From positions 1 to 64,000 of the IMG/VR virus record IMGVR_UViG_3300033273_000460: a DNA stretch of 64,000 bases; one strand, given 5' to 3'. Under the pieces are notes generated by a model. That model was not told the origin of the DNA. It did not search any database and saw nothing but the letters and a program-made list of their open reading frames with translations. Made by a program: the position numbers and the translations under genes. This DNA comes from a virus. Position 1 is the first letter of the stretch, and the number at the start of each line of letters is the position of its first letter. Below, piece by piece: positions 1-64,000 of the stretch.

Positions 1-114
1 GAAGCGCATGAATGCATGCTCCCATCCACTGCGGTAGCGTGGCTTTTTGATTCCTGCATACTTCTCTGGATTGGCCATTTCGTACAAGCCATTAGCCCAC
101 TTACCTCTTGCCAT
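1..114 (-). CDS. gp4: Head completion nuclease, T4 gp4-like (5' part only; runs off the left edge)
   Basis: Not in the ORF track. Reading minus from ATG at 114 gives MARGKWANGLYEMANPEKYAGIKKPRYRSGWEHAFMRF, with the gp4 motif NPxKYxG...YRSxWE..FM. TAATG overlap with the upstream ORF. Confidence 0.8.
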   Translation of the reverse strand, partial: MARGKWANGLYEMANPEKYAGIKKPRYRSGWEHAFMRF

Positions 115-485
115 TATACTCTTATCTGTCGTTGTGTATTTGAACTAGGCTGTAGGTTTTTACTAAATCCTAACAGTCCATTACCTGTCCTGCTTAGATT
201 TAAAAATGCTGTGATACTGTTTTGCAAATTGCTAGATTCAAACTGTGTTATAATATCTTGTGGAAATACCTTTAGTTCATAACAAGTTACAAGCACTGCA
301 CTGGTCAAAGCACTTGCTGCTTCTAGATTGTTGTTTGTGCGTTGTAGAAAAAATGCTTTTACAAGGTCATACTGTGCAGGGTCTATGGTGATTTCTGTTT
401 TAAAATAATCCGCAAAGTACTCGTTAATTCGTAGATCCACGTCGTCTCTAACATCAGTGATTGGAAGATTGATTGTTTGTGCCAT
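114..485 (-). CDS. Hypothetical protein (123 aa), probably virion-associated
   Basis: Clean ORF with GAGGA RBS, co-oriented in the tail operon; no recognised motif. Confidence 0.6.
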   Translation of the reverse strand: MAQTINLPITDVRDDVDLRINEYFADYFKTEITIDPAQYDLVKAFFLQRTNNNLEAASALTSAVLVTCYELKVFPQDIITQFESSNLQNSITAFLNLSRTGNGLLGFSKNLQPSSNTQRQIRV

Positions 486-510
486 TGCAAATCCTCTAAA
501 TTACTTATCA

Positions 511-1989
511 TTAAATTTCTACAGAAATTGTATTTGCAAGATTTTGACTTTGTGTTTTTGGACTAACGCCAACATTAGGATCCACTGTAACCCCACTTTT
601 GTTTTGCCAACTTGATAGTGCATTTGGTCCATTAAGGTTGGTATACTGTTGTGTTGTAGTGTTTAACTCTTTGCGTTTGGCTGCAGTTTGTTCTGCAGTC
701 AACGGCGATACACCACTTGCCGCCTCATTGAGACTATTTTGTATTGAGGTTATTCTATTCTCTAATTGAAGATTTTTGATAGAAAGATTTGCATTGTTTG
801 TAACAGGCATTGGATTGGCTTTACTAACGTAGGTGTCACTTATCTTACGCGGATGAGCAGCACTGTTATAATTTGTAGGTTGTACAGTAGTGCTGCCAAT
901 GTCAACATCTACTGTTTGTTGGCCTGTATATGTGTTGTTGCCTATCACAATGTTGTTACTTTTCACAATCTGCGGAGTGTTTACACTTGGGTTGTCATTT
1001 TCTACACTTGGTAAACTTCGCAGTACCTCTAAAGGATCTTGTCCTTCTTTGATTTTAATTGCACTAGTTACCAATGGTGTTACTTCGTTGTATAAACTTG
1101 TTGTGCCTAAACTTTCATTTATTTTGCCAATCAGTTGATCACTACCGCCAGGCACAATACGATTAACTTTGTCTATTGTTGTACCAATTGCTCTAAAGAT
1201 ACTGTTCTGGTTTAACAAATTGCCAAATGGTCCTGCAAACACTGAATCTGGTCTGATGTTACCTAATGGACTTGGAGTTGTATCGTAGTGTAAGTTGTTA
1301 ACAAATGTTTTTGGATTGAGATCACTCACTGTACCACTACCATACAACGCAGTTTCGTATTTGACTGTCATAGTGTGTTCCATAGGAGTGAACTCGCCAG
1401 CAGTGTGAGTGCCATGTTGAAATGCACTTATGATAGGATTAACAAGAGTATACTCACTAAATTTTCCATCCTGTAACGAATAGATTTGTATATTGCTAAA
1501 AAATTTTGTATTACCATTTGCATAACCAAATGCACTTGCAGTTCTTTCTGTGTATCTGTCACGCACTTGGAAATCATTTGTAGTATATGTACTGTCTAGG
1601 TAATAGTGTGTCATGTAGTTGTACCACATTTTTAATACCAGTTCTTGCGCATCATCATGAAATAGTATTTGGGTATCGCTATACTCTATTTTGTGTTGAC
1701 TGTACACACGCTTGTTGTATTGATTATGATCTTGTACATCAATAGTATAACTTGGCAATTGTACACTTTTTACCAACAGAGGCAATTCAATTTTATCTTC
1801 GTTGGTAAATTTATTTGCAACATCTGGTGCAAAGTTAAAAACACAAAGGTATAGTGCCGATAAGCGAGGATGAAGTGCATAAGCATTTGCACGAAAAGTA
1901 CGAGACGCATGGTCGTAGTCTCGCAAATAATTGTTATCACTACTACCTATAGGTTTAAGGAAATTGTTGATGTTAGAAGTAAGAGCCAC
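511..1989 (-). CDS. Tail-tube-fold protein (gp19/gp54-like) with long low-complexity C-terminal extension
   Basis: N-terminal ~240 aa resemble tube proteins (VKSVQLPSYTID...QYN...YSDTQILFHDD...MTVKYE); directly follows the tube gene. Confidence 0.6.
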   Translation of the reverse strand: MALTSNINNFLKPIGSSDNNYLRDYDHASRTFRANAYALHPRLSALYLCVFNFAPDVANKFTNEDKIELPLLVKSVQLPSYTIDVQDHNQYNKRVYSQHKIEYSDTQILFHDDAQELVLKMWYNYMTHYYLDSTYTTNDFQVRDRYTERTASAFGYANGNTKFFSNIQIYSLQDGKFSEYTLVNPIISAFQHGTHTAGEFTPMEHTMTVKYETALYGSGTVSDLNPKTFVNNLHYDTTPSPLGNIRPDSVFAGPFGNLLNQNSIFRAIGTTIDKVNRIVPGGSDQLIGKINESLGTTSLYNEVTPLVTSAIKIKEGQDPLEVLRSLPSVENDNPSVNTPQIVKSNNIVIGNNTYTGQQTVDVDIGSTTVQPTNYNSAAHPRKISDTYVSKANPMPVTNNANLSIKNLQLENRITSIQNSLNEAASGVSPLTAEQTAAKRKELNTTTQQYTNLNGPNALSSWQNKSGVTVDPNVGVSPKTQSQNLANTISVEI

Positions 1990-2004
1990 CTGCTTATGTC
2001 CCTA

Positions 2005-2622
2005 TTAGCCGGTGATTGTTACGCCGGTTCCTCGTGTTACGCTTGCACCAACACCAGTACCAATTGGTGTTTGTATAGCGTTATCAAATCTTACTGTAAG
2101 TGCAATAGTTGCTGGATCATTTGTACTATAGTTCAAATCACCATAGTTAACACCTGATAACAAACAACCGTACATTTCCCATGTTTCTAAAACAGTAGGT
2201 GTACTTGCACCGTTACCACCGTCTAAGATATCAAACTTTGTGATAAATTTGTAGTCAATACCTGAACTTGCTGATGCTTGTTCCATGAAGTCAAATTGCT
2301 TTTGAAGTTGCTCGCCTACAAGTCTTGCAACATTACCGTTTACGTCATCACGCAAGTTAACAGTCATATCACTCCATGTGTGCTTACCAACCAATTTCAC
2401 TGTACTATTATATACAGGAATTTCAATTGCTTCAAATGTAACATCTGGACGTGTTATGTCTATAATTTGTTTTGTCATTTCTGTCCTAGGTGTAGATATA
2501 CCAAAGTTATCAAATACCGCACGGAAGCGATATTTAAGTTTTGGCATCAACAAACCTTGGCTGCTGGCGCTCTGGTCACTATCTAGTGGGACTGTAAATT
2601 TACTAAGTGATGATACTGACAT
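2005..2622 (-). CDS. gp19: Tail tube protein
   Basis: LMPKLKYRFR...RP.VTFE.IEI...GK..W..MTV..RDD...WEMYGC...YGDL.Y...IALTVRFDNA; follows the sheath gene; ATG at 2622 after GGAG. Confidence 0.85.
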   Translation of the reverse strand: MSVSSLSKFTVPLDSDQSASSQGLLMPKLKYRFRAVFDNFGISTPRTEMTKQIIDITRPDVTFEAIEIPVYNSTVKLVGKHTWSDMTVNLRDDVNGNVARLVGEQLQKQFDFMEQASASSGIDYKFITKFDILDGGNGASTPTVLETWEMYGCLLSGVNYGDLNYSTNDPATIALTVRFDNAIQTPIGTGVGASVTRGTGVTITG

Positions 2623-2701
2623 CAATCAATCTCCTTATTTCCTATAAACTATTTATCGTAATATGACTACAAAAAAATAGGGGGTAATACTAAGATCATA
2701 A

Positions 2702-2728
2702 AAAAAGAGGGGTAAAGCCCCTCTTTTT
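2702..2728 (-). terminator. Rho-independent terminator (bidirectional shape) after the sheath gene
   Basis: AAAAAGAGGGG-TAAAG-CCCCTCTTTTT inverted repeat with A/T tails. Confidence 0.85.
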
Positions 2729-2747
2729 AAGTGTGTTATGACTTGGT

Positions 2748-5700
2748 TTACACTGTCTGAGCTGCTGCAACATTACCTGCTGCAATCTCACCTGTATTCT
2801 TAAGTCTGATTGGAATAAAGATGAATTCTGCTGCTTTGACAGGCTCGATAGCAATATCAACATAAAGTTCATTTCTATCAATTCTATCATTTGTGTTGTT
2901 TGTTTCGTCACAAACAACCAAGTAATCAAATACGCCACGCTTTGCAACTAGATCGTTAAGAATGCCTTCAATGCCTTCTTTAAGTTCGTCTCTTGTGATC
3001 TTGTCGTTTGGTTCAAACACAAAGTTTACTGCAAAATCTTGTAGTGTCTTGCGTAGGTAACCAACAAGTCTTGAAACGTTAATACGATCCAATGCACTTG
3101 TACTTGCTGCTCTAGTTTTGTTACCATAGTTCATCAAGCCATAGCCATTAATGAATGTCATTGGATTGATTCTGTTGCTATACAGTGTATCACGAACACC
3201 TTCGGTGATGTTGTCTACAACAAATTCACCTGTTGCGCTGTTAACGTAACCAATACTTGTAACGTTATCTAGTAGACCTCGTCTTGTGCCAGCTGGTGCG
3301 AACCATGGGAACGATTGATCGTCACTGCGGATGATTGTTCTCAAAGCTGCGTGTGAACTTGGAACTGCAACATTGTTGCCACTCAAATCATTTGTTCTAC
3401 CACTTGGATAGAACACTGCAGCATATGGGTCACTTGTAACTAGTCCGTCTTCACCATCAACTACTGCACTGTTGGCATTAGTTGCCCAGTTTTGTATTGC
3501 AGTTGAACCACTTGCAAGTCTCATTGGACTATCACCAACAATAAATGCTGTGTTGCGTCTGTCGTTGTTTAGTGACACCATGTTGCTGATCAGTTCTGGA
3601 TAACCTGGTGCAGCAATTAAGTTAAATGAACGGCTGTCTTCACGTAGGTCTGTGCTCGAATCGATAGCTGTCTTCATTGCACCTACAATAATTTGACGCA
3701 CAGCCTTACGACCCATATATGGACTACCATCATCTTTGTTGCCACTTACTGTAACCCATGCATCCTTCTCTGTTGGAAGTGTTGGGTAAAGTGTTGTGTC
3801 GCTAAAGTTTGTTCTGCTAAAGTAGTTACTACGGAACTGTTTAACATTATATGAACTACGACGTGTGTTGAACAACAACATACCACGTGGGTAGATTGCT
3901 GGATCTGGACGATCAATATCAACTGTATCGCTTGTTAGTAGTGATGCAATAGTTGGGACTGTACCTGTAACAACATCTGTTGTGGTATCACCCATGTAAC
4001 GTGCATCTGCAAACAAGATACCATCTTCTGTGGTTTGATCAGTGTTGTCAATTAACACCCATTGATTTTCACCACTCACTGTTTCGTAGCGATAAATTTT
4101 TGGATAGTTGTCCAAGTCGCTTGTATCAATCCAAAGATCACCAACAACTAGTGCAGTTTCGTCACTTTGTTGTGTTGGTTCTGTTGTGCTAAAGATTGGT
4201 CCTGCTGGACTTGTATTAGCTAGGTTAAAGCCACGTGCGTCATTGGTTACGTTTTGATAACCTTTCCAAGTACTACCATCATGAATCATGATGTCTGCTT
4301 CAAATCCACTGTGATACCAACGCTGTAGGTTGACTGGATCTGCGTCTGGTGAACTTGAACTTGCTGTGTATGTTGGAGCAACCCAGTTACTTAAAATTAA
4401 GTTACTGTCATTGCCTGCACGAATTTGTCCACTAGCAAGTGCTGTATTAAAACCTGCATCAGCAATTGGTGTACCGCTTGTGTCTTTAAGCACAATAACA
4501 CCGCCTAAGCTGTGGGTAATAACAAGGTAACCATCGCTGTTTACACTAGCACTTACATTGCTTACATTAGCACCATTGATAACACTTGCTAAGTCTGCAA
4601 GTGTTGTGCCGCTTGTTGAAACTGTTACTGCAGTTGAAAGTGTTGTGCTATTTGCAACACTGGCTTGAATTGTAAATGTTTCACTGCTAGTGATTGGATT
4701 TGCATCATTGACTTGGCCAGTAACAATTGTATCACCAGAAGCATATCTACGGAACAACTTGTAAGTTGCTGTATCATTTTCTGTTACATCATATTGTACA
4801 TAATATGTGCCAACAGCAATATTTTGGCCTCCTACAGAATCAAGATTCTTTAGTGCAGTTTGATCGTTTTCGTAAAGTGGAGCACTTACAGCTTCAAACT
4901 CTGCTGTTGTGCTGTTGTAAACACTTACATCAAATAGTGCACCTAAGTTGCTTGAAGTTGTTTTGATCCATACACTACCACTTGGACGTGGTGTTGTGTC
5001 TGTTGACTTCCACTGTGGTACAGTGTAGTGTGGATCTTGTGCAAGTAGAGGACATGCATATGTGCCTGCTGTTAAGCCTGTGTCAGTTAAGATTGTACCA
5101 CTTTCGTTAGCAAGGATGATCTTGCCATCTGTGGTTGAGTTGCTTTGCGCTGAACTTGTAGCATAAATTTCAATCTTGTTGTTCTTAACACCTGCAGTAA
5201 CACCTGTAATTGCTGCAGTGTTAATGCTTGATGCAAGAGCACTTACAGTTGTACCGCTGAGTGTAACAGTTCTACCGTTGATAAGAATTCTGTCGCCATT
5301 AGTTAGTGTTGGACTTGCTGTTGTACTTTCAATTGTTGGCCAGCTGGTCTGCCATGAGCTGCCACCAACTAATACCCATGCATTGTCACGATTTTTGTAA
5401 TATACAGGATTTGAAGTATTTGTTGTAACCACAGCATAGTCACCTATAGCACCAATGCTTGTAAGTGGCACGCCGCCTACTAAATCACTAGTACTGGTAA
5501 TAACTGTTGGAATCTTATTAGTAAATGCGCCTGTGCTTGCAGAGAACTGGAAAATGCCCCAGCGTGTGTCTGTGCCTACATCCATCCAAATAGTGCCGTT
5601 GCTTGGTGCACCAGATGGACGACTTGCACTTGGTGCAAGTTCACCAAGGTCAACATCTGCACGGAGCACATATGCTCTGTTGCTGATTCCCAAAATGCTG

Positions 5701-5993
5701 TATGCTGCTAGTAATCCATATTCATTCAACTCATAACCGTGAATTGGTGTGCCTGCTGCACTGTTGTAAAAACTTGGATTACCAAATGTTTCTGTTAGTT
5801 CACGCTGGCTACTTACTAGGAATGTGTTACCAGCGTTTGCCGCTGTTGTGCCTGTAGCAGTACCAGAACCTGAACCTTTTGTTTTGTCTTGTGCTGTAGC
5901 AACTATAATTGCAGGAACACTGCCCTGCTGAGCAGCAACATATTGACTTTCGTCTGTTACTGTTACTTCAACACCTGCTGAAATCAATGCCAT
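2748..5993 (-). CDS. gp18: Contractile tail sheath protein (1081 aa)
   Basis: N-terminal MALISAGVEVTVTDES; C-terminal WFAPAGTRRG, LYSNRINP, RINVSRL, FVFEPND, VVCDETNN, IEPVKAAEFIFIP. Confidence 0.95.
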   Translation of the reverse strand: MALISAGVEVTVTDESQYVAAQQGSVPAIIVATAQDKTKGSGSGTATGTTAANAGNTFLVSSQRELTETFGNPSFYNSAAGTPIHGYELNEYGLLAAYSILGISNRAYVLRADVDLGELAPSASRPSGAPSNGTIWMDVGTDTRWGIFQFSASTGAFTNKIPTVITSTSDLVGGVPLTSIGAIGDYAVVTTNTSNPVYYKNRDNAWVLVGGSSWQTSWPTIESTTASPTLTNGDRILINGRTVTLSGTTVSALASSINTAAITGVTAGVKNNKIEIYATSSAQSNSTTDGKIILANESGTILTDTGLTAGTYACPLLAQDPHYTVPQWKSTDTTPRPSGSVWIKTTSSNLGALFDVSVYNSTTAEFEAVSAPLYENDQTALKNLDSVGGQNIAVGTYYVQYDVTENDTATYKLFRRYASGDTIVTGQVNDANPITSSETFTIQASVANSTTLSTAVTVSTSGTTLADLASVINGANVSNVSASVNSDGYLVITHSLGGVIVLKDTSGTPIADAGFNTALASGQIRAGNDSNLILSNWVAPTYTASSSSPDADPVNLQRWYHSGFEADIMIHDGSTWKGYQNVTNDARGFNLANTSPAGPIFSTTEPTQQSDETALVVGDLWIDTSDLDNYPKIYRYETVSGENQWVLIDNTDQTTEDGILFADARYMGDTTTDVVTGTVPTIASLLTSDTVDIDRPDPAIYPRGMLLFNTRRSSYNVKQFRSNYFSRTNFSDTTLYPTLPTEKDAWVTVSGNKDDGSPYMGRKAVRQIIVGAMKTAIDSSTDLREDSRSFNLIAAPGYPELISNMVSLNNDRRNTAFIVGDSPMRLASGSTAIQNWATNANSAVVDGEDGLVTSDPYAAVFYPSGRTNDLSGNNVAVPSSHAALRTIIRSDDQSFPWFAPAGTRRGLLDNVTSIGYVNSATGEFVVDNITEGVRDTLYSNRINPMTFINGYGLMNYGNKTRAASTSALDRINVSRLVGYLRKTLQDFAVNFVFEPNDKITRDELKEGIEGILNDLVAKRGVFDYLVVCDETNNTNDRIDRNELYVDIAIEPVKAAEFIFIPIRLKNTGEIAAGNVAAAQTV

Positions 5994-6098
5994 GTTCAAA
6001 TCCTCTCAGAGTTAGGTATTATTCTATTATATTATTTATCGTATAGCACCAAAAACAACATAAAATCGTGTTTACCTTTAAAGGTGTGTAAATAAAGC

Positions 6099-6431
6099 AT
6101 GCAGCGACCCATGTGTGAACAATGTGGACAACGTCCTAAAGCAGTAAATTACTACAAAGGTGGTAAAGTTTACTTTAGGAAGAAGTGCGAACAGTGTATG
6201 AAAATACACAAACCTGTCAAACCTCTTTGGGTAGATAGCGGGTACAAACTCAAACGAGTATGCGAAGCATGTAACTTCAAACCTGTGATGAGATCACAAG
6301 TTACAGTATTTTATATAGATGGAAATTTAAATAATGTTTCTGCTAAAAATCTAAAAACTGTGTGTTTGAATTGTAACGCAGAACTTATTAAAACCGGCTG
6401 GGCAAGAGGAGATTTAACACCTGATGTTTGA
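6099..6431 (+). CDS. Zn-finger protein with a degenerate HNH-like domain
   Basis: Four CxxC pairs; C-terminal VFYIDGNLNN...NLKTVCLNC matches the HNH pattern H.IDG...NN...NL..LC.NCH with the histidines replaced. Confidence 0.6.
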   Translation: MQRPMCEQCGQRPKAVNYYKGGKVYFRKKCEQCMKIHKPVKPLWVDSGYKLKRVCEACNFKPVMRSQVTVFYIDGNLNNVSAKNLKTVCLNCNAELIKTGWARGDLTPDV

Positions 6432-6984
6432 GATCTTTGATAGTACCGTCATTTTGTAGTACATGATCTTTTGTGGTCTTTACCCAACGCCATTCACTGG
6501 GATGAATATGTGTTGGCTCAATGCCTGTAGTTTCGTATTGTATTAGCCACTCAGGATCGCTGCTGCGCCTAACTTCCCAAACTTCTCCGCCTATGCTACG
6601 GATCATGTGTATTTCATTTTCAAAACGCACATCGGGTATTACAAAATTTTGTTCAGGATTGTCTAGTATAACCTTTTTAATTAGGCTTACCCAGACTCCA
6701 TCATAGAAGCCATTACGCATACAATCAGTACCAAACAACTGTAGCACCAAACGAGGTGTAACTTCAGATCCTATTTCGGCACTCCAAAAGTCGTCACGTT
6801 GTTCTCGCCATGCTCGAGATTCATCTGTATCTCCTTCTAACATGGCTCTATCCCAACCAAAGATTGTGCTTACACCGTCTTTGAGCTTGTCAGCAAAACT
6901 TACTTTTTTAAAGCCTTGTTCTACTAGGATGTCTGCTACTGTGCCTTTGCCACTGCCAATTAGTCCACATATTCCTACTATCAT
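6388..6984 (-). CDS. gp1: Deoxynucleoside monophosphate kinase (T4 gp1-like)
   Basis: P-loop GLIGSGKGT, SFADKLK, TPRLVLQLFGTD, IPDVRFENE, HPSE. Confidence 0.9.
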   Translation of the reverse strand: MIVGICGLIGSGKGTVADILVEQGFKKVSFADKLKDGVSTIFGWDRAMLEGDTDESRAWREQRDDFWSAEIGSEVTPRLVLQLFGTDCMRNGFYDGVWVSLIKKVILDNPEQNFVIPDVRFENEIHMIRSIGGEVWEVRRSSDPEWLIQYETTGIEPTHIHPSEWRWVKTTKDHVLQNDGTIKDLKHQVLNLLLPSRF

Positions 6985-7658
6985 AGATATTTCTTAACCT
7001 CTTCTGCCCAAGCCTTTTGTCCAGGGTATGTTAGATGAAAACCATCTTCTTGCATACAATTGTGTTCTATACCAAACTCAAATGGTGTCACAGGTATATA
7101 ATTTGTTTTGTCTAACGCATCCCAATAGACGGTATCTTCGCAAACACCTAACAAATAGTTATGTTCGTTTGACTCAAGTACATTATATATAAATGTATAT
7201 TTGAAGTCAATTTTTTGTGCTGTAAGAAAGTTAACAAAAGACAACACATGATACATGTTCAGTTGACTAAAATAATCTTTGTCCTCTGCAGTATATTGCT
7301 GTTTAAAAAGTTGTTTGTAAGGTTGCTGTAAACTGTTCCATTTACCTAGCACACCCCCACTTTGTATCAAATGCACACTTCCAATTGGCCCTTGATCGTA
7401 TCCAATTGGAAAACTAAAATAATAGTTGTAAGGTAAATTGTTATTTGGTACTGGAATACTACAACGATCAATGCCTGTAAACATAACAAACACGTTGTCA
7501 AATTCTAAATTATTTAATAATGCATGTACACCAGTGCGAGCAATCCATTCGTTATCAACTCCGCCTTTGGCATACACCTTATAGTCATCAAAAAGTGTAT
7601 CATGCCAACAGGCCTGATCTACATCAGTGTAACTGCATCCAAGTATGAGTGTTGTCAT
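6981..7658 (-). CDS. SGNH/GDSL-like hydrolase or acyltransferase
   Basis: N-terminal LILGCSYT (block I), GVDN, C-terminal DGFHL (block V DxxH). Confidence 0.55.
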   Translation of the reverse strand: MTTLILGCSYTDVDQACWHDTLFDDYKVYAKGGVDNEWIARTGVHALLNNLEFDNVFVMFTGIDRCSIPVPNNNLPYNYYFSFPIGYDQGPIGSVHLIQSGGVLGKWNSLQQPYKQLFKQQYTAEDKDYFSQLNMYHVLSFVNFLTAQKIDFKYTFIYNVLESNEHNYLLGVCEDTVYWDALDKTNYIPVTPFEFGIEHNCMQEDGFHLTYPGQKAWAEEVKKYL

Positions 7659-8417
7659 TTATCCTATTACAAATGACAGTGGGTCAGAACCGTCAACGTA
7701 GTTTTTAAGCTCCTCGTCTAGAGCCTGCATTTCAGTTTGTGCTTCTGATTTAAGTGTATCGCCATTTAGTGTTGTACCACCTTGCGGTCCTGCAATGGTA
7801 GCAAACTTTGATCTTGCTTCACCTAATGTGAACTTTGCAAGAGAAAGAGCATAATCCTGTATCCAAGGTTGTGCTTGTCTGTCTTGCAACAACTGTGTGT
7901 CTGGCTTGACATTGTATACCCAAAGAATAACTTTTTCACCGGTTGCGTTAAACTTGCGCAACAGTGTAAGCACTTTGGTCACAGGGTTGTATTCAAAGTT
8001 TATGAATCCACCAAACATTCTAGCACTAAGTTCTTGGTATTGATAAAACATTTCGTATGTGGCTTGTCCGCCCACACGACCTGCTTGTATAAGATATGTG
8101 TTCACATAGGCTGCTTCAAATGGCTCAAACTGTGTAGCATTGTCTGCGTTACTACCACCAACAGCTCTACGAAACACTTGACGTACATCCTCTATCTCTG
8201 CTGGTAACACATACTCCTGTTGATTCTCAACAATTTCTAAGAACACATAGGAACTTTCAACACTGTTACCAGCACGTTGGCGATAGCGACGTAGACTTTG
8301 ATTGATACACATGTCATAGTGTGCAGGATCAAGTTCCACATCAACCATATCTCCACCTAAGCGGAAATAGATATAATCTCTTATGTCATTTTTGAGTGTG
8401 GTAACGTCTACAGCCAT
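7659..8417 (-). CDS. gp13: Neck protein (head-tail adaptor), gp13-like
   Basis: YIYFRLG..MVDVELD, WIQDYALSLAK..LGEARSKF...GPQGG.TLNGD.LKSEA..E...L.EEL, C-terminal PLSFVIG. Confidence 0.85.
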   Translation of the reverse strand: MAVDVTTLKNDIRDYIYFRLGGDMVDVELDPAHYDMCINQSLRRYRQRAGNSVESSYVFLEIVENQQEYVLPAEIEDVRQVFRRAVGGSNADNATQFEPFEAAYVNTYLIQAGRVGGQATYEMFYQYQELSARMFGGFINFEYNPVTKVLTLLRKFNATGEKVILWVYNVKPDTQLLQDRQAQPWIQDYALSLAKFTLGEARSKFATIAGPQGGTTLNGDTLKSEAQTEMQALDEELKNYVDGSDPLSFVIG

Positions 8418-8448
8418 AGTGATTCCTTGTACGATATATTATTTATCG

Positions 8449-9588
8449 CTATTTAACTGCTTTGAGAATCACAGTTTGCTCGTTAAACCTCCCGTTCATT
8501 TTAGTTTCAACAGACTTTATATTTTGTAAGTAGGTGCGTAGTTTTACTTTGCCTGCTTTTACAAACTCTCGAAGTTGCTCTTCTGGTTTGCGCAGTGTCT
8601 TTGCAACACTCTTATGCTCATCAAAATATTGCAGTGTTGTTCCTTTGACTGCTAGTGTTTGATGTTCTTCTGCAACATACTTGCCAATCTTGCGTGTTTT
8701 TGTATTGAATACCCATACTTCAGTAGCACCAATGATGTCAACAGGATTGATACTTGCAACCTTGTATTTCTCGTCGGACACACAATACTTCATTTTTGCA
8801 ACCAACTTGTCAGCACTCTTAGGCTTTGGTGTGCGTGTTTTGCGAGTTGCTTTGCTTTCTGCTGTGACTAGATCACATGCACCAATGATGCTGGTAAAAA
8901 GTTCTACACCTTTTTTGATGTCTGCTTTACTTAGATGAGAAAAACCTTCACGCAAATCATTATCTTGTTCACGAGTAGGTTTCTGTAGCATTGTATATTC
9001 TGCAAGTGGGCCTTCGTAATAGGCACGAATGTGTCTTGCATGTGCTTGGTTTACACTTTTACCACGGAAGAATTTTACAGCATCCCACTTTTTAAACTTG
9101 GTTGGATTGTCAATAAAGTCATCAACTACTTCTTCAATTTCTGCAATGATAGCACCACTTGCTTCTCTGATACGTTCTTGAATGCTAGGAACATAAACAT
9201 TCTTTACTTTTTTTTCTTCAACTTTTGCTTCTTCTACAATAGCTGCTCCACGTTGATTGAGTCCTTCAAACCATCCTGCCATCCAAGCCACACTGTCATC
9301 AGGAGCAGTCATGCCATTGGTTGTCCAATGACAAAATGCTGCCACATGACTTTTTGCAAAGGTGTAGTCTTTGTTTTTAAGAATGTTACTTACAGTTTCT
9401 TTGTCAAACGTTTTCTTCACGTATGCCTTTACAATACTCACATACTCTTTGTTTTCTACTTCAAAGTGAAAATAGTTTCTACAGCTTTTGTAATCATCCA
9501 TAGGAGCACCTTTGGCTCCACTTAGTTTTCTACGAACCGTAGTTGCTTTTTTACGAGGTAATTTTTTACCTTTGAGAACACTTGCCAC
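8449..9588 (-). CDS. Conserved-looking basic hypothetical protein of T4-like phages
   Basis: Likely GTG start at 9588 after GAGGAG; Lys-rich; C-terminal SINP.DIIGA..VWVFNTKTRK...VKGTT...KTLRKPEEQL...NGRFN. Confidence 0.6.
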   Translation of the reverse strand: MASVLKGKKLPRKKATTVRRKLSGAKGAPMDDYKSCRNYFHFEVENKEYVSIVKAYVKKTFDKETVSNILKNKDYTFAKSHVAAFCHWTTNGMTAPDDSVAWMAGWFEGLNQRGAAIVEEAKVEEKKVKNVYVPSIQERIREASGAIIAEIEEVVDDFIDNPTKFKKWDAVKFFRGKSVNQAHARHIRAYYEGPLAEYTMLQKPTREQDNDLREGFSHLSKADIKKGVELFTSIIGACDLVTAESKATRKTRTPKPKSADKLVAKMKYCVSDEKYKVASINPVDIIGATEVWVFNTKTRKIGKYVAEEHQTLAVKGTTLQYFDEHKSVAKTLRKPEEQLREFVKAGKVKLRTYLQNIKSVETKMNGRFNEQTVILKAVK

Positions 9589-9751
9589 GAGCAATCTCCT
9601 CTTCCATTCCAAGTTCAAAAGCAATTATCTCATTCTGCTTTTGAAGGATAGCTTTATCCAGCATATTTACAATAGTGTCTCTGTCTTGGCTTGTATCAAC
9701 AGCATATCTTACTATTCTAAGTATTTCAATGTCTTCTAGTAGATCGTTCAT
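9566..9751 (-). CDS. Small hypothetical protein (61 aa)
   Basis: ATG at 9751 after AAGGTGA; overlaps the start of the next gene. Confidence 0.5.
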   Translation of the reverse strand: MNDLLEDIEILRIVRYAVDTSQDRDTIVNMLDKAILQKQNEIIAFELGMEEEIARGKCSQR

Positions 9752-9805
9752 TGCATCACCTTTTACACATATCTTAATACTAAAATAACACAAATAGCAT
9801 ATGTG

Positions 9806-10033
9806 TCAACCTTTTTTTAAACTTATTCTATAGCTTCCTGGATTGTGAGGTGCATTTGTCCAAGACCGAATGTGTGGATTTTGCGCACACCATGTTTGGA
9901 ATTCACGCATTATAGCACCTTGTCCTGTGATTACTACAACACTTTTTTTGTTCATATAATATGCATCACTGATACGAGTATTGAACATATTCCAAGCACT
10001 GTGCAGTGTATATCCATGTAAATCTATTACCAT
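9806..10033 (-). CDS. Stand-alone Smr (MutS2 C-terminal) domain protein
   Basis: MVIDLHG...VVVITGQG...NPGS are hallmark Smr motifs; probable start is the ATG at 10033. Confidence 0.8.
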   Translation of the reverse strand: MVIDLHGYTLHSAWNMFNTRISDAYYMNKKSVVVITGQGAIMREFQTWCAQNPHIRSWTNAPHNPGSYRISLKKG

Positions 10034-10109
10034 TGGTTTGCCTTTTTTGGTTGACGACACACATAAACATGTTATTGTATATATACTGTATTCTAGCATA
10101 GGAGAAGTT

Positions 10110-10424
10110 ATGCTAAAGTTTAAAGATTTAGTTTTCAAGGAAGACCCAGATATTCCGCTAACAAGTGCAAGAGTAGATTACGAACTTTATACACTGAGTG
10201 TGGTAAAGGAAAGACTAAACAAAGGAACCTACGAGATTGCAATACTTAGAGACGGTGTCTTTGTGCGGTTGCCCGGAATAAACACAGGCAGTGGCGATAC
10301 AGTTTTACGATATCTCAGTGAAGAAAATGTCACTGGCGTAATGGTAAAGTTGGCTAGTATTACACTGAATCCAGGAATACTAGTAGACTCTCCTTTTGGG
10401 TCTGCTATGGCATATCACGACTAA
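10110..10424 (+). CDS. Hypothetical protein (104 aa)
   Basis: ATG at 10110 preceded by AGGAG; YEIAI...GDTVLRYLSEENV pattern. Confidence 0.6.
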   Translation: MLKFKDLVFKEDPDIPLTSARVDYELYTLSVVKERLNKGTYEIAILRDGVFVRLPGINTGSGDTVLRYLSEENVTGVMVKLASITLNPGILVDSPFGSAMAYHD

Positions 10425-10476
10425 CAATCAAGCTCCGTAGGTATTTAGGAAACCATAAATACACTACTATAGGAGT

Positions 10477-11679
10477 TTGTATATGCCCCGTATTTCTATG
10501 TGGCAAAATGGTGCCCATACCAACGATTTTAAGTTCTTTGACAAACGTATCAGTGAAATGTTCACAGTTGGTGGTACCGGCATTAATGTACACAAATATG
10601 TTGGTGTTATTGATCAGGGCCCTAGTGACGATGCATCGCAACCACGTGTGACTGCAGATGATCCTTTGGCTATACAAGATTTTTTGTTTTTAGAAAACAG
10701 AGATCGCAAGTACGATTCAGATGTTTATAACATTCGTGGCATATACAATGTTGCTGACACAGACTTTGATCTAAGTCAGTTTGGACTGTTCCTAAGCAAT
10801 GACACTGTTTTCATAACGTTTCATTTAAATGAAATGGTTGAAGCATTAGGACGTAAACTTATGTCCGGTGACGTGCTAGAACTACCACACCTAAAAGATT
10901 ATCACAGTCTAGATACCAGTATAGATCTTGCGCTATCTCGTTACTACGTGGTGCAAGAAGGTACTCGTCCAAGTGAAGGCTATAGCCCAACTTGGTGGCC
11001 ACATCTATGGCGTGTAAAATGTACACCATTAGTAGATTCACAAGAGTACAGAGACATACTTGACAAGATTCAAGTTGATCCTAGCACCGGCGAAGAAACA
11101 ACAAGCACACTGCGTGATTTATTAAGCACTTACCAAACCGAACTTGAGATAACCAACAAGGTTGTTGAACAAGCAGAAAATGAAGTTCCTGAAAGTGGTT
11201 ATGATGTAAGCAAATACTATGTTGCTCCTGTAGACGAAACAGGCAATCCACTTGAACCTGTAGGACACAGAGCAGATGAAACCGGACTTAGCACAGACAG
11301 TGAACAACAAGATGCAAGTAACACACGCATAACACCACAAAATGCAAATTCTTACAGCGGATACCTAGTAGGCGATGGACTTGCACCAAATGGACATCCT
11401 GTTACAATGGGCACAAGTTTTCCTTCGGATGCAGTTGAAGGATCTTATGTATTAAGATTAGATTTTTTACCTAACAGATTGTTTAGGTTAACAGGCAACA
11501 GATGGCAAAAGGTTGAAGATGATGTGCGTCGCAACCCAACGCCAGGTGCAACAGGACAAAAGAGTCTTAAGAGCGGATTTATCAACAACACAGACACAAC
11601 CACACAAGACGACAACACTGTTATTTCACAGCGTCAAGCACTTAGTAAAGCACTTGAAATACAGGAGGACAATGACTAA
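10477..11679 (+). CDS. gp14: Neck/head-closure protein, gp14-like
   Basis: LFLENRDRKYD, FDLSQFGLF, LGRKLMSGDVLELPH, WWPHLWRVKCTP; lies between gp13 and gp15; late promoter CATAAATA at 10454. Confidence 0.7.
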   Translation: MYMPRISMWQNGAHTNDFKFFDKRISEMFTVGGTGINVHKYVGVIDQGPSDDASQPRVTADDPLAIQDFLFLENRDRKYDSDVYNIRGIYNVADTDFDLSQFGLFLSNDTVFITFHLNEMVEALGRKLMSGDVLELPHLKDYHSLDTSIDLALSRYYVVQEGTRPSEGYSPTWWPHLWRVKCTPLVDSQEYRDILDKIQVDPSTGEETTSTLRDLLSTYQTELEITNKVVEQAENEVPESGYDVSKYYVAPVDETGNPLEPVGHRADETGLSTDSEQQDASNTRITPQNANSYSGYLVGDGLAPNGHPVTMGTSFPSDAVEGSYVLRLDFLPNRLFRLTGNRWQKVEDDVRRNPTPGATGQKSLKSGFINNTDTTTQDDNTVISQRQALSKALEIQEDND

Positions 11680-13082
11680 TGGCAGGAAACCTATTTTTTT
11701 ACGATGAACAGGTCAGACGTTTCCTGCTGCAGTTTATACGTGCATTCAGTAACTTTCAAGTTGAATACGGCAAGGATCGTGATGGTAATACCACATTGGT
11801 CACAGTTCCTGTGCGTTATGGTGATGCTACAAGACAGGTAAGCAGTATCATACGCAACAACAGTGAAAACGCTGTGATTCCAACACCAATGATGAGTGCA
11901 TATGTTACAGCATTTGAATATTCAAGAGAACGTGTGCAGGAACCTTATTGGGTAGACAAAAAACACATTCGTATGCGCAAATATGATCAGGACACTGCTA
12001 GTTACACAACAGCACAAGGCAATGCTTTTACTGTAGAAAGACTGATGCCTGTGCCTTATGATCTTACCATGAACTTGGACATTTGGACATCAAACACAAC
12101 ACAAAAGTTACAGTTGTTAGAACAAATACTTGTGTTGTTTAATCCTAGTTTAGAAATACAGTCTACAGACAACTATCTAGATTGGGGCAGTCTCAGTTAC
12201 ATACAGTTAGAAAACACAACTTGGAGTAATCGAACTGTGCCTGTGGGTGTTGACGAAACCATAGACATTGCTACACTAACTTTCAAAATGCCCATATGGT
12301 TAAGTGCACCAAGTAAAGTTAAAAAACTGGGTGTCGTAACCAAAATTGTAGCAAGCATATATGATGACAATGGTGGTATTGCAGACGGAGTCATAGACGG
12401 ACAGATATTAATGGGTGAACGTATGAAGTTTACTCCTATGAATTTTGGCATACTCATTTTAGGAAATACAATACAAATACTAGACAGAAACGAAACAGTG
12501 ACCAACAAAGTTGAAGGTAGCATACTCAACGATCCTCCAGAAAAAATTGGCACAGATGATGTAACGTGGAAGGCACTTGTAAATCAATACGGAGAATTGC
12601 AAGCAGGTGTTAGTCAAGTGCGATTAGATACACCAGTAGGCGAAGTAGTTGGCACAGTTGCATTCCATCCAACCAATGATTATCAATTGTTGTTTACTGT
12701 AGATTCTGATACAATACCTACAAACGATCTAGATCCTATCGATAAAGTGATCAATCCTTTAAACGTAGCACCAGGTGCAGGCTTGCCTGCAAATGCAATA
12801 GGGCAAAGATACATCATACTCAACAGCATTGGCAACTCAGATAACACAGATGGTCCTGATGCTTGGAAAGATGCTGCAGAAAATGACTTTTATGCAAGTG
12901 CAAACGACATCATTGAATATGATGGTGTGCGTTGGAATGTGGTATTTGACAGCAGCACCGAAACGGGTGTACACTATGTAACTAATACCACAACAGGAAT
13001 TCAATATAGATGGACTGGAACCAATTGGGTCAAGTCTTGGGAAGGTGAATATCAAGCAGGCGAATGGAGCATCGTAATCTAA
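11679..13082 (+). CDS. gp15: Tail terminator / sheath stabiliser gp15-like with C-terminal extension
   Basis: FFYDEQVRRFLLQF...F.N, VPVRYG, MPVPYDL...LDIW, QLLEQIL.LFNP, ATLTF. Confidence 0.8.
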   Translation: MAGNLFFYDEQVRRFLLQFIRAFSNFQVEYGKDRDGNTTLVTVPVRYGDATRQVSSIIRNNSENAVIPTPMMSAYVTAFEYSRERVQEPYWVDKKHIRMRKYDQDTASYTTAQGNAFTVERLMPVPYDLTMNLDIWTSNTTQKLQLLEQILVLFNPSLEIQSTDNYLDWGSLSYIQLENTTWSNRTVPVGVDETIDIATLTFKMPIWLSAPSKVKKLGVVTKIVASIYDDNGGIADGVIDGQILMGERMKFTPMNFGILILGNTIQILDRNETVTNKVEGSILNDPPEKIGTDDVTWKALVNQYGELQAGVSQVRLDTPVGEVVGTVAFHPTNDYQLLFTVDSDTIPTNDLDPIDKVINPLNVAPGAGLPANAIGQRYIILNSIGNSDNTDGPDAWKDAAENDFYASANDIIEYDGVRWNVVFDSSTETGVHYVTNTTTGIQYRWTGTNWVKSWEGEYQAGEWSIVI

Positions 13083-13498
13083 ACCGCAGTGTTGGCACAC
13101 TGTTTTACGCTATAGAAACACAACGCTATATGTTTTTGTTAAGAAGTGCTCGTAATCATGACAGCACTTGGGGATTCTGTAGCGGAAAAGTTGAACAAGG
13201 CGAAAGTGACATACAAGCACTTGAACGTGAGATTATTGAAGAACTTGGTTTTCAACCCAATGTTACCAAGCACATCCCTGTTGAAACATTCACAAACAGC
13301 CGCAAAGGCTTTACTTTTCAGACCTATGTGAGCATAGTAGGACAAGAATTTGTGCCTAATTTAAACAAAGAAAACAAAGGTTATGCCTGGACTGTGATAG
13401 AAAACTATCCCAAGCCACTTCATCCAGGTGTATACAACACACTCAACGCTGAAGAAATTATGACTAAGTTTAAGACTGTTCAGTCTATCTGGCAATAG
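13064..13498 (+). CDS. Nudix hydrolase
   Basis: Complete Nudix box GKVEQGESDIQALEREIIEELG (GX5EX7REUXEEXG). Confidence 0.9.
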   Translation: MEHRNLNRSVGTLFYAIETQRYMFLLRSARNHDSTWGFCSGKVEQGESDIQALEREIIEELGFQPNVTKHIPVETFTNSRKGFTFQTYVSIVGQEFVPNLNKENKGYAWTVIENYPKPLHPGVYNTLNAEEIMTKFKTVQSIWQ

Positions 13499-14231
13499 CA
13501 CCTAGTTGTGCTTCACTTATGTAGTGACTATAATCTAGTTGTCTAAAATTTTTACACCAGTTTAAATCATCTGGATAAAAAGCATAGTTAATATCCGAGA
13601 CACGCACAAACTCAGTGTCAGTATATGTGTTTATTAACCTAACCAAGTTGTCTGTAAATTTGTGGTTGGTTCCATTGACTTCTTGTATTGTTTTGTATAA
13701 ATCGTGTTGTTCAAAATAGATATTTTCTTCGCCTGATTTATACCAATCAAATCCTAACAGATATATTGTTTTATGTCCGTCTGCTGCAGCAACATGTGCT
13801 GCAAGGACCCCTGTTGGAGCATTATAATAGTGTGGATACAGGTGAAATGCACCAGGATTTGAAAGTATGTGCCTAGCATTACTGTATACAATGTTATCCT
13901 CGCAGTATCCACTGTCTGCTATTTCTGCACAAAGTGTTTTTTGAAATACAAATAGGAAAGTTGGACTAAAATCTTTGTAAAGAATGTTGCAGCCATAACT
14001 TTGTCCTACGCTACGCACACCTCCTTCGCCACCAACTTGACCGGTTAGCAATTGCAAATCAAAATTTTTCCTGCTTGGACCATTTCCAATGATGTGTGCT
14101 GTTAGATTATCAGGTTCGTTGAGTATGCTTTTTGCTATCCAAACACGGTTTTCTTCTTTGTTTGCATCACGCCAATTAGTAGATTGTACAACAATCTCAC
14201 CTTCGTAATCAGCAGTGTAGTAGTGTTGCAT
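13485..14231 (-). CDS. Maf/DUF115 (MptE-like) family protein, putative glycosyltransferase
   Basis: HIIGNGPSR, YGCN, TG..AA..AA, IYLLGFD motifs of the Maf_flag10/DUF115 and GT42 sialyltransferase-like fold. Confidence 0.6.
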   Translation of the reverse strand: MQHYYTADYEGEIVVQSTNWRDANKEENRVWIAKSILNEPDNLTAHIIGNGPSRKNFDLQLLTGQVGGEGGVRSVGQSYGCNILYKDFSPTFLFVFQKTLCAEIADSGYCEDNIVYSNARHILSNPGAFHLYPHYYNAPTGVLAAHVAAADGHKTIYLLGFDWYKSGEENIYFEQHDLYKTIQEVNGTNHKFTDNLVRLINTYTDTEFVRVSDINYAFYPDDLNWCKNFRQLDYSHYISEAQLGAIAR

Positions 14232-15052
14232 TACATACGTCCTACAACGACTTCAATGACACCCTCTCCTGATACTGTTTTGTTTTCTAAGGCTTTTCCA
14301 ATTACTGTGCCCATCGGGGGATCACCTTCATCATTCCATGCTTGTGCATGCCCTGGTGTTGCACTAGATACCATCATATCTCCTTTAACAACAGGCCCTA
14401 CAACCTTGCAAGGTACACGTCCTACCAACGCTACATTGACTCCGCCTTGTAATTCACTATTCATTAGATATGCAGGATCAACACTGACAACACCTGCAAT
14501 GCGTCGACTTAATTGTGAAGTGCTTTGTGTAACTTCTTCCTCGCCACCAAAAACTAAAACTGTGCCAAATCCATAATCACTATCACTGGTGTATCGTTCA
14601 GCTAAGTCAGCATACTGTGCTGCACTTGCTGTTGTGCTTAGTACATTTGTACTTGGATTGTAACTTAAATTTGTATCTGTTTCTATGCCTTGAGTACCGG
14701 TCGCTCCATCAACAAAAGTAATGTATACAGTTTCGTTCGCAGTGTTATTTGCTGTAACTGTGACGTTGGTTGCTGTGGTTGCAGTAGCAGCATTACCTGT
14801 TACATCACCAGTTACATTACCAGTGAATGTACCAGCAATTGCTCCAGTACCTGTAATAGTTGGACTAGTAAGAGTTTTATTGGTTAGAGTCTGTGTTGCT
14901 CCAGTAGTTACCATCTCAAAGCCGCCAGCAGTAGTACCATCATGCACTCTAATAGTGTCTACAGTAGTGTCGTAACTTAGTTCACCCGCAGCACCTGTAA
15001 ATGCATTGTTTTGGGCAGTAGTTCCTCGTCTCAATTGTAACTGTGTTGGCAT
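14231..15052 (-). CDS. Short fibre protein (Mtd-like N-terminus, ADLAERY-type C-terminal domain)
   Basis: MPTQLQLRRGTT...FTGAAGELSYDT N-terminus; C-terminal ADLAERY...GVVS..PAYLMN...VAL.GRVPCKV.G...GD...IGKALE. Confidence 0.75.
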   Translation of the reverse strand: MPTQLQLRRGTTAQNNAFTGAAGELSYDTTVDTIRVHDGTTAGGFEMVTTGATQTLTNKTLTSPTITGTGAIAGTFTGNVTGDVTGNAATATTATNVTVTANNTANETVYITFVDGATGTQGIETDTNLSYNPSTNVLSTTASAAQYADLAERYTSDSDYGFGTVLVFGGEEEVTQSTSQLSRRIAGVVSVDPAYLMNSELQGGVNVALVGRVPCKVVGPVVKGDMMVSSATPGHAQAWNDEGDPPMGTVIGKALENKTVSGEGVIEVVVGRM

Positions 15053-15079
15053 ATTGCTCTATCTCCAATAAACTATTTA

Positions 15080-18000
15080 TTAAGTAAACACACCCATGTC
15101 ATTTACGCTTGTGCTACCAACTGGTTCCATCATATCATAAACTTCGCCTAATGCAACTCCAAATGCATCAGTACCTCCTAATTCAAATGGTGTCTCTTGT
15201 GAGGTTTGTGCTACATTATAACTTAAATCAAAGTCACCATCTGCGCCAGGAGCAGTTGTAAATGTACTGTTAGTAAAACCACTAGAACCGCCACCTGATC
15301 CTGCATTGGCATCAACGTATGCTTTGGTAGCAGCATCTTGGTTACCAACAGGATCTGCTACATTGGTAACTCTGTTGGCGCCCATGTCTATGGTTTGTGT
15401 GCTTGCAATTGTGATGCCATTGAGTGTGCCAACACTGGTAACATTGCTAAGTGTGTCAAGTGCAGATTCAAAATAGGTTTCAAAATCTGTGAGTGCAACT
15501 TGCTTCATAGTGCCTGCATCATTGACTACAACTCTGTCAGCATCAGCGAGTGTAGTACTAGTTGCACTTGTGTCACCATCAAGTATGTTAAGTTCACTTG
15601 CTGTAGCAGTAACGCCATCAAGTATGTTTAGCTCTGCAGCCGTTGCAGTAACTAGGGTGTTAGCAAGTCTTAATCCTGTGCTTGAGCCATCATGTGTTTC
15701 AACATCAAAATCAGTGCCGTTCATAATCTTGAACTCTGTGCTGGTCATACGCACATTGATATTTTGCGAACCTGCTTTTTGATGTGATATTTCAATTATG
15801 CCATCTTCACTGCCGCTACTTGCATCACCAATCTTACCAGTGATCTTAGCAAACACTGTTTTACTGTCTGCGTCATTATCTGCACTGAACTTGATCTGAC
15901 CAATGTAGTTTGCATCTGCGCCTGTAATATCTCTGAATAGTTCAAACTCAGGTGCTGCACTACTACCTGCTGTGGTGCTTGTAATAGTATTATTACCTGT
16001 GGTATCAACTTTACCATCTAATTGTGTTTGAATATTACTAGTGACGCCATCAACATAGTTAAGTTCAGCGGCTGTTGCTGTTACAAGAGTCCCGCCTAGT
16101 TTTAAGCCGTTGGTTCCGTCATGACTTGCAATATCAAAGTCGTATGCTCCATCACTGAACGTTGTGTTACCAGTTATAGTTGGGGTATTGATAGTAGGAC
16201 TTGTAAGAGTCTTGTTTGTAAGTGTGTCTGTTGTAGCACGACCAACCAGTGTATCTGTGCTTGTAGGAAGTGTTAGTGTTCCTGTGTTACTGATACTGCT
16301 AATAACAGGTGTAGTAAGTGTTTTGTTGGTTAGTGTTTGTGTACCTGCTTCTGTTACAAGTGTGCCTGTTACTCCATTTAATAAATTAAGTTCTGTTGCT
16401 GTACTAGTTACCAGTGTGCCACCAAGTTTAAGTCCGTTTGTTCCATCATGACTGGCAACGTCTACATCTGTTGTACCATCTGCAAAAGTAACATTACCAC
16501 TTTCATCAATGGTCATGCGTGTTGTAGGATCACCATTGTCACCAGTTTGGAACTGTAGATTAGCACCATATGCACTGCCGTCTAGTACAACGTCTGAAAG
16601 TATTCGCACTCTTGTTCTAAAGTCTGTACCATCATGTACTAGACCAACAATCTTTATTAGTTCATCGCCATCAGCAGCCGCTGTTGTACTGCTAGGTGTG
16701 CCTCTGGCTTTTTGGAACAGTATGTCTGGACCGTCGGTACCTGTGTAATATTGGTCAATACGCATTGAACCTTCATACTGTGTGTCACCTACTAGGTGCA
16801 GTGTTCTAGCAGGACTGCTTGTGCCAATACCTAGTCGCCCGTTGCTTGTGTCAATATTAAGCAAGTCTGAACTATCAATGCTACTTCCATCTGTGCCAAC
16901 AATAAGCAAATCACCTGCGTTGGATAGTGTAATACCTGTAACACCGTCTAAGTAGTTAAGTTCTGTTGCTGTACTAGTGACTGCTGTGCCACCTAATATA
17001 AGTGAGCCAATACTTAATCCGCCTGCGGTTACTGTAAGGTTTCCTGTGCTATCACCAGTTGCAGTAGTTGTACCAAGCACAAACTGATCTGCACTCTCGT
17101 CCCACATGATGATTGCATTATCACCGGTGCTCCCTCGTTCCATAACGATACCTAAATCGTTACTGTTACTTGATGCTCCAGTATTAAGTTCAATAAGACT
17201 ATCACTTATCGTTGAGTTAGTTGTACTAACAGTTGTAGTAGTACCATTTACAGTTAAGTTGCCTGTGACTGTTAAGTCTGTATCAACTTGCATGTTGACA
17301 AATGAACGTACTAAACTAGAACCTGCACTGAAAACTTCGTTGGCGCTTGCACTGCCGCCTGAATATAATCTCACAGAACCTGATTCTGAAATAATACCTA
17401 TGCCTCTAGTAGCATTTCTATTTCTCAATGCACTAGGTAAACTACCAGTATCTGCTTCATCAATAAACTCTATTCTGTCATGGTCATTGCTGTTATTAAC
17501 TTTAAACAACACTTCACGAGTGTTTGCTGTACCTGTACCTACAATGTGCAGTCTTGCATCAATATCACTTGCACTAGCAACACCAATACCCAAACTGGCA
17601 GTTGAACTGTTGTAAATCATGCCACTGCTAACAAAGCCATTGTTACTACTGTTCATTGCAATGATTTCGTTTGCACTGGTGTTGTCAAACATTCCATCTG
17701 TGTAGTTTAGTTCAGCACCAGTTGCTGTAACTGCTGTGCCGCCGTAGTTTAGATTGCCAGCACCAATAACAACTTCACCTGTTCCTTTAGGTGTAAGATT
17801 GATATCAATGTTTGTATCGCCACCAGTAGCACTTAGTGTAGGACCATTACCTGTTGCGGCATTGGCAATAGTAAACTCGTTAACTGCACTAGCAGTTTCA
17901 CTAAACTTCAATAGTTCTAATGTACCGTCACCAATAGCATTGCCATTTACATCAAGCATGCCGCCAAGTTGCGGAGTAGTATCTTCAACAATGTTGCTTA

Positions 18001-18898
18001 GTCCACCGCTTTGATCAGCAAATGTAAGTGTGCCACTACCATCTGTTTGTAGTACTTGGTTTGCACTACCGTCTGCGGTTGGGAAAGTATATGCTTCGTT
18101 GCCAAAATACACAGCACCACTTGAATCAATACCCCACCGAGTTGCTAGGGTGCCGCCAGTGTCCCTTGTTTGAAGTTGTACAACACCTGCATCAGCGTCT
18201 GTGCCATCTACATCAAACTGTAGACTGTGATAGGATTGTATTGACCCACCTTTACGGGCTTCAACATTCATACGATATAGGTAATCGCCTGTTTGGATAT
18301 CTGCCGGTGAGGCTACTGTGCCTCGATATCTTCTTGTTCTAAGGTCTGGAGCGTCCGCTGTGTCATTGTATTGTTCCATGCGGATCTGTGCAGTTTGGGC
18401 ACCTTCACCTGTCATGTGCAGTGTTACTGCTGGTGACGTTTGGTTAATACCGATATAGTTGTTACTGTTGTCAATGGTTAAAACACTTGTAGTTGTAATA
18501 CTACTGCCATCTGTTCCAACAATGGCAATCTCATTTGCACTGCCTAGTGTAATACCTGTTACACCATCTAGATAGTTAAGTTCACCTGCATCAGCAGTAA
18601 CTGCTGTACCACCTATTTCTAATGTGGCTGTATTAATTGTAGCAACTTGTAGATCAGCATAACTGCTTATAGTTACATTACCACTGGTAGTACCATCTTC
18701 TGTAGTATTAACTAGTACAAATTCGTTGGCACTCTCATCATATAGTAAAGCAACATTAGTATCACTACCACGTTCAATGACAATACCTACATCTTTATCT
18801 GCACTACCAGTTTCTCCACTATTCAATCTTATAAGCGGGTCTGTGATATTTGTAATATCAAAATCAATCTGCGCAGCTTTAGGTCGAGTAAATGCCAT
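15080..18898 (-). CDS. Long modular tail fibre/appendage protein (1272 aa)
   Basis: Thr/Ser/Gly-rich; repeated TATAAELNxLDG, TLTNKTLT, RLGIGT.SP, DVASHDGTNGLKLGGT and DAATKAYVD fibre motifs. Confidence 0.8.
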   Translation of the reverse strand: MAFTRPKAAQIDFDITNITDPLIRLNSGETGSADKDVGIVIERGSDTNVALLYDESANEFVLVNTTEDGTTSGNVTISSYADLQVATINTATLEIGGTAVTADAGELNYLDGVTGITLGSANEIAIVGTDGSSITTTSVLTIDNSNNYIGINQTSPAVTLHMTGEGAQTAQIRMEQYNDTADAPDLRTRRYRGTVASPADIQTGDYLYRMNVEARKGGSIQSYHSLQFDVDGTDADAGVVQLQTRDTGGTLATRWGIDSSGAVYFGNEAYTFPTADGSANQVLQTDGSGTLTFADQSGGLSNIVEDTTPQLGGMLDVNGNAIGDGTLELLKFSETASAVNEFTIANAATGNGPTLSATGGDTNIDINLTPKGTGEVVIGAGNLNYGGTAVTATGAELNYTDGMFDNTSANEIIAMNSSNNGFVSSGMIYNSSTASLGIGVASASDIDARLHIVGTGTANTREVLFKVNNSNDHDRIEFIDEADTGSLPSALRNRNATRGIGIISESGSVRLYSGGSASANEVFSAGSSLVRSFVNMQVDTDLTVTGNLTVNGTTTTVSTTNSTISDSLIELNTGASSNSNDLGIVMERGSTGDNAIIMWDESADQFVLGTTTATGDSTGNLTVTAGGLSIGSLILGGTAVTSTATELNYLDGVTGITLSNAGDLLIVGTDGSSIDSSDLLNIDTSNGRLGIGTSSPARTLHLVGDTQYEGSMRIDQYYTGTDGPDILFQKARGTPSSTTAAADGDELIKIVGLVHDGTDFRTRVRILSDVVLDGSAYGANLQFQTGDNGDPTTRMTIDESGNVTFADGTTDVDVASHDGTNGLKLGGTLVTSTATELNLLNGVTGTLVTEAGTQTLTNKTLTTPVISSISNTGTLTLPTSTDTLVGRATTDTLTNKTLTSPTINTPTITGNTTFSDGAYDFDIASHDGTNGLKLGGTLVTATAAELNYVDGVTSNIQTQLDGKVDTTGNNTITSTTAGSSAAPEFELFRDITGADANYIGQIKFSADNDADSKTVFAKITGKIGDASSGSEDGIIEISHQKAGSQNINVRMTSTEFKIMNGTDFDVETHDGSSTGLRLANTLVTATAAELNILDGVTATASELNILDGDTSATSTTLADADRVVVNDAGTMKQVALTDFETYFESALDTLSNVTSVGTLNGITIASTQTIDMGANRVTNVADPVGNQDAATKAYVDANAGSGGGSSGFTNSTFTTAPGADGDFDLSYNVAQTSQETPFELGGTDAFGVALGEVYDMMEPVGSTSVNDMGVFT

Positions 18899-18945
18899 AC
18901 TTGTAAATTCCTTATAGCATATTTATCTATTCTATTTACTCAAAA

Positions 18946-18971
18946 AAATAGCACCCGAAGGTGCTATTTTT
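18946..18971 (-). terminator. Rho-independent terminator with cUUCGg loop
   Basis: AAATAGCACC-CGAA-GGTGCTATTT; the minus-strand loop is UUCG followed by a U-tract. Confidence 0.9.
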
Positions 18972-18987
18972 AATCTATGTGTGCCAA

Positions 18988-21900
18988 TTACATCATTAGT
19001 GCCAATACTTCAATAACGCCTTCGTCACCTTCGTGTGCCTCAATTGCCTTACCAATTACTGTGCCCATTGCTGCCTCATTGTTTGCCATTGCCATGCCAT
19101 TGCCTGCACTTACCATTAAGTCGCCTGCTGCAACTGGACCTGTTACCTTACAAGGAACACGCCCTGCTAGTGCAAGTGCAACACCATCCTGCGCACTATT
19201 CATCAAGTATGCTGGATTGGTACTAACAATACCTGCTACTCTACGACAGTTTGCTTGATCACATGCTGCAACTTTGCCATCACCTGCAAAGTGTACAACT
19301 GTACCTGGTTCAATGTCTTCGTCTGCAGCATATCTTTCAGCCAAGTCAGCGTATTGTGCTTGACTTGCTGTTGTGCTTAGTACGTTTGTACTTGGATTAT
19401 AACTTAAATTTGTATCTGTTTCAAGCCCTTGTGTACCAGTGGCACCGTCAACAAATGTAAGATATACAGTTTCGTTAGCAGTATTGTTTGCTGTGATTGT
19501 AACATTAGTTGCTTCAGTTGCAGTACCTTGCATTGTACCACTTGCAATAATTAGGCCTGAGCTGTCAATGCGTACACGTTCTGTGCCACCTGTATCAAAG
19601 CGGATGATGTCTTCATCACTTGACTCTTCAACTTGGATCTGTGTATCACCGTCTTGGTCAGCAAGTGTATTAATGGTTGTTGTGGTTGTAAACTTACGAA
19701 CTTCAATCAAGTCACCGCTTGCTGGTGCTGATGTAAATGTAAGTGTTGTGCCACTGATACCATAAACAGTTGTTGGCTCTTGTACAACACCGTTTAGCAT
19801 AACAAGTACACCAGCAACATTGTAACTGTCTGCGCCAGTAAGTGCTGAAAGTGTAAATGCTACTGTGCTGTTGTCACCGTTAAATGTTTGTGATGTAGCA
19901 ACTGTAAAGTCTGAGCTAACACTTGCCCATGCACTGTTACCGTAATATTCAACTGTGTTTAGTGTACTGTTGAAACGGAACATACCTGTTACGCCTGTGC
20001 CAGGACGTTGTGCTGTTGTACCTGTTGCAACAATCATTGCACCAGTGTCGTTAACATGGAATACTGCGTTAGCATTTGGTGCACCACCAACGCCAACATT
20101 ATCACCACTTGCGTCAACTGTTAGTAGTGCAGTGTTTGTATCACCTTCTACAACAAAGTCAACGTTTGCGCCTGCTTCGTTAACACGAATTGAGCTAGTT
20201 GCTGTACCATCAATAGCAAGTATGCCAGTGCCGTTTGTAATAGTTGTGTCTGTACCATCATGGTTGATAGTAAAGTCATTGCCAGTACCAACTCTAAGTG
20301 AGCCAGCGTCTGCAATGTCAACGTTGCTTGATGCTGTGATAGCACCTGTAACAGCAAGTGTTGAACCATTAAATGTTAAGTTACCACTATCTTCAATTGC
20401 ACCGCTTGTACCTGCTAATACTACACGACCACTTGTAAGATCGCTAACTGTAGCACTTGCTAGTGTACTTTCACCAGTTACACCAAGTGTACCACCTACT
20501 GTAACGTTACTCGAGAACGCACCAGTTGTTGCACCACTCAACGCACCGCTTGAAATTGTAGCAGTACCATCTGTTAATGATCCACCTGTAACAGCACCAT
20601 CACTAGTGATTGTACCATTTGTGCTAACATTACCATTCATAGCAATGTCAAGGCCAGTTGATCCATAGCCTCCGCCAACTTCAAAAGTTGTGCCGTCAAA
20701 TGTTAGGTTAGCATCATCTTCCAGTGCGCCACTAGATCCTGCAATAACAATTCTGTTGTCTGTTAAGTCACTTACTGTAGCACTTGCGAGTGTCGACTCG
20801 CCGGTAACACCAAGTGTACCGCCTACTGTAACATTGCTACTAAATGCACCTGTAGTAGCACCACTAAGAGCACCACTGCTAAATGTTGCAGTGCCATCTG
20901 TTAGCGAACCACCTGTTATTGCTCCGTCTGCGTCAATAGTACCGTTTGTGCTTACATTACCGTTCATAGCAATGTCAAGTCCTGTAGCGCCATAACCACC
21001 ACCAACTTCAAATGTAGTACCATCAAATGTTAGGTTTGCGTCGTCTTCAAGTGCACCACTTGAACCAGCAATAACAATTCTGTTGTTGGTAAGATCTGAA
21101 ACTGTTGCGCTTGCTAATGTGCTTTCTCCTGTGACACCTAATGTGCCACCAACTGTAACGTTACTGCTAAATGCACCAGTTGTTGCACCGCTTAGTGCAC
21201 CTGAACTTAGTGTAGCAGTACCGTCTGTTAGTGATCCACCAGTAATAGCACCATCACTAGTAATAGCACCATTGGCTTGGATAACACCTGCTGCACTTAC
21301 TGTTACACCAGTTGAACCGTAGCCACCGCCAACAGTCAAGTCGTTTATTGTTGCAGTACCACTTGTACTAATAGTTGTAACACCTGTTATTGCGCCACTA
21401 CTTACACTAAATGTGCCGTCAGTTACTGTAGCACCAGTTACAGTTGCATCACTTGTAATATTTCCGTCTGTTTGAATAACGCCACCTGACGAAATAGTAG
21501 CACCAGTTGATCCATAGCCTCCACCAAATGTTGCATCATTAATTGTTGCTGTACTGCTTGTACTAATAGTTGTAACACCCGATATAGCACCACTACTAAT
21601 TGTAGCAGTGCCGTCTGTTAGTGATCCGCCTGTTACAGCACCATCACTAGTAATAGCACCATTGGCTTGTATTACACCCGCTGCACTTATTGTTACACCA
21701 GTTGATCCATATCCACCACCTACTGTTGCATCATTTATTGTTGCAGTGCCTGTTGTGTTAATAGTAGCAACTTCAATGCCGCCTTTGGCTACTGTTAAGT
21801 CGCCAGTGCTTGCACCAGTTGCTGTTGTTGTACCAAATACAAATACGTCTGCACTTTCGTCCCAAATAATTGCTGCATTGTCACCAGTGCTACCGCGTTC

Positions 21901-24096
21901 CATAACGAAGCCTAGGTCGTTAGCATTAGAGCCAGCACCACTGTTAAGTTCAATTAGACTGTCACTAACAACACTGTTTGTTGTTGATAGAGTGGTAGTC
22001 GTTCCGCTAACTGTTAGGTTACCTGTTACTGTTAGATCACTTCCAATTGTAACATCATCTGGTAATGAAAGTGTAATAGTATTATCTGAAACTGTTGTAG
22101 TAATTTCATTAGCAGTACCAGCAAATGTAAGTGTGTCGGTACCAACAGTTACAGTATCGTTTGATCCATTGTCTGCTGCAATAGTTAGAGCTGAACCAGA
22201 TGACACCTGTGAATCAACATATGCTTTGGTTGCTGCATCTTGGTTGCTTTGTGGATCACTAACGTTAACAATTTTACTTGTATCAACATCAATTGTTCCA
22301 GAACCTTTTGGACTTAGCACTAGGTTAATGTTTGTGTCACTACCTGTTGTGGTAATAGTTGGATGTCCACTTGCCGCTGCGTTTGCTAGTGTAATTTCGT
22401 TTACTGCACTTCCTGTTGTAGTAAAGATAATAAGTTCGTTGCCGTTAGCATCAGCAATAAAGCCTGAATTTGCAATCTTTGGTGCAGTAAGAGTTTTATT
22501 AGTCAATGTAACAGTATTTGTAAGTGTAGCAAAGCTATCATCACTTAACGCACTGTTAAATTCTGCAGTAGTACCAGTTAGTGTACCTTCACTTAAATCA
22601 AGTGTTAGTGTGTTACTATCACTGTTGATTGTTTTATTTGTTAGTGTGTCAGTTGTGGCACGACCCACTAGTGTGTCTGTTGCTGCTTGAATTGTTACTG
22701 TAACATCTGATCCTGGATCAGCTACTGTAAGTGTCAGTTCGTTTGCATCGTCTGTTGAACCTTCAAAAACAATACTACTATCAGTAAGTGCAAGAGAAGT
22801 AACTGTTGGACTTGTAATAGTAGGTGATGTTAGTGTTTTGTTAGTAAGTGTTACACTGTTTGTTAGTGTAGCAAAGCTATCATCACTTAGAGCAGTGTTA
22901 AACTCTGCTGTTGTACCTGTAAGTGTTCCTTCGCTAAGGTCTAATGTAAGTGTGTTACTTGCACTATCAATGGTCTTATTTGTAAGTGTGTCAGTTGTAG
23001 CTTTACCTACTAATGTGTCTGTAGCAGCCGGTAATGTGAGTGTTGCATCTGCTGTACTTGCAGGACCAATAAGTGTTACTGCATTTGAACCATTGTCACT
23101 GTCTTCAAAAAACTTAATAAAACCTGCGCTGGTAGCACCGTTCTTGATGTCCATACCTGCGTTTACTGTTGGGGTTGTAAGTGTTTTGTTAGTAAGTGTT
23201 TTAGTTGTGCCACTAAAATATGTGTCAATGTCATCAACATCAACTTGTACCATGGTGCCTGCGTCATTGTAAACAACTCTATCGCCACTTGCTACTGTTG
23301 TGCTAGTAGCACTGGTATCGCCATCAACAATGTTAAGTTCACTTACTGTGCTGGTAATGCCGGCTAGTACATTAATTTCTGATGCTGTTGCTGTGATTGA
23401 AGTACCGCCAATTTGTAGTGTGGTTGCATTAACTTCACCACTTGCTCCATATATAACTGCTTTGCTGTTTACAATTGTGCCTGCACTTGATCCGTCAATT
23501 AAGTTTAACTCTGCGGCTGTTGCTGTGATTGAAGAACCACCAATTTGTAGTGTGGTTGCGTTTACTTCGCCGCTTGATCCATAAATGACTGCCTTGCTGT
23601 TAACAATAGTTCCTGCACTTGAACCATCAACTAAGTTTAGTTCTGCGGCTGTTGCTGTGACAGCATTGCTGCCATCGTTAAGTGTTGCATAGGTTAGTGT
23701 GCCCAGTTGTGCATTTGCATAACTTGAAATAGTTACGTTGCCGCCAGTGTCTCCATCTTCACTGCCAACGTTTGCAAGTACAAATTGGTCTGCACTTTCG
23801 TCCCAAAGGAATGCATAGTTGTCGCCAGTTCCTCTGTTGATAAGCAAACCTGAGTCTTCACTGGGCGAACCTGATGTGCTTGCTGCTAGTGCAATGATAG
23901 CATCATCAACTCTGGTGTTGGTTGTACTAACACTAACGGTAGTACCGCTAACTGTTAGGTTACCACTAACTGTTAGGTCACTGCCGTATGTAAGGTTGTT
24001 TGCTAGTTTACCTGCAGTGATTGCATTGTTTGCAATCTTACCTGTGGTAACTGCCAAATCAGTAATCTGATTCGTTTTGATTCTGGTTAACGCCAT
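18988..24096 (-). CDS. Very long modular tail fibre/appendage protein (1702 aa)
   Basis: Internal tandem repeats, GTTAQRP...GMFRFN module, NGVVQEP..Y.ISGTTLTF module and ADLAERY C-terminal domain. Confidence 0.8.
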   Translation of the reverse strand: MALTRIKTNQITDLAVTTGKIANNAITAGKLANNLTYGSDLTVSGNLTVSGTTVSVSTTNTRVDDAIIALAASTSGSPSEDSGLLINRGTGDNYAFLWDESADQFVLANVGSEDGDTGGNVTISSYANAQLGTLTYATLNDGSNAVTATAAELNLVDGSSAGTIVNSKAVIYGSSGEVNATTLQIGGSSITATAAELNLIDGSSAGTIVNSKAVIYGASGEVNATTLQIGGTSITATASEINVLAGITSTVSELNIVDGDTSATSTTVASGDRVVYNDAGTMVQVDVDDIDTYFSGTTKTLTNKTLTTPTVNAGMDIKNGATSAGFIKFFEDSDNGSNAVTLIGPASTADATLTLPAATDTLVGKATTDTLTNKTIDSASNTLTLDLSEGTLTGTTAEFNTALSDDSFATLTNSVTLTNKTLTSPTITSPTVTSLALTDSSIVFEGSTDDANELTLTVADPGSDVTVTIQAATDTLVGRATTDTLTNKTINSDSNTLTLDLSEGTLTGTTAEFNSALSDDSFATLTNTVTLTNKTLTAPKIANSGFIADANGNELIIFTTTGSAVNEITLANAAASGHPTITTTGSDTNINLVLSPKGSGTIDVDTSKIVNVSDPQSNQDAATKAYVDSQVSSGSALTIAADNGSNDTVTVGTDTLTFAGTANEITTTVSDNTITLSLPDDVTIGSDLTVTGNLTVSGTTTTLSTTNSVVSDSLIELNSGAGSNANDLGFVMERGSTGDNAAIIWDESADVFVFGTTTATGASTGDLTVAKGGIEVATINTTGTATINDATVGGGYGSTGVTISAAGVIQANGAITSDGAVTGGSLTDGTATISSGAISGVTTISTSSTATINDATFGGGYGSTGATISSGGVIQTDGNITSDATVTGATVTDGTFSVSSGAITGVTTISTSGTATINDLTVGGGYGSTGVTVSAAGVIQANGAITSDGAITGGSLTDGTATLSSGALSGATTGAFSSNVTVGGTLGVTGESTLASATVSDLTNNRIVIAGSSGALEDDANLTFDGTTFEVGGGYGATGLDIAMNGNVSTNGTIDADGAITGGSLTDGTATFSSGALSGATTGAFSSNVTVGGTLGVTGESTLASATVSDLTDNRIVIAGSSGALEDDANLTFDGTTFEVGGGYGSTGLDIAMNGNVSTNGTITSDGAVTGGSLTDGTATISSGALSGATTGAFSSNVTVGGTLGVTGESTLASATVSDLTSGRVVLAGTSGAIEDSGNLTFNGSTLAVTGAITASSNVDIADAGSLRVGTGNDFTINHDGTDTTITNGTGILAIDGTATSSIRVNEAGANVDFVVEGDTNTALLTVDASGDNVGVGGAPNANAVFHVNDTGAMIVATGTTAQRPGTGVTGMFRFNSTLNTVEYYGNSAWASVSSDFTVATSQTFNGDNSTVAFTLSALTGADSYNVAGVLVMLNGVVQEPTTVYGISGTTLTFTSAPASGDLIEVRKFTTTTTINTLADQDGDTQIQVEESSDEDIIRFDTGGTERVRIDSSGLIIASGTMQGTATEATNVTITANNTANETVYLTFVDGATGTQGLETDTNLSYNPSTNVLSTTASQAQYADLAERYAADEDIEPGTVVHFAGDGKVAACDQANCRRVAGIVSTNPAYLMNSAQDGVALALAGRVPCKVTGPVAAGDLMVSAGNGMAMANNEAAMGTVIGKAIEAHEGDEGVIEVLALMM
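20400..21720 (-). repeat. Coding tandem repeats in the fibre gene: 195-bp (65 aa) and 327-bp (109 aa) units
   Basis: GGGYG(S/A)TG anchors recur at 21720, 21525, 21330 (195-bp spacing), then 21003 and 20676 (327-bp spacing). ESTLASATVSDLT recurs at 20456, 20783, 21110. Confidence 0.9.
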
Positions 24097-24246
24097 GCTG
24101 TCTCACTCCAATCACGAACTGTTAGTTGTATTTATCTAGTGTGTAGAGTAATATAGTGTAGTCGCACAGAAATAAACCATAAAAAAGGTCTATGATATAT
24201 GTTTTTAAGGGGAAATTTTAGAGCAGTAGAACACCTGCAATATTAT

Positions 24247-25377
24247 TTAGTGTAGATCAACCCAAACGCCGTTGGCATAGCCTTGAAACTTGTTGGTAGT
24301 TGTATTGTATATTACATCACCGTTTTCACTGCTCAGTGCATCTCTGCTGGTAGTTGTGTGCTTTTGGAATGATTGTGCAACTGTGTCAGTGCCACTGTGA
24401 AAACTTCTTACTTGTATCACATCACCGTTAGAAGGTGCATTTGTAAATGTGAGTGTTGTTCCGCTTACACTGTAGGCATTAGTTGCTTCTTGAACCGTAC
24501 CGTTTAATGTAACTAACACACTATTAGTAGTTGCACTTTGTCCAAGTGTAAATGCTATTGTACTGTTGTCGCCTGCAAAATCATCTTTTGAAACAGTGTT
24601 TGTGGCACCAACACTCACCCATGCACTACCGTTGTATATTTCCAATTCGTTTGCGGTGGTATTAAAACGTATCATACCTGTTTGACCACTTGGACGTTGT
24701 CCTGTGGACCCTACAGGAACAATAAGTCCACTGTTTGTATCAATAGCAACATAACCTGTACCAGCTGGTTCAATTATAATCTCTTCATTACTAACTGTGG
24801 TTTGTAGTCTGTTGTCTGTGAATGTAAATGCACCTGTGTCGCCACCTACTCCAAATGTGCCGCTGTATCTTGCACCAGCAATGTAAACACTTTTGCCTGT
24901 AAAACTAATACCATTGGGCAAGTTAGTACCAATAAAGTGTAACACACCTGATTGATAGTCAAAGAACCATTCATCATCATTGCCACTGCCTGTAGCAAAC
25001 ACTTGGTCTCCACCACTAGCACCTGCTGCATCACCACTGGTATGAATGTAAACTTTTACTTGATATGTACTACCAAACTCTGGCGAAATCCAATCTGTTT
25101 GTCCTGTTTTCCAAGTTCTATTTGCAGTTGCAGTGTTATCAAGTGTTGTTTCAATAGGACTGCTTGTGGGATACACAGTAACGACACCTGTGCTACTTGC
25201 AGGTTGTGTGCTTGGAATACTAGCAGAATCTTTTAACACTTTGTCTGCACGAAGGATTAGGGGAGAGGCAATCGCTTCGTTGGGTGCTTTTTTGTTAGCA
25301 TTGGTATCTGATTTAGTTGCGGCATAACCTAGTTTTTTCCAAAGGTAGTCAACTTTCTGGGTATCTGTAATAGCCAT
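24247..25377 (-). CDS. Virion structural/fibre-associated protein (376 aa)
   Basis: WFFDYQSGVLHF; C-terminal VPVGSTGQRP...GMIRFNT and LNGTVQE...YSVSGTTLTF modules shared with the 1702-aa fibre. Confidence 0.65.
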   Translation of the reverse strand: MAITDTQKVDYLWKKLGYAATKSDTNANKKAPNEAIASPLILRADKVLKDSASIPSTQPASSTGVVTVYPTSSPIETTLDNTATANRTWKTGQTDWISPEFGSTYQVKVYIHTSGDAAGASGGDQVFATGSGNDDEWFFDYQSGVLHFIGTNLPNGISFTGKSVYIAGARYSGTFGVGGDTGAFTFTDNRLQTTVSNEEIIIEPAGTGYVAIDTNSGLIVPVGSTGQRPSGQTGMIRFNTTANELEIYNGSAWVSVGATNTVSKDDFAGDNSTIAFTLGQSATTNSVLVTLNGTVQEATNAYSVSGTTLTFTNAPSNGDVIQVRSFHSGTDTVAQSFQKHTTTSRDALSSENGDVIYNTTTNKFQGYANGVWVDLH

Positions 25378-28300
25378 TAACTAGCAACTCCTATACTCAA
25401 TGCAGTTACGCTTTCGCCACTTGCCAGTGCAATTCGCACCAACACTACATTGTTCTGAGCATTTGACATGTTCTCACTGCCCAGTGTCATTGTATAGCCA
25501 CCGCTGAGTGCAGTGCCTGTGGCTATTCTATCACCTGATGTAAACGCACATCCGTCACTGCCATTACCACCGCTACCTGTATTACTACCAGGCTGTCCGC
25601 TACCGCCATAGGTTGTGTCTGCTCTCAGCCAACCGTTGAGTCCACTACTGTCATCAATGCCTGTGCCAGGTGCCGCAATAAACACACCACTAACACCACT
25701 TGAACTTGTAATGTTGATATCAAAGTTAGCAACTGTGGTTCTGCGGAATGCAAATGTAAAATACTGTGTGCCAGTATCACCGCTTCTGTCCGGACCTACA
25801 GGTAGGAATCCTGTGCTATAATCAGTTACGTCATGCTTTAGTACACCTAATCTTATAGTTGCTTCCTGCGTACCACTTACACCCGGATCACTTGATTCGC
25901 TGTACACACTGTTTGTGTAAAAGTTTGTTGAACTTGTGTAACTTGGTGTGTTAGTAGTGTCTGCACTAAAGTCAAAAACACGCACACCATCATCATCATA
26001 TGTAGCACCTAGACTGTCACTTACTGCAATCGCAATCTCACTGATGCCACTTTGTGCGCTTCTATGCACCTGTACTTTTGTTGACAAGTTACTGTAACTG
26101 CTTACACCGTTGACATTTCTTGCCCTAATGCGAGGTGCTTCAACTGTGCGTACACTAGAGGTTGTAATGTCTACTGTGAGATCTTTAATACTGTAAGCAC
26201 TGCTTGTGCCAATGTCTTTCACAGGAATACCACTGCTAAGTTGTGCAGATTCTAATATGTTTGCATAAGTGTAGTTTTCACTTTGAATAGCACTGCTACT
26301 GGTACTTTCATAGTTTGTACCTGGGTCTACTTCAACAATGTTGCTTTGATTTGTATATGCTTGACCTACTAGATTGTTGATTGTTACACCACTTAGTGTC
26401 AATGTCGGACTGCCTGTGTTATAGTAAGGAATACCTGAGATGAATCTCTTTGTGCCACTGGTGCCTTCACTTAGTGTACCTGTTGCTCCAAAACTAGGAC
26501 TACCAGTCATATCATCTCGCAGTACATGCACATAGTTTGTGTTGCCAGTTGTGGTATGCGTTAGTCTTTGTGCTGACAAACCTACACTGTATCCAGTAAG
26601 TGCTTTTGTAATCTTTGCATCAAAGGTTTGATAAAAATCACTAGGATATGCTGAGTTGATTGAGTTGTAGTCAACCTGGTTACTCACAACCAAACTTGTA
26701 AATGTTCCGTTTTCACCTGTTGTTGTAGTAAATGCTTTTGTGCCATCGTTACTACCATTGATCTCTGCAGCAAGAGTGCCTGTTGCACCATTGTATGCAT
26801 CATTCACAACATTAGTATCAATAGTGCCACTGGTATAACGTCTCGCTGTTGTTGTATTAAGGTTAGCACCGGCACTAAGCGTAGTTGCTGCTCCTGTGTT
26901 GTCATCAAAGCCACTTGCAAGCAATGGACTTGTGCCTTGCGCACTGTCGCTCAATGTAAGACTCTTTCCGCTTAGACTTGTAGGTGCGCTAGGTGTTGCT
27001 TTTAGATTAAATGTAATGCTTGTGTCTACATCAGTTTGTGCCGTTAGATCTGGTGTACCGTTTGCAGTGAAAGATACATTGTAGTTTGCAGTACCTTCAC
27101 CTGCATAATCGTGATCCAGTGTAGCACCAATACTACCTGCCGCACTGCCATCTTCTGTAACAGCATCATCACTGCTTGTATCGCCCCAATCATATACATA
27201 ATCGTCTGCGTTTTGACTGGTGTTTGTCATACGCACTAGCGCACGATTGTTACCGCTCAGATCAGTAAAATCATATATTGTGTATTGGTTGTCGCCACTA
27301 GCATCACTGGTAGTTACTGCTGTACCGGCAATGTTTGCTCTCACATCTGGCTCAACGTGTACTGTAAATGTACTGCTGATAAATGGTGAACTTGTGTGAC
27401 TACTGATAACACGAAGATTGCCTGTGTAGTCTCTTGCTGTACCGTTTGCTTGGTCACTTGAGCTCAAAGCATATGTGTGACTTAGTGCAACGTTGCGATC
27501 GCCTGCTGCACCACTTCCGGCATTGACTGTAACATTACTTGTACCATCACCAAACTGGTATTGATACTGTATGCCGTATGTGCTATAACTTCCAACACCT
27601 GCTTCTGTTGTATTTGTAAGTTGTACAACGTGTCCACTAGTTCCTTCTTCGTTAACACCACTGTTATCATCTAGTGTCACAGTTGGTGTATGGGTATCGT
27701 AAATCTTGTATGTGTTTGTAGTGTTAGTAGGTATACTTGATGGCAATGCTGTGCTATGGCTATCTAGTGTTAGTCTAACAGTGCGTTGTACTTCTGTCTC
27801 GGTACTAGCAGTAAATGTGTGAGCAAGTCGTCCACCTGCTGTACCACCATTTGCTGTATTGTCAGTAATAACATCATCTGATTCACTATCGCCCCAATCC
27901 CAAGTGAATTGGATTGTTGCTGCTCCAATATTAGTGGTATTGTTTTCAAAATAAATTGTATCGCCGTCATCCCAACTTGTGATAGGCGAACCGCCAGAAC
28001 TAGCAGCATATGCTGCAAAACTAACTACTGGATCAGCAGTGTATATTGTTATATAATTTGTGCGAGTTTTACTTTCTTCACTTCCAGATCCACTACCACC
28101 GTTGTTGTATGCTCTAACTGTAACACTGAATGGACTACCTGTGTTGGTAGCATAAGTGTGACTTGGTGTACTGTCTGTAGTACCTGTTGTAGTATCACCG
28201 TCGCCCCAGGTAATATCATATCTGTTTGGATTACCGTCTGCTGTAATAGTAAGTGTTACTGTTGTGCCTGCACCACCACTGGTAACATCAGCAGTGAAGT

Positions 28301-29114
28301 CTACATTACTCACTGCAGTACTATTGAGGACGTTTTGTATTGCTTCGTTTAGATCATCAATAGCATCTGTTACTTTTGTGCCTGTTACAAAACTTTTGTA
28401 CATAGCATCAGTGGTTAAACTACTGTCAGTTGGTGTACCTAGTGTAATTTGCATACCAGTACTAATAGAACCGCCACTTACTTGTGCATCTACATATGCT
28501 TTAATGCTTTGTTGAGTTGCTAGTGCAGTTGCACTGTCACTGTCAAATCCGTCTTCATCTAGTATGCTAGTGACACTGGTGCTGCTACTAAGTTGTAAAC
28601 TGCCTGCAATGTTAGTGCCACTGTTTAGTTTAACAATGCCTGTACCACTTGGATCAATGATGATGTCTTCGTTACTGCTACTGCTAATAATGTTAAAGCC
28701 AGCAACATCTAAATCACCACCAAGTTGTGGACTTGTGTCAAAACTTAAATCTGTATTGATGCCTGTTAAACTGCTACCGTCACCAACAAATGATGTTGCT
28801 GTTACTGTACCTGTGATATTAACATCACCTGTGCCAGTAATATCATTACTATTTAGGTCTAAGTTACCGCCTAGTTGTGGTGAACTGTCAAAACTTAAAT
28901 CTGTATTGATACCTGTCAAACTGCTGCCATCGCCAGCAAAAGATGTGGCAGTGACAGTACCTGATACGTCTAATGCTGTAGTTGGATTAGTTTTTGCTAT
29001 ACCAATGCGACCATTGGTGTAATCTATTACAAGAGTGTTGGTGTTAAAAGCTAAGTCGCTATCACGTTCTAGATTTGCTCTTAGGGCTCTACCCCCAATA
29101 CGACTTATAGCCAT
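25377..29114 (-). CDS. Large virion structural protein with PKD/Ig-like repeats (1245 aa)
   Basis: Repeated (W/F)GD motifs (ITWGDG, WDWGD, YQFGDG, YDWGD) followed by HTY/HTF, typical of PKD domains; fibre-like N-terminus. Confidence 0.7.
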   Translation of the reverse strand: MAISRIGGRALRANLERDSDLAFNTNTLVIDYTNGRIGIAKTNPTTALDVSGTVTATSFAGDGSSLTGINTDLSFDSSPQLGGNLDLNSNDITGTGDVNITGTVTATSFVGDGSSLTGINTDLSFDTSPQLGGDLDVAGFNIISSSSNEDIIIDPSGTGIVKLNSGTNIAGSLQLSSSTSVTSILDEDGFDSDSATALATQQSIKAYVDAQVSGGSISTGMQITLGTPTDSSLTTDAMYKSFVTGTKVTDAIDDLNEAIQNVLNSTAVSNVDFTADVTSGGAGTTVTLTITADGNPNRYDITWGDGDTTTGTTDSTPSHTYATNTGSPFSVTVRAYNNGGSGSGSEESKTRTNYITIYTADPVVSFAAYAASSGGSPITSWDDGDTIYFENNTTNIGAATIQFTWDWGDSESDDVITDNTANGGTAGGRLAHTFTASTETEVQRTVRLTLDSHSTALPSSIPTNTTNTYKIYDTHTPTVTLDDNSGVNEEGTSGHVVQLTNTTEAGVGSYSTYGIQYQYQFGDGTSNVTVNAGSGAAGDRNVALSHTYALSSSDQANGTARDYTGNLRVISSHTSSPFISSTFTVHVEPDVRANIAGTAVTTSDASGDNQYTIYDFTDLSGNNRALVRMTNTSQNADDYVYDWGDTSSDDAVTEDGSAAGSIGATLDHDYAGEGTANYNVSFTANGTPDLTAQTDVDTSITFNLKATPSAPTSLSGKSLTLSDSAQGTSPLLASGFDDNTGAATTLSAGANLNTTTARRYTSGTIDTNVVNDAYNGATGTLAAEINGSNDGTKAFTTTTGENGTFTSLVVSNQVDYNSINSAYPSDFYQTFDAKITKALTGYSVGLSAQRLTHTTTGNTNYVHVLRDDMTGSPSFGATGTLSEGTSGTKRFISGIPYYNTGSPTLTLSGVTINNLVGQAYTNQSNIVEVDPGTNYESTSSSAIQSENYTYANILESAQLSSGIPVKDIGTSSAYSIKDLTVDITTSSVRTVEAPRIRARNVNGVSSYSNLSTKVQVHRSAQSGISEIAIAVSDSLGATYDDDGVRVFDFSADTTNTPSYTSSTNFYTNSVYSESSDPGVSGTQEATIRLGVLKHDVTDYSTGFLPVGPDRSGDTGTQYFTFAFRRTTVANFDINITSSSGVSGVFIAAPGTGIDDSSGLNGWLRADTTYGGSGQPGSNTGSGGNGSDGCAFTSGDRIATGTALSGGYTMTLGSENMSNAQNNVVLVRIALASGESVTALSIGVAS
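28700..28970 (-). repeat. 150-bp (50 aa) tandem duplication in the PKD-protein N-terminus
   Basis: GTVTATSFxGDGSSLTGINTDLSFDxSPQLGGxLD occurs twice; AAACTTAAATCTGTATTGAT at 28741 and 28891. Confidence 0.85.
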
Positions 29115-29190
29115 ACCAGTACACTCCGCTATCTTGCGATCACCTGCTAACGTCCGAGGTGACAGGGTTTGTTAGTGTTATTTATGAGTG

Positions 29191-29622
29191 TTAGTTAGAG
29201 TCATATCCATGGATGATTGTGATTGTTTCACTATCACCTGGAGGACTTGTAAAAGTAATAGTTGTTCCACTGAGTGTGTAAGCACTTGCTGGATTCTGAT
29301 AAACGTTTCCAACTGCAACAACAATACGCTGTGTTTGATCACTTTCAACACTGGTACTCATTGTAAACGCTACTGTTGATCCGTCACCTATAAATGAATC
29401 CTGTGTTATTGTCACAGTTCCACTAGTAGCCAGTGATTGAAATTGTGTACCATTGTAAACTTCTAGTATAGAAGTATCTGTGTTGAAACGAAGATCGCCT
29501 GCGTCTGGATCACTAGGACGATCTGCGGTACCACCAGCAGGTGTGCCTGTTGCACCTGTGTCATCTGATTTAATTGTGTTGCCACCATCAAATGTAGCTT
29601 TGTTTTTTACAAAACCTGCCAT
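29191..29622 (-). CDS. Small fibre-associated structural protein
   Basis: GGTADRP...GDLRFNT...LEVYNG plus GDGSTVAFT...GNVYQNP..YTLSGTTITF, the same modules as neighbouring fibre genes. Confidence 0.65.
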   Translation of the reverse strand: MAGFVKNKATFDGGNTIKSDDTGATGTPAGGTADRPSDPDAGDLRFNTDTSILEVYNGTQFQSLATSGTVTITQDSFIGDGSTVAFTMSTSVESDQTQRIVVAVGNVYQNPASAYTLSGTTITFTSPPGDSETITIIHGYDSN

Positions 29623-29933
29623 TAGATATCTACCGAACTGATTGTAGGAAAAATGCTACTGCCTGCACTTGCTGTACACTGTATTGTGTCACCGTTGCTT
29701 AATACAAGTTTTTCAGTGTTAATAACATAGGAGTCAGCAGGATCAATTGTGATTGTTTTTACAATCTGATTTGTGTTAGCAATACTACCTCCACTTTGCA
29801 CAACATGCACGTTTAATGTTCTTGCGGCAGCGTTGTCATTCATAAAAAACATACAAGTGATAGCGGTAGTTCCACTGCTTGTGTAAACTGTTGTTGCACC
29901 TGTTCCTATAGCGCCTGCTTGGGTAATAGCCAT
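29622..29933 (-). CDS. Small beta-rich structural protein (103 aa)
   Basis: Translationally coupled (TAATG overlap) within the fibre operon; EKLVLSNGD motif. Confidence 0.6.
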   Translation of the reverse strand: MAITQAGAIGTGATTVYTSSGTTAITCMFFMNDNAAARTLNVHVVQSGGSIANTNQIVKTITIDPADSYVINTEKLVLSNGDTIQCTASAGSSIFPTISSVDI

Positions 29934-29945
29934 TTGTAACTTCCT

Positions 29946-30587
29946 TTAAAAAATTAATCCATACACGATGGCTTTTGATTTACTTACCAATTCATCACTG
30001 GTGCTGCCATCAACAAAATAAACACCAGTGCCACCGCCTGCTGCAGTGTCTGCATATAACAGTGTTGCACCTGTTGCACTTGCTGGTGCACTTGCTAGAT
30101 CGTTAAGTTTTAGCGCACTTGCTATTGTAACTCTACCTGTACCATTTGGTACCAACTGAATATCTTCGTTGCTTTGCGCACTAACAATGTTAAAACTGTT
30201 TAAGTCAAGATCACCACCAAGTTGTGGTGATGTGTCTTGGACAACTGAAGTCAGTCCTGAACCAACACCTGTTAGAATACTGTCAAATGTACTGCCATTG
30301 TCTGTACTTACTTTAAATGTGTCATCATTTTCATCAAACACAATAAGTGCATTATCAGAACTGCCTCTGTCTATTTCTAAACCACTGTAACGTCCTGTTA
30401 CTCCTGCACCACTTTCACCATCGTTGAGTACAATCACTCTGTCTTTGATTTCAGTATTAGTAGCACTGATAGTTGTTGTTGTACCAGTTACAGTTAAATT
30501 TGCACTAATGGTAGTATCACTTGCAAGTGTTATACCGCCAGTTGCGCTTAGGTTATATGCACCAGTGATTCTTTCAGTTTTTGCCAT
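29946..30587 (-). CDS. Fibre-like structural protein (213 aa)
   Basis: Shares D..IxLN.GE...GLEIDRG and DTSPQLGGDLD modules with the long fibres; late promoter GATAAATA at 30612-30619. Confidence 0.65.
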   Translation of the reverse strand: MAKTERITGAYNLSATGGITLASDTTISANLTVTGTTTTISATNTEIKDRVIVLNDGESGAGVTGRYSGLEIDRGSSDNALIVFDENDDTFKVSTDNGSTFDSILTGVGSGLTSVVQDTSPQLGGDLDLNSFNIVSAQSNEDIQLVPNGTGRVTIASALKLNDLASAPASATGATLLYADTAAGGGTGVYFVDGSTSDELVSKSKAIVYGLIF

Positions 30588-30597
30588 TAGAGATCCA

Positions 30598-31170
30598 TCA
30601 TTCTGTTGTATTATTTATCATAGTCTCAAACTGTGCTAATGTCATTGTTTCAAAGTTTTTGTGTCTAGACCATTGCTCTGGAGTGTAACCACACAAAGGA
30701 TTGACATGTATAAAACGCTGACTGCTAAATTCTGTTATGATTTGATCTATTTGACTGACCCAATTACTGTGAGGAGTTGCTGCACTATCACTGGTTTTGT
30801 AATGTTTTGTGTCAGCATAAATGTTGTTCAAATGTTGAGTGTCACTGATTAAATCCATACCTACCAAAAAAATGTAACCATGTCCGTTCATTGCTGCTAT
30901 TGTAGCAGCAACAGGTCCACTACTCCATCCTGCATTTTTTTGTATTTGCACTGCATGTTCTGTGAGTAAAGCATTACTCCTTGTGTGTACAGTGTGTCCT
31001 TTGTTTTGTAGTTCAAGACTTATTTCTTTGTCAACTGCAACGCAAATATCGTAACTCATATCTTCGGCCGCACGATTACACACATACAAGCTACCTATGT
31101 TTTTCAAAAGCACAGGATCTACTTGTTTGCGTGTTTTTCCGTTGCCTAATACAAATCCAAAATGTTTCAT
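30598..31170 (-). CDS. Second Maf/DUF115-like protein, putative glycosyltransferase
   Basis: FVLGNGKTR, YVCN, AVD, WSSGPVAA..AA, IFLVGMD, NIYADT; paralogous to 13485..14231. Confidence 0.6.
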   Translation of the reverse strand: MKHFGFVLGNGKTRKQVDPVLLKNIGSLYVCNRAAEDMSYDICVAVDKEISLELQNKGHTVHTRSNALLTEHAVQIQKNAGWSSGPVAATIAAMNGHGYIFLVGMDLISDTQHLNNIYADTKHYKTSDSAATPHSNWVSQIDQIITEFSSQRFIHVNPLCGYTPEQWSRHKNFETMTLAQFETMINNTTE

Positions 31171-31176
31171 GTCAAT

Positions 31177-31222
31177 AAAAAAGGTTACAGTCTATTATAA
31201 CTGTAACCTTTCTTTGTGTCAA
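31177..31222 (-). promoter_or_regulatory. Consensus sigma70 promoter overlapping an intrinsic terminator
   Basis: Minus strand TTGACA (31222-31217), 17-nt spacer, TATAAT (31199-31194). The -10 sits in the loop of the 12-bp hairpin AAAGGTTACAGT/ACTGTAACCTTT followed by a U-tract. Confidence 0.8.
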
Positions 31223-31232
31223 GTGCAAAAAA

Positions 31233-31694
31233 TTAAGCTGTTACAACTTGGAATCTGCCTGGCTGATTTACATCGCCAATAGCATACGTGCCTGTGTTGA
31301 TTGCAACTGCTGATGTTTGATCATTGACCCACTGCACACGGTCTCCTACTGCTACCTGTGAACCTGTACCTAATGCACCAATTTCAATCCATGCATTTGT
31401 AATACGACTCACATAGTAAGTGCCGCCTGCACTGTCTGTTGCTGTTAACTGGCACTGACCTGCTGAAAGCGAGCCACTTGCTACTGCGGTTAGTGTGCAA
31501 GTTTCTGTACCATCACTTGTTGTGCAACGGAAACGGTGAGTGCCTTTTTGTGTAACAACGCTGGTGTTGTTAGCACTGCCGCCTGTGACGAATGCAATCA
31601 TACGAATTTGTTCGCCTGTGCCTGAATCTGCACCAATCGCACCTGTGTGGAAATTACCATCAACTGTTTTTGCTGTTCTTAGTGGACGTCCCAT
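31233..31694 (-). CDS. Putative virion structural protein (MGRPL N-terminus), possibly head decoration
   Basis: Strong AAGGAG RBS, own late promoter (31782-31789), position just downstream of the capsid gene; function inferred from context only. Confidence 0.5.
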   Translation of the reverse strand: MGRPLRTAKTVDGNFHTGAIGADSGTGEQIRMIAFVTGGSANNTSVVTQKGTHRFRCTTSDGTETCTLTAVASGSLSAGQCQLTATDSAGGTYYVSRITNAWIEIGALGTGSQVAVGDRVQWVNDQTSAVAINTGTYAIGDVNQPGRFQVVTA

Positions 31695-31791
31695 TTGTTT
31701 TCTCCTTTATAGAAGCCCTATCCAAGTTCTACTTGGTACGCGGTGGGTTAGACCGCATAAGCCGTATTTTGCCGGCATAAGTATTTATTCA

Positions 31792-32394
31792 ATGTCATTG
31801 CTAAAGTTCAAGCACAACAATCATGTCTGGGGTATTGTACGCAATCAAAAGTGTGCTAGTACCAGTATACTAAGTTACATCGCACAGGTGTTGTGGGGTG
31901 CTGATCCTCATGAACTGCAAGCATATAATACATTTAAAGCACATGCTCCTGGTGTGTACATAAAGTTGCCTAATTTTGAAGACTATAAAGCAGAACTTGC
32001 ACAGTGCGATACACGCATTGCGGTTTGGAGAGATCCAGTTGACAAATTTGTAAGTGGGTTTTATCACACAATGTTTTCACCCACAGGAGCGCAAAATGCA
32101 CTATGGCAAGGACCACACACACTAGACGAATTCTTAAAAAACTTTGATTATTATTATGAAAATAGTTTAACAGTGAGAGAGCATTGTAGCACTAATACTG
32201 CAAGACTAGGCAATGATCCCAACTTTTATACAGACATTTATAATTATAAAGATAATCCTATGATTGCAAAGTTGTTAGGTGCTAGTACTGTAGTAAATTT
32301 ACGAGCGACAGAACCCAAACCTAAACTTACCAATAAACAACGTGAACTTATAGCAATCATACAAGCAGAAGATTACACCAACGGATGGTCATAA
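31792..32394 (+). CDS. Sulfotransferase family protein
   Basis: PAPS-binding motifs QKCASTS (5'-PSB loop) and VWRDPVDKFVSGF (3'-PB); probable start is ATG 31792, not 31540. Confidence 0.7.
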   Translation: MSLLKFKHNNHVWGIVRNQKCASTSILSYIAQVLWGADPHELQAYNTFKAHAPGVYIKLPNFEDYKAELAQCDTRIAVWRDPVDKFVSGFYHTMFSPTGAQNALWQGPHTLDEFLKNFDYYYENSLTVREHCSTNTARLGNDPNFYTDIYNYKDNPMIAKLLGASTVVNLRATEPKPKLTNKQRELIAIIQAEDYTNGWS

Positions 32395-32420
32395 AAAAGG
32401 GAGGCACAAAGCCTCCCTTT
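32393..32420. terminator. Bidirectional terminator between the convergent sulfotransferase and capsid genes
   Basis: AAAGGGAGGC-ACAAA-GCCTCCCTTT with a flanking A-run. Confidence 0.85.
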
Positions 32421-32440
32421 CTCAACTTATGAGTAAGTTA

Positions 32441-33625
32441 TTAGCTGAAGCTAATGTTGCTCATTGCAACCTCACCTACATAGTCACCAGCGTTGCCTAG
32501 TGAACTTGCAGTGTTTGAAAGTTCAACGTAGCCATAACGTGTCATGAATGACACTACTGGTTCGAATGTTGATGGGTCTAGTACTGTGCCACTGCTCATT
32601 AGTGGAACGTATGGGCAGTAGAATGCTGCTGCGTCTGTTTCACTAGAACCTTTGTAGCCAACTAGTACTGCAGTACTGTCTGCTGCATATGAATCCACAT
32701 AAATGCGCATTGCGCCGTTTAGTGTACCAACGAACTTGGTGTTTGTTGGAGCTTCAAATGCACCTTCTGTAGTGCGAGCAAATGCACTTGTGCTTGCACT
32801 CTGAAGAACTGTTAGTGCTTCAGGGCTAACAACTGCATAGTTACCTGCGCCACGACGTGTACGTTGTGCAATTTTGTTTGCTGTACGGTTGATTAGAACT
32901 GCAAGAGCTGCATGCTCGTCACCAACGTATGTTGCTGTACCACTTACTGCTGCTTGGTTGAAAGTTTCTTCAGTTGCTGCTAGTGAACGTAGTGAACCTA
33001 GAACTTCCTGATCAATTTCTGCAGTAATTTCTTGTGCTAGAGCAGCCATGATTTCTGCTTCAACATCAATACCGTGCATTGATTCAGCATCCTGTGCTGC
33101 TTCAAATGTCCAGCGAGCTTGTAGCTTGCGTGTTTTAGCTTCTACAGGCTGCTTTAGGATTTGAATGCTGATTTGTGAACCACCAGTACCTTCTTTTGCT
33201 GCAGTTGTATCGGCACGACCTGTTGTGGTTGAACCTGAATATGCTGTAGCAATTTTGAAAGGTGATAGTGCTTCGTCACCTGCTACTGTGTCTGTGTCAA
33301 ATGGTGAACTTGCTGTTGAAGTTACACTGTCTGCATAGCGAACACGTAGAGTATGGATTTGTCCAACTGGACCTTGCATTGGCTGCACGCCAACGATTTC
33401 GTTAGCGATAACAGTTGGCATAACACGTCTGATCACTGGAAGGATCACACGGTTAAGTGTTGCGATGTTACCTGAAGCAGAAGCGCCTGTTGATGCAGCC
33501 TCTTTCAAGTACTTGCGTGTATTCTCTAGAATCACGCCCATTGAAGAACGACGGTTACCTTCTAGACCCTCAAGTAGTGCGTCTTTGGTTTCGTTCCAAC
33601 GGCTTTCTAATAGTACGTCTGACAT
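32441..33625 (-). CDS. gp23: Major capsid protein
   Basis: ILPVIRRVMPTVIANEIVGVQPMQGPVGQI, VEAKTRKLQARWTFEAAQD, LAQEITAEIDQE, FYCPYVPL, FMTRYG. Confidence 0.97.
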   Translation of the reverse strand: MSDVLLESRWNETKDALLEGLEGNRRSSMGVILENTRKYLKEAASTGASASGNIATLNRVILPVIRRVMPTVIANEIVGVQPMQGPVGQIHTLRVRYADSVTSTASSPFDTDTVAGDEALSPFKIATAYSGSTTTGRADTTAAKEGTGGSQISIQILKQPVEAKTRKLQARWTFEAAQDAESMHGIDVEAEIMAALAQEITAEIDQEVLGSLRSLAATEETFNQAAVSGTATYVGDEHAALAVLINRTANKIAQRTRRGAGNYAVVSPEALTVLQSASTSAFARTTEGAFEAPTNTKFVGTLNGAMRIYVDSYAADSTAVLVGYKGSSETDAAAFYCPYVPLMSSGTVLDPSTFEPVVSFMTRYGYVELSNTASSLGNAGDYVGEVAMSNISFS

Positions 33626-33645
33626 TTATAGTCCCCTTATTGTAC

Positions 33646-34761
33646 TCATTTAAGCCCTGCTAACGCACGAAGTTGGATAATGTTACCATCATCTCTACTT
33701 TCTGCTGCAGGTTTTTTAGTTTGTTTATCACCAGTTACTTCTTTGATGCTTTCGTTGATTACAGGCTTTTGTTCTGTCTTTGATTCTTTGACAATTTGCT
33801 TTCCATCAAGTACTGCCGGTAGATAACGTTCGAAAGCGCCTTTTAACTTTGCAGTTTGCACACTTTCTAATAGATCACGCATAATTGCGCTTTTCTCTTT
33901 GTTAAGTGGCTTAAGAAGTGATTCCAATGCATCCTTACGAGCTGCGCTCTCAGTGATTGCTTTGATTTCTGCTTCTTTGCTCTCAACAATTTGATTCTTT
34001 TCAGCAACTTCTACTTTTGCTTCGTCCAACTGCTTTTCAATTTCAGCAATCTTAGACTGTAGGTCTTTGATTTCCTGATTTTCATTTAGCATGCTTGAAC
34101 TAAACTCTGTAGAAAATGCTTCAAAAATCTTTCTACCAAAGTTGTTTTGTTTAGCAACTTCGATGTCCTCTTTTAATTGACCGATTTCTGACTTAAGATG
34201 TTTGGTTACTGCTTCCTCGAGTACTGCACTAGACTTTTCAACAAAGTTCTTCTTAAGGTCTGCGAAACGCTCACGTGCTTCTTTAACTAAACGAACTTTT
34301 GTTTCAACAACGTCTTGACGATCTGCTTGGAACTCTTGAATTTCTTCTGCGAGTTGATCAACTACAAACTGCTCCAATTTTGCAATTGTATCTGCTTGTG
34401 TTGCACGATCTTTGTGTAGTTCTTTGATTTCTTCAGACAGTGTCTTAACCATAAACTGGTCAAAAGTGCCTGTTGATTCTGACATCTTAGCAACGAAACG
34501 AGCACGGTCTTCTGCAAGAGCTTTCTTTTCTTCAGCAATTTGTGCTAGTTCTTCACTTAGACTTTCAGTTACCATACGATCCAAAGCCTCAACCATTGTG
34601 GACTTATCATGCTCGTATCTACGTGCAAACTCTTCACGAAGTTCAGCAGTTACAGATTCACGTGTTTCGTTCATCTTTGCGTCCCATGCTTCTTGAATTT
34701 CGTTGCGAGTTGACTCGTTGACAAGATCACTATCCAGTAAAGGTTTTAGAGCATCTAGCAT
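33646..34761 (-). CDS. gp22: Prohead core scaffold protein
   Basis: Glu/Lys-rich coiled coil with GRKIFEAF, between protease and capsid genes. Confidence 0.8.
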   Translation of the reverse strand: MLDALKPLLDSDLVNESTRNEIQEAWDAKMNETRESVTAELREEFARRYEHDKSTMVEALDRMVTESLSEELAQIAEEKKALAEDRARFVAKMSESTGTFDQFMVKTLSEEIKELHKDRATQADTIAKLEQFVVDQLAEEIQEFQADRQDVVETKVRLVKEARERFADLKKNFVEKSSAVLEEAVTKHLKSEIGQLKEDIEVAKQNNFGRKIFEAFSTEFSSSMLNENQEIKDLQSKIAEIEKQLDEAKVEVAEKNQIVESKEAEIKAITESAARKDALESLLKPLNKEKSAIMRDLLESVQTAKLKGAFERYLPAVLDGKQIVKESKTEQKPVINESIKEVTGDKQTKKPAAESRDDGNIIQLRALAGLK

Positions 34762-34770
34762 TATGATCTC

Positions 34771-35394
34771 CTAGATCTTTAGATCCTTGATAAGACGAAC
34801 AACTTCGTCCTTCAAGTATTTTTGCACTCGAGCATTGCCGCTTGATTCGCGGGCCATCTCAAGCACTGAATGGCCATGACGCATATTCAACAAGCCTTCA
34901 TAAATGGCTGTAGGATATGCATTTGGCGCACTTGGTTGTGCCACAACATCTACTGTGACAATTTCAAAATCAGATACATGACCAGTTGATTCTGCAACGT
35001 TGCCGCTGCCTCTACTGCTGACACCTAACTTTACTCCACTATCCAACATGGTTTTAACTAGGTTACCCATTGGAGTTGGAAGGATTTTAAGTTTTCCGTA
35101 ACCGTTTGGACCATCCATCCACATGCTCTCAATCATGTGACTCACACGATCAAGGTTAATTTTTAAATCATCTGGATGATCAACTTCACCAAGGATACTG
35201 TTGCCTTTGCTGATTTGTTCGTTTAGATGATTTACGGCATCGGAAATCTCAGAGACAGGGTAAACACGCTGGTTTGCGTTTTTAACCCCTCCCTGTATAC
35301 AAATGCCTTTCATGTAGAGATCCTTACCGTCATTGGCACTTTCAAGAACAACTTGTGCTTGATCGAATGTAAGGTTTTCTCTTAGGTAGTTCAT
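34771..35394 (-). CDS. gp21: Prohead protease
   Basis: GICIQ...NANQRVYP, LGEVDHP, INLDRVSH, TPMG, LGVSSRGSG, DVVAQPSAPNAY. Confidence 0.95.
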   Translation of the reverse strand: MNYLRENLTFDQAQVVLESANDGKDLYMKGICIQGGVKNANQRVYPVSEISDAVNHLNEQISKGNSILGEVDHPDDLKINLDRVSHMIESMWMDGPNGYGKLKILPTPMGNLVKTMLDSGVKLGVSSRGSGNVAESTGHVSDFEIVTVDVVAQPSAPNAYPTAIYEGLLNMRHGHSVLEMARESSGNARVQKYLKDEVVRLIKDLKI

Positions 35395-35405
35395 AAAAGG
35401 TTACC

Positions 35406-36074
35406 TTAGACTTTTTTCATGTCTGGCTTGGTTGTGCCACCCATGTCTTGAGCTTTTGGTGCTGGTGCACCTTTTTCTTCGCCAGTTGGGTCAACTGCTT
35501 TACCGCCCATGTCGTTCTTACTTGCAACTGGACCGCTTGTGCCGTCGCCTTGCTCGCTTGTGACTGGTGCTGGAGCTTTTTCTGCGTATTCGCGAACCAT
35601 GTCAGCTTCCATTGCTTCCATTTCTTCGCCTTCTTCATCAGCGTCCATTTCAGCATCCATGTCCATGTCCATGTCCATGTCCATGTCGCCTTCTTCTTCG
35701 CCTTCTTCGTTGCCCATTAGCTTTTCAAATTCTGCTTTGAGTTCATCTAGAGCATCTTCTAGATCAACTACACGGTCTTCTATGTCTTCGTCTGCATCAT
35801 CTTCTTCTGCAACGTCTAGACCTTCTTCGTCTGCTTCAATGTCAGCAATCATGTCATCAGCAGCGTCGCCACCTAGCTCTTCGTCCATGTCTGACTCTTC
35901 AACTTCTTCAGTTGTTTCGTCAATTGCTTCTTCTTCAACTTGCTCTTCGTCGTTTAGAAGTGACTCGTAGATGTCACGGCTTTTTTCCACAACAATTTCG
36001 TGGAACAGTTCTTTTGCCTTATCTTGCTCTTCTGCAATGAAAAGCTCAATAAGTTCATTAAATTTATTGCTCAT
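35406..36074 (-). CDS. Highly acidic prohead core/internal protein (gp67-like position)
   Basis: Very D/E-rich; probable start ATG 36074 after AAGGA; between portal and protease as for T4 gp67/gp68. Confidence 0.6.
   Translation of the reverse strand: MSNKFNELIELFIAEEQDKAKELFHEIVVEKSRDIYESLLNDEEQVEEEAIDETTEEVEESDMDEELGGDAADDMIADIEADEEGLDVAEEDDADEDIEDRVVDLEDALDELKAEFEKLMGNEEGEEEGDMDMDMDMDMDAEMDADEEGEEMEAMEADMVREYAEKAPAPVTSEQGDGTSGPVASKNDMGGKAVDPTGEEKGAPAPKAQDMGGTTKPDMKKV
35656..35687 (-). repeat. Hexanucleotide microsatellite (TCCATG)x5 encoding a DM repeat
   Basis: Five perfect copies read directly from the sequence. Confidence 0.95.
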
Positions 36075-36182
36075 AAGAGTATTCCTTTCTTCATAAGGCA
36101 TTTGTCTAGTAATATATTTACTAGATGTAAGAATATTTACCATTAAATGGCTACATTTTGAAGGAAAAAAGATGATATAAGG

Positions 36183-36404
36183 TTAAATGCCCGGAGATTC
36201 TTCTTTTGGAGGGCTGTATTGCTTTTTAATATTAGCAATTTTTGTATGGTATTCAGCAAGTTTTGTGTCTGCTAACATACGCAATTTATTGATTTGTTCT
36301 AGCGTAAGTCGTGTTTTACGAGTATCAGAAAGCTCGGCAACACTGTTATCGTCTTGCTGATTTTGAATAGGATTGTCGTTTTCTACTAATTGTTTTAAGA
36401 ACAT
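36183..36404 (-). CDS. Small head-module protein (73 aa)
   Basis: DTRKTRLTLEQINKLR; GGAG RBS and exact TATAAATA late promoter at 36420-36427. Confidence 0.7.
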   Translation of the reverse strand: MFLKQLVENDNPIQNQQDDNSVAELSDTRKTRLTLEQINKLRMLADTKLAEYHTKIANIKKQYSPPKEESPGI

Positions 36405-36422
36405 TTATATCTCCAGTGTTAT

Positions 36423-38129
36423 TTATACCGGAGGTGGTGTTACTGGTGCTGCGTCTTCGTCAGGAGCTGCGTCTGCTGCTACTTCGCCGCCTTCTTCGGG
36501 TGCTTCGTCTTCTGCTGGCTCTTCTTCTACATCAAATGCTTCAATGTCGCCTTCTATGCCGCCGGGTGTAATGCCAACACTACGCATGCCTGGTGCATCT
36601 GCAGTAACCTGCTCTTCGTTTTCTTCCATCCACATTGCTTCGTTTTCTGTCATCTCTGCTTCGGTGAGACCCAAATAACGCTGTAGCAAGAAACGCTTGC
36701 TCAAATATGGGAAACCTTCTAACTGTGTGAATGTGCTGATACGTGAAGTATCAAGTTCTGTTTCTCTATATTTGCTGAAGTTTTGTGGTTCGTTAAAACG
36801 TACTTCAAAACTACTGTTGTCTAGTTCAAGTCCTCGCCATTTGAGGAACATTTTAAATTCTCTGTCAACAACTTCGCCTACCATGCGTTGTAAACGTTTG
36901 CAATATTCGTTGAATCTAAACTCTTGAATGAGTGCAGTACCAACTCTGCCATCTTGATATCCTGCAGGTGATTCCTCAGGACCTGTTGGCAAGTAACTGC
37001 TAGGAATACGCAGTCCACGGAATAGTTTGTTTGTAAAGTATTTTAGATCGTCAATCTCACCTAGGTTTGTGCCGCCTGGTAGTGTTTCAACTTTTGATCC
37101 ACGGCCTTCTGCTGTTTGTGGAAAGAAGTAGTCCTCGTTGATACTAAGTGGATTGTACGTGGTATCAAGTATGTTAGTGCCACCACCTGTTTGGCTAGGT
37201 ATACGACGCTGATGAATCTCATTTTTTACACGCTCAACAAATGCCATTGCCATGTGTGCTGGCATGTTACCAACGTCTACATAAAATACTCTACGTTCTG
37301 GTGCACGTTGAATGCGATAAATGATGATAGCATCTTCCAATAGTTCTTTTTGTTTGAAAACTTTGAAGATGTTTTCTAATATGCTGTTGCCAAATGGCCA
37401 GTTTGCATCCAGTCCTTCTGTGAGACTTAGGTGAACAATGTGCTCTGCTTCAATGGCATTTTCGTTAAACTTTTGATCAAACCGTCCCCCGCCTGGGCCG
37501 CCTGTGTCATACAAGTTGCTAGGCTGAATATAGCCGCCACGTTGACTAGGCTGTATTTGTCCGTCTTTGTAAGTTTTTTGTGTAGCAGTCAAGTTCTCAA
37601 AGTTAGGATTGATTTCCTTCATCACATACTGCTCGGGCTTTTTGCCTTCGCTTTCATTAACAATAACCTTGATCACATTGTTCATGTCTACCCAATACCA
37701 TTCAAATGTTTCTGGATCACGAATAAACACCTGATCGCCATACTTGAGTGTATTACGGAACATTTTGAACACACGTTTGTTGAATTCGTTTAGGTTACAC
37801 CAGTTTGTAAGTTGTTTTGTAATGGTCTCAACTTCTGTGTCACTGGGATTATCATGATAGTGTACAGTAAATGGTGTGCCATTTTCAGTGTTGAGTTGGG
37901 TGCAAAATTCAGCAAGGATATCTAGTGCAGCATTTACTTCACTGTCAACATCCATGTTTTCATACTGGCCATAACGTTCAATACGATTAGGATGTCCAGA
38001 ATATACTTCTGGCAAATGACTAGCATAGTGACTGTACTTGCTGTCAACACCATTTGTGCCAGCATAGTCTGGTCCAGCCATGCTAAGTGGACTTGCATTT
38101 GCTACTTTAAAAAACTTTTTCCAACTCAT
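36423..38129 (-). CDS. gp20: Portal vertex protein
   Basis: YENMD.D.EV..ALD, LLEDAIIIYRIQRAPERRVFYVDVGNMP, EDYFFP...GRGSKVETLPGG.NLGEIDD..YF..KL.RGL.IP. Confidence 0.97.
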   Translation of the reverse strand: MSWKKFFKVANASPLSMAGPDYAGTNGVDSKYSHYASHLPEVYSGHPNRIERYGQYENMDVDSEVNAALDILAEFCTQLNTENGTPFTVHYHDNPSDTEVETITKQLTNWCNLNEFNKRVFKMFRNTLKYGDQVFIRDPETFEWYWVDMNNVIKVIVNESEGKKPEQYVMKEINPNFENLTATQKTYKDGQIQPSQRGGYIQPSNLYDTGGPGGGRFDQKFNENAIEAEHIVHLSLTEGLDANWPFGNSILENIFKVFKQKELLEDAIIIYRIQRAPERRVFYVDVGNMPAHMAMAFVERVKNEIHQRRIPSQTGGGTNILDTTYNPLSINEDYFFPQTAEGRGSKVETLPGGTNLGEIDDLKYFTNKLFRGLRIPSSYLPTGPEESPAGYQDGRVGTALIQEFRFNEYCKRLQRMVGEVVDREFKMFLKWRGLELDNSSFEVRFNEPQNFSKYRETELDTSRISTFTQLEGFPYLSKRFLLQRYLGLTEAEMTENEAMWMEENEEQVTADAPGMRSVGITPGGIEGDIEAFDVEEEPAEDEAPEEGGEVAADAAPDEDAAPVTPPPV

Positions 38130-38150
38130 CTATATAGATCTTTCTTTGTG

Positions 38151-38184
38151 TATTTATTGTAACACCCTTGTTGATTTGTGTCAA
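38151..38184 (-). promoter_or_regulatory. Overlapping sigma70 and late promoters for the portal gene
   Basis: Minus strand TTGACA-caaatcaacaagggtgt-TACAAT (17-nt spacer) running into AATAAATA. Confidence 0.7.
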
Positions 38185-38185
38185 A

Positions 38186-40549
38186 TTATATTTCGTTACT
38201 GATACGTCTCAATAGATCGTTTGTTTCTGATCCTTGTCTAGTTTGTACATCTAGCAGTCTTTGCAACAATGCTGTGTGCTCAGTGCCAGTGTTTTGCATT
38301 GGTTCCTGTAAAGCATTTGCTCCTACAGCAGGTGTTGCGATTGCTGCAGTTTGTGTTGTAGACGTAGTGGTTGCATTCTGTGCATCATTTATTTTATCAA
38401 CAATACCAGCTAGTTCTGTAGCTCCAGGTATAACAAATCCTGCTAGTGCAGTCATTTTTGCTAGATCAAGTCTTTCTATAGCATCTGCAAATACTGTAAC
38501 TCCTGATGCTAAATCTCTTAGCTGGTCTGCAGGAGTGTCACCACCACTAACAATTTTACCAATGAATCCGCCTATAGCACCTGCTGCACTGCCACCACCT
38601 ATTACAGCCATAGCAGCACCAACTGCTGCTAGTCCTTTGGCTGCAGTTACTAGTCTCTCGCCATCTAGTTCTTCAAGACCTTTAAGACCGTCAGTAAGTG
38701 TTGGCAATGCACTACCTGTTAACCAAGCAGCGGCAGCAATACCTGCACCAATTGCTGTGATAACACCTGCTATTGTTGCAGCACCTGCTAATATTTTTAC
38801 ACTGCCTACACCAAATGCAGTCATACCTTTGGCTAGACTAGCTAACATACCGCCACCACCAGCAGCGCCACCGCCACCACCAGCCAAGCCAAACATCTTG
38901 GTTATACCACCACCAAGTTTGGTACCTATGCTGCTCATGATATTTCCAACACCGCCGGTCATTGCGCTTAACACTGCTGGGCCAGCAAACAGTGCAGTAA
39001 GTCCTCCTATGATAAGTGTTTTAGGATCTTGTGCTACTAGGAATTTTGCAATTCCGTCAACATTATCAGCAACAAACGTAAGACCGTCAACTAGTTTGTC
39101 AACAATGCCCAAGTCAATCAATTTGTTACCCAAGTTTTCAAAAGCAACTTGTATCTTAGCCATTGCTTCGCTGCGTTTGGCTGCTAGGTTAGCATTTTCT
39201 TGTTCGGTTGCTTGTTGTGCTCTTACTGTTGCTAGATTTTGATCCATTTGGGCATTACGTTCTTGTTGCTTGGTTAAGAATATACTGTTTTCAACACCAA
39301 TCTTTGTAAGAATGTTATTAGTGAATGCACTCATCTTTGCATATTCACGTGCAGTTTCGGCATCACGTTTAAGCTCTTGAGCCCTTTGTTGGCTACTTCG
39401 TGCATACGCACCTGCCATGTCTGATTCGCCACGGTTCAATGCATTAACAACATCCATCACACGACTAGCAACACCAGGCATTTGACTTGCTGCAGCGGCA
39501 GTTTCGCCTGTAAATGTTCCAATGGTCAATTGCTGTTTAAGCATCTGTTGCTCTAACGGACTCATACTTGCCATTAGTCCTTCTAAACTTTTGGCTTGCT
39601 CAACATCCATATCTGCTAGTAAGGCTTGGAATGCTGCATCCTGCTTTTGTGCTTTGAGTGCTGCTTCTTGTTCTTCTCTAGTTTGACCTGTAATCTCTTG
39701 CAATGCTTGTAAATCTTTACGATACTTCACTGCTACTGCAGCAATGCGTGTAAAGTCACCACCAAATGTGTTAAGACTTCGTCCGCTAGTTGAAAGATCG
39801 CTAATGAACTGTGCAAAGAATTCTGGCTGATCCTTTGCAGCGATGCCTAATCTAAACAATTCATTACTGCTGGCTTTGCCTGCTGCAGTTACTTGCGATA
39901 GTATTTGTGCGCCTTGTGTAGCAGTACCACCAAAGTCTGCTAATCCGCCTATGTTTTTTGAAACTGCATCAGCAAATTGTGTTACTGTAACACCAGCACT
40001 ACCTGCTGCCATTCTCATGGCAATCATATCGCCACCAAATGTAGCACCTGCCATGGTTAATTGTTGAAAAGTTTTTACACTCTTATCAAAAGCACCCATT
40101 GCAAGGCCGGCTACAAAACTTAAACCTGTAAGCCCTTGACCAGCTATTTTACCAGCAATACCAAGTTTACCAAATATTCCACCAAGTGGGCCGGTTATAG
40201 CACCCAGTGCTCCGCCCATGTTTTCGCCACTCTCGCCTAGTTTTTGAAAAGAATTGGATAGCGTACCGCCTACATCTTTGAGTTGCTGCGAAGTTTTGTC
40301 TAATCTTTCGCCAAAAGTGGTCAGCTTAACTTCATACTTTTCCATACCCTTAGTGGTACTGTCAACAATGTCTTGGTAACTTTTGGTTTCTTTTGTTGCT
40401 GCTTTTATGGCTGCAGCTTCCTCTTTTTTGACACCACTGTTGTCAGCAAATTTGCCTTCAAAAAGTTCAACCAGGCGTTGCAATGTTGCTTCTTCAGCAG
40501 CATTTTCTAATACTATAGGATTCCCGCCTAGATCACCTGTTACAGCCAT
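38186..40549 (-). CDS. Tape measure protein (787 aa)
   Basis: Ala/Gly-rich helical protein with hydrophobic stretches, N-terminal LENAAEEATL; divergent from the chaperone gene. Confidence 0.7.
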   Translation of the reverse strand: MAVTGDLGGNPIVLENAAEEATLQRLVELFEGKFADNSGVKKEEAAAIKAATKETKSYQDIVDSTTKGMEKYEVKLTTFGERLDKTSQQLKDVGGTLSNSFQKLGESGENMGGALGAITGPLGGIFGKLGIAGKIAGQGLTGLSFVAGLAMGAFDKSVKTFQQLTMAGATFGGDMIAMRMAAGSAGVTVTQFADAVSKNIGGLADFGGTATQGAQILSQVTAAGKASSNELFRLGIAAKDQPEFFAQFISDLSTSGRSLNTFGGDFTRIAAVAVKYRKDLQALQEITGQTREEQEAALKAQKQDAAFQALLADMDVEQAKSLEGLMASMSPLEQQMLKQQLTIGTFTGETAAAASQMPGVASRVMDVVNALNRGESDMAGAYARSSQQRAQELKRDAETAREYAKMSAFTNNILTKIGVENSIFLTKQQERNAQMDQNLATVRAQQATEQENANLAAKRSEAMAKIQVAFENLGNKLIDLGIVDKLVDGLTFVADNVDGIAKFLVAQDPKTLIIGGLTALFAGPAVLSAMTGGVGNIMSSIGTKLGGGITKMFGLAGGGGGAAGGGGMLASLAKGMTAFGVGSVKILAGAATIAGVITAIGAGIAAAAWLTGSALPTLTDGLKGLEELDGERLVTAAKGLAAVGAAMAVIGGGSAAGAIGGFIGKIVSGGDTPADQLRDLASGVTVFADAIERLDLAKMTALAGFVIPGATELAGIVDKINDAQNATTTSTTQTAAIATPAVGANALQEPMQNTGTEHTALLQRLLDVQTRQGSETNDLLRRISNEI

Positions 40550-40578
40550 ACGATTCTTTTTCTAACATTATATGCGTA

Positions 40579-40607
40579 TATAAATACATTTATACAATAG
40601 TATTTAG
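40579..40607. promoter_or_regulatory. Divergent late promoters
   Basis: TATAAATA at 40579-40586 (+) and CTAAATA at 40607-40601 (-). Confidence 0.7.
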
Positions 40608-40621
40608 CCGGAGAAAACCCC

Positions 40622-41506
40622 ATGGCAATTGAGCAACAGACAATGACTAACAATTTAGACCAACCTGGTGGCAATCCACTGGGCAAATTTTTTAGGACGC
40701 CTGCAATACAATTGAGATTGCCTAGCGGAGGACGCTATTGGCCACCCGGCACACTTGATATGCCACAAACTGGCGAAATTCCAGTGTATTCAATGACTGC
40801 AAGAGATGAAATGATTTTCAACAATCCAGATGCTCTCATGAACGGACAAGCAGTGGTAGATGTGATACAAAGTTGTTGCCCAAATATAAAAAATGCATGG
40901 AGCATGCCCAGTGTTGATCTAGATGCAATACTTATTGCTATTCGTATTGCCAGTTTTGGTGAGAACATGGAGTTTAGGACTACTTGCCCTAGTTGTACTG
41001 AAGAAAATTCATTCGAACTTGATCTAAGACCAGTACTGGACAGTGTAAAGCAAGCACCACCATTTGACCAAGAATATGCTTATCAAGGGCTAACATTTAG
41101 TTTTAGACCACAAGACTACACCACAGTAAACATGGTCAATATTGAAACGTTTGAAAGTCAAAGATTGTTTAGTGTTGTAAATAATAGTGAATTACCCGAC
41201 GAAGAAAAACTAGAACGTGTAAATGAAATATTCAAAAAGATGACTGATTACACTGTGGGTATCATTGCAGGTGCCATTGAAAAAATTATTACACCAGACG
41301 GACAAGAAGTAACAAACAGTCAACACATTGACGAGTTTCTAAAAAATTGCGATCGTAAAACTTTTGATTGGGTACAAAAAAACATACAAGAACTAGGCAA
41401 ACAACAAGGCCTAAATGATGTAAATGTTAAATGTCCGGACTGCAATCATCAATATGAAATTCCATTAACATTTGATAACGCAAATTTTTTCGCATCAAGC
41501 TCTTAA
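40622..41506 (+). CDS. gp26: Baseplate hub / tail assembly chaperone, T4 gp26-like
   Basis: NPL..FFR.P...LPSGG, MTARDE, DLDAILIAIRIASFG, two CxxC motifs (CPSC, CPDC), C-terminal NFF. Confidence 0.7.
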   Translation: MAIEQQTMTNNLDQPGGNPLGKFFRTPAIQLRLPSGGRYWPPGTLDMPQTGEIPVYSMTARDEMIFNNPDALMNGQAVVDVIQSCCPNIKNAWSMPSVDLDAILIAIRIASFGENMEFRTTCPSCTEENSFELDLRPVLDSVKQAPPFDQEYAYQGLTFSFRPQDYTTVNMVNIETFESQRLFSVVNNSELPDEEKLERVNEIFKKMTDYTVGIIAGAIEKIITPDGQEVTNSQHIDEFLKNCDRKTFDWVQKNIQELGKQQGLNDVNVKCPDCNHQYEIPLTFDNANFFASSS

Positions 41507-41532
41507 CACTATCTAACGACCAGATTGTTGAG

Positions 41533-41721
41533 ATGCTGGAACAAATGGACACATCGGTCGCTAAACTTCGCAAAGAACTTCTGACCATGTGTTGGTACAT
41601 GCGAGGAGGATTAACCTATGAGGAAAGTGTTTTCCTTAGCCTAAATGACAGAATAGCCATTGGTGAAATCATTGAGAGCAATCTAGAAACTACCAAGAAG
41701 TCAAGTTTACCATTTTTCTAA
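41533..41721 (+). CDS. gp51-like small chaperone domain; probably also made as a -1 frameshift extension of the upstream ORF
   Basis: WYMRGGLTYEE...LS..DR..I; no obvious RBS; frame open back to the slippery site at 41482-41491. Confidence 0.65.
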   Translation: MLEQMDTSVAKLRKELLTMCWYMRGGLTYEESVFLSLNDRIAIGEIIESNLETTKKSSLPFF

Positions 41722-42140
41722 CAACTGTAACAAGTTGAGCTAACGCTCAACTAAAACTTTCGCTTTCGCTCAGTTTTATTTTTCTAATTTCTTTTAAAAG
41801 CGAAGCTAATTCATGTTTCGTTAGATAGTGGTCATACTTCTCCCGTTGCCGGGAGAAGCACGTCTAATTCATCTTTCGTTGAGTGAGAACGCATAATAGT
41901 TAACGGAAGTCTTACGACCGAGGCGGTTATCCTGTACCTCTTTACTCCTGCTTCATACAGCGGAATCAACACACACCGTAACTATCCAATGTGTGCCAAC
42001 TGCGGTTGCTTTTTCTCAGAGCCGCATCATTTAGCCTAAAGCGTGGCCATACTGTGTCCAAATGCGACAATGTCGGGGTGTCGCGCAACCTTCAAGTATT
42101 TGATAAGGGACTATATAGCCTTAGTTTAGCCTAAATGATT
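41720..42140 (-). ncRNA. Large structured non-coding RNA candidate; family not recognised
   Basis: Longest ORF-free stretch in the window. The minus strand gives about ten helices, a 14-bp stem with six G-U pairs, GCAA/GUAA/GAAA tetraloops and two loop-distal complementarities. Confidence 0.7.
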
Positions 42141-42548
42141 TTGTTCTTTGAGAATGCCTTTGCCGTGTACTCTTACACGGATGTGCCCATTGTAGTATTT
42201 GTCTGATTCTAATACTTTGTAATTGAACTGTTCTCTAGCTTCAATGTAAGATAACTCACTCTTGCTGTAACAATAAAAGAGTATCTCACGTTTGAAGTTG
42301 TCTTTGCCTAGTTGAGCTATATCTTCGTTGAGTTCGTCACTGGATCCATAATAGTCTCTCCAGTCACTTTCAACTTTGGTGCGCCTTCTATTCTTTTTGC
42401 CTTTTAGCGGTGGTTTAGATCTACTAAACTTTGCCAATTTTTTGCCTATGTATTGCCTATCATTGGTTGTGTTTGTTATGATATAAACAAACCCAACAAC
42501 ATCTTCTGGAAGTTCTTCAACTTCATTGCCTTGATATGTCCATGTCAT
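42126..42548 (-). CDS. Stand-alone GIY-YIG nuclease (catalytic domain only, 140 aa)
   Basis: GFVYIITN...YIGKK, YYGSS, FKREIL, conserved Glu (YIEAREQ), YYN; probable start ATG 42548. Confidence 0.85.
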   Translation of the reverse strand: MTWTYQGNEVEELPEDVVGFVYIITNTTNDRQYIGKKLAKFSRSKPPLKGKKNRRRTKVESDWRDYYGSSDELNEDIAQLGKDNFKREILFYCYSKSELSYIEAREQFNYKVLESDKYYNGHIRVRVHGKGILKEQNHLG

Positions 42549-42598
42549 GATATGCAATATAATTTAGCATACTTATCTAACAAGGACAACCTTTTTGA

Positions 42599-44353
42599 TC
42601 ACATCACTTCAATATCTGTGTCGTAGTGTGTAAACCCATTTTCTTTTACAACTTTGAGTATGTTGTTAACACGTCCAGCAAGTTCGTCCTTGTGTGAAAC
42701 AAGCCAAATGCTTTTGCTACGTTCACGAGCCATCTTCTTTAACACTGCAAGACTACTTTCAACACCACTTGCATCCATGCCACTGTCTATAAGTTCATCT
42801 ATGAACAACAGATTAATTGGATGATACAGACTTTCCCACACATCACGGAACGCCCAACTCAAGCTGAGTATAAGCCTGTTGCGTTCACCACGTGACAAGT
42901 TGTCAAAGTCCAAGTCTCTGCCTAGTTCTTGTATTTCAACACTGAGATCATTCTGGAATACCACACTGTGTGGCAATCCTACACTTTCCAAATATGCAGT
43001 AAGACGTCCGTTTAAGAACGCTAGGTTTTGATCTATGATGCGTTTTCGAATAAAACTGTCTTTGTTTGTGAGCAGTTTAAGCAAAAACTCTTGATGCTCT
43101 TTTACCCTAGTAAGTTCGTTAACAGTGTCCCAATTGATTGTTTGTACTGCTTGCTGTTCCATCTCTTCAATTTGTTCAAGGTATGGATCAGTATCACCCA
43201 GTCGTTGTTCCAGTTGATTGGCCAGTGTGTTCAGTGTGGTCTGATGATTGTATGCATCTTCAATTTTGTCATAGAACACTGTGGGTGCTACACCTAGTTC
43301 GCCTACGCCTGCAACTGTTTGTTCATAGTCTTTGCGTTTTGCATCATTGTCTGCAACTGTTTGTTGTGCTTCTGCAAGTTGCTGTTGTTTACTGTCAAGT
43401 ATGGCAGTTTGCTTTTCGTCATGCACATCTTGCCCACACGCATAGCACTTGTGTTCTTGCAACAGCACAATTTCATTTTCTAATTTATCAATTGTGCGTT
43501 TTTGTTTTGTATCATCTTGATCAATGCTGGCAATCCAACGTTGTGCTTCTTGTATTGTGCTTTGCTTTTCGTAAAACTCGTCAAGCAGTCTGTGATTTGT
43601 AAGTTCTGTGTCAATGTCAACATGTGCCATGTCTTCGATGCTTTTGGTCAGCTTACCAACATCTTCGTCACGTTTGGCAGTCCACAGCCGTTGACGTTTT
43701 TTGAGACTGTCAATTTGTTCTTCAATTTTGCTGTTTGCATCTTGCACTGCTTTGATGCGATACTCTTCTTCAGTTATTGCCTCTTTTGTGATGCGTGTTT
43801 GTTCTTTGAGTGTTTCTGCTTTTTCACTGAGCAGTGTTATACCCAACAACTGTTCAATGATAGCACGTTGATCATTGTTGCCTAAACTTAAAAATGGTTG
43901 TGTGTAAGTGTTGAGTGCTACAAGATGCTTGAACATTTCATGTGTCATGCCCAGCATGGTTTCTATAGCGCCTTGCGTTTCTCTGCTGTCGCCTTCTTGT
44001 AGCTCGTCATCACCTACTGCATATTTGAGTATGTTTGGTTTGCGTCCACGTTCAATACGATAGTGTACACCATTGTTTTCAAACTCAACTGTGACCAACA
44101 TACCTTTGCTGTTGGTTTTGTTGATTAGATTGTCGCGCTTGATGTTTGTTAGTGCATTGCCATACAGTGCGTAACTGAGTGCATTGATGATTGTGGTTTT
44201 GCCTGTGCCGTTTCTAGCACCACTGTCATCGCCACCTAAGTCTAAGTTTTCGCCTAACACCAATGTGAGGTCGTTGCGGTTGAAGTCAACTGCTTGTGTA
44301 GTGTTACCCACACTCATAAAGTTTTTTACTGTGAGAGTATTGAGTTTAAACAT
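42599..44353 (-). CDS. gp46: Recombination nuclease ATPase subunit (Rad50/SbcC-like)
   Basis: KNFMSVGN, Walker A NGTGKTT, CYAC zinc hook, LSRGE signature, LFIDE Walker B, VSH. Confidence 0.95.
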   Translation of the reverse strand: MFKLNTLTVKNFMSVGNTTQAVDFNRNDLTLVLGENLDLGGDDSGARNGTGKTTIINALSYALYGNALTNIKRDNLINKTNSKGMLVTVEFENNGVHYRIERGRKPNILKYAVGDDELQEGDSRETQGAIETMLGMTHEMFKHLVALNTYTQPFLSLGNNDQRAIIEQLLGITLLSEKAETLKEQTRITKEAITEEEYRIKAVQDANSKIEEQIDSLKKRQRLWTAKRDEDVGKLTKSIEDMAHVDIDTELTNHRLLDEFYEKQSTIQEAQRWIASIDQDDTKQKRTIDKLENEIVLLQEHKCYACGQDVHDEKQTAILDSKQQQLAEAQQTVADNDAKRKDYEQTVAGVGELGVAPTVFYDKIEDAYNHQTTLNTLANQLEQRLGDTDPYLEQIEEMEQQAVQTINWDTVNELTRVKEHQEFLLKLLTNKDSFIRKRIIDQNLAFLNGRLTAYLESVGLPHSVVFQNDLSVEIQELGRDLDFDNLSRGERNRLILSLSWAFRDVWESLYHPINLLFIDELIDSGMDASGVESSLAVLKKMARERSKSIWLVSHKDELAGRVNNILKVVKENGFTHYDTDIEVM

Positions 44354-44359
44354 GTGAAT

Positions 44360-44388
44360 ATTTTACTACTTCTTTGTGAATTTGTCTA
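44360..44388 (-). promoter_or_regulatory. sigma70-type promoter for gp46 (leaderless geometry)
   Basis: TAGACA, 17 nt, TAAAAT, 6 nt, ATG; no SD. Confidence 0.6.
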
Positions 44389-44392
44389 TAAA

Positions 44393-45061
44393 TCAACTCG
44401 TTTCGTTCCACAACTCTTTTATATGTTTTCCTATTGCTAAATGTTGTTCTTTGTTTGGGTGATTACCGCCGTGTTTACGATTAGCAATCCAGTAATCTGT
44501 GAAACCTTTATAATTTTTTTGATTTATTATTTCTTGCTCTAGTGTTTTTAAATTTGCAAACATTTCTTTGATATTGTTATCGTTAGTATTATGAAACCAT
44601 GGAAAAAGTATAAGATCTTGTGTGTAAATTTGTTGTTCAACACGATCTTGATTTAGCATCATCCAACGAATGTTGTTTTGATTAAACCAAGAAATTAATC
44701 GTAAGCATCTTAACCAATGTGTTCTTATACTTTCAAGTTGACAAAAATATTTCTTATAATAAGCATTTACAAATTTATCATCACTGTGTACACCGTGAAG
44801 TCCTCGAGGACCATAGTTTACATATTCTCTAGTATCTGCTTTGTATACACATTTTCTAATAGTGTTAGGCCATGCAACAATACAAGAATCAAATTTTGCA
44901 GTATTATAATAATAAGATTGTAAACTTATTTCTATGTGATCAATACTTTTGCCTGGTTTTGCTAAACTAATAACATTTTGGTCAACAACGTAAGGCCATG
45001 CATCCTTTGGATTATCTAATCCATCGCCGTGAGTGGTGCTACCGCCGTCAACAACTAACAT
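44393..45061 (-). CDS. SGNH/GDSL-like protein inserted between gp47 and gp46
   Basis: VDGGSTTHG, AWP, SLAKPGKS, C-terminal NHPNKEQH; visibly AT-rich. Confidence 0.55.
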   Translation of the reverse strand: MLVVDGGSTTHGDGLDNPKDAWPYVVDQNVISLAKPGKSIDHIEISLQSYYYNTAKFDSCIVAWPNTIRKCVYKADTREYVNYGPRGLHGVHSDDKFVNAYYKKYFCQLESIRTHWLRCLRLISWFNQNNIRWMMLNQDRVEQQIYTQDLILFPWFHNTNDNNIKEMFANLKTLEQEIINQKNYKGFTDYWIANRKHGGNHPNKEQHLAIGKHIKELWNETS

Positions 45062-46068
45062 TATAAGTTCCTATAGATATCTAGCATGAGATTGTTGTCG
45101 TATTGCGCACTATCTAGCTGTGTCAAGTGAGATGTTACAATACTATCAACACTCTCAAAGTTTAGTTCGCCTTCTACTGCAGTGCTGAGATCTAATTCTG
45201 CAGTTTGTGGTATGAGGCTTAGTTCACGCAACCGGTACTGCGGTATAAACTGTTCTTTGATAAAGTTTGCTTCTTCGTAACTGATGTCTACATCAATTTC
45301 TACTCTGCAGTACATGTTTGGTTGTAGCAATACATCTGTGTTTGTAAGTATGTCACCCAGTTTGTACTTGCGAAACTTAGGTGCATCTGGCCATGCATGA
45401 TATTCTTCTTTACCTCCCCACTCCATGATCATTACACCACGTTCATCATCGTGTGCATCTGCATAGTTGTGCGGAAATGCATTGCCAATGTAATTGATGT
45501 TTTTGTTTTGCTGACGTTTGTGAAAGTGTCCTGTAAACACACGTTCAGGTGCAACAAAGTCTTCACGTTTGAGTTCGCCATGGTCTGGCATTTGCACCAT
45601 TGCATTCATGTAAAAGTGTGGCAACTCAAAATGTCCAAACATGTATTGTGCATCCAGTTTGCTCACACGTTTGTATTCATCACCCACTAACCATGGCACA
45701 ACAGCAACATCTTCTACGACCTGCATGTCATTAAAGAAACGTATGTTGTCATACTTTTTCACCCACACAATGCTGTTTACATCACGTGTGTCTCTGTAGT
45801 GCTCGTCATGATTGCCAGGAATCATCACCACTTGATCAAATCCAGCACTGAGCGTATCAACTGCATTCACACTGTAATTGAGTGTGCTTACATTGACACT
45901 GGCTCTGTTGTGATGCCAGTCGCCAAGAAAAACACAAGTTTCGCACTTGTGTTTTTTGCCCATTTCAACAGCCCATTCAACAAAAGCAAGGCAGTCTTGG
46001 TTGTGCTGCCTGCTGTTTGACTTCATGCCAAAGTGAATGTCTGTGAAGAACAGTGCCTTCTTAAACAT
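45061..46068 (-). CDS. gp47: Recombination nuclease subunit (Mre11/SbcD-like)
   Basis: Phosphoesterase motifs TDIHFG, LGDWHH, PGNHD, GHFE, TGHFH; start may be ATG 46068 or 46074. Confidence 0.95.
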   Translation of the reverse strand: MFKKALFFTDIHFGMKSNSRQHNQDCLAFVEWAVEMGKKHKCETCVFLGDWHHNRASVNVSTLNYSVNAVDTLSAGFDQVVMIPGNHDEHYRDTRDVNSIVWVKKYDNIRFFNDMQVVEDVAVVPWLVGDEYKRVSKLDAQYMFGHFELPHFYMNAMVQMPDHGELKREDFVAPERVFTGHFHKRQQNKNINYIGNAFPHNYADAHDDERGVMIMEWGGKEEYHAWPDAPKFRKYKLGDILTNTDVLLQPNMYCRVEIDVDISYEEANFIKEQFIPQYRLRELSLIPQTAELDLSTAVEGELNFESVDSIVTSHLTQLDSAQYDNNLMLDIYRNL

Positions 46069-46074
46069 GCTCAT

Positions 46075-46103
46075 ATACTAACACCCTTGATTATAATTGT
46101 CAA
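46075..46103 (-). promoter_or_regulatory. sigma70-type promoter for gp47
   Basis: TTGACA (46103-46098), 17 nt, TAGTAT (46080-46075). Confidence 0.7.
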
Positions 46104-46919
46104 TTATTTTCTAGACACACTTTCTCGTGCAGCACTTTCATTGGCTGCCTGGCGTGTGTAACTAGGCATCATTCCATTTTGTTCTAGTATGTCATCTCGA
46201 ATGTTTTGGCCTTTCTTTTCAAGGTTTAACACACGGGTAAAACTGTTAGTGATGGCTGCTGTGTAATAGGCAAATGGATTTTGACTCTTAGATTCATCAA
46301 ACTGCAATCCAATTTGACTCAATTGTAACAGTGCAGCACTTTGCATTTCATCATTGTAGGTATATCCACGCCAGTTGCTTCTGCTGCCATAGCGTTCGCA
46401 TAACTTGATAAACATTCTAGCCAACTTGTTGGTCATTTGTCCTTGTTCTTTGGAGAAATATCCGTTTTCCATACCGCCAATCCAATGGCTTTTACCTACA
46501 CAAATCAGTTTGTCATTTTCATCAAAACGATAGTGTTGAAACGGCGGAAAGTTGCACTGTGTGTGATGATCCGCTACTGTCTTTGGATTCTTCTTGCGTC
46601 CTGGTTGTAGAGGAACATGATCAAATGTCATAATACGAAACACTAGGTCTGTTTTTTCTATCTTACGCCAATCAACTGCAAATTCTGCTTGTTTGACTTT
46701 TTTGTTTTCTAAACAGGCTGCTTCGTATGCTTCTTTTTGCAATCTATCTGCTCTGTTGCGTTTGGCTTGTGCAACTGTACGAATATTAATCTTGTCTAAA
46801 CTGGGCAGTATAATGTCAAATTGATGGTCTGTTTCAGATAAAAAACTTGAATAACTGTTTTTACTTTTGTGAATTTCTAATAGTAAATCTTTGTTATTGA
46901 GATACTTTCTAGGTCTCAT
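46104..46919 (-). CDS. gp55: Late-transcription sigma factor
   Basis: YLNNKDLL, NWRGYTYNDEM, FDESKSQNPFAYYT...NSF.R.L..EKK; upstream of gp47/gp46 as in T4. Confidence 0.88.
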   Translation of the reverse strand: MRPRKYLNNKDLLLEIHKSKNSYSSFLSETDHQFDIILPSLDKINIRTVAQAKRNRADRLQKEAYEAACLENKKVKQAEFAVDWRKIEKTDLVFRIMTFDHVPLQPGRKKNPKTVADHHTQCNFPPFQHYRFDENDKLICVGKSHWIGGMENGYFSKEQGQMTNKLARMFIKLCERYGSRSNWRGYTYNDEMQSAALLQLSQIGLQFDESKSQNPFAYYTAAITNSFTRVLNLEKKGQNIRDDILEQNGMMPSYTRQAANESAARESVSRK

Positions 46920-46950
46920 ATTATAAACGGTCCTTTAATTAACTACGCAC

Positions 46951-46978
46951 ATTATAGCATATATAAATACTTATGCAA
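46951..46978. promoter_or_regulatory. Back-to-back promoters: sigma70-type for gp55 (-) and late promoter for the baseplate operon (+)
   Basis: Minus TTGCAT, 16 nt, TGcTATAAT; plus TATAAATA at 46962-46969 lies inside that spacer. Confidence 0.65.
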
Positions 46979-46997
46979 GAAAAAAATAAGGAAAGTT

Positions 46998-47882
46998 ATG
47001 GCCAAGAATCAATTCAGTGCAGCGTCAATTGCAAGCCAAGCAGCCCAGGCAACAACCAATGGTGTTAGTGGTTTGACTAAAAACTTGCCTAAATCTATAG
47101 GCAACTTTAGTCCTAGTTTGCAAAGACTATACCAAAGTCAATTGTTTGGCAAAAACAATGGCAGTGTCAGCATCACTGATATACTCACAGATGTTGCTGC
47201 ACAGGTGCTGGTCAATACTTTTGATTTAAAAAACAACAGTCCAAGTGCTGTGAGTGCTCCTTATGCACCAGATCGTAGAGCAAAGCTCAGTTTAAGTCCG
47301 CAAAGTGGTCCTATACTATATAACGATAATGGTATTATTCTTGAACCATTACGAAACACCGGTGGAATGATATTTCCATACAATCCAACTATAAACGCAT
47401 CACACACTGCAGAATATGATGTTCAAAGTCTTGCTCACACAAACTATCAACAGTATAGTTACAATCGTAGCAGTGCAGATCAACTACAAGTTGTAGGCGA
47501 CTTCACTGCAGAAACACAAGAAGAAGGACGTTATTTGTTAGCGTGCATTCACTTTCTTAAGAGTGCTACAAAGATGTTTTATGGTCTTGACGACAACAGA
47601 GGCACACCACCTCCGGTGTTGAGATTCAGTGCATATGGTGAACAAATGTATCATAGTCTACCAGTTGTGGTTACAACCAGCACATTTGACTTTCCTAACA
47701 ACGTTGATTATATTGCTGTAGAACTGCCAGGTGGCGGTATCACTGATGTTCCTACACAAATGCAATTGAATATGTCACTAACTGTGATTCACAGCAGAAC
47801 ACGCACACTTGAATTTAGTTTAAAAGATTATGCTCAAGGCAGATTGATAGGTGATCCGTACGGTAAAGGAGGATTCATGTAA
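46998..47882 (+). CDS. Baseplate tube-initiator-like protein (gp48/gp54-type)
   Basis: GMIFPYNPTI, HFLKSATKMFYG, GTPPPVLRFSAYG, PVVV...FDFP.NVDY; first gene of the baseplate operon. Confidence 0.6.
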   Translation: MAKNQFSAASIASQAAQATTNGVSGLTKNLPKSIGNFSPSLQRLYQSQLFGKNNGSVSITDILTDVAAQVLVNTFDLKNNSPSAVSAPYAPDRRAKLSLSPQSGPILYNDNGIILEPLRNTGGMIFPYNPTINASHTAEYDVQSLAHTNYQQYSYNRSSADQLQVVGDFTAETQEEGRYLLACIHFLKSATKMFYGLDDNRGTPPPVLRFSAYGEQMYHSLPVVVTTSTFDFPNNVDYIAVELPGGGITDVPTQMQLNMSLTVIHSRTRTLEFSLKDYAQGRLIGDPYGKGGFM

Positions 47883-48184
47883 TGGCTGTAACATACTTGA
47901 TGGATAGTCCATATGCCAACACCGACTTTAAGAGTGACTATTTAGACATCCTGAATGTGAGAAACATACCTGCAGAAGTTGATGACACTTACCACACACT
48001 GACACTTGTTCATCAGTATAGACCAGACTTGTTGGCATTTGACTTGTATGGCAATCAAAACCTTTGGTGGGTATTTGCCTCACGCAATCCAAACACCATA
48101 AAAGATCCAATTTGGGATTTCAGAGAAGGACTACGTTTTTACATTCCTAAAAAGAGCAACGTCGAGCAAGCATTAGGACTATAA
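47882..48184 (+). CDS. gp53: Baseplate wedge LysM-like protein (gp53-like)
   Basis: YRPDLLAFDLYG...LWWVF...N...DPI.DF..G...YIP. Confidence 0.75.
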   Translation: MAVTYLMDSPYANTDFKSDYLDILNVRNIPAEVDDTYHTLTLVHQYRPDLLAFDLYGNQNLWWVFASRNPNTIKDPIWDFREGLRFYIPKKSNVEQALGL

Positions 48185-48185
48185 C

Positions 48186-51100
48186 ATGGCACCTGTTGGT
48201 CTAACAGACAAACAATTCCAGGCATTTGCTGAAGCTGTTCGCCAAAGAGAAAGTGGCGGTAACTACCAACTGGTGAGTGAAAATGGCTACGTTGGTGCAT
48301 ACCAATTCAGTGCCGCACAACTTGTTGACAGTGGGTTTATTGATAGAACCAGTTATTCAGAAGCCAGTGCTAGTAGCACCTACAGCCAATTGGAATTTGT
48401 AAACGCACAGTCAAATTGGCTAAGTTCAGGTGGTTTATCTAGTTTTTTAACCAACCCAGGACAACAGGACAGTGCTTTTGAAGCACTGAGCAATCGCAAC
48501 AGGCGACAATTGGTGTCTAGTGGTGTGCTTGATGATACCAGCTCAGGAGCCGACACTGCTGGAATGCTAGGCGTAGCACATTTGTTAGGACCAAGCCAAG
48601 CTGCTAACTGGCGCCTAAATGATGATGCCGCTGTTGATATAGAATTTAGCGACGATGCTGCAATTAGATTTAGCGAAGCAGCAAGTAGCATTAGTAGTGA
48701 CGTAGTAGTTACCTCTTCGCAAACTGTTTCCAGAGCAACAAGAACTGAAACTGCTGTATTTGACGATGGGCCTTTAGAAGTTACAGTAAGGCCCATAGAA
48801 GGAATAAATCCTACTCCAGGCAGAGTTGGCACAACAGTAAGAAATGGCCCAGCTGGAGAAGCAATGCCAAGTGCTCCACCGGCTACAGCAACACCAAGTG
48901 CTGCACCTAGAACAGTGGTTGCAACTGATCCTGGAGCAGAGCCTGCACCTGAAGCTGCTGCTCCGCAAGAAACAACTCAAGAAGTAACAGGCGGTCAAGC
49001 AGCATCTGGCAGTCCTCAAAGTTTTACTCAAGATCTTAGCAATGTAAAAATTGATGTAAAACCAAACCCTCTAAACGATTTTGCAAGTTATACTTACAAT
49101 CTAAGTTTGTATATGATGGGTGTAAAAGGCTACATAGATCTAATGCGCAGCCCTAGTTCTAGTCCGCTTGAAGCAGTCAATAACACTACCAAGGTGTTGG
49201 TTGCAAGAAGTGGCGGAATGGGTAGACCGTTAAATGAACAATTTGACATAGACTTTTTTATAGATAGTTTGAGTGTTACTAATGTAGGTTCACCTAATCG
49301 CAGTGCAGCAAACACAAATGCTGTAGATATCAAATTTGAAATCTATGAGCCTCGTGGTATTACACTGATTGAAAGACTAAAAGAAGCCAGCGATTCATTT
49401 GGCGAAGATACCAATTATATCAACACTCCATACTTGTTACAGATTGATTTTAAGGGATACGACGACGAAGGTAAACAAATTAATCAACGCATACTGCCAA
49501 GATATATTCCTCTAAAAATTGTAGAGTTGAGTTTTGAAATTACTTCAAGTGGTGCTGCTTATAAATGCACTGCAGTGCCTTTTCATCACAATGTGTTTGG
49601 CAGTATCAACAACACCATTCCACTAAACGTTCAAGTAAAAGCAACAACAGTTGGAGATATTTTTAGCAGTAGTACTCAAGCTATCGAAGATGAACAAGTA
49701 ACAGATGATACAACAGGCGAAACATCAAATGTATCAGTTGTTAAAGGAAAAGCAACCACACTAGCTGCAGCAATAACTGATTACAACAGAAAAACAACAG
49801 AGCCAAAAAGAGAAAACAAAGGCGGTCCTCCGGATCAAGACATCATTACACCTGCTGAAGCAGAATTGTATGACGAAGTAGAATTTAACCCTGGCGGAGA
49901 AATAGCAAACAGTCTATTAGTAACAGACAAATTTGATGCACTCAACACAGACATGAAAGAAGCAGGCGATGCTTTCAGACAGTATGCATCTACAGTCAAA
50001 GGCAAAGTTCAACTAGAAGACAATCAAATATTCCGTATCAATGCCGGTACAGGTATTGTTAGTTTGTTAAACTTTGTTGTCATAGCCAGTAACTATATGG
50101 AACGTAATGTGCTTGAAGAAAATGCAGGATCAGGCAAAGGACAAAACACACCTGTGTATTGGTGGAAGATTAAACCCAAATTGATAGACATAAAAGGCTG
50201 GGACAAAAAAGCAGGACGTTACAAATACAAAGTGCGTTATGATGTAATTCCTACCACAGTGTTCTACAGTGACTATCCATGGGCACCAAGAAGCAAACCT
50301 GCAGGTGATGGATTCCATAAAAAATATGATTACATTTTCACTGGTATAAACACAGAAGTAATTGGCTTTAAATTAGATTTCAACACTGCATACTACCAAG
50401 CCAATCAGTTTGGCACAGGTGTTCCAGATGGTGAACAGCAAGACGCAAAAACTACTTTCCCAGTTGCAAAGCAACCTCAGGCAATCAGCACTGAGAGCGA
50501 AAACCTAAAAAGTGATACCACAGTAGAAGCAAAACGCAGCAAAGATTTGCTGAGTACCATCATGACAGAAGGCGCTGACCTAATAGAATTAAAAATGGAC
50601 ATACTTGGTGATCCTGATTACATTCCAACAGGCGATGGCTTTTTCCAAAAAGACGAACTTGCCAACAGACTTTACACAAAACCGTACTGGCCCGATGGCA
50701 CTATTAACTATGATTTGACTATACCACATGTGCAAGTCAATTTTAAGACTCCAACAGAGTATGATGATTTAACTGGATTGTTAGATCCAACAGTGGATAA
50801 AAGATACAGTAGCAGCGAGTTCAGTGGAATTTACAAAGTGATTGAAGTTCGCAGCACTTTCCAAGGCGGTGCGTTTACACAAAAATTAAATCTTGTGCGT
50901 ACGAAAACACAACCTGATAAAAATGGTCAAATTGAGCAAAACAGCTACAGTGAAGCATTTAATCCAGGTGCTGTAGGCAAGAGTGCTAAAAAAGAAATGC
51001 CAAAACAGATCACAAAAGTTGATGATGTTTCACAACAGACACAAATTGATCAGACTGATGCGACCACACCAACACAAGCTCAAAGAATGCAAAACAACTT

Positions 51101-51239
51101 AGGTGCAAGCAGAACATCAAGAGATCAGTCTGACGATACAGGACCAACTGATAGACAAAGTGCAATAATACAAAGACTTTCACGCCAAAGGTTAACAGAT
51201 ACCAACACTGAAGTTGATCCAACACAGTTCGCAACATAA
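48186..51239 (+). CDS. Baseplate hub protein (gp27-like) with N-terminal lysozyme-like domain
   Basis: N-terminal RESGGNY...GYVGAYQF; NPLNDFASYTYNLSL; C-terminal ILGDPDY and SGIYKVIEVRSTF..G.FTQ.L.L.R typical of hub proteins. Confidence 0.65.
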   Translation: MAPVGLTDKQFQAFAEAVRQRESGGNYQLVSENGYVGAYQFSAAQLVDSGFIDRTSYSEASASSTYSQLEFVNAQSNWLSSGGLSSFLTNPGQQDSAFEALSNRNRRQLVSSGVLDDTSSGADTAGMLGVAHLLGPSQAANWRLNDDAAVDIEFSDDAAIRFSEAASSISSDVVVTSSQTVSRATRTETAVFDDGPLEVTVRPIEGINPTPGRVGTTVRNGPAGEAMPSAPPATATPSAAPRTVVATDPGAEPAPEAAAPQETTQEVTGGQAASGSPQSFTQDLSNVKIDVKPNPLNDFASYTYNLSLYMMGVKGYIDLMRSPSSSPLEAVNNTTKVLVARSGGMGRPLNEQFDIDFFIDSLSVTNVGSPNRSAANTNAVDIKFEIYEPRGITLIERLKEASDSFGEDTNYINTPYLLQIDFKGYDDEGKQINQRILPRYIPLKIVELSFEITSSGAAYKCTAVPFHHNVFGSINNTIPLNVQVKATTVGDIFSSSTQAIEDEQVTDDTTGETSNVSVVKGKATTLAAAITDYNRKTTEPKRENKGGPPDQDIITPAEAELYDEVEFNPGGEIANSLLVTDKFDALNTDMKEAGDAFRQYASTVKGKVQLEDNQIFRINAGTGIVSLLNFVVIASNYMERNVLEENAGSGKGQNTPVYWWKIKPKLIDIKGWDKKAGRYKYKVRYDVIPTTVFYSDYPWAPRSKPAGDGFHKKYDYIFTGINTEVIGFKLDFNTAYYQANQFGTGVPDGEQQDAKTTFPVAKQPQAISTESENLKSDTTVEAKRSKDLLSTIMTEGADLIELKMDILGDPDYIPTGDGFFQKDELANRLYTKPYWPDGTINYDLTIPHVQVNFKTPTEYDDLTGLLDPTVDKRYSSSEFSGIYKVIEVRSTFQGGAFTQKLNLVRTKTQPDKNGQIEQNSYSEAFNPGAVGKSAKKEMPKQITKVDDVSQQTQIDQTDATTPTQAQRMQNNLGASRTSRDQSDDTGPTDRQSAIIQRLSRQRLTDTNTEVDPTQFAT

Positions 51240-51257
51240 AAAAATAGGAAGATATAG

Positions 51258-53966
51258 ATGGCAATCAGTTCAAGAAATGTAGGGCGCAGAGGAGGAGACA
51301 AAGCCTTTGATACCAGTGCTAAACGTGGTGTTATGGAAGAAAAAGGTATTGTCATTGGCATTGTAAAAGAAAATGCTCATCCTGTGCGCATGGGCAATAT
51401 CATGGTGTTCATACCTGGCAGAGGTGCTACTGGACGAACACAACAAGGTGATGCCAAAAGCATTGAAGATGATCCAGCGCAATGGCGCATGGTGCGTTAT
51501 GCTACTCCTTGGTATAGTAGAACAGACGCCACTAGTTCAAAAAACACATACCAAGAAGTAAAAAACACAGCAGGTATAATTTATCCTGCACCCGATATTG
51601 GTACCAAAGTGCTGTGCTTTTTTCCAGAAGGCAAAAACGCTGAAGGTTTTTGGTTTGCTTGTGCACCTGATCCTTACATGATGCAGAGTTTGCCCGAGCC
51701 AACAAGGTCATCTAATTTTACACAAAACGGAGACATAACACCAAGAAACGCAGCACCTTCAGGCGAGTTTAACGATAAGACTACAGACACACGATCACTC
51801 AAAGAATACATCAGTGTCACTCGCAGTTTGCAAAATGATTTTTACACAAATCTTGTAAAACAAGGCATAGATGAAAGTTTTAGCAAAGGCATAAGCAACA
51901 GTGGTTACATGCGTGACACACCTGCAGAACTTATTGGCATTACCACCAAAGGTCGCAAGATAGATGCCAATGGAATAGACATTGCTGCTCGCGAAGATAT
52001 ACAAAGCGCACTCAGAAGTAATGATGAAAAAAAGGGTGTAAGTGGAGATAATTTAAAAATACTCAAAGGTTTTAGACGTGCCAAAGGACACAGTCTAATA
52101 CTTGACGATGGTGATCTACAAGGCCAAGATCAACTCATACGACTTCGCAGTGCTAAAGGTGCACAGTTTTTGATACATGACACAGAAGAGTTTGTGTACA
52201 TCATCAACCAAAGTGGCAACGCATGGATGAGCATGGACAAGCATGGACAGATTGATGTGTACAGCGAAAGAAACATCAACTTCCGCAGCACAAATATGAA
52301 CTTCCATGCTGAAAAAGATATAAAAATGCATGCTGGAAACTTTATTGATCTGGTAAGCGAAAACGAAGTTAACATTGAAGCAGACCAAGATGTAAGCATG
52401 CACAGCACAGGAGCAATGGCTTTTGTTAATGCCAGTGATGCGGTACACATAAATGCTGGCGGTCAATTGAACATGGCTGGTGGCACTATCACAAATATCA
52501 AAGCTGGTCCTGCAATGAACGTTCAAGCAGGTACTATATTCTTGCAAGGTAATGCTACTGATCCTACTACTAAAAGTGCTATTCCAAGTAGTAAGCCAAG
52601 TGATACACAACTAGAGGATAACTTTTACACTGCTAACACTGAAATATACACCACAGTTGACAGAGTGCCTACACACGAACCTTATCCAAATTTTGATCAA
52701 ATCACTGAGCCAACATCACGTGGTAACAGACGCGGCAGCGGAGGCAGCGGTGGTGCAGTTGGCAGTATGCAAGGCTCAGGCTTAGGTGCTGAAACACCTA
52801 TCAGCAGTGGAATTGAACCAATTCCTGGTGCACTTGGTGGTGTTGAAGATTTCTCTGGTCCTTTAGCAACTGCAACAGGTGGACAACTGTCTAGTGCTTT
52901 AAGTTCTGATGTAACTAGTCAAATAAGCGACACAGGTGGTATTACTGCTATATCAGGCAGTGCCAGCACAATCACTGCAAGTAGTTTTGATATAGGAGGT
53001 CTAAGCAAAGCAGTAAATGGTGCAGGCGTTAGCGGCCTAGCAGACATATCAAACACTGTGCCTGGAATAACTGGTGTAACAGACTCTGGCGGTCTCGTAC
53101 AAGATTTTGGAGGCAATTTGCCTGTTGAGTTTCCTATGCCAAATGTGATTACTGGTGTAAGCAGTGTAGATAGATTTTCTCCAGAAAGTTTAGCACAAAG
53201 CAGCACTCTCAGCAAACTTAACGCAGGCAGTTTGAGCAAAGTTACAGGTGCATTACCAAACAGTGCTAATTTTGGACAACTACCAGGATTGGCAAATGTT
53301 AAAAACTTTGCTAACAATGGACTAGCAAATTACCCTCGAGGTTTTGATCCTGTTAAAATTTTACAAAGCAATCAATTTTCAACAGGTGTTGGAGGAATTG
53401 ATGCAGACACTCTCAGAGGAATGGCTGCAGCACAAACCAGTTTTGTTGGCAGTGGAGGACTAACAGACTTTGTTGACAGTTCAACAGGTGCTGTTGGCAA
53501 ATATGGATTTACAGTAAGCAATCTAAAAGACGCTGGTTTTATCAAACCTAATGCGGTGTTGAACGCACAGTTACAAGACTCAAGAATGTGGACAGGCTAT
53601 CAAGGCATTGACAGTTTTAGCACATTTGCCACCAATAGCAGTTTACAGGATTCGTTGTTTGCTGAAGTTACACAAAAGAACATGCAAAGTTTAGCAAATT
53701 TAGGCACGTTATTTCCTAATGACCCAACAGATGTAATGGCAGGATTAGCCAACGTATCAAACGCAGTAGGTGTAAAAAATGCAGGCAATCTCAGGTATGC
53801 TAGAGATTTACAACCATTTCCTGTAGATGGAACAACCACAGTGTTAAGTTCACAAGATGTACAAGCAAAATCAAACCAATTGTTAGCAGAAACTATGAGT
53901 GCAGTCAACAGTCCGTTGTTGCAGAATCCTTTACAGCGCAGTCTGTTTAGGGATGTTCAGGTGTAG
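51258..53966 (+). CDS. gp5: Baseplate spike protein (gp5/VgrG-like)
   Basis: OB-fold (GIVKEN..P.RMG.I.V, PDIGTKVLCFF..G), GHSLILDDG...IRLRS..G.Q, beta-helix repeats, RVPTHEPY. Confidence 0.75.
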   Translation: MAISSRNVGRRGGDKAFDTSAKRGVMEEKGIVIGIVKENAHPVRMGNIMVFIPGRGATGRTQQGDAKSIEDDPAQWRMVRYATPWYSRTDATSSKNTYQEVKNTAGIIYPAPDIGTKVLCFFPEGKNAEGFWFACAPDPYMMQSLPEPTRSSNFTQNGDITPRNAAPSGEFNDKTTDTRSLKEYISVTRSLQNDFYTNLVKQGIDESFSKGISNSGYMRDTPAELIGITTKGRKIDANGIDIAAREDIQSALRSNDEKKGVSGDNLKILKGFRRAKGHSLILDDGDLQGQDQLIRLRSAKGAQFLIHDTEEFVYIINQSGNAWMSMDKHGQIDVYSERNINFRSTNMNFHAEKDIKMHAGNFIDLVSENEVNIEADQDVSMHSTGAMAFVNASDAVHINAGGQLNMAGGTITNIKAGPAMNVQAGTIFLQGNATDPTTKSAIPSSKPSDTQLEDNFYTANTEIYTTVDRVPTHEPYPNFDQITEPTSRGNRRGSGGSGGAVGSMQGSGLGAETPISSGIEPIPGALGGVEDFSGPLATATGGQLSSALSSDVTSQISDTGGITAISGSASTITASSFDIGGLSKAVNGAGVSGLADISNTVPGITGVTDSGGLVQDFGGNLPVEFPMPNVITGVSSVDRFSPESLAQSSTLSKLNAGSLSKVTGALPNSANFGQLPGLANVKNFANNGLANYPRGFDPVKILQSNQFSTGVGGIDADTLRGMAAAQTSFVGSGGLTDFVDSSTGAVGKYGFTVSNLKDAGFIKPNAVLNAQLQDSRMWTGYQGIDSFSTFATNSSLQDSLFAEVTQKNMQSLANLGTLFPNDPTDVMAGLANVSNAVGVKNAGNLRYARDLQPFPVDGTTTVLSSQDVQAKSNQLLAETMSAVNSPLLQNPLQRSLFRDVQV

Positions 53967-53977
53967 GTAAATACGTT

Positions 53978-54355
53978 ATGGCTTACTACAGAGGTTACAA
54001 CACAGTAGATAATATTTTTAGCAGCACAAGATTGACTGAAAGTTCATTGGTGCGCAGAGATATTCTCAATCATTTTAACGTCAATCAAGGCGAAGCAGTG
54101 ATGCGTCCAAACTTTGGTACTATAATTCAAAGTTTAGTTTTTGAACCATTAACACCAGAAACACAAGAATTAATTATTACCGAAATAAAACGTGTTGTAA
54201 ACAGTGATCCGAGAGTTGTAATGGCTGATATGGAGCTGGAAGAATATCAAAGTGGAATTCAAGTTGCCATGACATTAAATTATAGAAACACTGATCTTAG
54301 TGAACAACTCTTTATTAAATTTGATAGAGATACACAAACTGCAGTGTTTGTATAA
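53978..54355 (+). CDS. gp25: Baseplate wedge protein gp25
   Basis: DILNHF...GE.VMRPNFGT.I..LVFEPL...I..VV..DPRV. Confidence 0.9.
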   Translation: MAYYRGYNTVDNIFSSTRLTESSLVRRDILNHFNVNQGEAVMRPNFGTIIQSLVFEPLTPETQELIITEIKRVVNSDPRVVMADMELEEYQSGIQVAMTLNYRNTDLSEQLFIKFDRDTQTAVFV

Positions 54356-54402
54356 TATGCGTAGTTTATACATCAAATAAATAACACAAATAGGACGTAA
54401 AC

Positions 54403-57400
54403 ATGGCACACATCACTAGACAATCAAATTTGTTTGCTGCAGAGGATTGGACCAAACTATACGAAAGTTTCAAGGAAATTGACTTTCAGAGTTATGATTA
54501 TCAAACAATTCGTAAGAGTTTGATTGACTATTTGCGTACCTATTATCCGGAAGATTTTAACGATTTTATTGAAAGCAGTGAATATGTTGCACTGATTGAT
54601 ATGATTGCATATCAAGCACAGGCACTGAGTTTTCGCACAGATTTAAACGCTAGAGAAAACTTTTTAGAAACTGCTACACGCAGGGACAGTGTGTTACGTC
54701 TTGCCAAAATGGTTAACTACAACCCAAAACGCACACAAGTAGCACGTGGATTGATCAAAGTTGTTGGTGTAGAAACAACTGAAAGCATTTTTGACAGCAA
54801 TGGCACAGATCTACAAGGCACTACAATATTTTGGGGAGACACAAACAACCCTGATTTCTTAGAGCAATTTACAACAGTAATGAATGCTGCTTTGTTTAGG
54901 ACACAACGTTTTGGTAAACCTGCTGCAACAACCACTGTTGCAGGTGTTACAATTGACGAATATAATATTAATATTGTGCCTAGTACAGTTCCTGTTTATG
55001 AATTCCAACAAACAATCAATGGCACAAACATGACCTTTGAAGTTGTAAAAGGTACATACAGCGGAACAAACTATCTATACGAAGTTGCACCAAAACCAAG
55101 CAACAGCACCAATGTGCTTTATCGCAATGATGGTAGAGGTTTTAACAGTGCTGACAGCGGCTTTTTCTTTTACATCAAACAAGGTCAACTACAAGTAAGT
55201 GACTTTACTGTTGAGGATAGTTTGCCAAACAGAATTATTGATGTTGAAGTAAGCAACATTGACAACAACGATGTTTATTTGTACAAAGTTGACAGCAATG
55301 GATTAGAAACAACACAATGGTCAAAACTACCAAGTGTTAGTGGTACGAATGTTATCTACAACAGTTTGAGCAACAACACAAAAACAATTTTTAGTATCAA
55401 CAGTAAAACAAATGATCAAATACAACTGTTGTTTGGTGATGGCGTGTTCACAGATATTCCTGTAGGCGACTTCCGCACCTATTACAGAGTTGGCAATGGC
55501 TTAACTTACAAAATTGAACCACAGGATATGCAAAACATTGAGATTAACATTCCATACGTTTCGCATGATAATCAATTGGAAACACTCACAGTAACATTAA
55601 GTTTGCAAAACACAATCAGCAATGGCACTGCAAAAGAAACACTAACCAATATCAAGACCAAAGCACAACAACAGTATTACACACAAAACAGAATGGTAAC
55701 TGGCGAAGATTATCAGATCTTTCCATTTACAAACTTCAATGATATTGTAAAAGCAAAAGCAGTAAACAGAACTGCTAGTGGCATCAGCAGGTATCTTGAT
55801 GTGCGTGATACCACAGGCAAGTACAGTAGCACAAACATCATAGCCAAAGATGGTATCTTGTATCGTAGCGAAAGCATCAAAAACTTTACATTTGATTTTG
55901 TAACAGACAGTGACATTGCTGTAATGATCAGCGGAACACTAGAGCCTATTGTACAAAACACAGAAAGCAAACATTTTTACTATAAAAATTATCCTTACAT
56001 CACTGCTCCTGCAGGTGTTACCTGGAACCAAAGTACAAGAGGTACTGCTAGTGTAACAGGATATTTTAAAAATGCAAGTAATAATCCACAACCAATTGGA
56101 ACATTTACAACTTCAAACATGAAGTATGTCAAACAAGGCACTTTGCTCAAGTTTACTCCTCCAAGTGGATATGTTTTTGATGTAAACAACAATCTTGTAG
56201 CAACACCAACAACACTACGTGGTACAAAAGAATATGTTTGGGCAAGCATTAGCAGTGTTACTGGAGATGGTACAAACCAGGGTGTTGGAAATCTTCTAGA
56301 TGGAACTGGTCCTGTAACACTAAGTGAGGTAATTCCTAGCACTGCAATATTGACCAGTATCATTGCACCATGGAACACTGTACTTCCACAAAGTGTGCGC
56401 AACCTAATTATTAACAATGTTAACACCTACAAAACATTTGCACTAAGATATGATGTTGACACACAAGAATGGACAGAAATCAATGCGCTTGACTTGAGCA
56501 GTAGCACAACATTTGATTTAGGAAACGCCGGCGATACATCAGAAAACAATTTAGATGCAAGTTGGATCTATAAATTTACCAACGATGGCATCACATACAC
56601 TGTTCAATATCGTAGCACAGAATATGTTTTTGAAAGTGCGTTAGAGACACGTTTCTATTTTGATCCAGACCAAAGCATATTTGATCCTGCAAGTGGTCGT
56701 ACAATCAAAGACACAATAAACATATTAACAGTTAACAGTCAACCAGATGCAGATACTGCACTAGGGCAAGGTTACAAATTAAACATTGCTGATAGGTATG
56801 TTGAAACAGATGGTTTTGTAATAAGTGAAAAAATTAAAGTTACATTTGCTGATGTAGACAATGACAGTGTTGCTGACGATCCTGAATTTTTTGACAAAAT
56901 TGTAGCACCTGATGTAAACAGCACTACTAAAATTGTATACTATAAAAATTACCTAGACATAGAAGGCTACAGTAGAGAAGAACCTGTTGCATCAAGCACA
57001 ATTGAAGCACAGTACACAACACTAAGTGCTATCAATGCTGTGGTGCAAAGTTACGCTGCTGGACAAATCTTTTATGCCAGCAGTGAACAAAAATTTTACA
57101 TAACCAGTGTTGACAACGACAATGTTCGCACTGTTGCTCGGACAACAGATTATACTACCAAGGTTGGCAGAGACAACTTGATATTCCAATACACACACAA
57201 TGCGCCAAACACCAGACGCATTGATCCAAGTCCAACCAATCTTATAGACATGTATTTGCTTACACGCACTTACGACCAAGACTATCGGAATTGGGTAAGT
57301 GATATCACAGGACGTGTGAGCAAGCCTGCACAGTTAACCACAAGTCAATTGCGAGATAACTACGGAAGTCTTGACAATGCTAAAAGTGTTAGTGACAGTT

Positions 57401-57945
57401 TGATTTTCCATAATGTTAGTTACAGACCATTGTTTGGTAACAAAGCAGATGAAGAACTACAAGCAACATTTAAAGTAGTGAAAAATAAACAAGCATTTGT
57501 AAGTGATAATGAAATTAAAGCCAGTGTTGTACAAGCAATTAATGATTATTTTGCTTTAGAAAACTGGGATTTTGGTGATACTTTTTATTTCAGTGAATTG
57601 AGTGCATACTTGCATCAAACACTAGCACCAAATGTATTAAGCATTATTATTGTACCAAAGAAAAGTACAAGTGTATTTGGAAGCCTATACCAAATAACCA
57701 GTAACAGGGATGAAATTTTTATCAGCAGTGCAACTGTAAATGATATTGAAATTATTGATACAATAACTGCTACACAATTGGCAGCAAGTGGTAACGTTGT
57801 TAGTAATGCAGCATCAACCATTGCAAGTGAAAGTATTATAAGTGCTACATCAGGTAACACAACAACTGCAGTGACAACAAGTACAAATAACACAACCAGT
57901 ACTACAACAAGTGCAAGTTCAAGCAGTGGAGGCTATAGTTACTAA
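54403..57945 (+). CDS. gp6: Baseplate wedge protein gp6-like (1180 aa)
   Basis: DFNDFIESSE...LID..AY, ENFLETA.RRDSVLRLA..VNY.PKR, LFGDG.F..IP, QNRMVTGEDY, WDFGDTFYFSEL. Confidence 0.88.
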   Translation: MAHITRQSNLFAAEDWTKLYESFKEIDFQSYDYQTIRKSLIDYLRTYYPEDFNDFIESSEYVALIDMIAYQAQALSFRTDLNARENFLETATRRDSVLRLAKMVNYNPKRTQVARGLIKVVGVETTESIFDSNGTDLQGTTIFWGDTNNPDFLEQFTTVMNAALFRTQRFGKPAATTTVAGVTIDEYNINIVPSTVPVYEFQQTINGTNMTFEVVKGTYSGTNYLYEVAPKPSNSTNVLYRNDGRGFNSADSGFFFYIKQGQLQVSDFTVEDSLPNRIIDVEVSNIDNNDVYLYKVDSNGLETTQWSKLPSVSGTNVIYNSLSNNTKTIFSINSKTNDQIQLLFGDGVFTDIPVGDFRTYYRVGNGLTYKIEPQDMQNIEINIPYVSHDNQLETLTVTLSLQNTISNGTAKETLTNIKTKAQQQYYTQNRMVTGEDYQIFPFTNFNDIVKAKAVNRTASGISRYLDVRDTTGKYSSTNIIAKDGILYRSESIKNFTFDFVTDSDIAVMISGTLEPIVQNTESKHFYYKNYPYITAPAGVTWNQSTRGTASVTGYFKNASNNPQPIGTFTTSNMKYVKQGTLLKFTPPSGYVFDVNNNLVATPTTLRGTKEYVWASISSVTGDGTNQGVGNLLDGTGPVTLSEVIPSTAILTSIIAPWNTVLPQSVRNLIINNVNTYKTFALRYDVDTQEWTEINALDLSSSTTFDLGNAGDTSENNLDASWIYKFTNDGITYTVQYRSTEYVFESALETRFYFDPDQSIFDPASGRTIKDTINILTVNSQPDADTALGQGYKLNIADRYVETDGFVISEKIKVTFADVDNDSVADDPEFFDKIVAPDVNSTTKIVYYKNYLDIEGYSREEPVASSTIEAQYTTLSAINAVVQSYAAGQIFYASSEQKFYITSVDNDNVRTVARTTDYTTKVGRDNLIFQYTHNAPNTRRIDPSPTNLIDMYLLTRTYDQDYRNWVSDITGRVSKPAQLTTSQLRDNYGSLDNAKSVSDSLIFHNVSYRPLFGNKADEELQATFKVVKNKQAFVSDNEIKASVVQAINDYFALENWDFGDTFYFSELSAYLHQTLAPNVLSIIIVPKKSTSVFGSLYQITSNRDEIFISSATVNDIEIIDTITATQLAASGNVVSNAASTIASESIISATSGNTTTAVTTSTNNTTSTTTSASSSSGGYSY

Positions 57946-60900
57946 TGGCATTGCGTAAACATTCACAACTGCTCCCGGGCGTATTTCAAACTTCTCGTAA
58001 TCAAAAGTTTTTAAATGCTACACTGGACCAATTGAACAGTGAACCAAATAATGTTCGCATCAATCAGTACATTGGACGTTCACCAACTAGAAGTTATGTC
58101 AAAGGTGATGGTTATATTACAGAAAGTACTGCTCTTAGGCAAAGCTACCAACTAGAACCAGCAGTTGTATATCGCAACAGTGCTGGTGAGGTAGAAAGTG
58201 TTGATGGTATCATTAATGCTGTTAACAGTATAGCATTTAACAATGGCGATACAAATAATTTACACAACTTGGTAACTCAACAATATTACAACTACGAAGG
58301 TTGGGTTGACAATGACAAATTGATCAACTATGGTGAATACTTTTGGTTGCCTAAAGGACCAGATGTTGTTAATGTAGGCGGCAGTGCCGTTGACCCAGAA
58401 AAAGATTTTACAGTAAACCGTAGTGACACAACCCGTATCACAGAATTATACGACAGCAATCCCTATGATAGTCAACCATTTGCTGAATACTTTGAAGACA
58501 TCAGCACAGCAACAAGTTATTATACATTTAATAATGATGCAGATCAAAACCAAACAATTTATCTAGCTAGAGGTGGTGAGTATACCTTCACTGTTGATCA
58601 ACCAGGATTTCCTTTCTGGATCCAAACTGAAATTGGTATAAGTGGTATTAGCACAAGTCAAAGCAATATCAGCACAAGAGAAGTTGCTGGTGTTGTAAAC
58701 AATGGCGAAGACGATGGTGTAATCACATACAGAGTTCCAACAGTAGATGATCAAAATTATTATGTAAATTTACCTGTAACTGCTAATGTAGACCTAGCAA
58801 CTGATTTAACATGGAAGCAACTGCACAACCAGCCATTGGCAAATATACTTGCCAATGGCGGCATTGACACACTGACCAGTTTTGATGGTAAAACACTAGT
58901 GTTTGCAAATCAAAATCTTAATGAAAGAGAATGGGAAGCTGGTGCACTGTTTGACAGTGTAGGATTTGATGACCCTGAGGGTTTTGACCCTACAACTGTT
59001 ATCAGTATAGCAGATCGTTACAGTGTATACAAAATTAACGTAACTAACATTGCTGGCACAGACTACGTGCTGCTAACCAAACTTAGCGATATACCTCAAT
59101 ACACCAAAGTAAAAATTAAACAAGGTGTTACCTACGGATCACGTGAACTATACAAAAATGTAGATGGATTATTAGAACTTATTCCACCTATCACTGCAGA
59201 CAATAATGTACTATACTACAGAGATGGTGTAAACGAAAACATGTTTGGACGCATTGTATTGGTAGACATTGGCAATGCACAAACTATTAATGTCACCAAT
59301 GACATCATTGGACAAAATGATTATACTGCTCCAAATGGTGTTGTGTTTACAAACGGATTAAAAATTGAATTTGACAGTACTGTGTTACCTGAAAGTTATC
59401 AGAACAACACCTACTACATTGAAGGTGTAGGACAACGCAGTGGTATTTGTTTGGTTCCAGAAGTTGATCTTAGCACACCAGAAACATTCACAAACAGCCT
59501 CAGCGAACCTTTTGATAGCATAGGATTTGATGCAGGTAATTTTGATGGTACAGAGTTTGCTCCAAGTGACCCTGACTACATTGTAATGAACAGGGCATGC
59601 CGTGATAACAATGCTTGGAGTCGTTACAACAGATGGTTCCACAAAAGTGTTATTGAAGCAGCAGCAGCATACAATGATTTCACTGTGACTGTTGATTATA
59701 CTGCAAGAGCAAAACGCCCTATTGTAGAATACCGTGCAGGTCTACAACTGTTTAATCATGGCATTAATGCAAAACAGCCTGTGAGTATTTTTGATGTTAC
59801 ACAAACAGACGCACTCAGCAATGTAGCAGGAACCACAGGATACTATGCAGATGGTATCAACTTAGATCCACAAATGCGTATTGTGTTCAGTGCTGACACT
59901 GATGAAAATGTAAGGAAAACAGTCTACAGAGTTGACTTCATTGACCAAGACGGCGATATTACAACAGATAAAATTATAAACTTGGTACCTGTTGATACCA
60001 TTACAGAAGATGACTGTTTGGTTGCAAAATTAGGCACTACAAATCAAGGTAAAATGTTCTATTTCAAAAATGGTGTATGGAACGAAAGTCAACAAAAGAC
60101 AGAGTTGTTTCAAGATCCATTGTTTGATATACACAACGGAAGTCATGTTAGTTTAAGTGATACCACTGCATATCCTGACAGTTCGTTTGTAGGAACAAAA
60201 CTATTCAGTTATAAACGCAACAACAACGCTGCCAGTGACAGTGTGTTAGGCTTTGGTTTAAGTTATAAAAACTTTAACAACATTGGCGATATTGTTTTTG
60301 ATAACAACTTTATCTCAGACACATTCACATATACAAAACCAAGCACAGGCAAACAAACAAGTATTATTGTTAAAAGTGGACATGCTCATTCTTATGATTA
60401 CAACACAGGTGCTCGCAGACTTGAAAATGGCTGGCGTAGAATCAACGTTGAAAGCAAAGACTTCCAGATTGTAAGATACGAAGTTGTAGATGAGTTTTAC
60501 AGTTTTGAAATTGGATGTCAGCCTTACCAAAACAATACCAGCACAAATTTAAAAGTATACATCAACAGCAAGTTCCTAGAGCCAAGCAAGTATACTGTAC
60601 TAAGTCAAAACAACAAATACTATGTGGTGCTTGATACTGCAGCACAAGTAGATGATGTTGTAGTAATAAAAGTATTCAGCAATGACCTTACTTCGTTAGG
60701 CTATTTTGAAACACCTGTAAACTTAGAAAACAATGCCAACAACACAGATTTCACTGACCTAACACTAGGACAAATGAGAAATCATCACATTGAAATTGGA
60801 GAAAATATTCCAACCTTGTCTGGTAGTATACTTGGTGCTAACAACATGAGAGACATCGATGTTGCTCAGTATGCTGGTAAAATACTACAGCACAGTGCAG

Positions 60901-63900
60901 GTGCAATTATTCCGTTCTATTTGCTTACAAATGAAAAAGCAAACATCATTGATGCTATAAAGTTTAGCAGCACTGAATACACAAGATTCAAAAATAGATT
61001 CATAGACAATCTTGACAAGTTAGATTTAGATCTACTTGATGCAGCTGGCAGTGTTGACAAAATACTAGAGACAATGGTAGGCAGTAAAACCAATGCATTT
61101 CCTTTTTACTACAGCGACATGGTTGGTTGGGGCAATCAAAAAAGCACATACAATTATACACTAGACAACATTCAAGAAAGATTTTATGAGTTTGGCACAC
61201 AGTTTGACCTAAATGATGTTAGTCAACGCAGTGTCCTAGTTTACCTCACAAACAGCAAAAACCAAAAGCAACAACTTGTACACGGTCGTGATTATACCTT
61301 TGACACAGAAGTTGCTGGAATTCATCTTGACACTAATTTAACCATAGCAGTTGGAAATGTGTTAACAATTGTTGAATATACAGACACAGATGGCAGTTTT
61401 GTTCCGCCTACTCCAAGTAAACTTGGACTATGGCCAGCAATTGAACCAAGTGTGTACCTTGAACAAAACTTTGGTTATGAAGATACCGGCACTGGTCCAT
61501 ACAAAGTGTACGGAACACTTGATCCAAACTACACACAACATGGGCAAGGACAATTGGGTTTTGCATACCCTTTGTATACCACTTATGAAGCAGCACAGGC
61601 TGCTGATAGAGCTGCTGGTGGTGATGGCACAGGCATTCATATTCACAAGTTTATAGGTACACCACAACTTTTCTATATGCCTGCCGCAGCAGGTTTGCCA
61701 CAGCATGGAGCACAGGATAACTCCACCATTGATTATTATCCAGGTGTGCGTACAATCATTAGAGGGCATGATGGTTCACGTTACGTTGGTTTTGGCGATG
61801 TACGTGACAGTATCATTTTTGAATACGAAGCTAGAGTATACAACAATATCAAAACTGTTTACAGCAATGAATTGTTTGATTGGCAGGAAGTACTAACTGG
61901 TTATGCTCGCAGTACTCAAGAAGATAGAAAAATTGAAAATGATATACTGCGTAGCAGTTATGGCACCTGGGCAGAAAAGAATCGTATAGACATCACTAAA
62001 AATGATACATTTAGTGTAGCAAATGCATTTACATGGAACTACTCCCAAAGCCAAAATAAAAATACTGGAGATACATGGCCGGGCGGCTGGAGAGGCATAT
62101 TCAATTGGTTGTATGACACCGAAACTCCACACTTAACTCCATGGGAAATGTTAGGACTATCCTCAAAACCAAGTTGGTGGGATTATCGTTATGGTGCAGC
62201 TCCTTATACAAAAGGTAACACTGTGTTGTGGGAAGACCTACGTGATGGCAAGTTATACAGTGATGCAATCAGCAGTGAATACACCACGCTGTCAAGATAC
62301 CAACGTCCAGAGCTGTTAGATTTTATTCCAACAGACGAACAAGGTAATCTTCGTCCTCCTGCAGATTTTGCCTGCAAAGATTTATCTGTTAGCACTGCAA
62401 ATGGCACTTGGCGTTTTGGTGACTATTCACCACAAGAAACTGCTTGGAGAACCAGCAGCGAATGGCCATTCGCTGCACAATTGTTAGGGATACTACGCAA
62501 GCCCGCAAAGTATTGTAGTTTGCTATGGGATACAAATTTATTTGAATACAACAGTGCATTTGATCAAATACTACAGAAAAACAGGACATACAGACCAAAC
62601 CTTGCAGACTACTGCTTGCACGGCGTTGCTGACAGCAACGGCACAATAAGTCGCAGAGAAGGTTATAATCAATTTATTTTCAATCATCTTGTGTACAACA
62701 ACTTCAGTGCCAGTGATGTTGAAACAAAGGTAAGAAATCTAGAACTAAATCTTTGTTATGCTGTTGGTGGTTTTACTGACAAAAACCTACTCAAAGTTGT
62801 AGCAGAAACAGCAACACCAAACACCAGCAACAACACAATTTTTGTTCCAGATGAAAACTACACTATCTTTTTAAGCAAAAGCACTCCGCTAGAGCGTGTG
62901 GTGTACAGTGGTGTGCGTATTGTTCGTGTTGAGAATGGTTATAAGATCACAGGTTACGACAGTGCCAATCCGTTTTTTAAAGTTGTTCCTAGTAAAAAAT
63001 CACAGAACACTAGAACATTCAGTATAGGACCTGACACTGGTTTTAGTGTATATGATGATTATAATCCTTATATTGTAAATCTAGCATATGGTACAGTTTT
63101 GTCAACCAAGCAGCAGGTGGTAGATTTCCTAAACAGTTTACAAAGATACTATGTAAACAAAGGAATTGTGTTTGACAACGACAACGGTGACTTTATTCAA
63201 GCTGCAAAAGAGTTTGTGTTCTGGAGTCAACAAGGATGGGAAACAGGCAGTGTGTTTACTGTTAGTCCTTTGTATGATAGAATTAAAATAAATCGTAATT
63301 TTACAACAATAGATGATCTAAGTCAAACCATAAGTTTACGTGACGTCAATGGCAAACCTATTGCTAAAACAGATTATAAAGTTAGTCGCATAGACAACGA
63401 AACTATAGTTTATGTTAACTCAGAAAACACAGTGTTAGCAAGTGCTGTGATAAATCCTATACAGTATGAACATGTGTTGGTATTAGACAATGAAACTATT
63501 TTTAATGATCTAGTGTATCAACCAAATCTAGGCAACAGACAAGATAGATTAAAATTAATTGGACAAAAGACAGGAGACTGGAATGGTACACTGCACGCAC
63601 CAGGTTATATTGTAAGTGCAGATAGTTTTAATATTTGGTTAGAAAATAAAAGTTACAGCAAAGGGGAATATGTAAGTTTCCGCAACAAAGAATATGTAGC
63701 CAACCAAGATCATTCAGGAACATCAACTTTTGATTATGACAACTGGGATTTACTACCTAATTATAAATCAGGTTTGTTAAAAAATATTGCACATCGCAGT
63801 TCACAATTTGAAAACTTTTACAACATTGACATACTCAATATTGAAAATGATGTTGATTTAGCAGGCAAAGGACTTATTGGTTTCCGTAGTAGAGAATGGT

Positions 63901-64000
63901 TAGAAAACTTAGGCTTAGATGACGTTAGCCAAGTAAAGTTCTATCAAGGATTGCTCAAGGGCAAAGGTACTAGCGATGTTATCAACAAACTTATCAATGC
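57945..64000 (+). CDS. Giant baseplate/virion structural protein (gp7-like position), >2018 aa, runs off the right edge
   Basis: Not in the ORF track because no stop falls in the window. Starts at a TAATG overlap: MALRKHSQLLPGVFQTSRNQKFLNATLDQL...YQLEP; the same frame at the window end reads FYQGLLKGKGTSDVINKLIN. Confidence 0.85.
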   Translation, partial: MALRKHSQLLPGVFQTSRNQKFLNATLDQLNSEPNNVRINQYIGRSPTRSYVKGDGYITESTALRQSYQLEPAVVYRNSAGEVESVDGIINAVNSIAFNNGDTNNLHNLVTQQYYNYEGWVDNDKLINYGEYFWLPKGPDVVNVGGSAVDPEKDFTVNRSDTTRITELYDSNPYDSQPFAEYFEDISTATSYYTFNNDADQNQTIYLARGGEYTFTVDQPGFPFWIQTEIGISGISTSQSNISTREVAGVVNNGEDDGVITYRVPTVDDQNYYVNLPVTANVDLATDLTWKQLHNQPLANILANGGIDTLTSFDGKTLVFANQNLNEREWEAGALFDSVGFDDPEGFDPTTVISIADRYSVYKINVTNIAGTDYVLLTKLSDIPQYTKVKIKQGVTYGSRELYKNVDGLLELIPPITADNNVLYYRDGVNENMFGRIVLVDIGNAQTINVTNDIIGQNDYTAPNGVVFTNGLKIEFDSTVLPESYQNNTYYIEGVGQRSGICLVPEVDLSTPETFTNSLSEPFDSIGFDAGNFDGTEFAPSDPDYIVMNRACRDNNAWSRYNRWFHKSVIEAAAAYNDFTVTVDYTARAKRPIVEYRAGLQLFNHGINAKQPVSIFDVTQTDALSNVAGTTGYYADGINLDPQMRIVFSADTDENVRKTVYRVDFIDQDGDITTDKIINLVPVDTITEDDCLVAKLGTTNQGKMFYFKNGVWNESQQKTELFQDPLFDIHNGSHVSLSDTTAYPDSSFVGTKLFSYKRNNNAASDSVLGFGLSYKNFNNIGDIVFDNNFISDTFTYTKPSTGKQTSIIVKSGHAHSYDYNTGARRLENGWRRINVESKDFQIVRYEVVDEFYSFEIGCQPYQNNTSTNLKVYINSKFLEPSKYTVLSQNNKYYVVLDTAAQVDDVVVIKVFSNDLTSLGYFETPVNLENNANNTDFTDLTLGQMRNHHIEIGENIPTLSGSILGANNMRDIDVAQYAGKILQHSAGAIIPFYLLTNEKANIIDAIKFSSTEYTRFKNRFIDNLDKLDLDLLDAAGSVDKILETMVGSKTNAFPFYYSDMVGWGNQKSTYNYTLDNIQERFYEFGTQFDLNDVSQRSVLVYLTNSKNQKQQLVHGRDYTFDTEVAGIHLDTNLTIAVGNVLTIVEYTDTDGSFVPPTPSKLGLWPAIEPSVYLEQNFGYEDTGTGPYKVYGTLDPNYTQHGQGQLGFAYPLYTTYEAAQAADRAAGGDGTGIHIHKFIGTPQLFYMPAAAGLPQHGAQDNSTIDYYPGVRTIIRGHDGSRYVGFGDVRDSIIFEYEARVYNNIKTVYSNELFDWQEVLTGYARSTQEDRKIENDILRSSYGTWAEKNRIDITKNDTFSVANAFTWNYSQSQNKNTGDTWPGGWRGIFNWLYDTETPHLTPWEMLGLSSKPSWWDYRYGAAPYTKGNTVLWEDLRDGKLYSDAISSEYTTLSRYQRPELLDFIPTDEQGNLRPPADFACKDLSVSTANGTWRFGDYSPQETAWRTSSEWPFAAQLLGILRKPAKYCSLLWDTNLFEYNSAFDQILQKNRTYRPNLADYCLHGVADSNGTISRREGYNQFIFNHLVYNNFSASDVETKVRNLELNLCYAVGGFTDKNLLKVVAETATPNTSNNTIFVPDENYTIFLSKSTPLERVVYSGVRIVRVENGYKITGYDSANPFFKVVPSKKSQNTRTFSIGPDTGFSVYDDYNPYIVNLAYGTVLSTKQQVVDFLNSLQRYYVNKGIVFDNDNGDFIQAAKEFVFWSQQGWETGSVFTVSPLYDRIKINRNFTTIDDLSQTISLRDVNGKPIAKTDYKVSRIDNETIVYVNSENTVLASAVINPIQYEHVLVLDNETIFNDLVYQPNLGNRQDRLKLIGQKTGDWNGTLHAPGYIVSADSFNIWLENKSYSKGEYVSFRNKEYVANQDHSGTSTFDYDNWDLLPNYKSGLLKNIAHRSSQFENFYNIDILNIENDVDLAGKGLIGFRSREWLENLGLDDVSQVKFYQGLLKGKGTSDVINKLIN

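What the first reader, a model, noticed from the sequence alone, without database searches (positions are those of the whole stretch)
41720..42548. Ornate ~420-nt RNA joined to the 3' end of a catalytic-domain-only GIY-YIG nuclease: candidate nuclease-RNA (possibly RNA-guided) system
Seen: this is the longest ORF-free stretch in a tightly packed window, and the minus strand (same strand as the nuclease) folds extensively. Helices: 42139-42125 pairs with 42040-42026 (14 of 15 bp) and buries the nuclease stop codon; GCGACA/UGUCGC; UGCGG/CCGCA; a 14-bp stem at 42000-41965 with six G-U pairs, which would be A-C mismatches on the plus strand; UCC-GCU/AGC-GGA; GAGGU/GCCUC; GGUC-GUAA-GACU; an 11-bp stem with a GCAA loop (41860-41835). 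Two hairpin loops match adjacent downstream segments: AUAGUUA (41985-41979) with UAACUAU (41902-41896), and UGAGAA (42018-42013) with UUCUCA (41889-41884), giving two possible pseudoknots. Known: GIY-YIG homing endonucleases such as I-TevI and the Seg proteins need an appended DNA-binding region, which this 140-aa protein lacks; TnpB and IscB/HEARO nucleases use an adjacent or ORF-overlapping structured RNA. Inference: the RNA may scaffold or target the nuclease, or be an independent phage ncRNA. I do not recognise the family.
Basis: partly seen in the sequence, partly recalled or inferred. Interest (0 to 1): 0.92.

Follow-up and report, generated by a model that had tools for sequence, protein, structure and literature searches.

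The report
Twin-box phage RNA beside nuclease gene
The gene-free stretch behind a small DNA-cutting enzyme gene of this uncultured giant T4-like phage is a real gene for a large, knotted RNA shared by at least 110 distinct related aquatic phage sequences; it is very probably not the enzyme's guide, and its job is unknown.

Summary
Window 41734-42114 (minus strand) encodes a conserved, multiply pseudoknotted RNA of about 320-380 nt. It folds far better than shuffles, and 56 of 79 modelled pairs show compensatory changes. With a covariance model over 88 distinct homologues, 89.6% of cells pair, against 64% when shuffled.

The RNA-guided-nuclease reading is not supported.
- Of 92 independent RNA loci, the upstream neighbour is this GIY-YIG gene in 64 (5 of them inverted), a PD-(D/E)XK gene in 17, an endonuclease VII gene in 1, and none of these in 10, some in non-T4 contexts.
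- The 143-aa GIY-YIG family also occurs without the RNA, in Melnitz, C48C1 and S-SRM01.
- The three nuclease families exclude one another in five large contigs. The GIY-YIG protein therefore looks like a swappable recombination nuclease.

No Rfam family matches the window. In sister RNAs, however, the 5' domain is Rfam Polynucleobacter-1 (RF01718).

One oddity is unexplained: an 8-17 nt 'twin box' occurs twice, unpaired, on either side of a conserved hairpin, and changes in step between phages.

Function is unknown. My best guess is an independent RNA that acts through the twin boxes. This scan has found the same family several times on other DNA, with the same reading.

The parts
42126..42557 (-). 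Stand-alone 143-aa GIY-YIG nuclease gene (neighbour, not shown to be part of the RNA system)
   Evidence: Pfam PF19835 SegE_GIY-YIG, E 6e-37, residues 6-126. phrog_447 matches end to end, 8-145 of 148. A promoter-like site lies at 42583-42556. It is the only copy in the 107-kb contig.
42115..42133 (-). Leader with two AGGCU boxes 11 nt apart; the first overlaps the GIY-YIG stop codon
   Evidence: AGGC[AU] is about 12-fold enriched in the 60-nt leaders of 88 homologues (89 found, 7.7 expected). It is strand-specific, and spacings cluster at 9-11 and 19-21 nt.
42056..42114 (-). 5' domain: closing helix GUCC (42111-08) with GGAC (42059-56), and hairpin GCGACA (42084-79) with UGUCGC (42069-64)
   Evidence: Hairpin stems covary within this subtype; judged by eye. 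The domain is modular: sister RNAs carry Rfam RF01718 here.
42032..42049 (-). Hairpin H1 (GGCC/GGCU)
   Evidence: A hairpin is conserved at this position in the homologues. It is poorly aligned by MAFFT (46% paired), so support is moderate.
42001..42026 (-). P2 stem (42026-22 with 42005-01) closing the near-invariant loop CUCUGAGAAAAAGCAA
   Evidence: 100% of cells paired, with GC/UA/AU/CG variants, in 88 sequences. The loop was also conserved in the set fetched through the protein.
41965..42000 (-). H3: 14-bp hairpin with six G-U pairs; its loop 41986-41979 is the 5' strand of pseudoknot PK-A
   Evidence: Every homologue forms a long hairpin here with a different sequence. All 8 outer pairs show compensatory changes. 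The G-U pairs mark the minus strand as the functional one.
41920..41961 (-). Core pseudoknot: P4 (41961-57 with 41930-26) crossing P5 (41940-36 with 41924-20); P6 5' strand GGAGU at 41948-44
   Evidence: P4 is 98.1% paired with up to 6 pair types; P5 is 91.4% paired. P6 is 64% paired on the MAFFT alignment, with 3 compensatory pairs.
41895..41919 (-). Small hairpin GGUC-GUAA-GACU, P6 3' strand (41910-06), and PK-A 3' strand (41902-41895)
   Evidence: PK-A: the loop and the downstream strand compensate in more than 20 different sequence versions. Homologues have a variable hairpin at the same place.
41864..41880 (-). Twin box, copy X1 (17 nt), preceded by the conserved ACUC
   Evidence: It differs from X2 at 1 of 17 positions. 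Across 59 RNAs, within-RNA identity over 8 nt is 0.82 against 0.51 between RNAs, with 0 of 5000 permutations as high.
41837..41858 (-). H7: 9-bp G+C-rich hairpin with GCAA loop, followed by the conserved UAUGAC
   Evidence: 92.7% paired, 7 of 9 pairs with compensatory changes. Loops are GCAA, GAAA or GAGA in homologues.
41806..41822 (-). Twin box, copy X2 (17 nt), preceded by the conserved AUCU
   Evidence: As for X1. No intramolecular partner was found. There is no conserved ORF and no third copy in the 107-kb contig.
41796..41806 (-). H8: short GC-UUC-GC hairpin plus UUUU; possible 3' end of the RNA
   Evidence: In L010 the homologous hairpin plus U7 scores as an intrinsic terminator. In the window it is weak and no terminator is called.
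41734..41777 (-). T1 (AAAACU/AGUUUU around GA-GC-GAAA-GC-GA) and T2 (GUUGAGC-GUUA-GCUCAAC) hairpins
   Evidence: 76-98% and 94% paired, with compensatory changes. They show no strand-specific G-U signal. They may be a two-way terminator shared with the convergent baseplate genes; that is inference.

Best explanation
The stretch is a stand-alone gene for a large non-coding RNA: about 320 nt from 42114 to about 41796, or about 380 nt with the two terminal hairpins.

Shown:
- The minus-strand RNA folds into a variable 5' domain, a stem (P2) that presents a near-invariant 16-nt loop, a long variable hairpin (H3) whose loop pairs downstream (PK-A), and a P4/P5 pseudoknot.
- It occurs with three unrelated nuclease genes, or with none, beside it.

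Inferred:
- In the window it is probably transcribed by read-through from the GIY-YIG/gp46 unit. In other phages sigma-70-like promoter hexamers, read by eye, lie upstream of the RNA.
- The folded core holds out two identical, unpaired 8-17-nt 'twin boxes' on either side of hairpin H7. The RNA most likely works through these boxes, by pairing with or being read by a lineage-specific partner. It does not work through the neighbouring nuclease.
- The GIY-YIG protein is most likely the phage's small structure-specific (junction or branch-cutting) recombination nuclease. It sits in a slot after gp46 where relatives carry a PD-(D/E)XK or an endonuclease VII enzyme.
For: Real RNA:
- z -5.74 on the minus strand.
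- 75.3% of cells pair, against 61.3% shuffled and 38-48% slid; 56 of 79 pairs are compensatory.
- 89.6% against 64.1%, covariation score 0.68 against 0.20, over 88 distinct sequences.
- PK-A compensates in more than 20 versions.

Independent gene:
- Neighbour statistics over 92 loci, including non-T4 contexts.
- Sigma-70-like hexamers upstream of the RNA in divergent loci such as L201, L142 and L021, read by eye.
- A terminator after X2 in L010.
- The GIY-YIG family occurs without the RNA core in three complete cultured phage genomes.

Swappable nuclease:
- PF24608/phrog_244 and endonuclease VII/phrog_423 sit at the same slot.
- Only one of the three families is present in each of 5 contigs of 107-302 kb.
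- E. coli phage A4 has endonuclease VII there, followed by a 900-nt gap.

Twin boxes. They are unpaired and non-coding.

Phage-only distribution: only 3 true matches in 185,579 species genomes, all on short phage-like MAG contigs.
Against: - No function was tested.
- 88% of loci do have a small nuclease gene directly upstream.
- In L089 the nuclease gene and the RNA appear inverted together, so some functional tie cannot be excluded.
- Transcript ends are unknown. RNA-library contigs cover the RNA and the flanking genes at similar low depth.
- No partner for the twin boxes was found in the 107-kb contig. The contig is only about 31% of the genome by CheckV.
- The 'resolvase' role of the GIY-YIG protein rests only on position and mutual exclusion.
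Confidence: 0.7

Rival explanations
1. Nuclease-RNA ribonucleoprotein. The RNA scaffolds, regulates or guides whichever small nuclease is encoded just upstream, and the twin boxes are the guide-like part.
For: 82 of 92 loci have a small nuclease gene within 1.5 kb upstream. In L089 the GIY-YIG gene and the RNA appear inverted as one block.
Against: Three unrelated folds (GIY-YIG, PD-(D/E)XK, endonuclease VII) would all have to use the same RNA. Ten loci have none, some in non-T4 contexts. Five have the gene on the opposite strand. The GIY-YIG family is present in Melnitz, C48C1 and S-SRM01 without the RNA core. No target for the boxes lies in the contig. There is no Rfam HEARO or omega-RNA-like match.
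Confidence: 0.08
2. Replication or recombination start element. The RNA is an origin transcript or primer (R-loop) or part of an origin, and the phased AGGCW boxes and twin boxes are DNA-level repeats for an initiator.
For: It lies inside the gp47-gp46-resolvase module. AGGCW boxes are 12-fold enriched in the leader, at spacings near 10.5 and 21 nt. The twin boxes are direct repeats that change in step, as iterons do. An A/T-rich tract follows H8 (41772-41800). Some loci have promoter-like hexamers upstream, by eye.
Against: Compensatory changes and G-U pairs show selection on the folded RNA, not only on the DNA. No initiator gene was identified. By background knowledge, known T4 origin transcripts are not ornate. 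No replication data exist. The GC-skew test is uninformative here because transcription converges at this point.
Confidence: 0.12
3. Cis-acting 3' element of the gp46-nuclease operon: a terminator, or a shield against exonucleases.
For: In the window no promoter is called between the GIY-YIG gene and the RNA. The RNA ends at a point where transcription converges, and it carries terminal hairpins T1 and T2.
Against: About 320 nt with three crossing helices is far more than a terminator needs. Promoter-like hexamers lie upstream where the nuclease gene is inverted. The RNA also occurs behind unrelated genes. A near-invariant loop and the twin boxes have no role in this model.
Confidence: 0.05

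Closest known systems
Polynucleobacter-1 RNA motif (Rfam RF01718; Weinberg et al. 2010, PMC2864571)
   Same: In sister RNAs L140, L083 and L127 the 141-nt motif (91.5, 66.5 and 38.7 bits; threshold 37) lies directly upstream of the same core that my model R1 finds. RF01718 is therefore the 5' domain of one branch of this family. The paper lists it from Burkholderiales and fresh water or estuary samples.
   Different: The window's 5' domain is shorter and gives no RF01718 match even at E 10. The core, PK-A, the twin boxes and the 3' hairpins (about 300 nt) are not part of the Rfam model.
GOLLD (RF01998) and ROOL (RF03087), large ornate RNAs often carried by phages
   Same: Large, intricately folded phage-borne RNAs with no known function and no obligate protein partner. 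This is a comparison of kind only, from background knowledge.
   Different: There is no sequence or structure match. This RNA is smaller. I saw no link to tRNA genes (0 tRNAs). The twin boxes have no counterpart that I know of.
Omega-RNA/HEARO of IscB and TnpB (RNA-guided nucleases)
   Same: A structured RNA next to, and often co-oriented with, a small nuclease gene, and a variable single-stranded segment.
   Different: Linkage is not obligate and the orientation is not fixed. The nuclease fold changes between relatives. No RuvC or HNH effector is present, there are no transposon ends, and there is no Rfam match.
T4 gp49 endonuclease VII and Hjc/RusA-type resolvases (for the neighbouring protein)
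   Same: The slot after gp46 holds an endonuclease VII gene in E. coli phage A4 and in L111, and a PD-(D/E)XK protein that PHROGs annotates as 'RusA-like Holliday junction resolvase' in 17 loci. The families exclude each other.
   Different: The window's protein has a GIY-YIG fold (PF19835). No junction-cutting activity has been shown for this family. PHROGs mislabels it 'NAD synthetase'.
Free-standing GIY-YIG homing endonucleases (SegE, I-TevI)
   Same: The catalytic domain matches the SegE-type profile. It is an intergenic, optional gene next to conserved genes.
   Different: There is no DNA-binding extension: 143 aa, and the family profile is 148 aa long. It is a single-copy gene that alternates with resolvase-type enzymes rather than with an empty site.

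Membership tests
Uncatalogued 'twin-box' phage RNA family (defined here by model R1 and the alignments) | Core: P2 with the GCUCUGNGAAAMAG...CAAC loop, the H3 hairpin, the P4 helix and the sequence-conserved P5 region | tested here: met
   The window scores 92.7 bits, E 2.6e-22, over all 121 model positions. 91 matches in 100 loci. The window was one of the 35 seed sequences, so its own score is partly by construction.
Uncatalogued 'twin-box' phage RNA family (defined here by model R1 and the alignments) | H3 loop pairs with a downstream strand (PK-A), and two matching boxes flank hairpin H7 | tested here: met
   PK-A is 8 bp in the window. X1 and X2 match at 16 of 17 positions, 58 nt apart.
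Polynucleobacter-1 RNA (Rfam RF01718) | Covariance-model score at or above the gathering threshold (37 bits) | tested here: not met
   No match in 41400-42700 even at E 10. It is met only in sister RNAs L140, L083 and L127.
RNA-guided nuclease systems (IscB/TnpB omega-RNA, HEARO) | Obligate, oriented linkage of the RNA to one nuclease family | tested here: not met
   59 same strand, 5 opposite, 17 PD-(D/E)XK, 1 endonuclease VII, 10 none.
RNA-guided nuclease systems (IscB/TnpB omega-RNA, HEARO) | The RNA binds the nuclease and directs cleavage | not testable with these tools
   This needs pull-down and cleavage assays.
tmRNA, including the two-piece form reported in Melnitz-like phages (PMC9004378) | tRNA-like domain and tag reading frame recognised by ARAGORN or Rfam | tested here: not met
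   ARAGORN finds 0 genes in the window and in 60 homologous loci. No Rfam tmRNA match in the window region or in 11 small homologous loci. No conserved ORF.
Group I intron with a homing endonuclease gene | Interrupts a host gene; matches the intron model | tested here: not met
   gp46 is complete: 99% of it aligns to homologues, and it ends upstream. There is no downstream exon on the minus strand. No Rfam match.
GOLLD / ROOL | Match to the Rfam model | tested here: not met
   No match at E 10 (window region) or E 5 (11 homologous loci).
GIY-YIG homing endonuclease (SegE/I-TevI type), for the neighbouring protein | GIY-YIG catalytic domain | tested here: met
   PF19835, E 6e-37, residues 6-126.
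GIY-YIG homing endonuclease (SegE/I-TevI type), for the neighbouring protein | Linker plus a sequence-specific DNA-binding domain | tested here: not met
   143 aa in all. phrog_447 is a 148-position profile matched end to end. Relatives are 143-164 aa.

The most novel reading that the evidence does not exclude
The twin boxes are a programmable element of a new kind of phage RNA. Two identical, freely drifting single-stranded words are held by a rigid pseudoknotted scaffold. They act either as a two-handed guide that brings together two copies of a complementary DNA or RNA site, for example to start recombination-dependent replication beside the gp46/47-resolvase module, or as the two ends of a template for repeated copying.
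Probability: 0.1. Interest if true: 0.9.

Novelty: new variant of a known kind. Interest (0 to 1): 0.6.

Why it matters
Large, ornately folded RNAs without a known job are rare, and they have repeatedly led to new biology. This one is common in uncultured giant T4-like phages of marine, salt-marsh and fresh waters.

It has at least three crossing helices. It also carries a pair of words that evolve in step, a signature for which I found no ready explanation.

The results also show that the 141-nt Rfam motif Polynucleobacter-1 is only the front part of a much larger RNA. They correct a tempting but unsupported 'RNA-guided GIY-YIG' idea. They suggest instead that a short GIY-YIG family, mislabelled 'NAD synthetase' in phage annotations, stands in for endonuclease VII-type resolvases.

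Weak matches in E. coli phage A4 hint at a cultured model in which the RNA could be tested.

Tried and rejected
- **Rfam:** the whole window at gathering thresholds, the region at E 10, and 11 small homologous loci at E 5 gave nothing relevant.
- **tmRNA idea,** prompted by the Melnitz paper: ARAGORN found none in the window or in 60 loci, and there is no conserved ORF from the box AUGs.
- **Intramolecular partner for the twin boxes:** RNAduplex did no better than shuffled boxes, and no complementary column run was found.
- **Third copy or target of the boxes** in the 107-kb contig: none with 3 or fewer mismatches in 17.
- **blastn of the RNA, and of its most conserved 37-46 nt,** against 50,697 deposited phage genomes: only chance hits inside genes.
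- **Sequence HMM on E. coli phage A4:** nothing.
- **Sequencing runs:** six salt-marsh metatranscriptome runs hold the stretch, but the four laid are Logan contigs that cover the RNA and the flanking genes at similar low depth. Contig breaks at 42053/42074 coincide with variant sites. This gives no evidence on transcript ends or level.
- **Supplement of Fremin et al. 2023:** not held, so I could not check whether this RNA is among their 10,000 candidates.
- **PDB sequence search with the GIY-YIG protein:** no hit.
- **One literature search** was too broad to be useful.
- **Not attempted:** a full-length covariance model, because of the size limit, and a structure prediction of the nuclease, because it is tangential.

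Full report
**What is there.** On the minus strand the window reads, in order: gp46/SbcC-like ATPase (42599-44353), a 143-aa GIY-YIG protein (42126-42557), and then about 400 nt without a credible ORF. On the plus strand a 62-aa ORF and a T4-type baseplate hub protein converge on this point. The contig is a 107,770-nt IMG/VR fragment, about 31% of a genome by CheckV, so this is a giant phage. The nearest gp46 homologues are under 50% identical and belong to jumbo phages.

**Is the fold more than chance?** The minus strand of 41720-42140 folds at -132.9 kcal/mol, z -5.74. The plus strand gives z -3.1. What settles it is that homologues exist.
- Loci fetched through the GIY-YIG protein already carried the RNA.
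That gave 110 distinct RNA cores.
- On a 20-sequence MAFFT alignment, my 79-pair model with crossing helices has 75.3% of cells paired. Shuffled controls give 61.3% (0 of 500 as high) and slid controls 38-48%. 56 pairs carry compensatory changes.
- A covariance model of the core (R1) found 91 matches. On 88 distinct sequences P2 is 100% paired, P4 98.1%, P5 91.4% and outer H3 78%. The covariation score is 0.68 against 0.20.
- P4 and P5 cross, so the core is a true pseudoknot.
- The H3 loop pairs with a strand about 80 nt downstream in more than 20 different compensating versions.
- The stretch is not the longest ORF-free one in the window.

**Is it tied to the nuclease?** I used the RNA-anchored set, which is blind to neighbours. 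Of the 92 loci with at least 1.4 kb of upstream flank:

| Upstream neighbour within 1.5 kb | Loci |
|---|---|
| GIY-YIG gene, same strand | 59 |
| GIY-YIG gene, opposite strand | 5 |
| PD-(D/E)XK gene (PF24608; phrog_244 'RusA-like Holliday junction resolvase') | 17 |
| Neither | 11 |

One of the 11 (L111) has an endonuclease VII gene (phrog_423, E 2e-20). Several others lie in quite different gene neighbourhoods without gp46.

- Where the nuclease gene is inverted, sigma-70-like hexamers (for example TTGACC-17-TATAAT in L201) lie upstream of the RNA on its own strand; I read these by eye and the consensus scan of L010 did not call one.
- In L010 a terminator follows the second box.
- Conversely, the short GIY-YIG family is a well-populated phage family of its own length (phrog_447, 148 positions). 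It occurs in Melnitz, C48C1 and S-SRM01, whose complete genomes give no R1 match.
- In five contigs of 107-302 kb only one of the three nuclease families is present: GIY-YIG in three, PD-(D/E)XK in one, endonuclease VII-like in one.
- E. coli phage A4 shows the same gene order, gp47, gp46, endonuclease VII, a 900-nt gap, then the baseplate hub.

I read this as non-orthologous replacement of a small recombination (junction-resolving) nuclease after gp46. It is not a homing endonuclease or an RNA-guided enzyme. This reading is an inference from position and mutual exclusion.

**What family is it?** Nothing in Rfam 15 matches the window. A lead from earlier notes of this scan proved right when I tested it. 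In sister RNAs L140, L083 and L127, Polynucleobacter-1 (RF01718) matches above threshold immediately upstream of the R1 core. The catalogued 141-nt motif is therefore one of at least three alternative 5' domains of this larger RNA.

The RNA appears confined to phage sequences.
- Among one genome for each of 185,579 prokaryote species, the motif scan plus an HMM check left three true hits, all on short MAG contigs; two of the three also carry GIY-YIG or baseplate homologues.
- None was found among 50,697 deposited phage genomes by blastn.
- With R1, phage A4 gives two weak matches in ORF-free gaps. One is syntenic (8.4 bits with filters off). The other lies beside a sigma-factor gene (19.6 bits). 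Both keep the CCG-P4...P4'-CCGC arrangement with compensating P4 sequences (GUUG/CAAC and GUCA/UGAC).
- I rate the A4 matches as suggestive, not proven.

**The twin boxes.** After the conserved ACUC comes box X1 (41880-41864). After hairpin H7 and the conserved UAUGAC...AUCU comes box X2 (41822-41806). They match at 16 of 17 positions.
- I defined both boxes only by their flanking anchors in 59 RNAs. The two boxes of one RNA are 82% identical over 8 nt. Boxes of different RNAs are 51% identical. None of 5000 permutations reached the observed value.
- About 15 clearly different words occur, each matched in both copies. Spacing is 50-67 nt and is not a multiple of three.
- The boxes have no internal pairing partner, do not start a conserved ORF, and have no third copy or complement in the contig.
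- Relatedness among sequences inflates the permutation test. The number of distinct matched words is the stronger argument.

**Mechanism.** Shown: a folded, conserved minus-strand RNA that does not depend on any one neighbour. Inferred:
- It acts through the displayed boxes on a lineage-specific partner.
- The nuclease is a resolvase-type enzyme.

Rivals are a nuclease-RNA particle (0.08), an origin or primer element (0.12) and a cis 3' element (0.05). The origin idea is helped by phased AGGCW boxes in the leader and by the A/T-rich tract after H8.

Expression could not be judged. Metatranscriptome contigs cover the RNA and its neighbouring genes alike.

**Earlier notes.** This scan has reported the same family on other DNA many times, with the same reading. 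I re-tested the Polynucleobacter-1, swappable-nuclease and E. coli-phage leads. One note said the RNA 'always travels with the nuclease as one cassette'; my counts contradict it.

**Verdict.** This is a real and interesting orphan RNA that is partly catalogued. The RNA-guided-nuclease reading is not supported.

Noticed in passing
window 31692-31777 (-): freshwater-2 RNA (Rfam RF02980), 66.4 bits against a threshold of 49.9. It ends in a ribosome-binding site and an AUG. It was the only gathering-level Rfam match in the window.
   Followed up: no
window 42115-42133 (-), and the 60-nt leaders of 88 homologues: AGGC[AU] boxes are about 12-fold enriched upstream of the RNA (89 found, 7.7 expected). 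They are strand-specific, and spacings cluster near 10 and 21 nt. L125 has three 22-nt tandem units. I cannot tell whether this is a DNA-level or an RNA-level signal.
   Followed up: partly
window 57946-61427: About 3.5 kb without any ORF of 100 aa or more, including four stretches of 469-640 nt without an ORF of 60 aa or more. All four are longer than the finding's gap. No tRNA or Rfam match lies there.
   Followed up: no
L245 7057-7169 (+), and ON286972.1 321243-321343 (+) (Escherichia phage A4): Two ORF-free gaps give weak matches to the RNA core model (8.4 and 19.6 bits) with compensating P4 helices. One is syntenic (gp46, endonuclease VII, gap, baseplate hub). The other lies beside a sigma-70-family gene. 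They may be distant sister RNAs in a cultured E. coli jumbo phage.
   Followed up: partly
L106 9115-9300 (+): A 61-aa histone H1-like Hc1 protein (PF07432, E 1.9e-13) is encoded between gp46 and the PD-(D/E)XK nuclease in a 302-kb contig.
   Followed up: no
window 42126-42557 (-) and relatives: The short GIY-YIG family (phrog_447) is annotated 'NAD synthetase' in PHROGs and in many cyanophage records. This looks like a propagated mislabel.
   Followed up: partly
window 42053-42075: RNA-library contigs of two runs (X16, X18) end at 42053 and resume at 42074/42075, near the junction between the 5' domain and the core. A variant at 42063 in another run makes an assembly break the likelier cause.
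   Followed up: no
L089 3584-4573: Here the GIY-YIG gene and the RNA lie in reverse order and orientation relative to gp46 and the baseplate genes, as if the pair had been inverted as one block.
   Followed up: no
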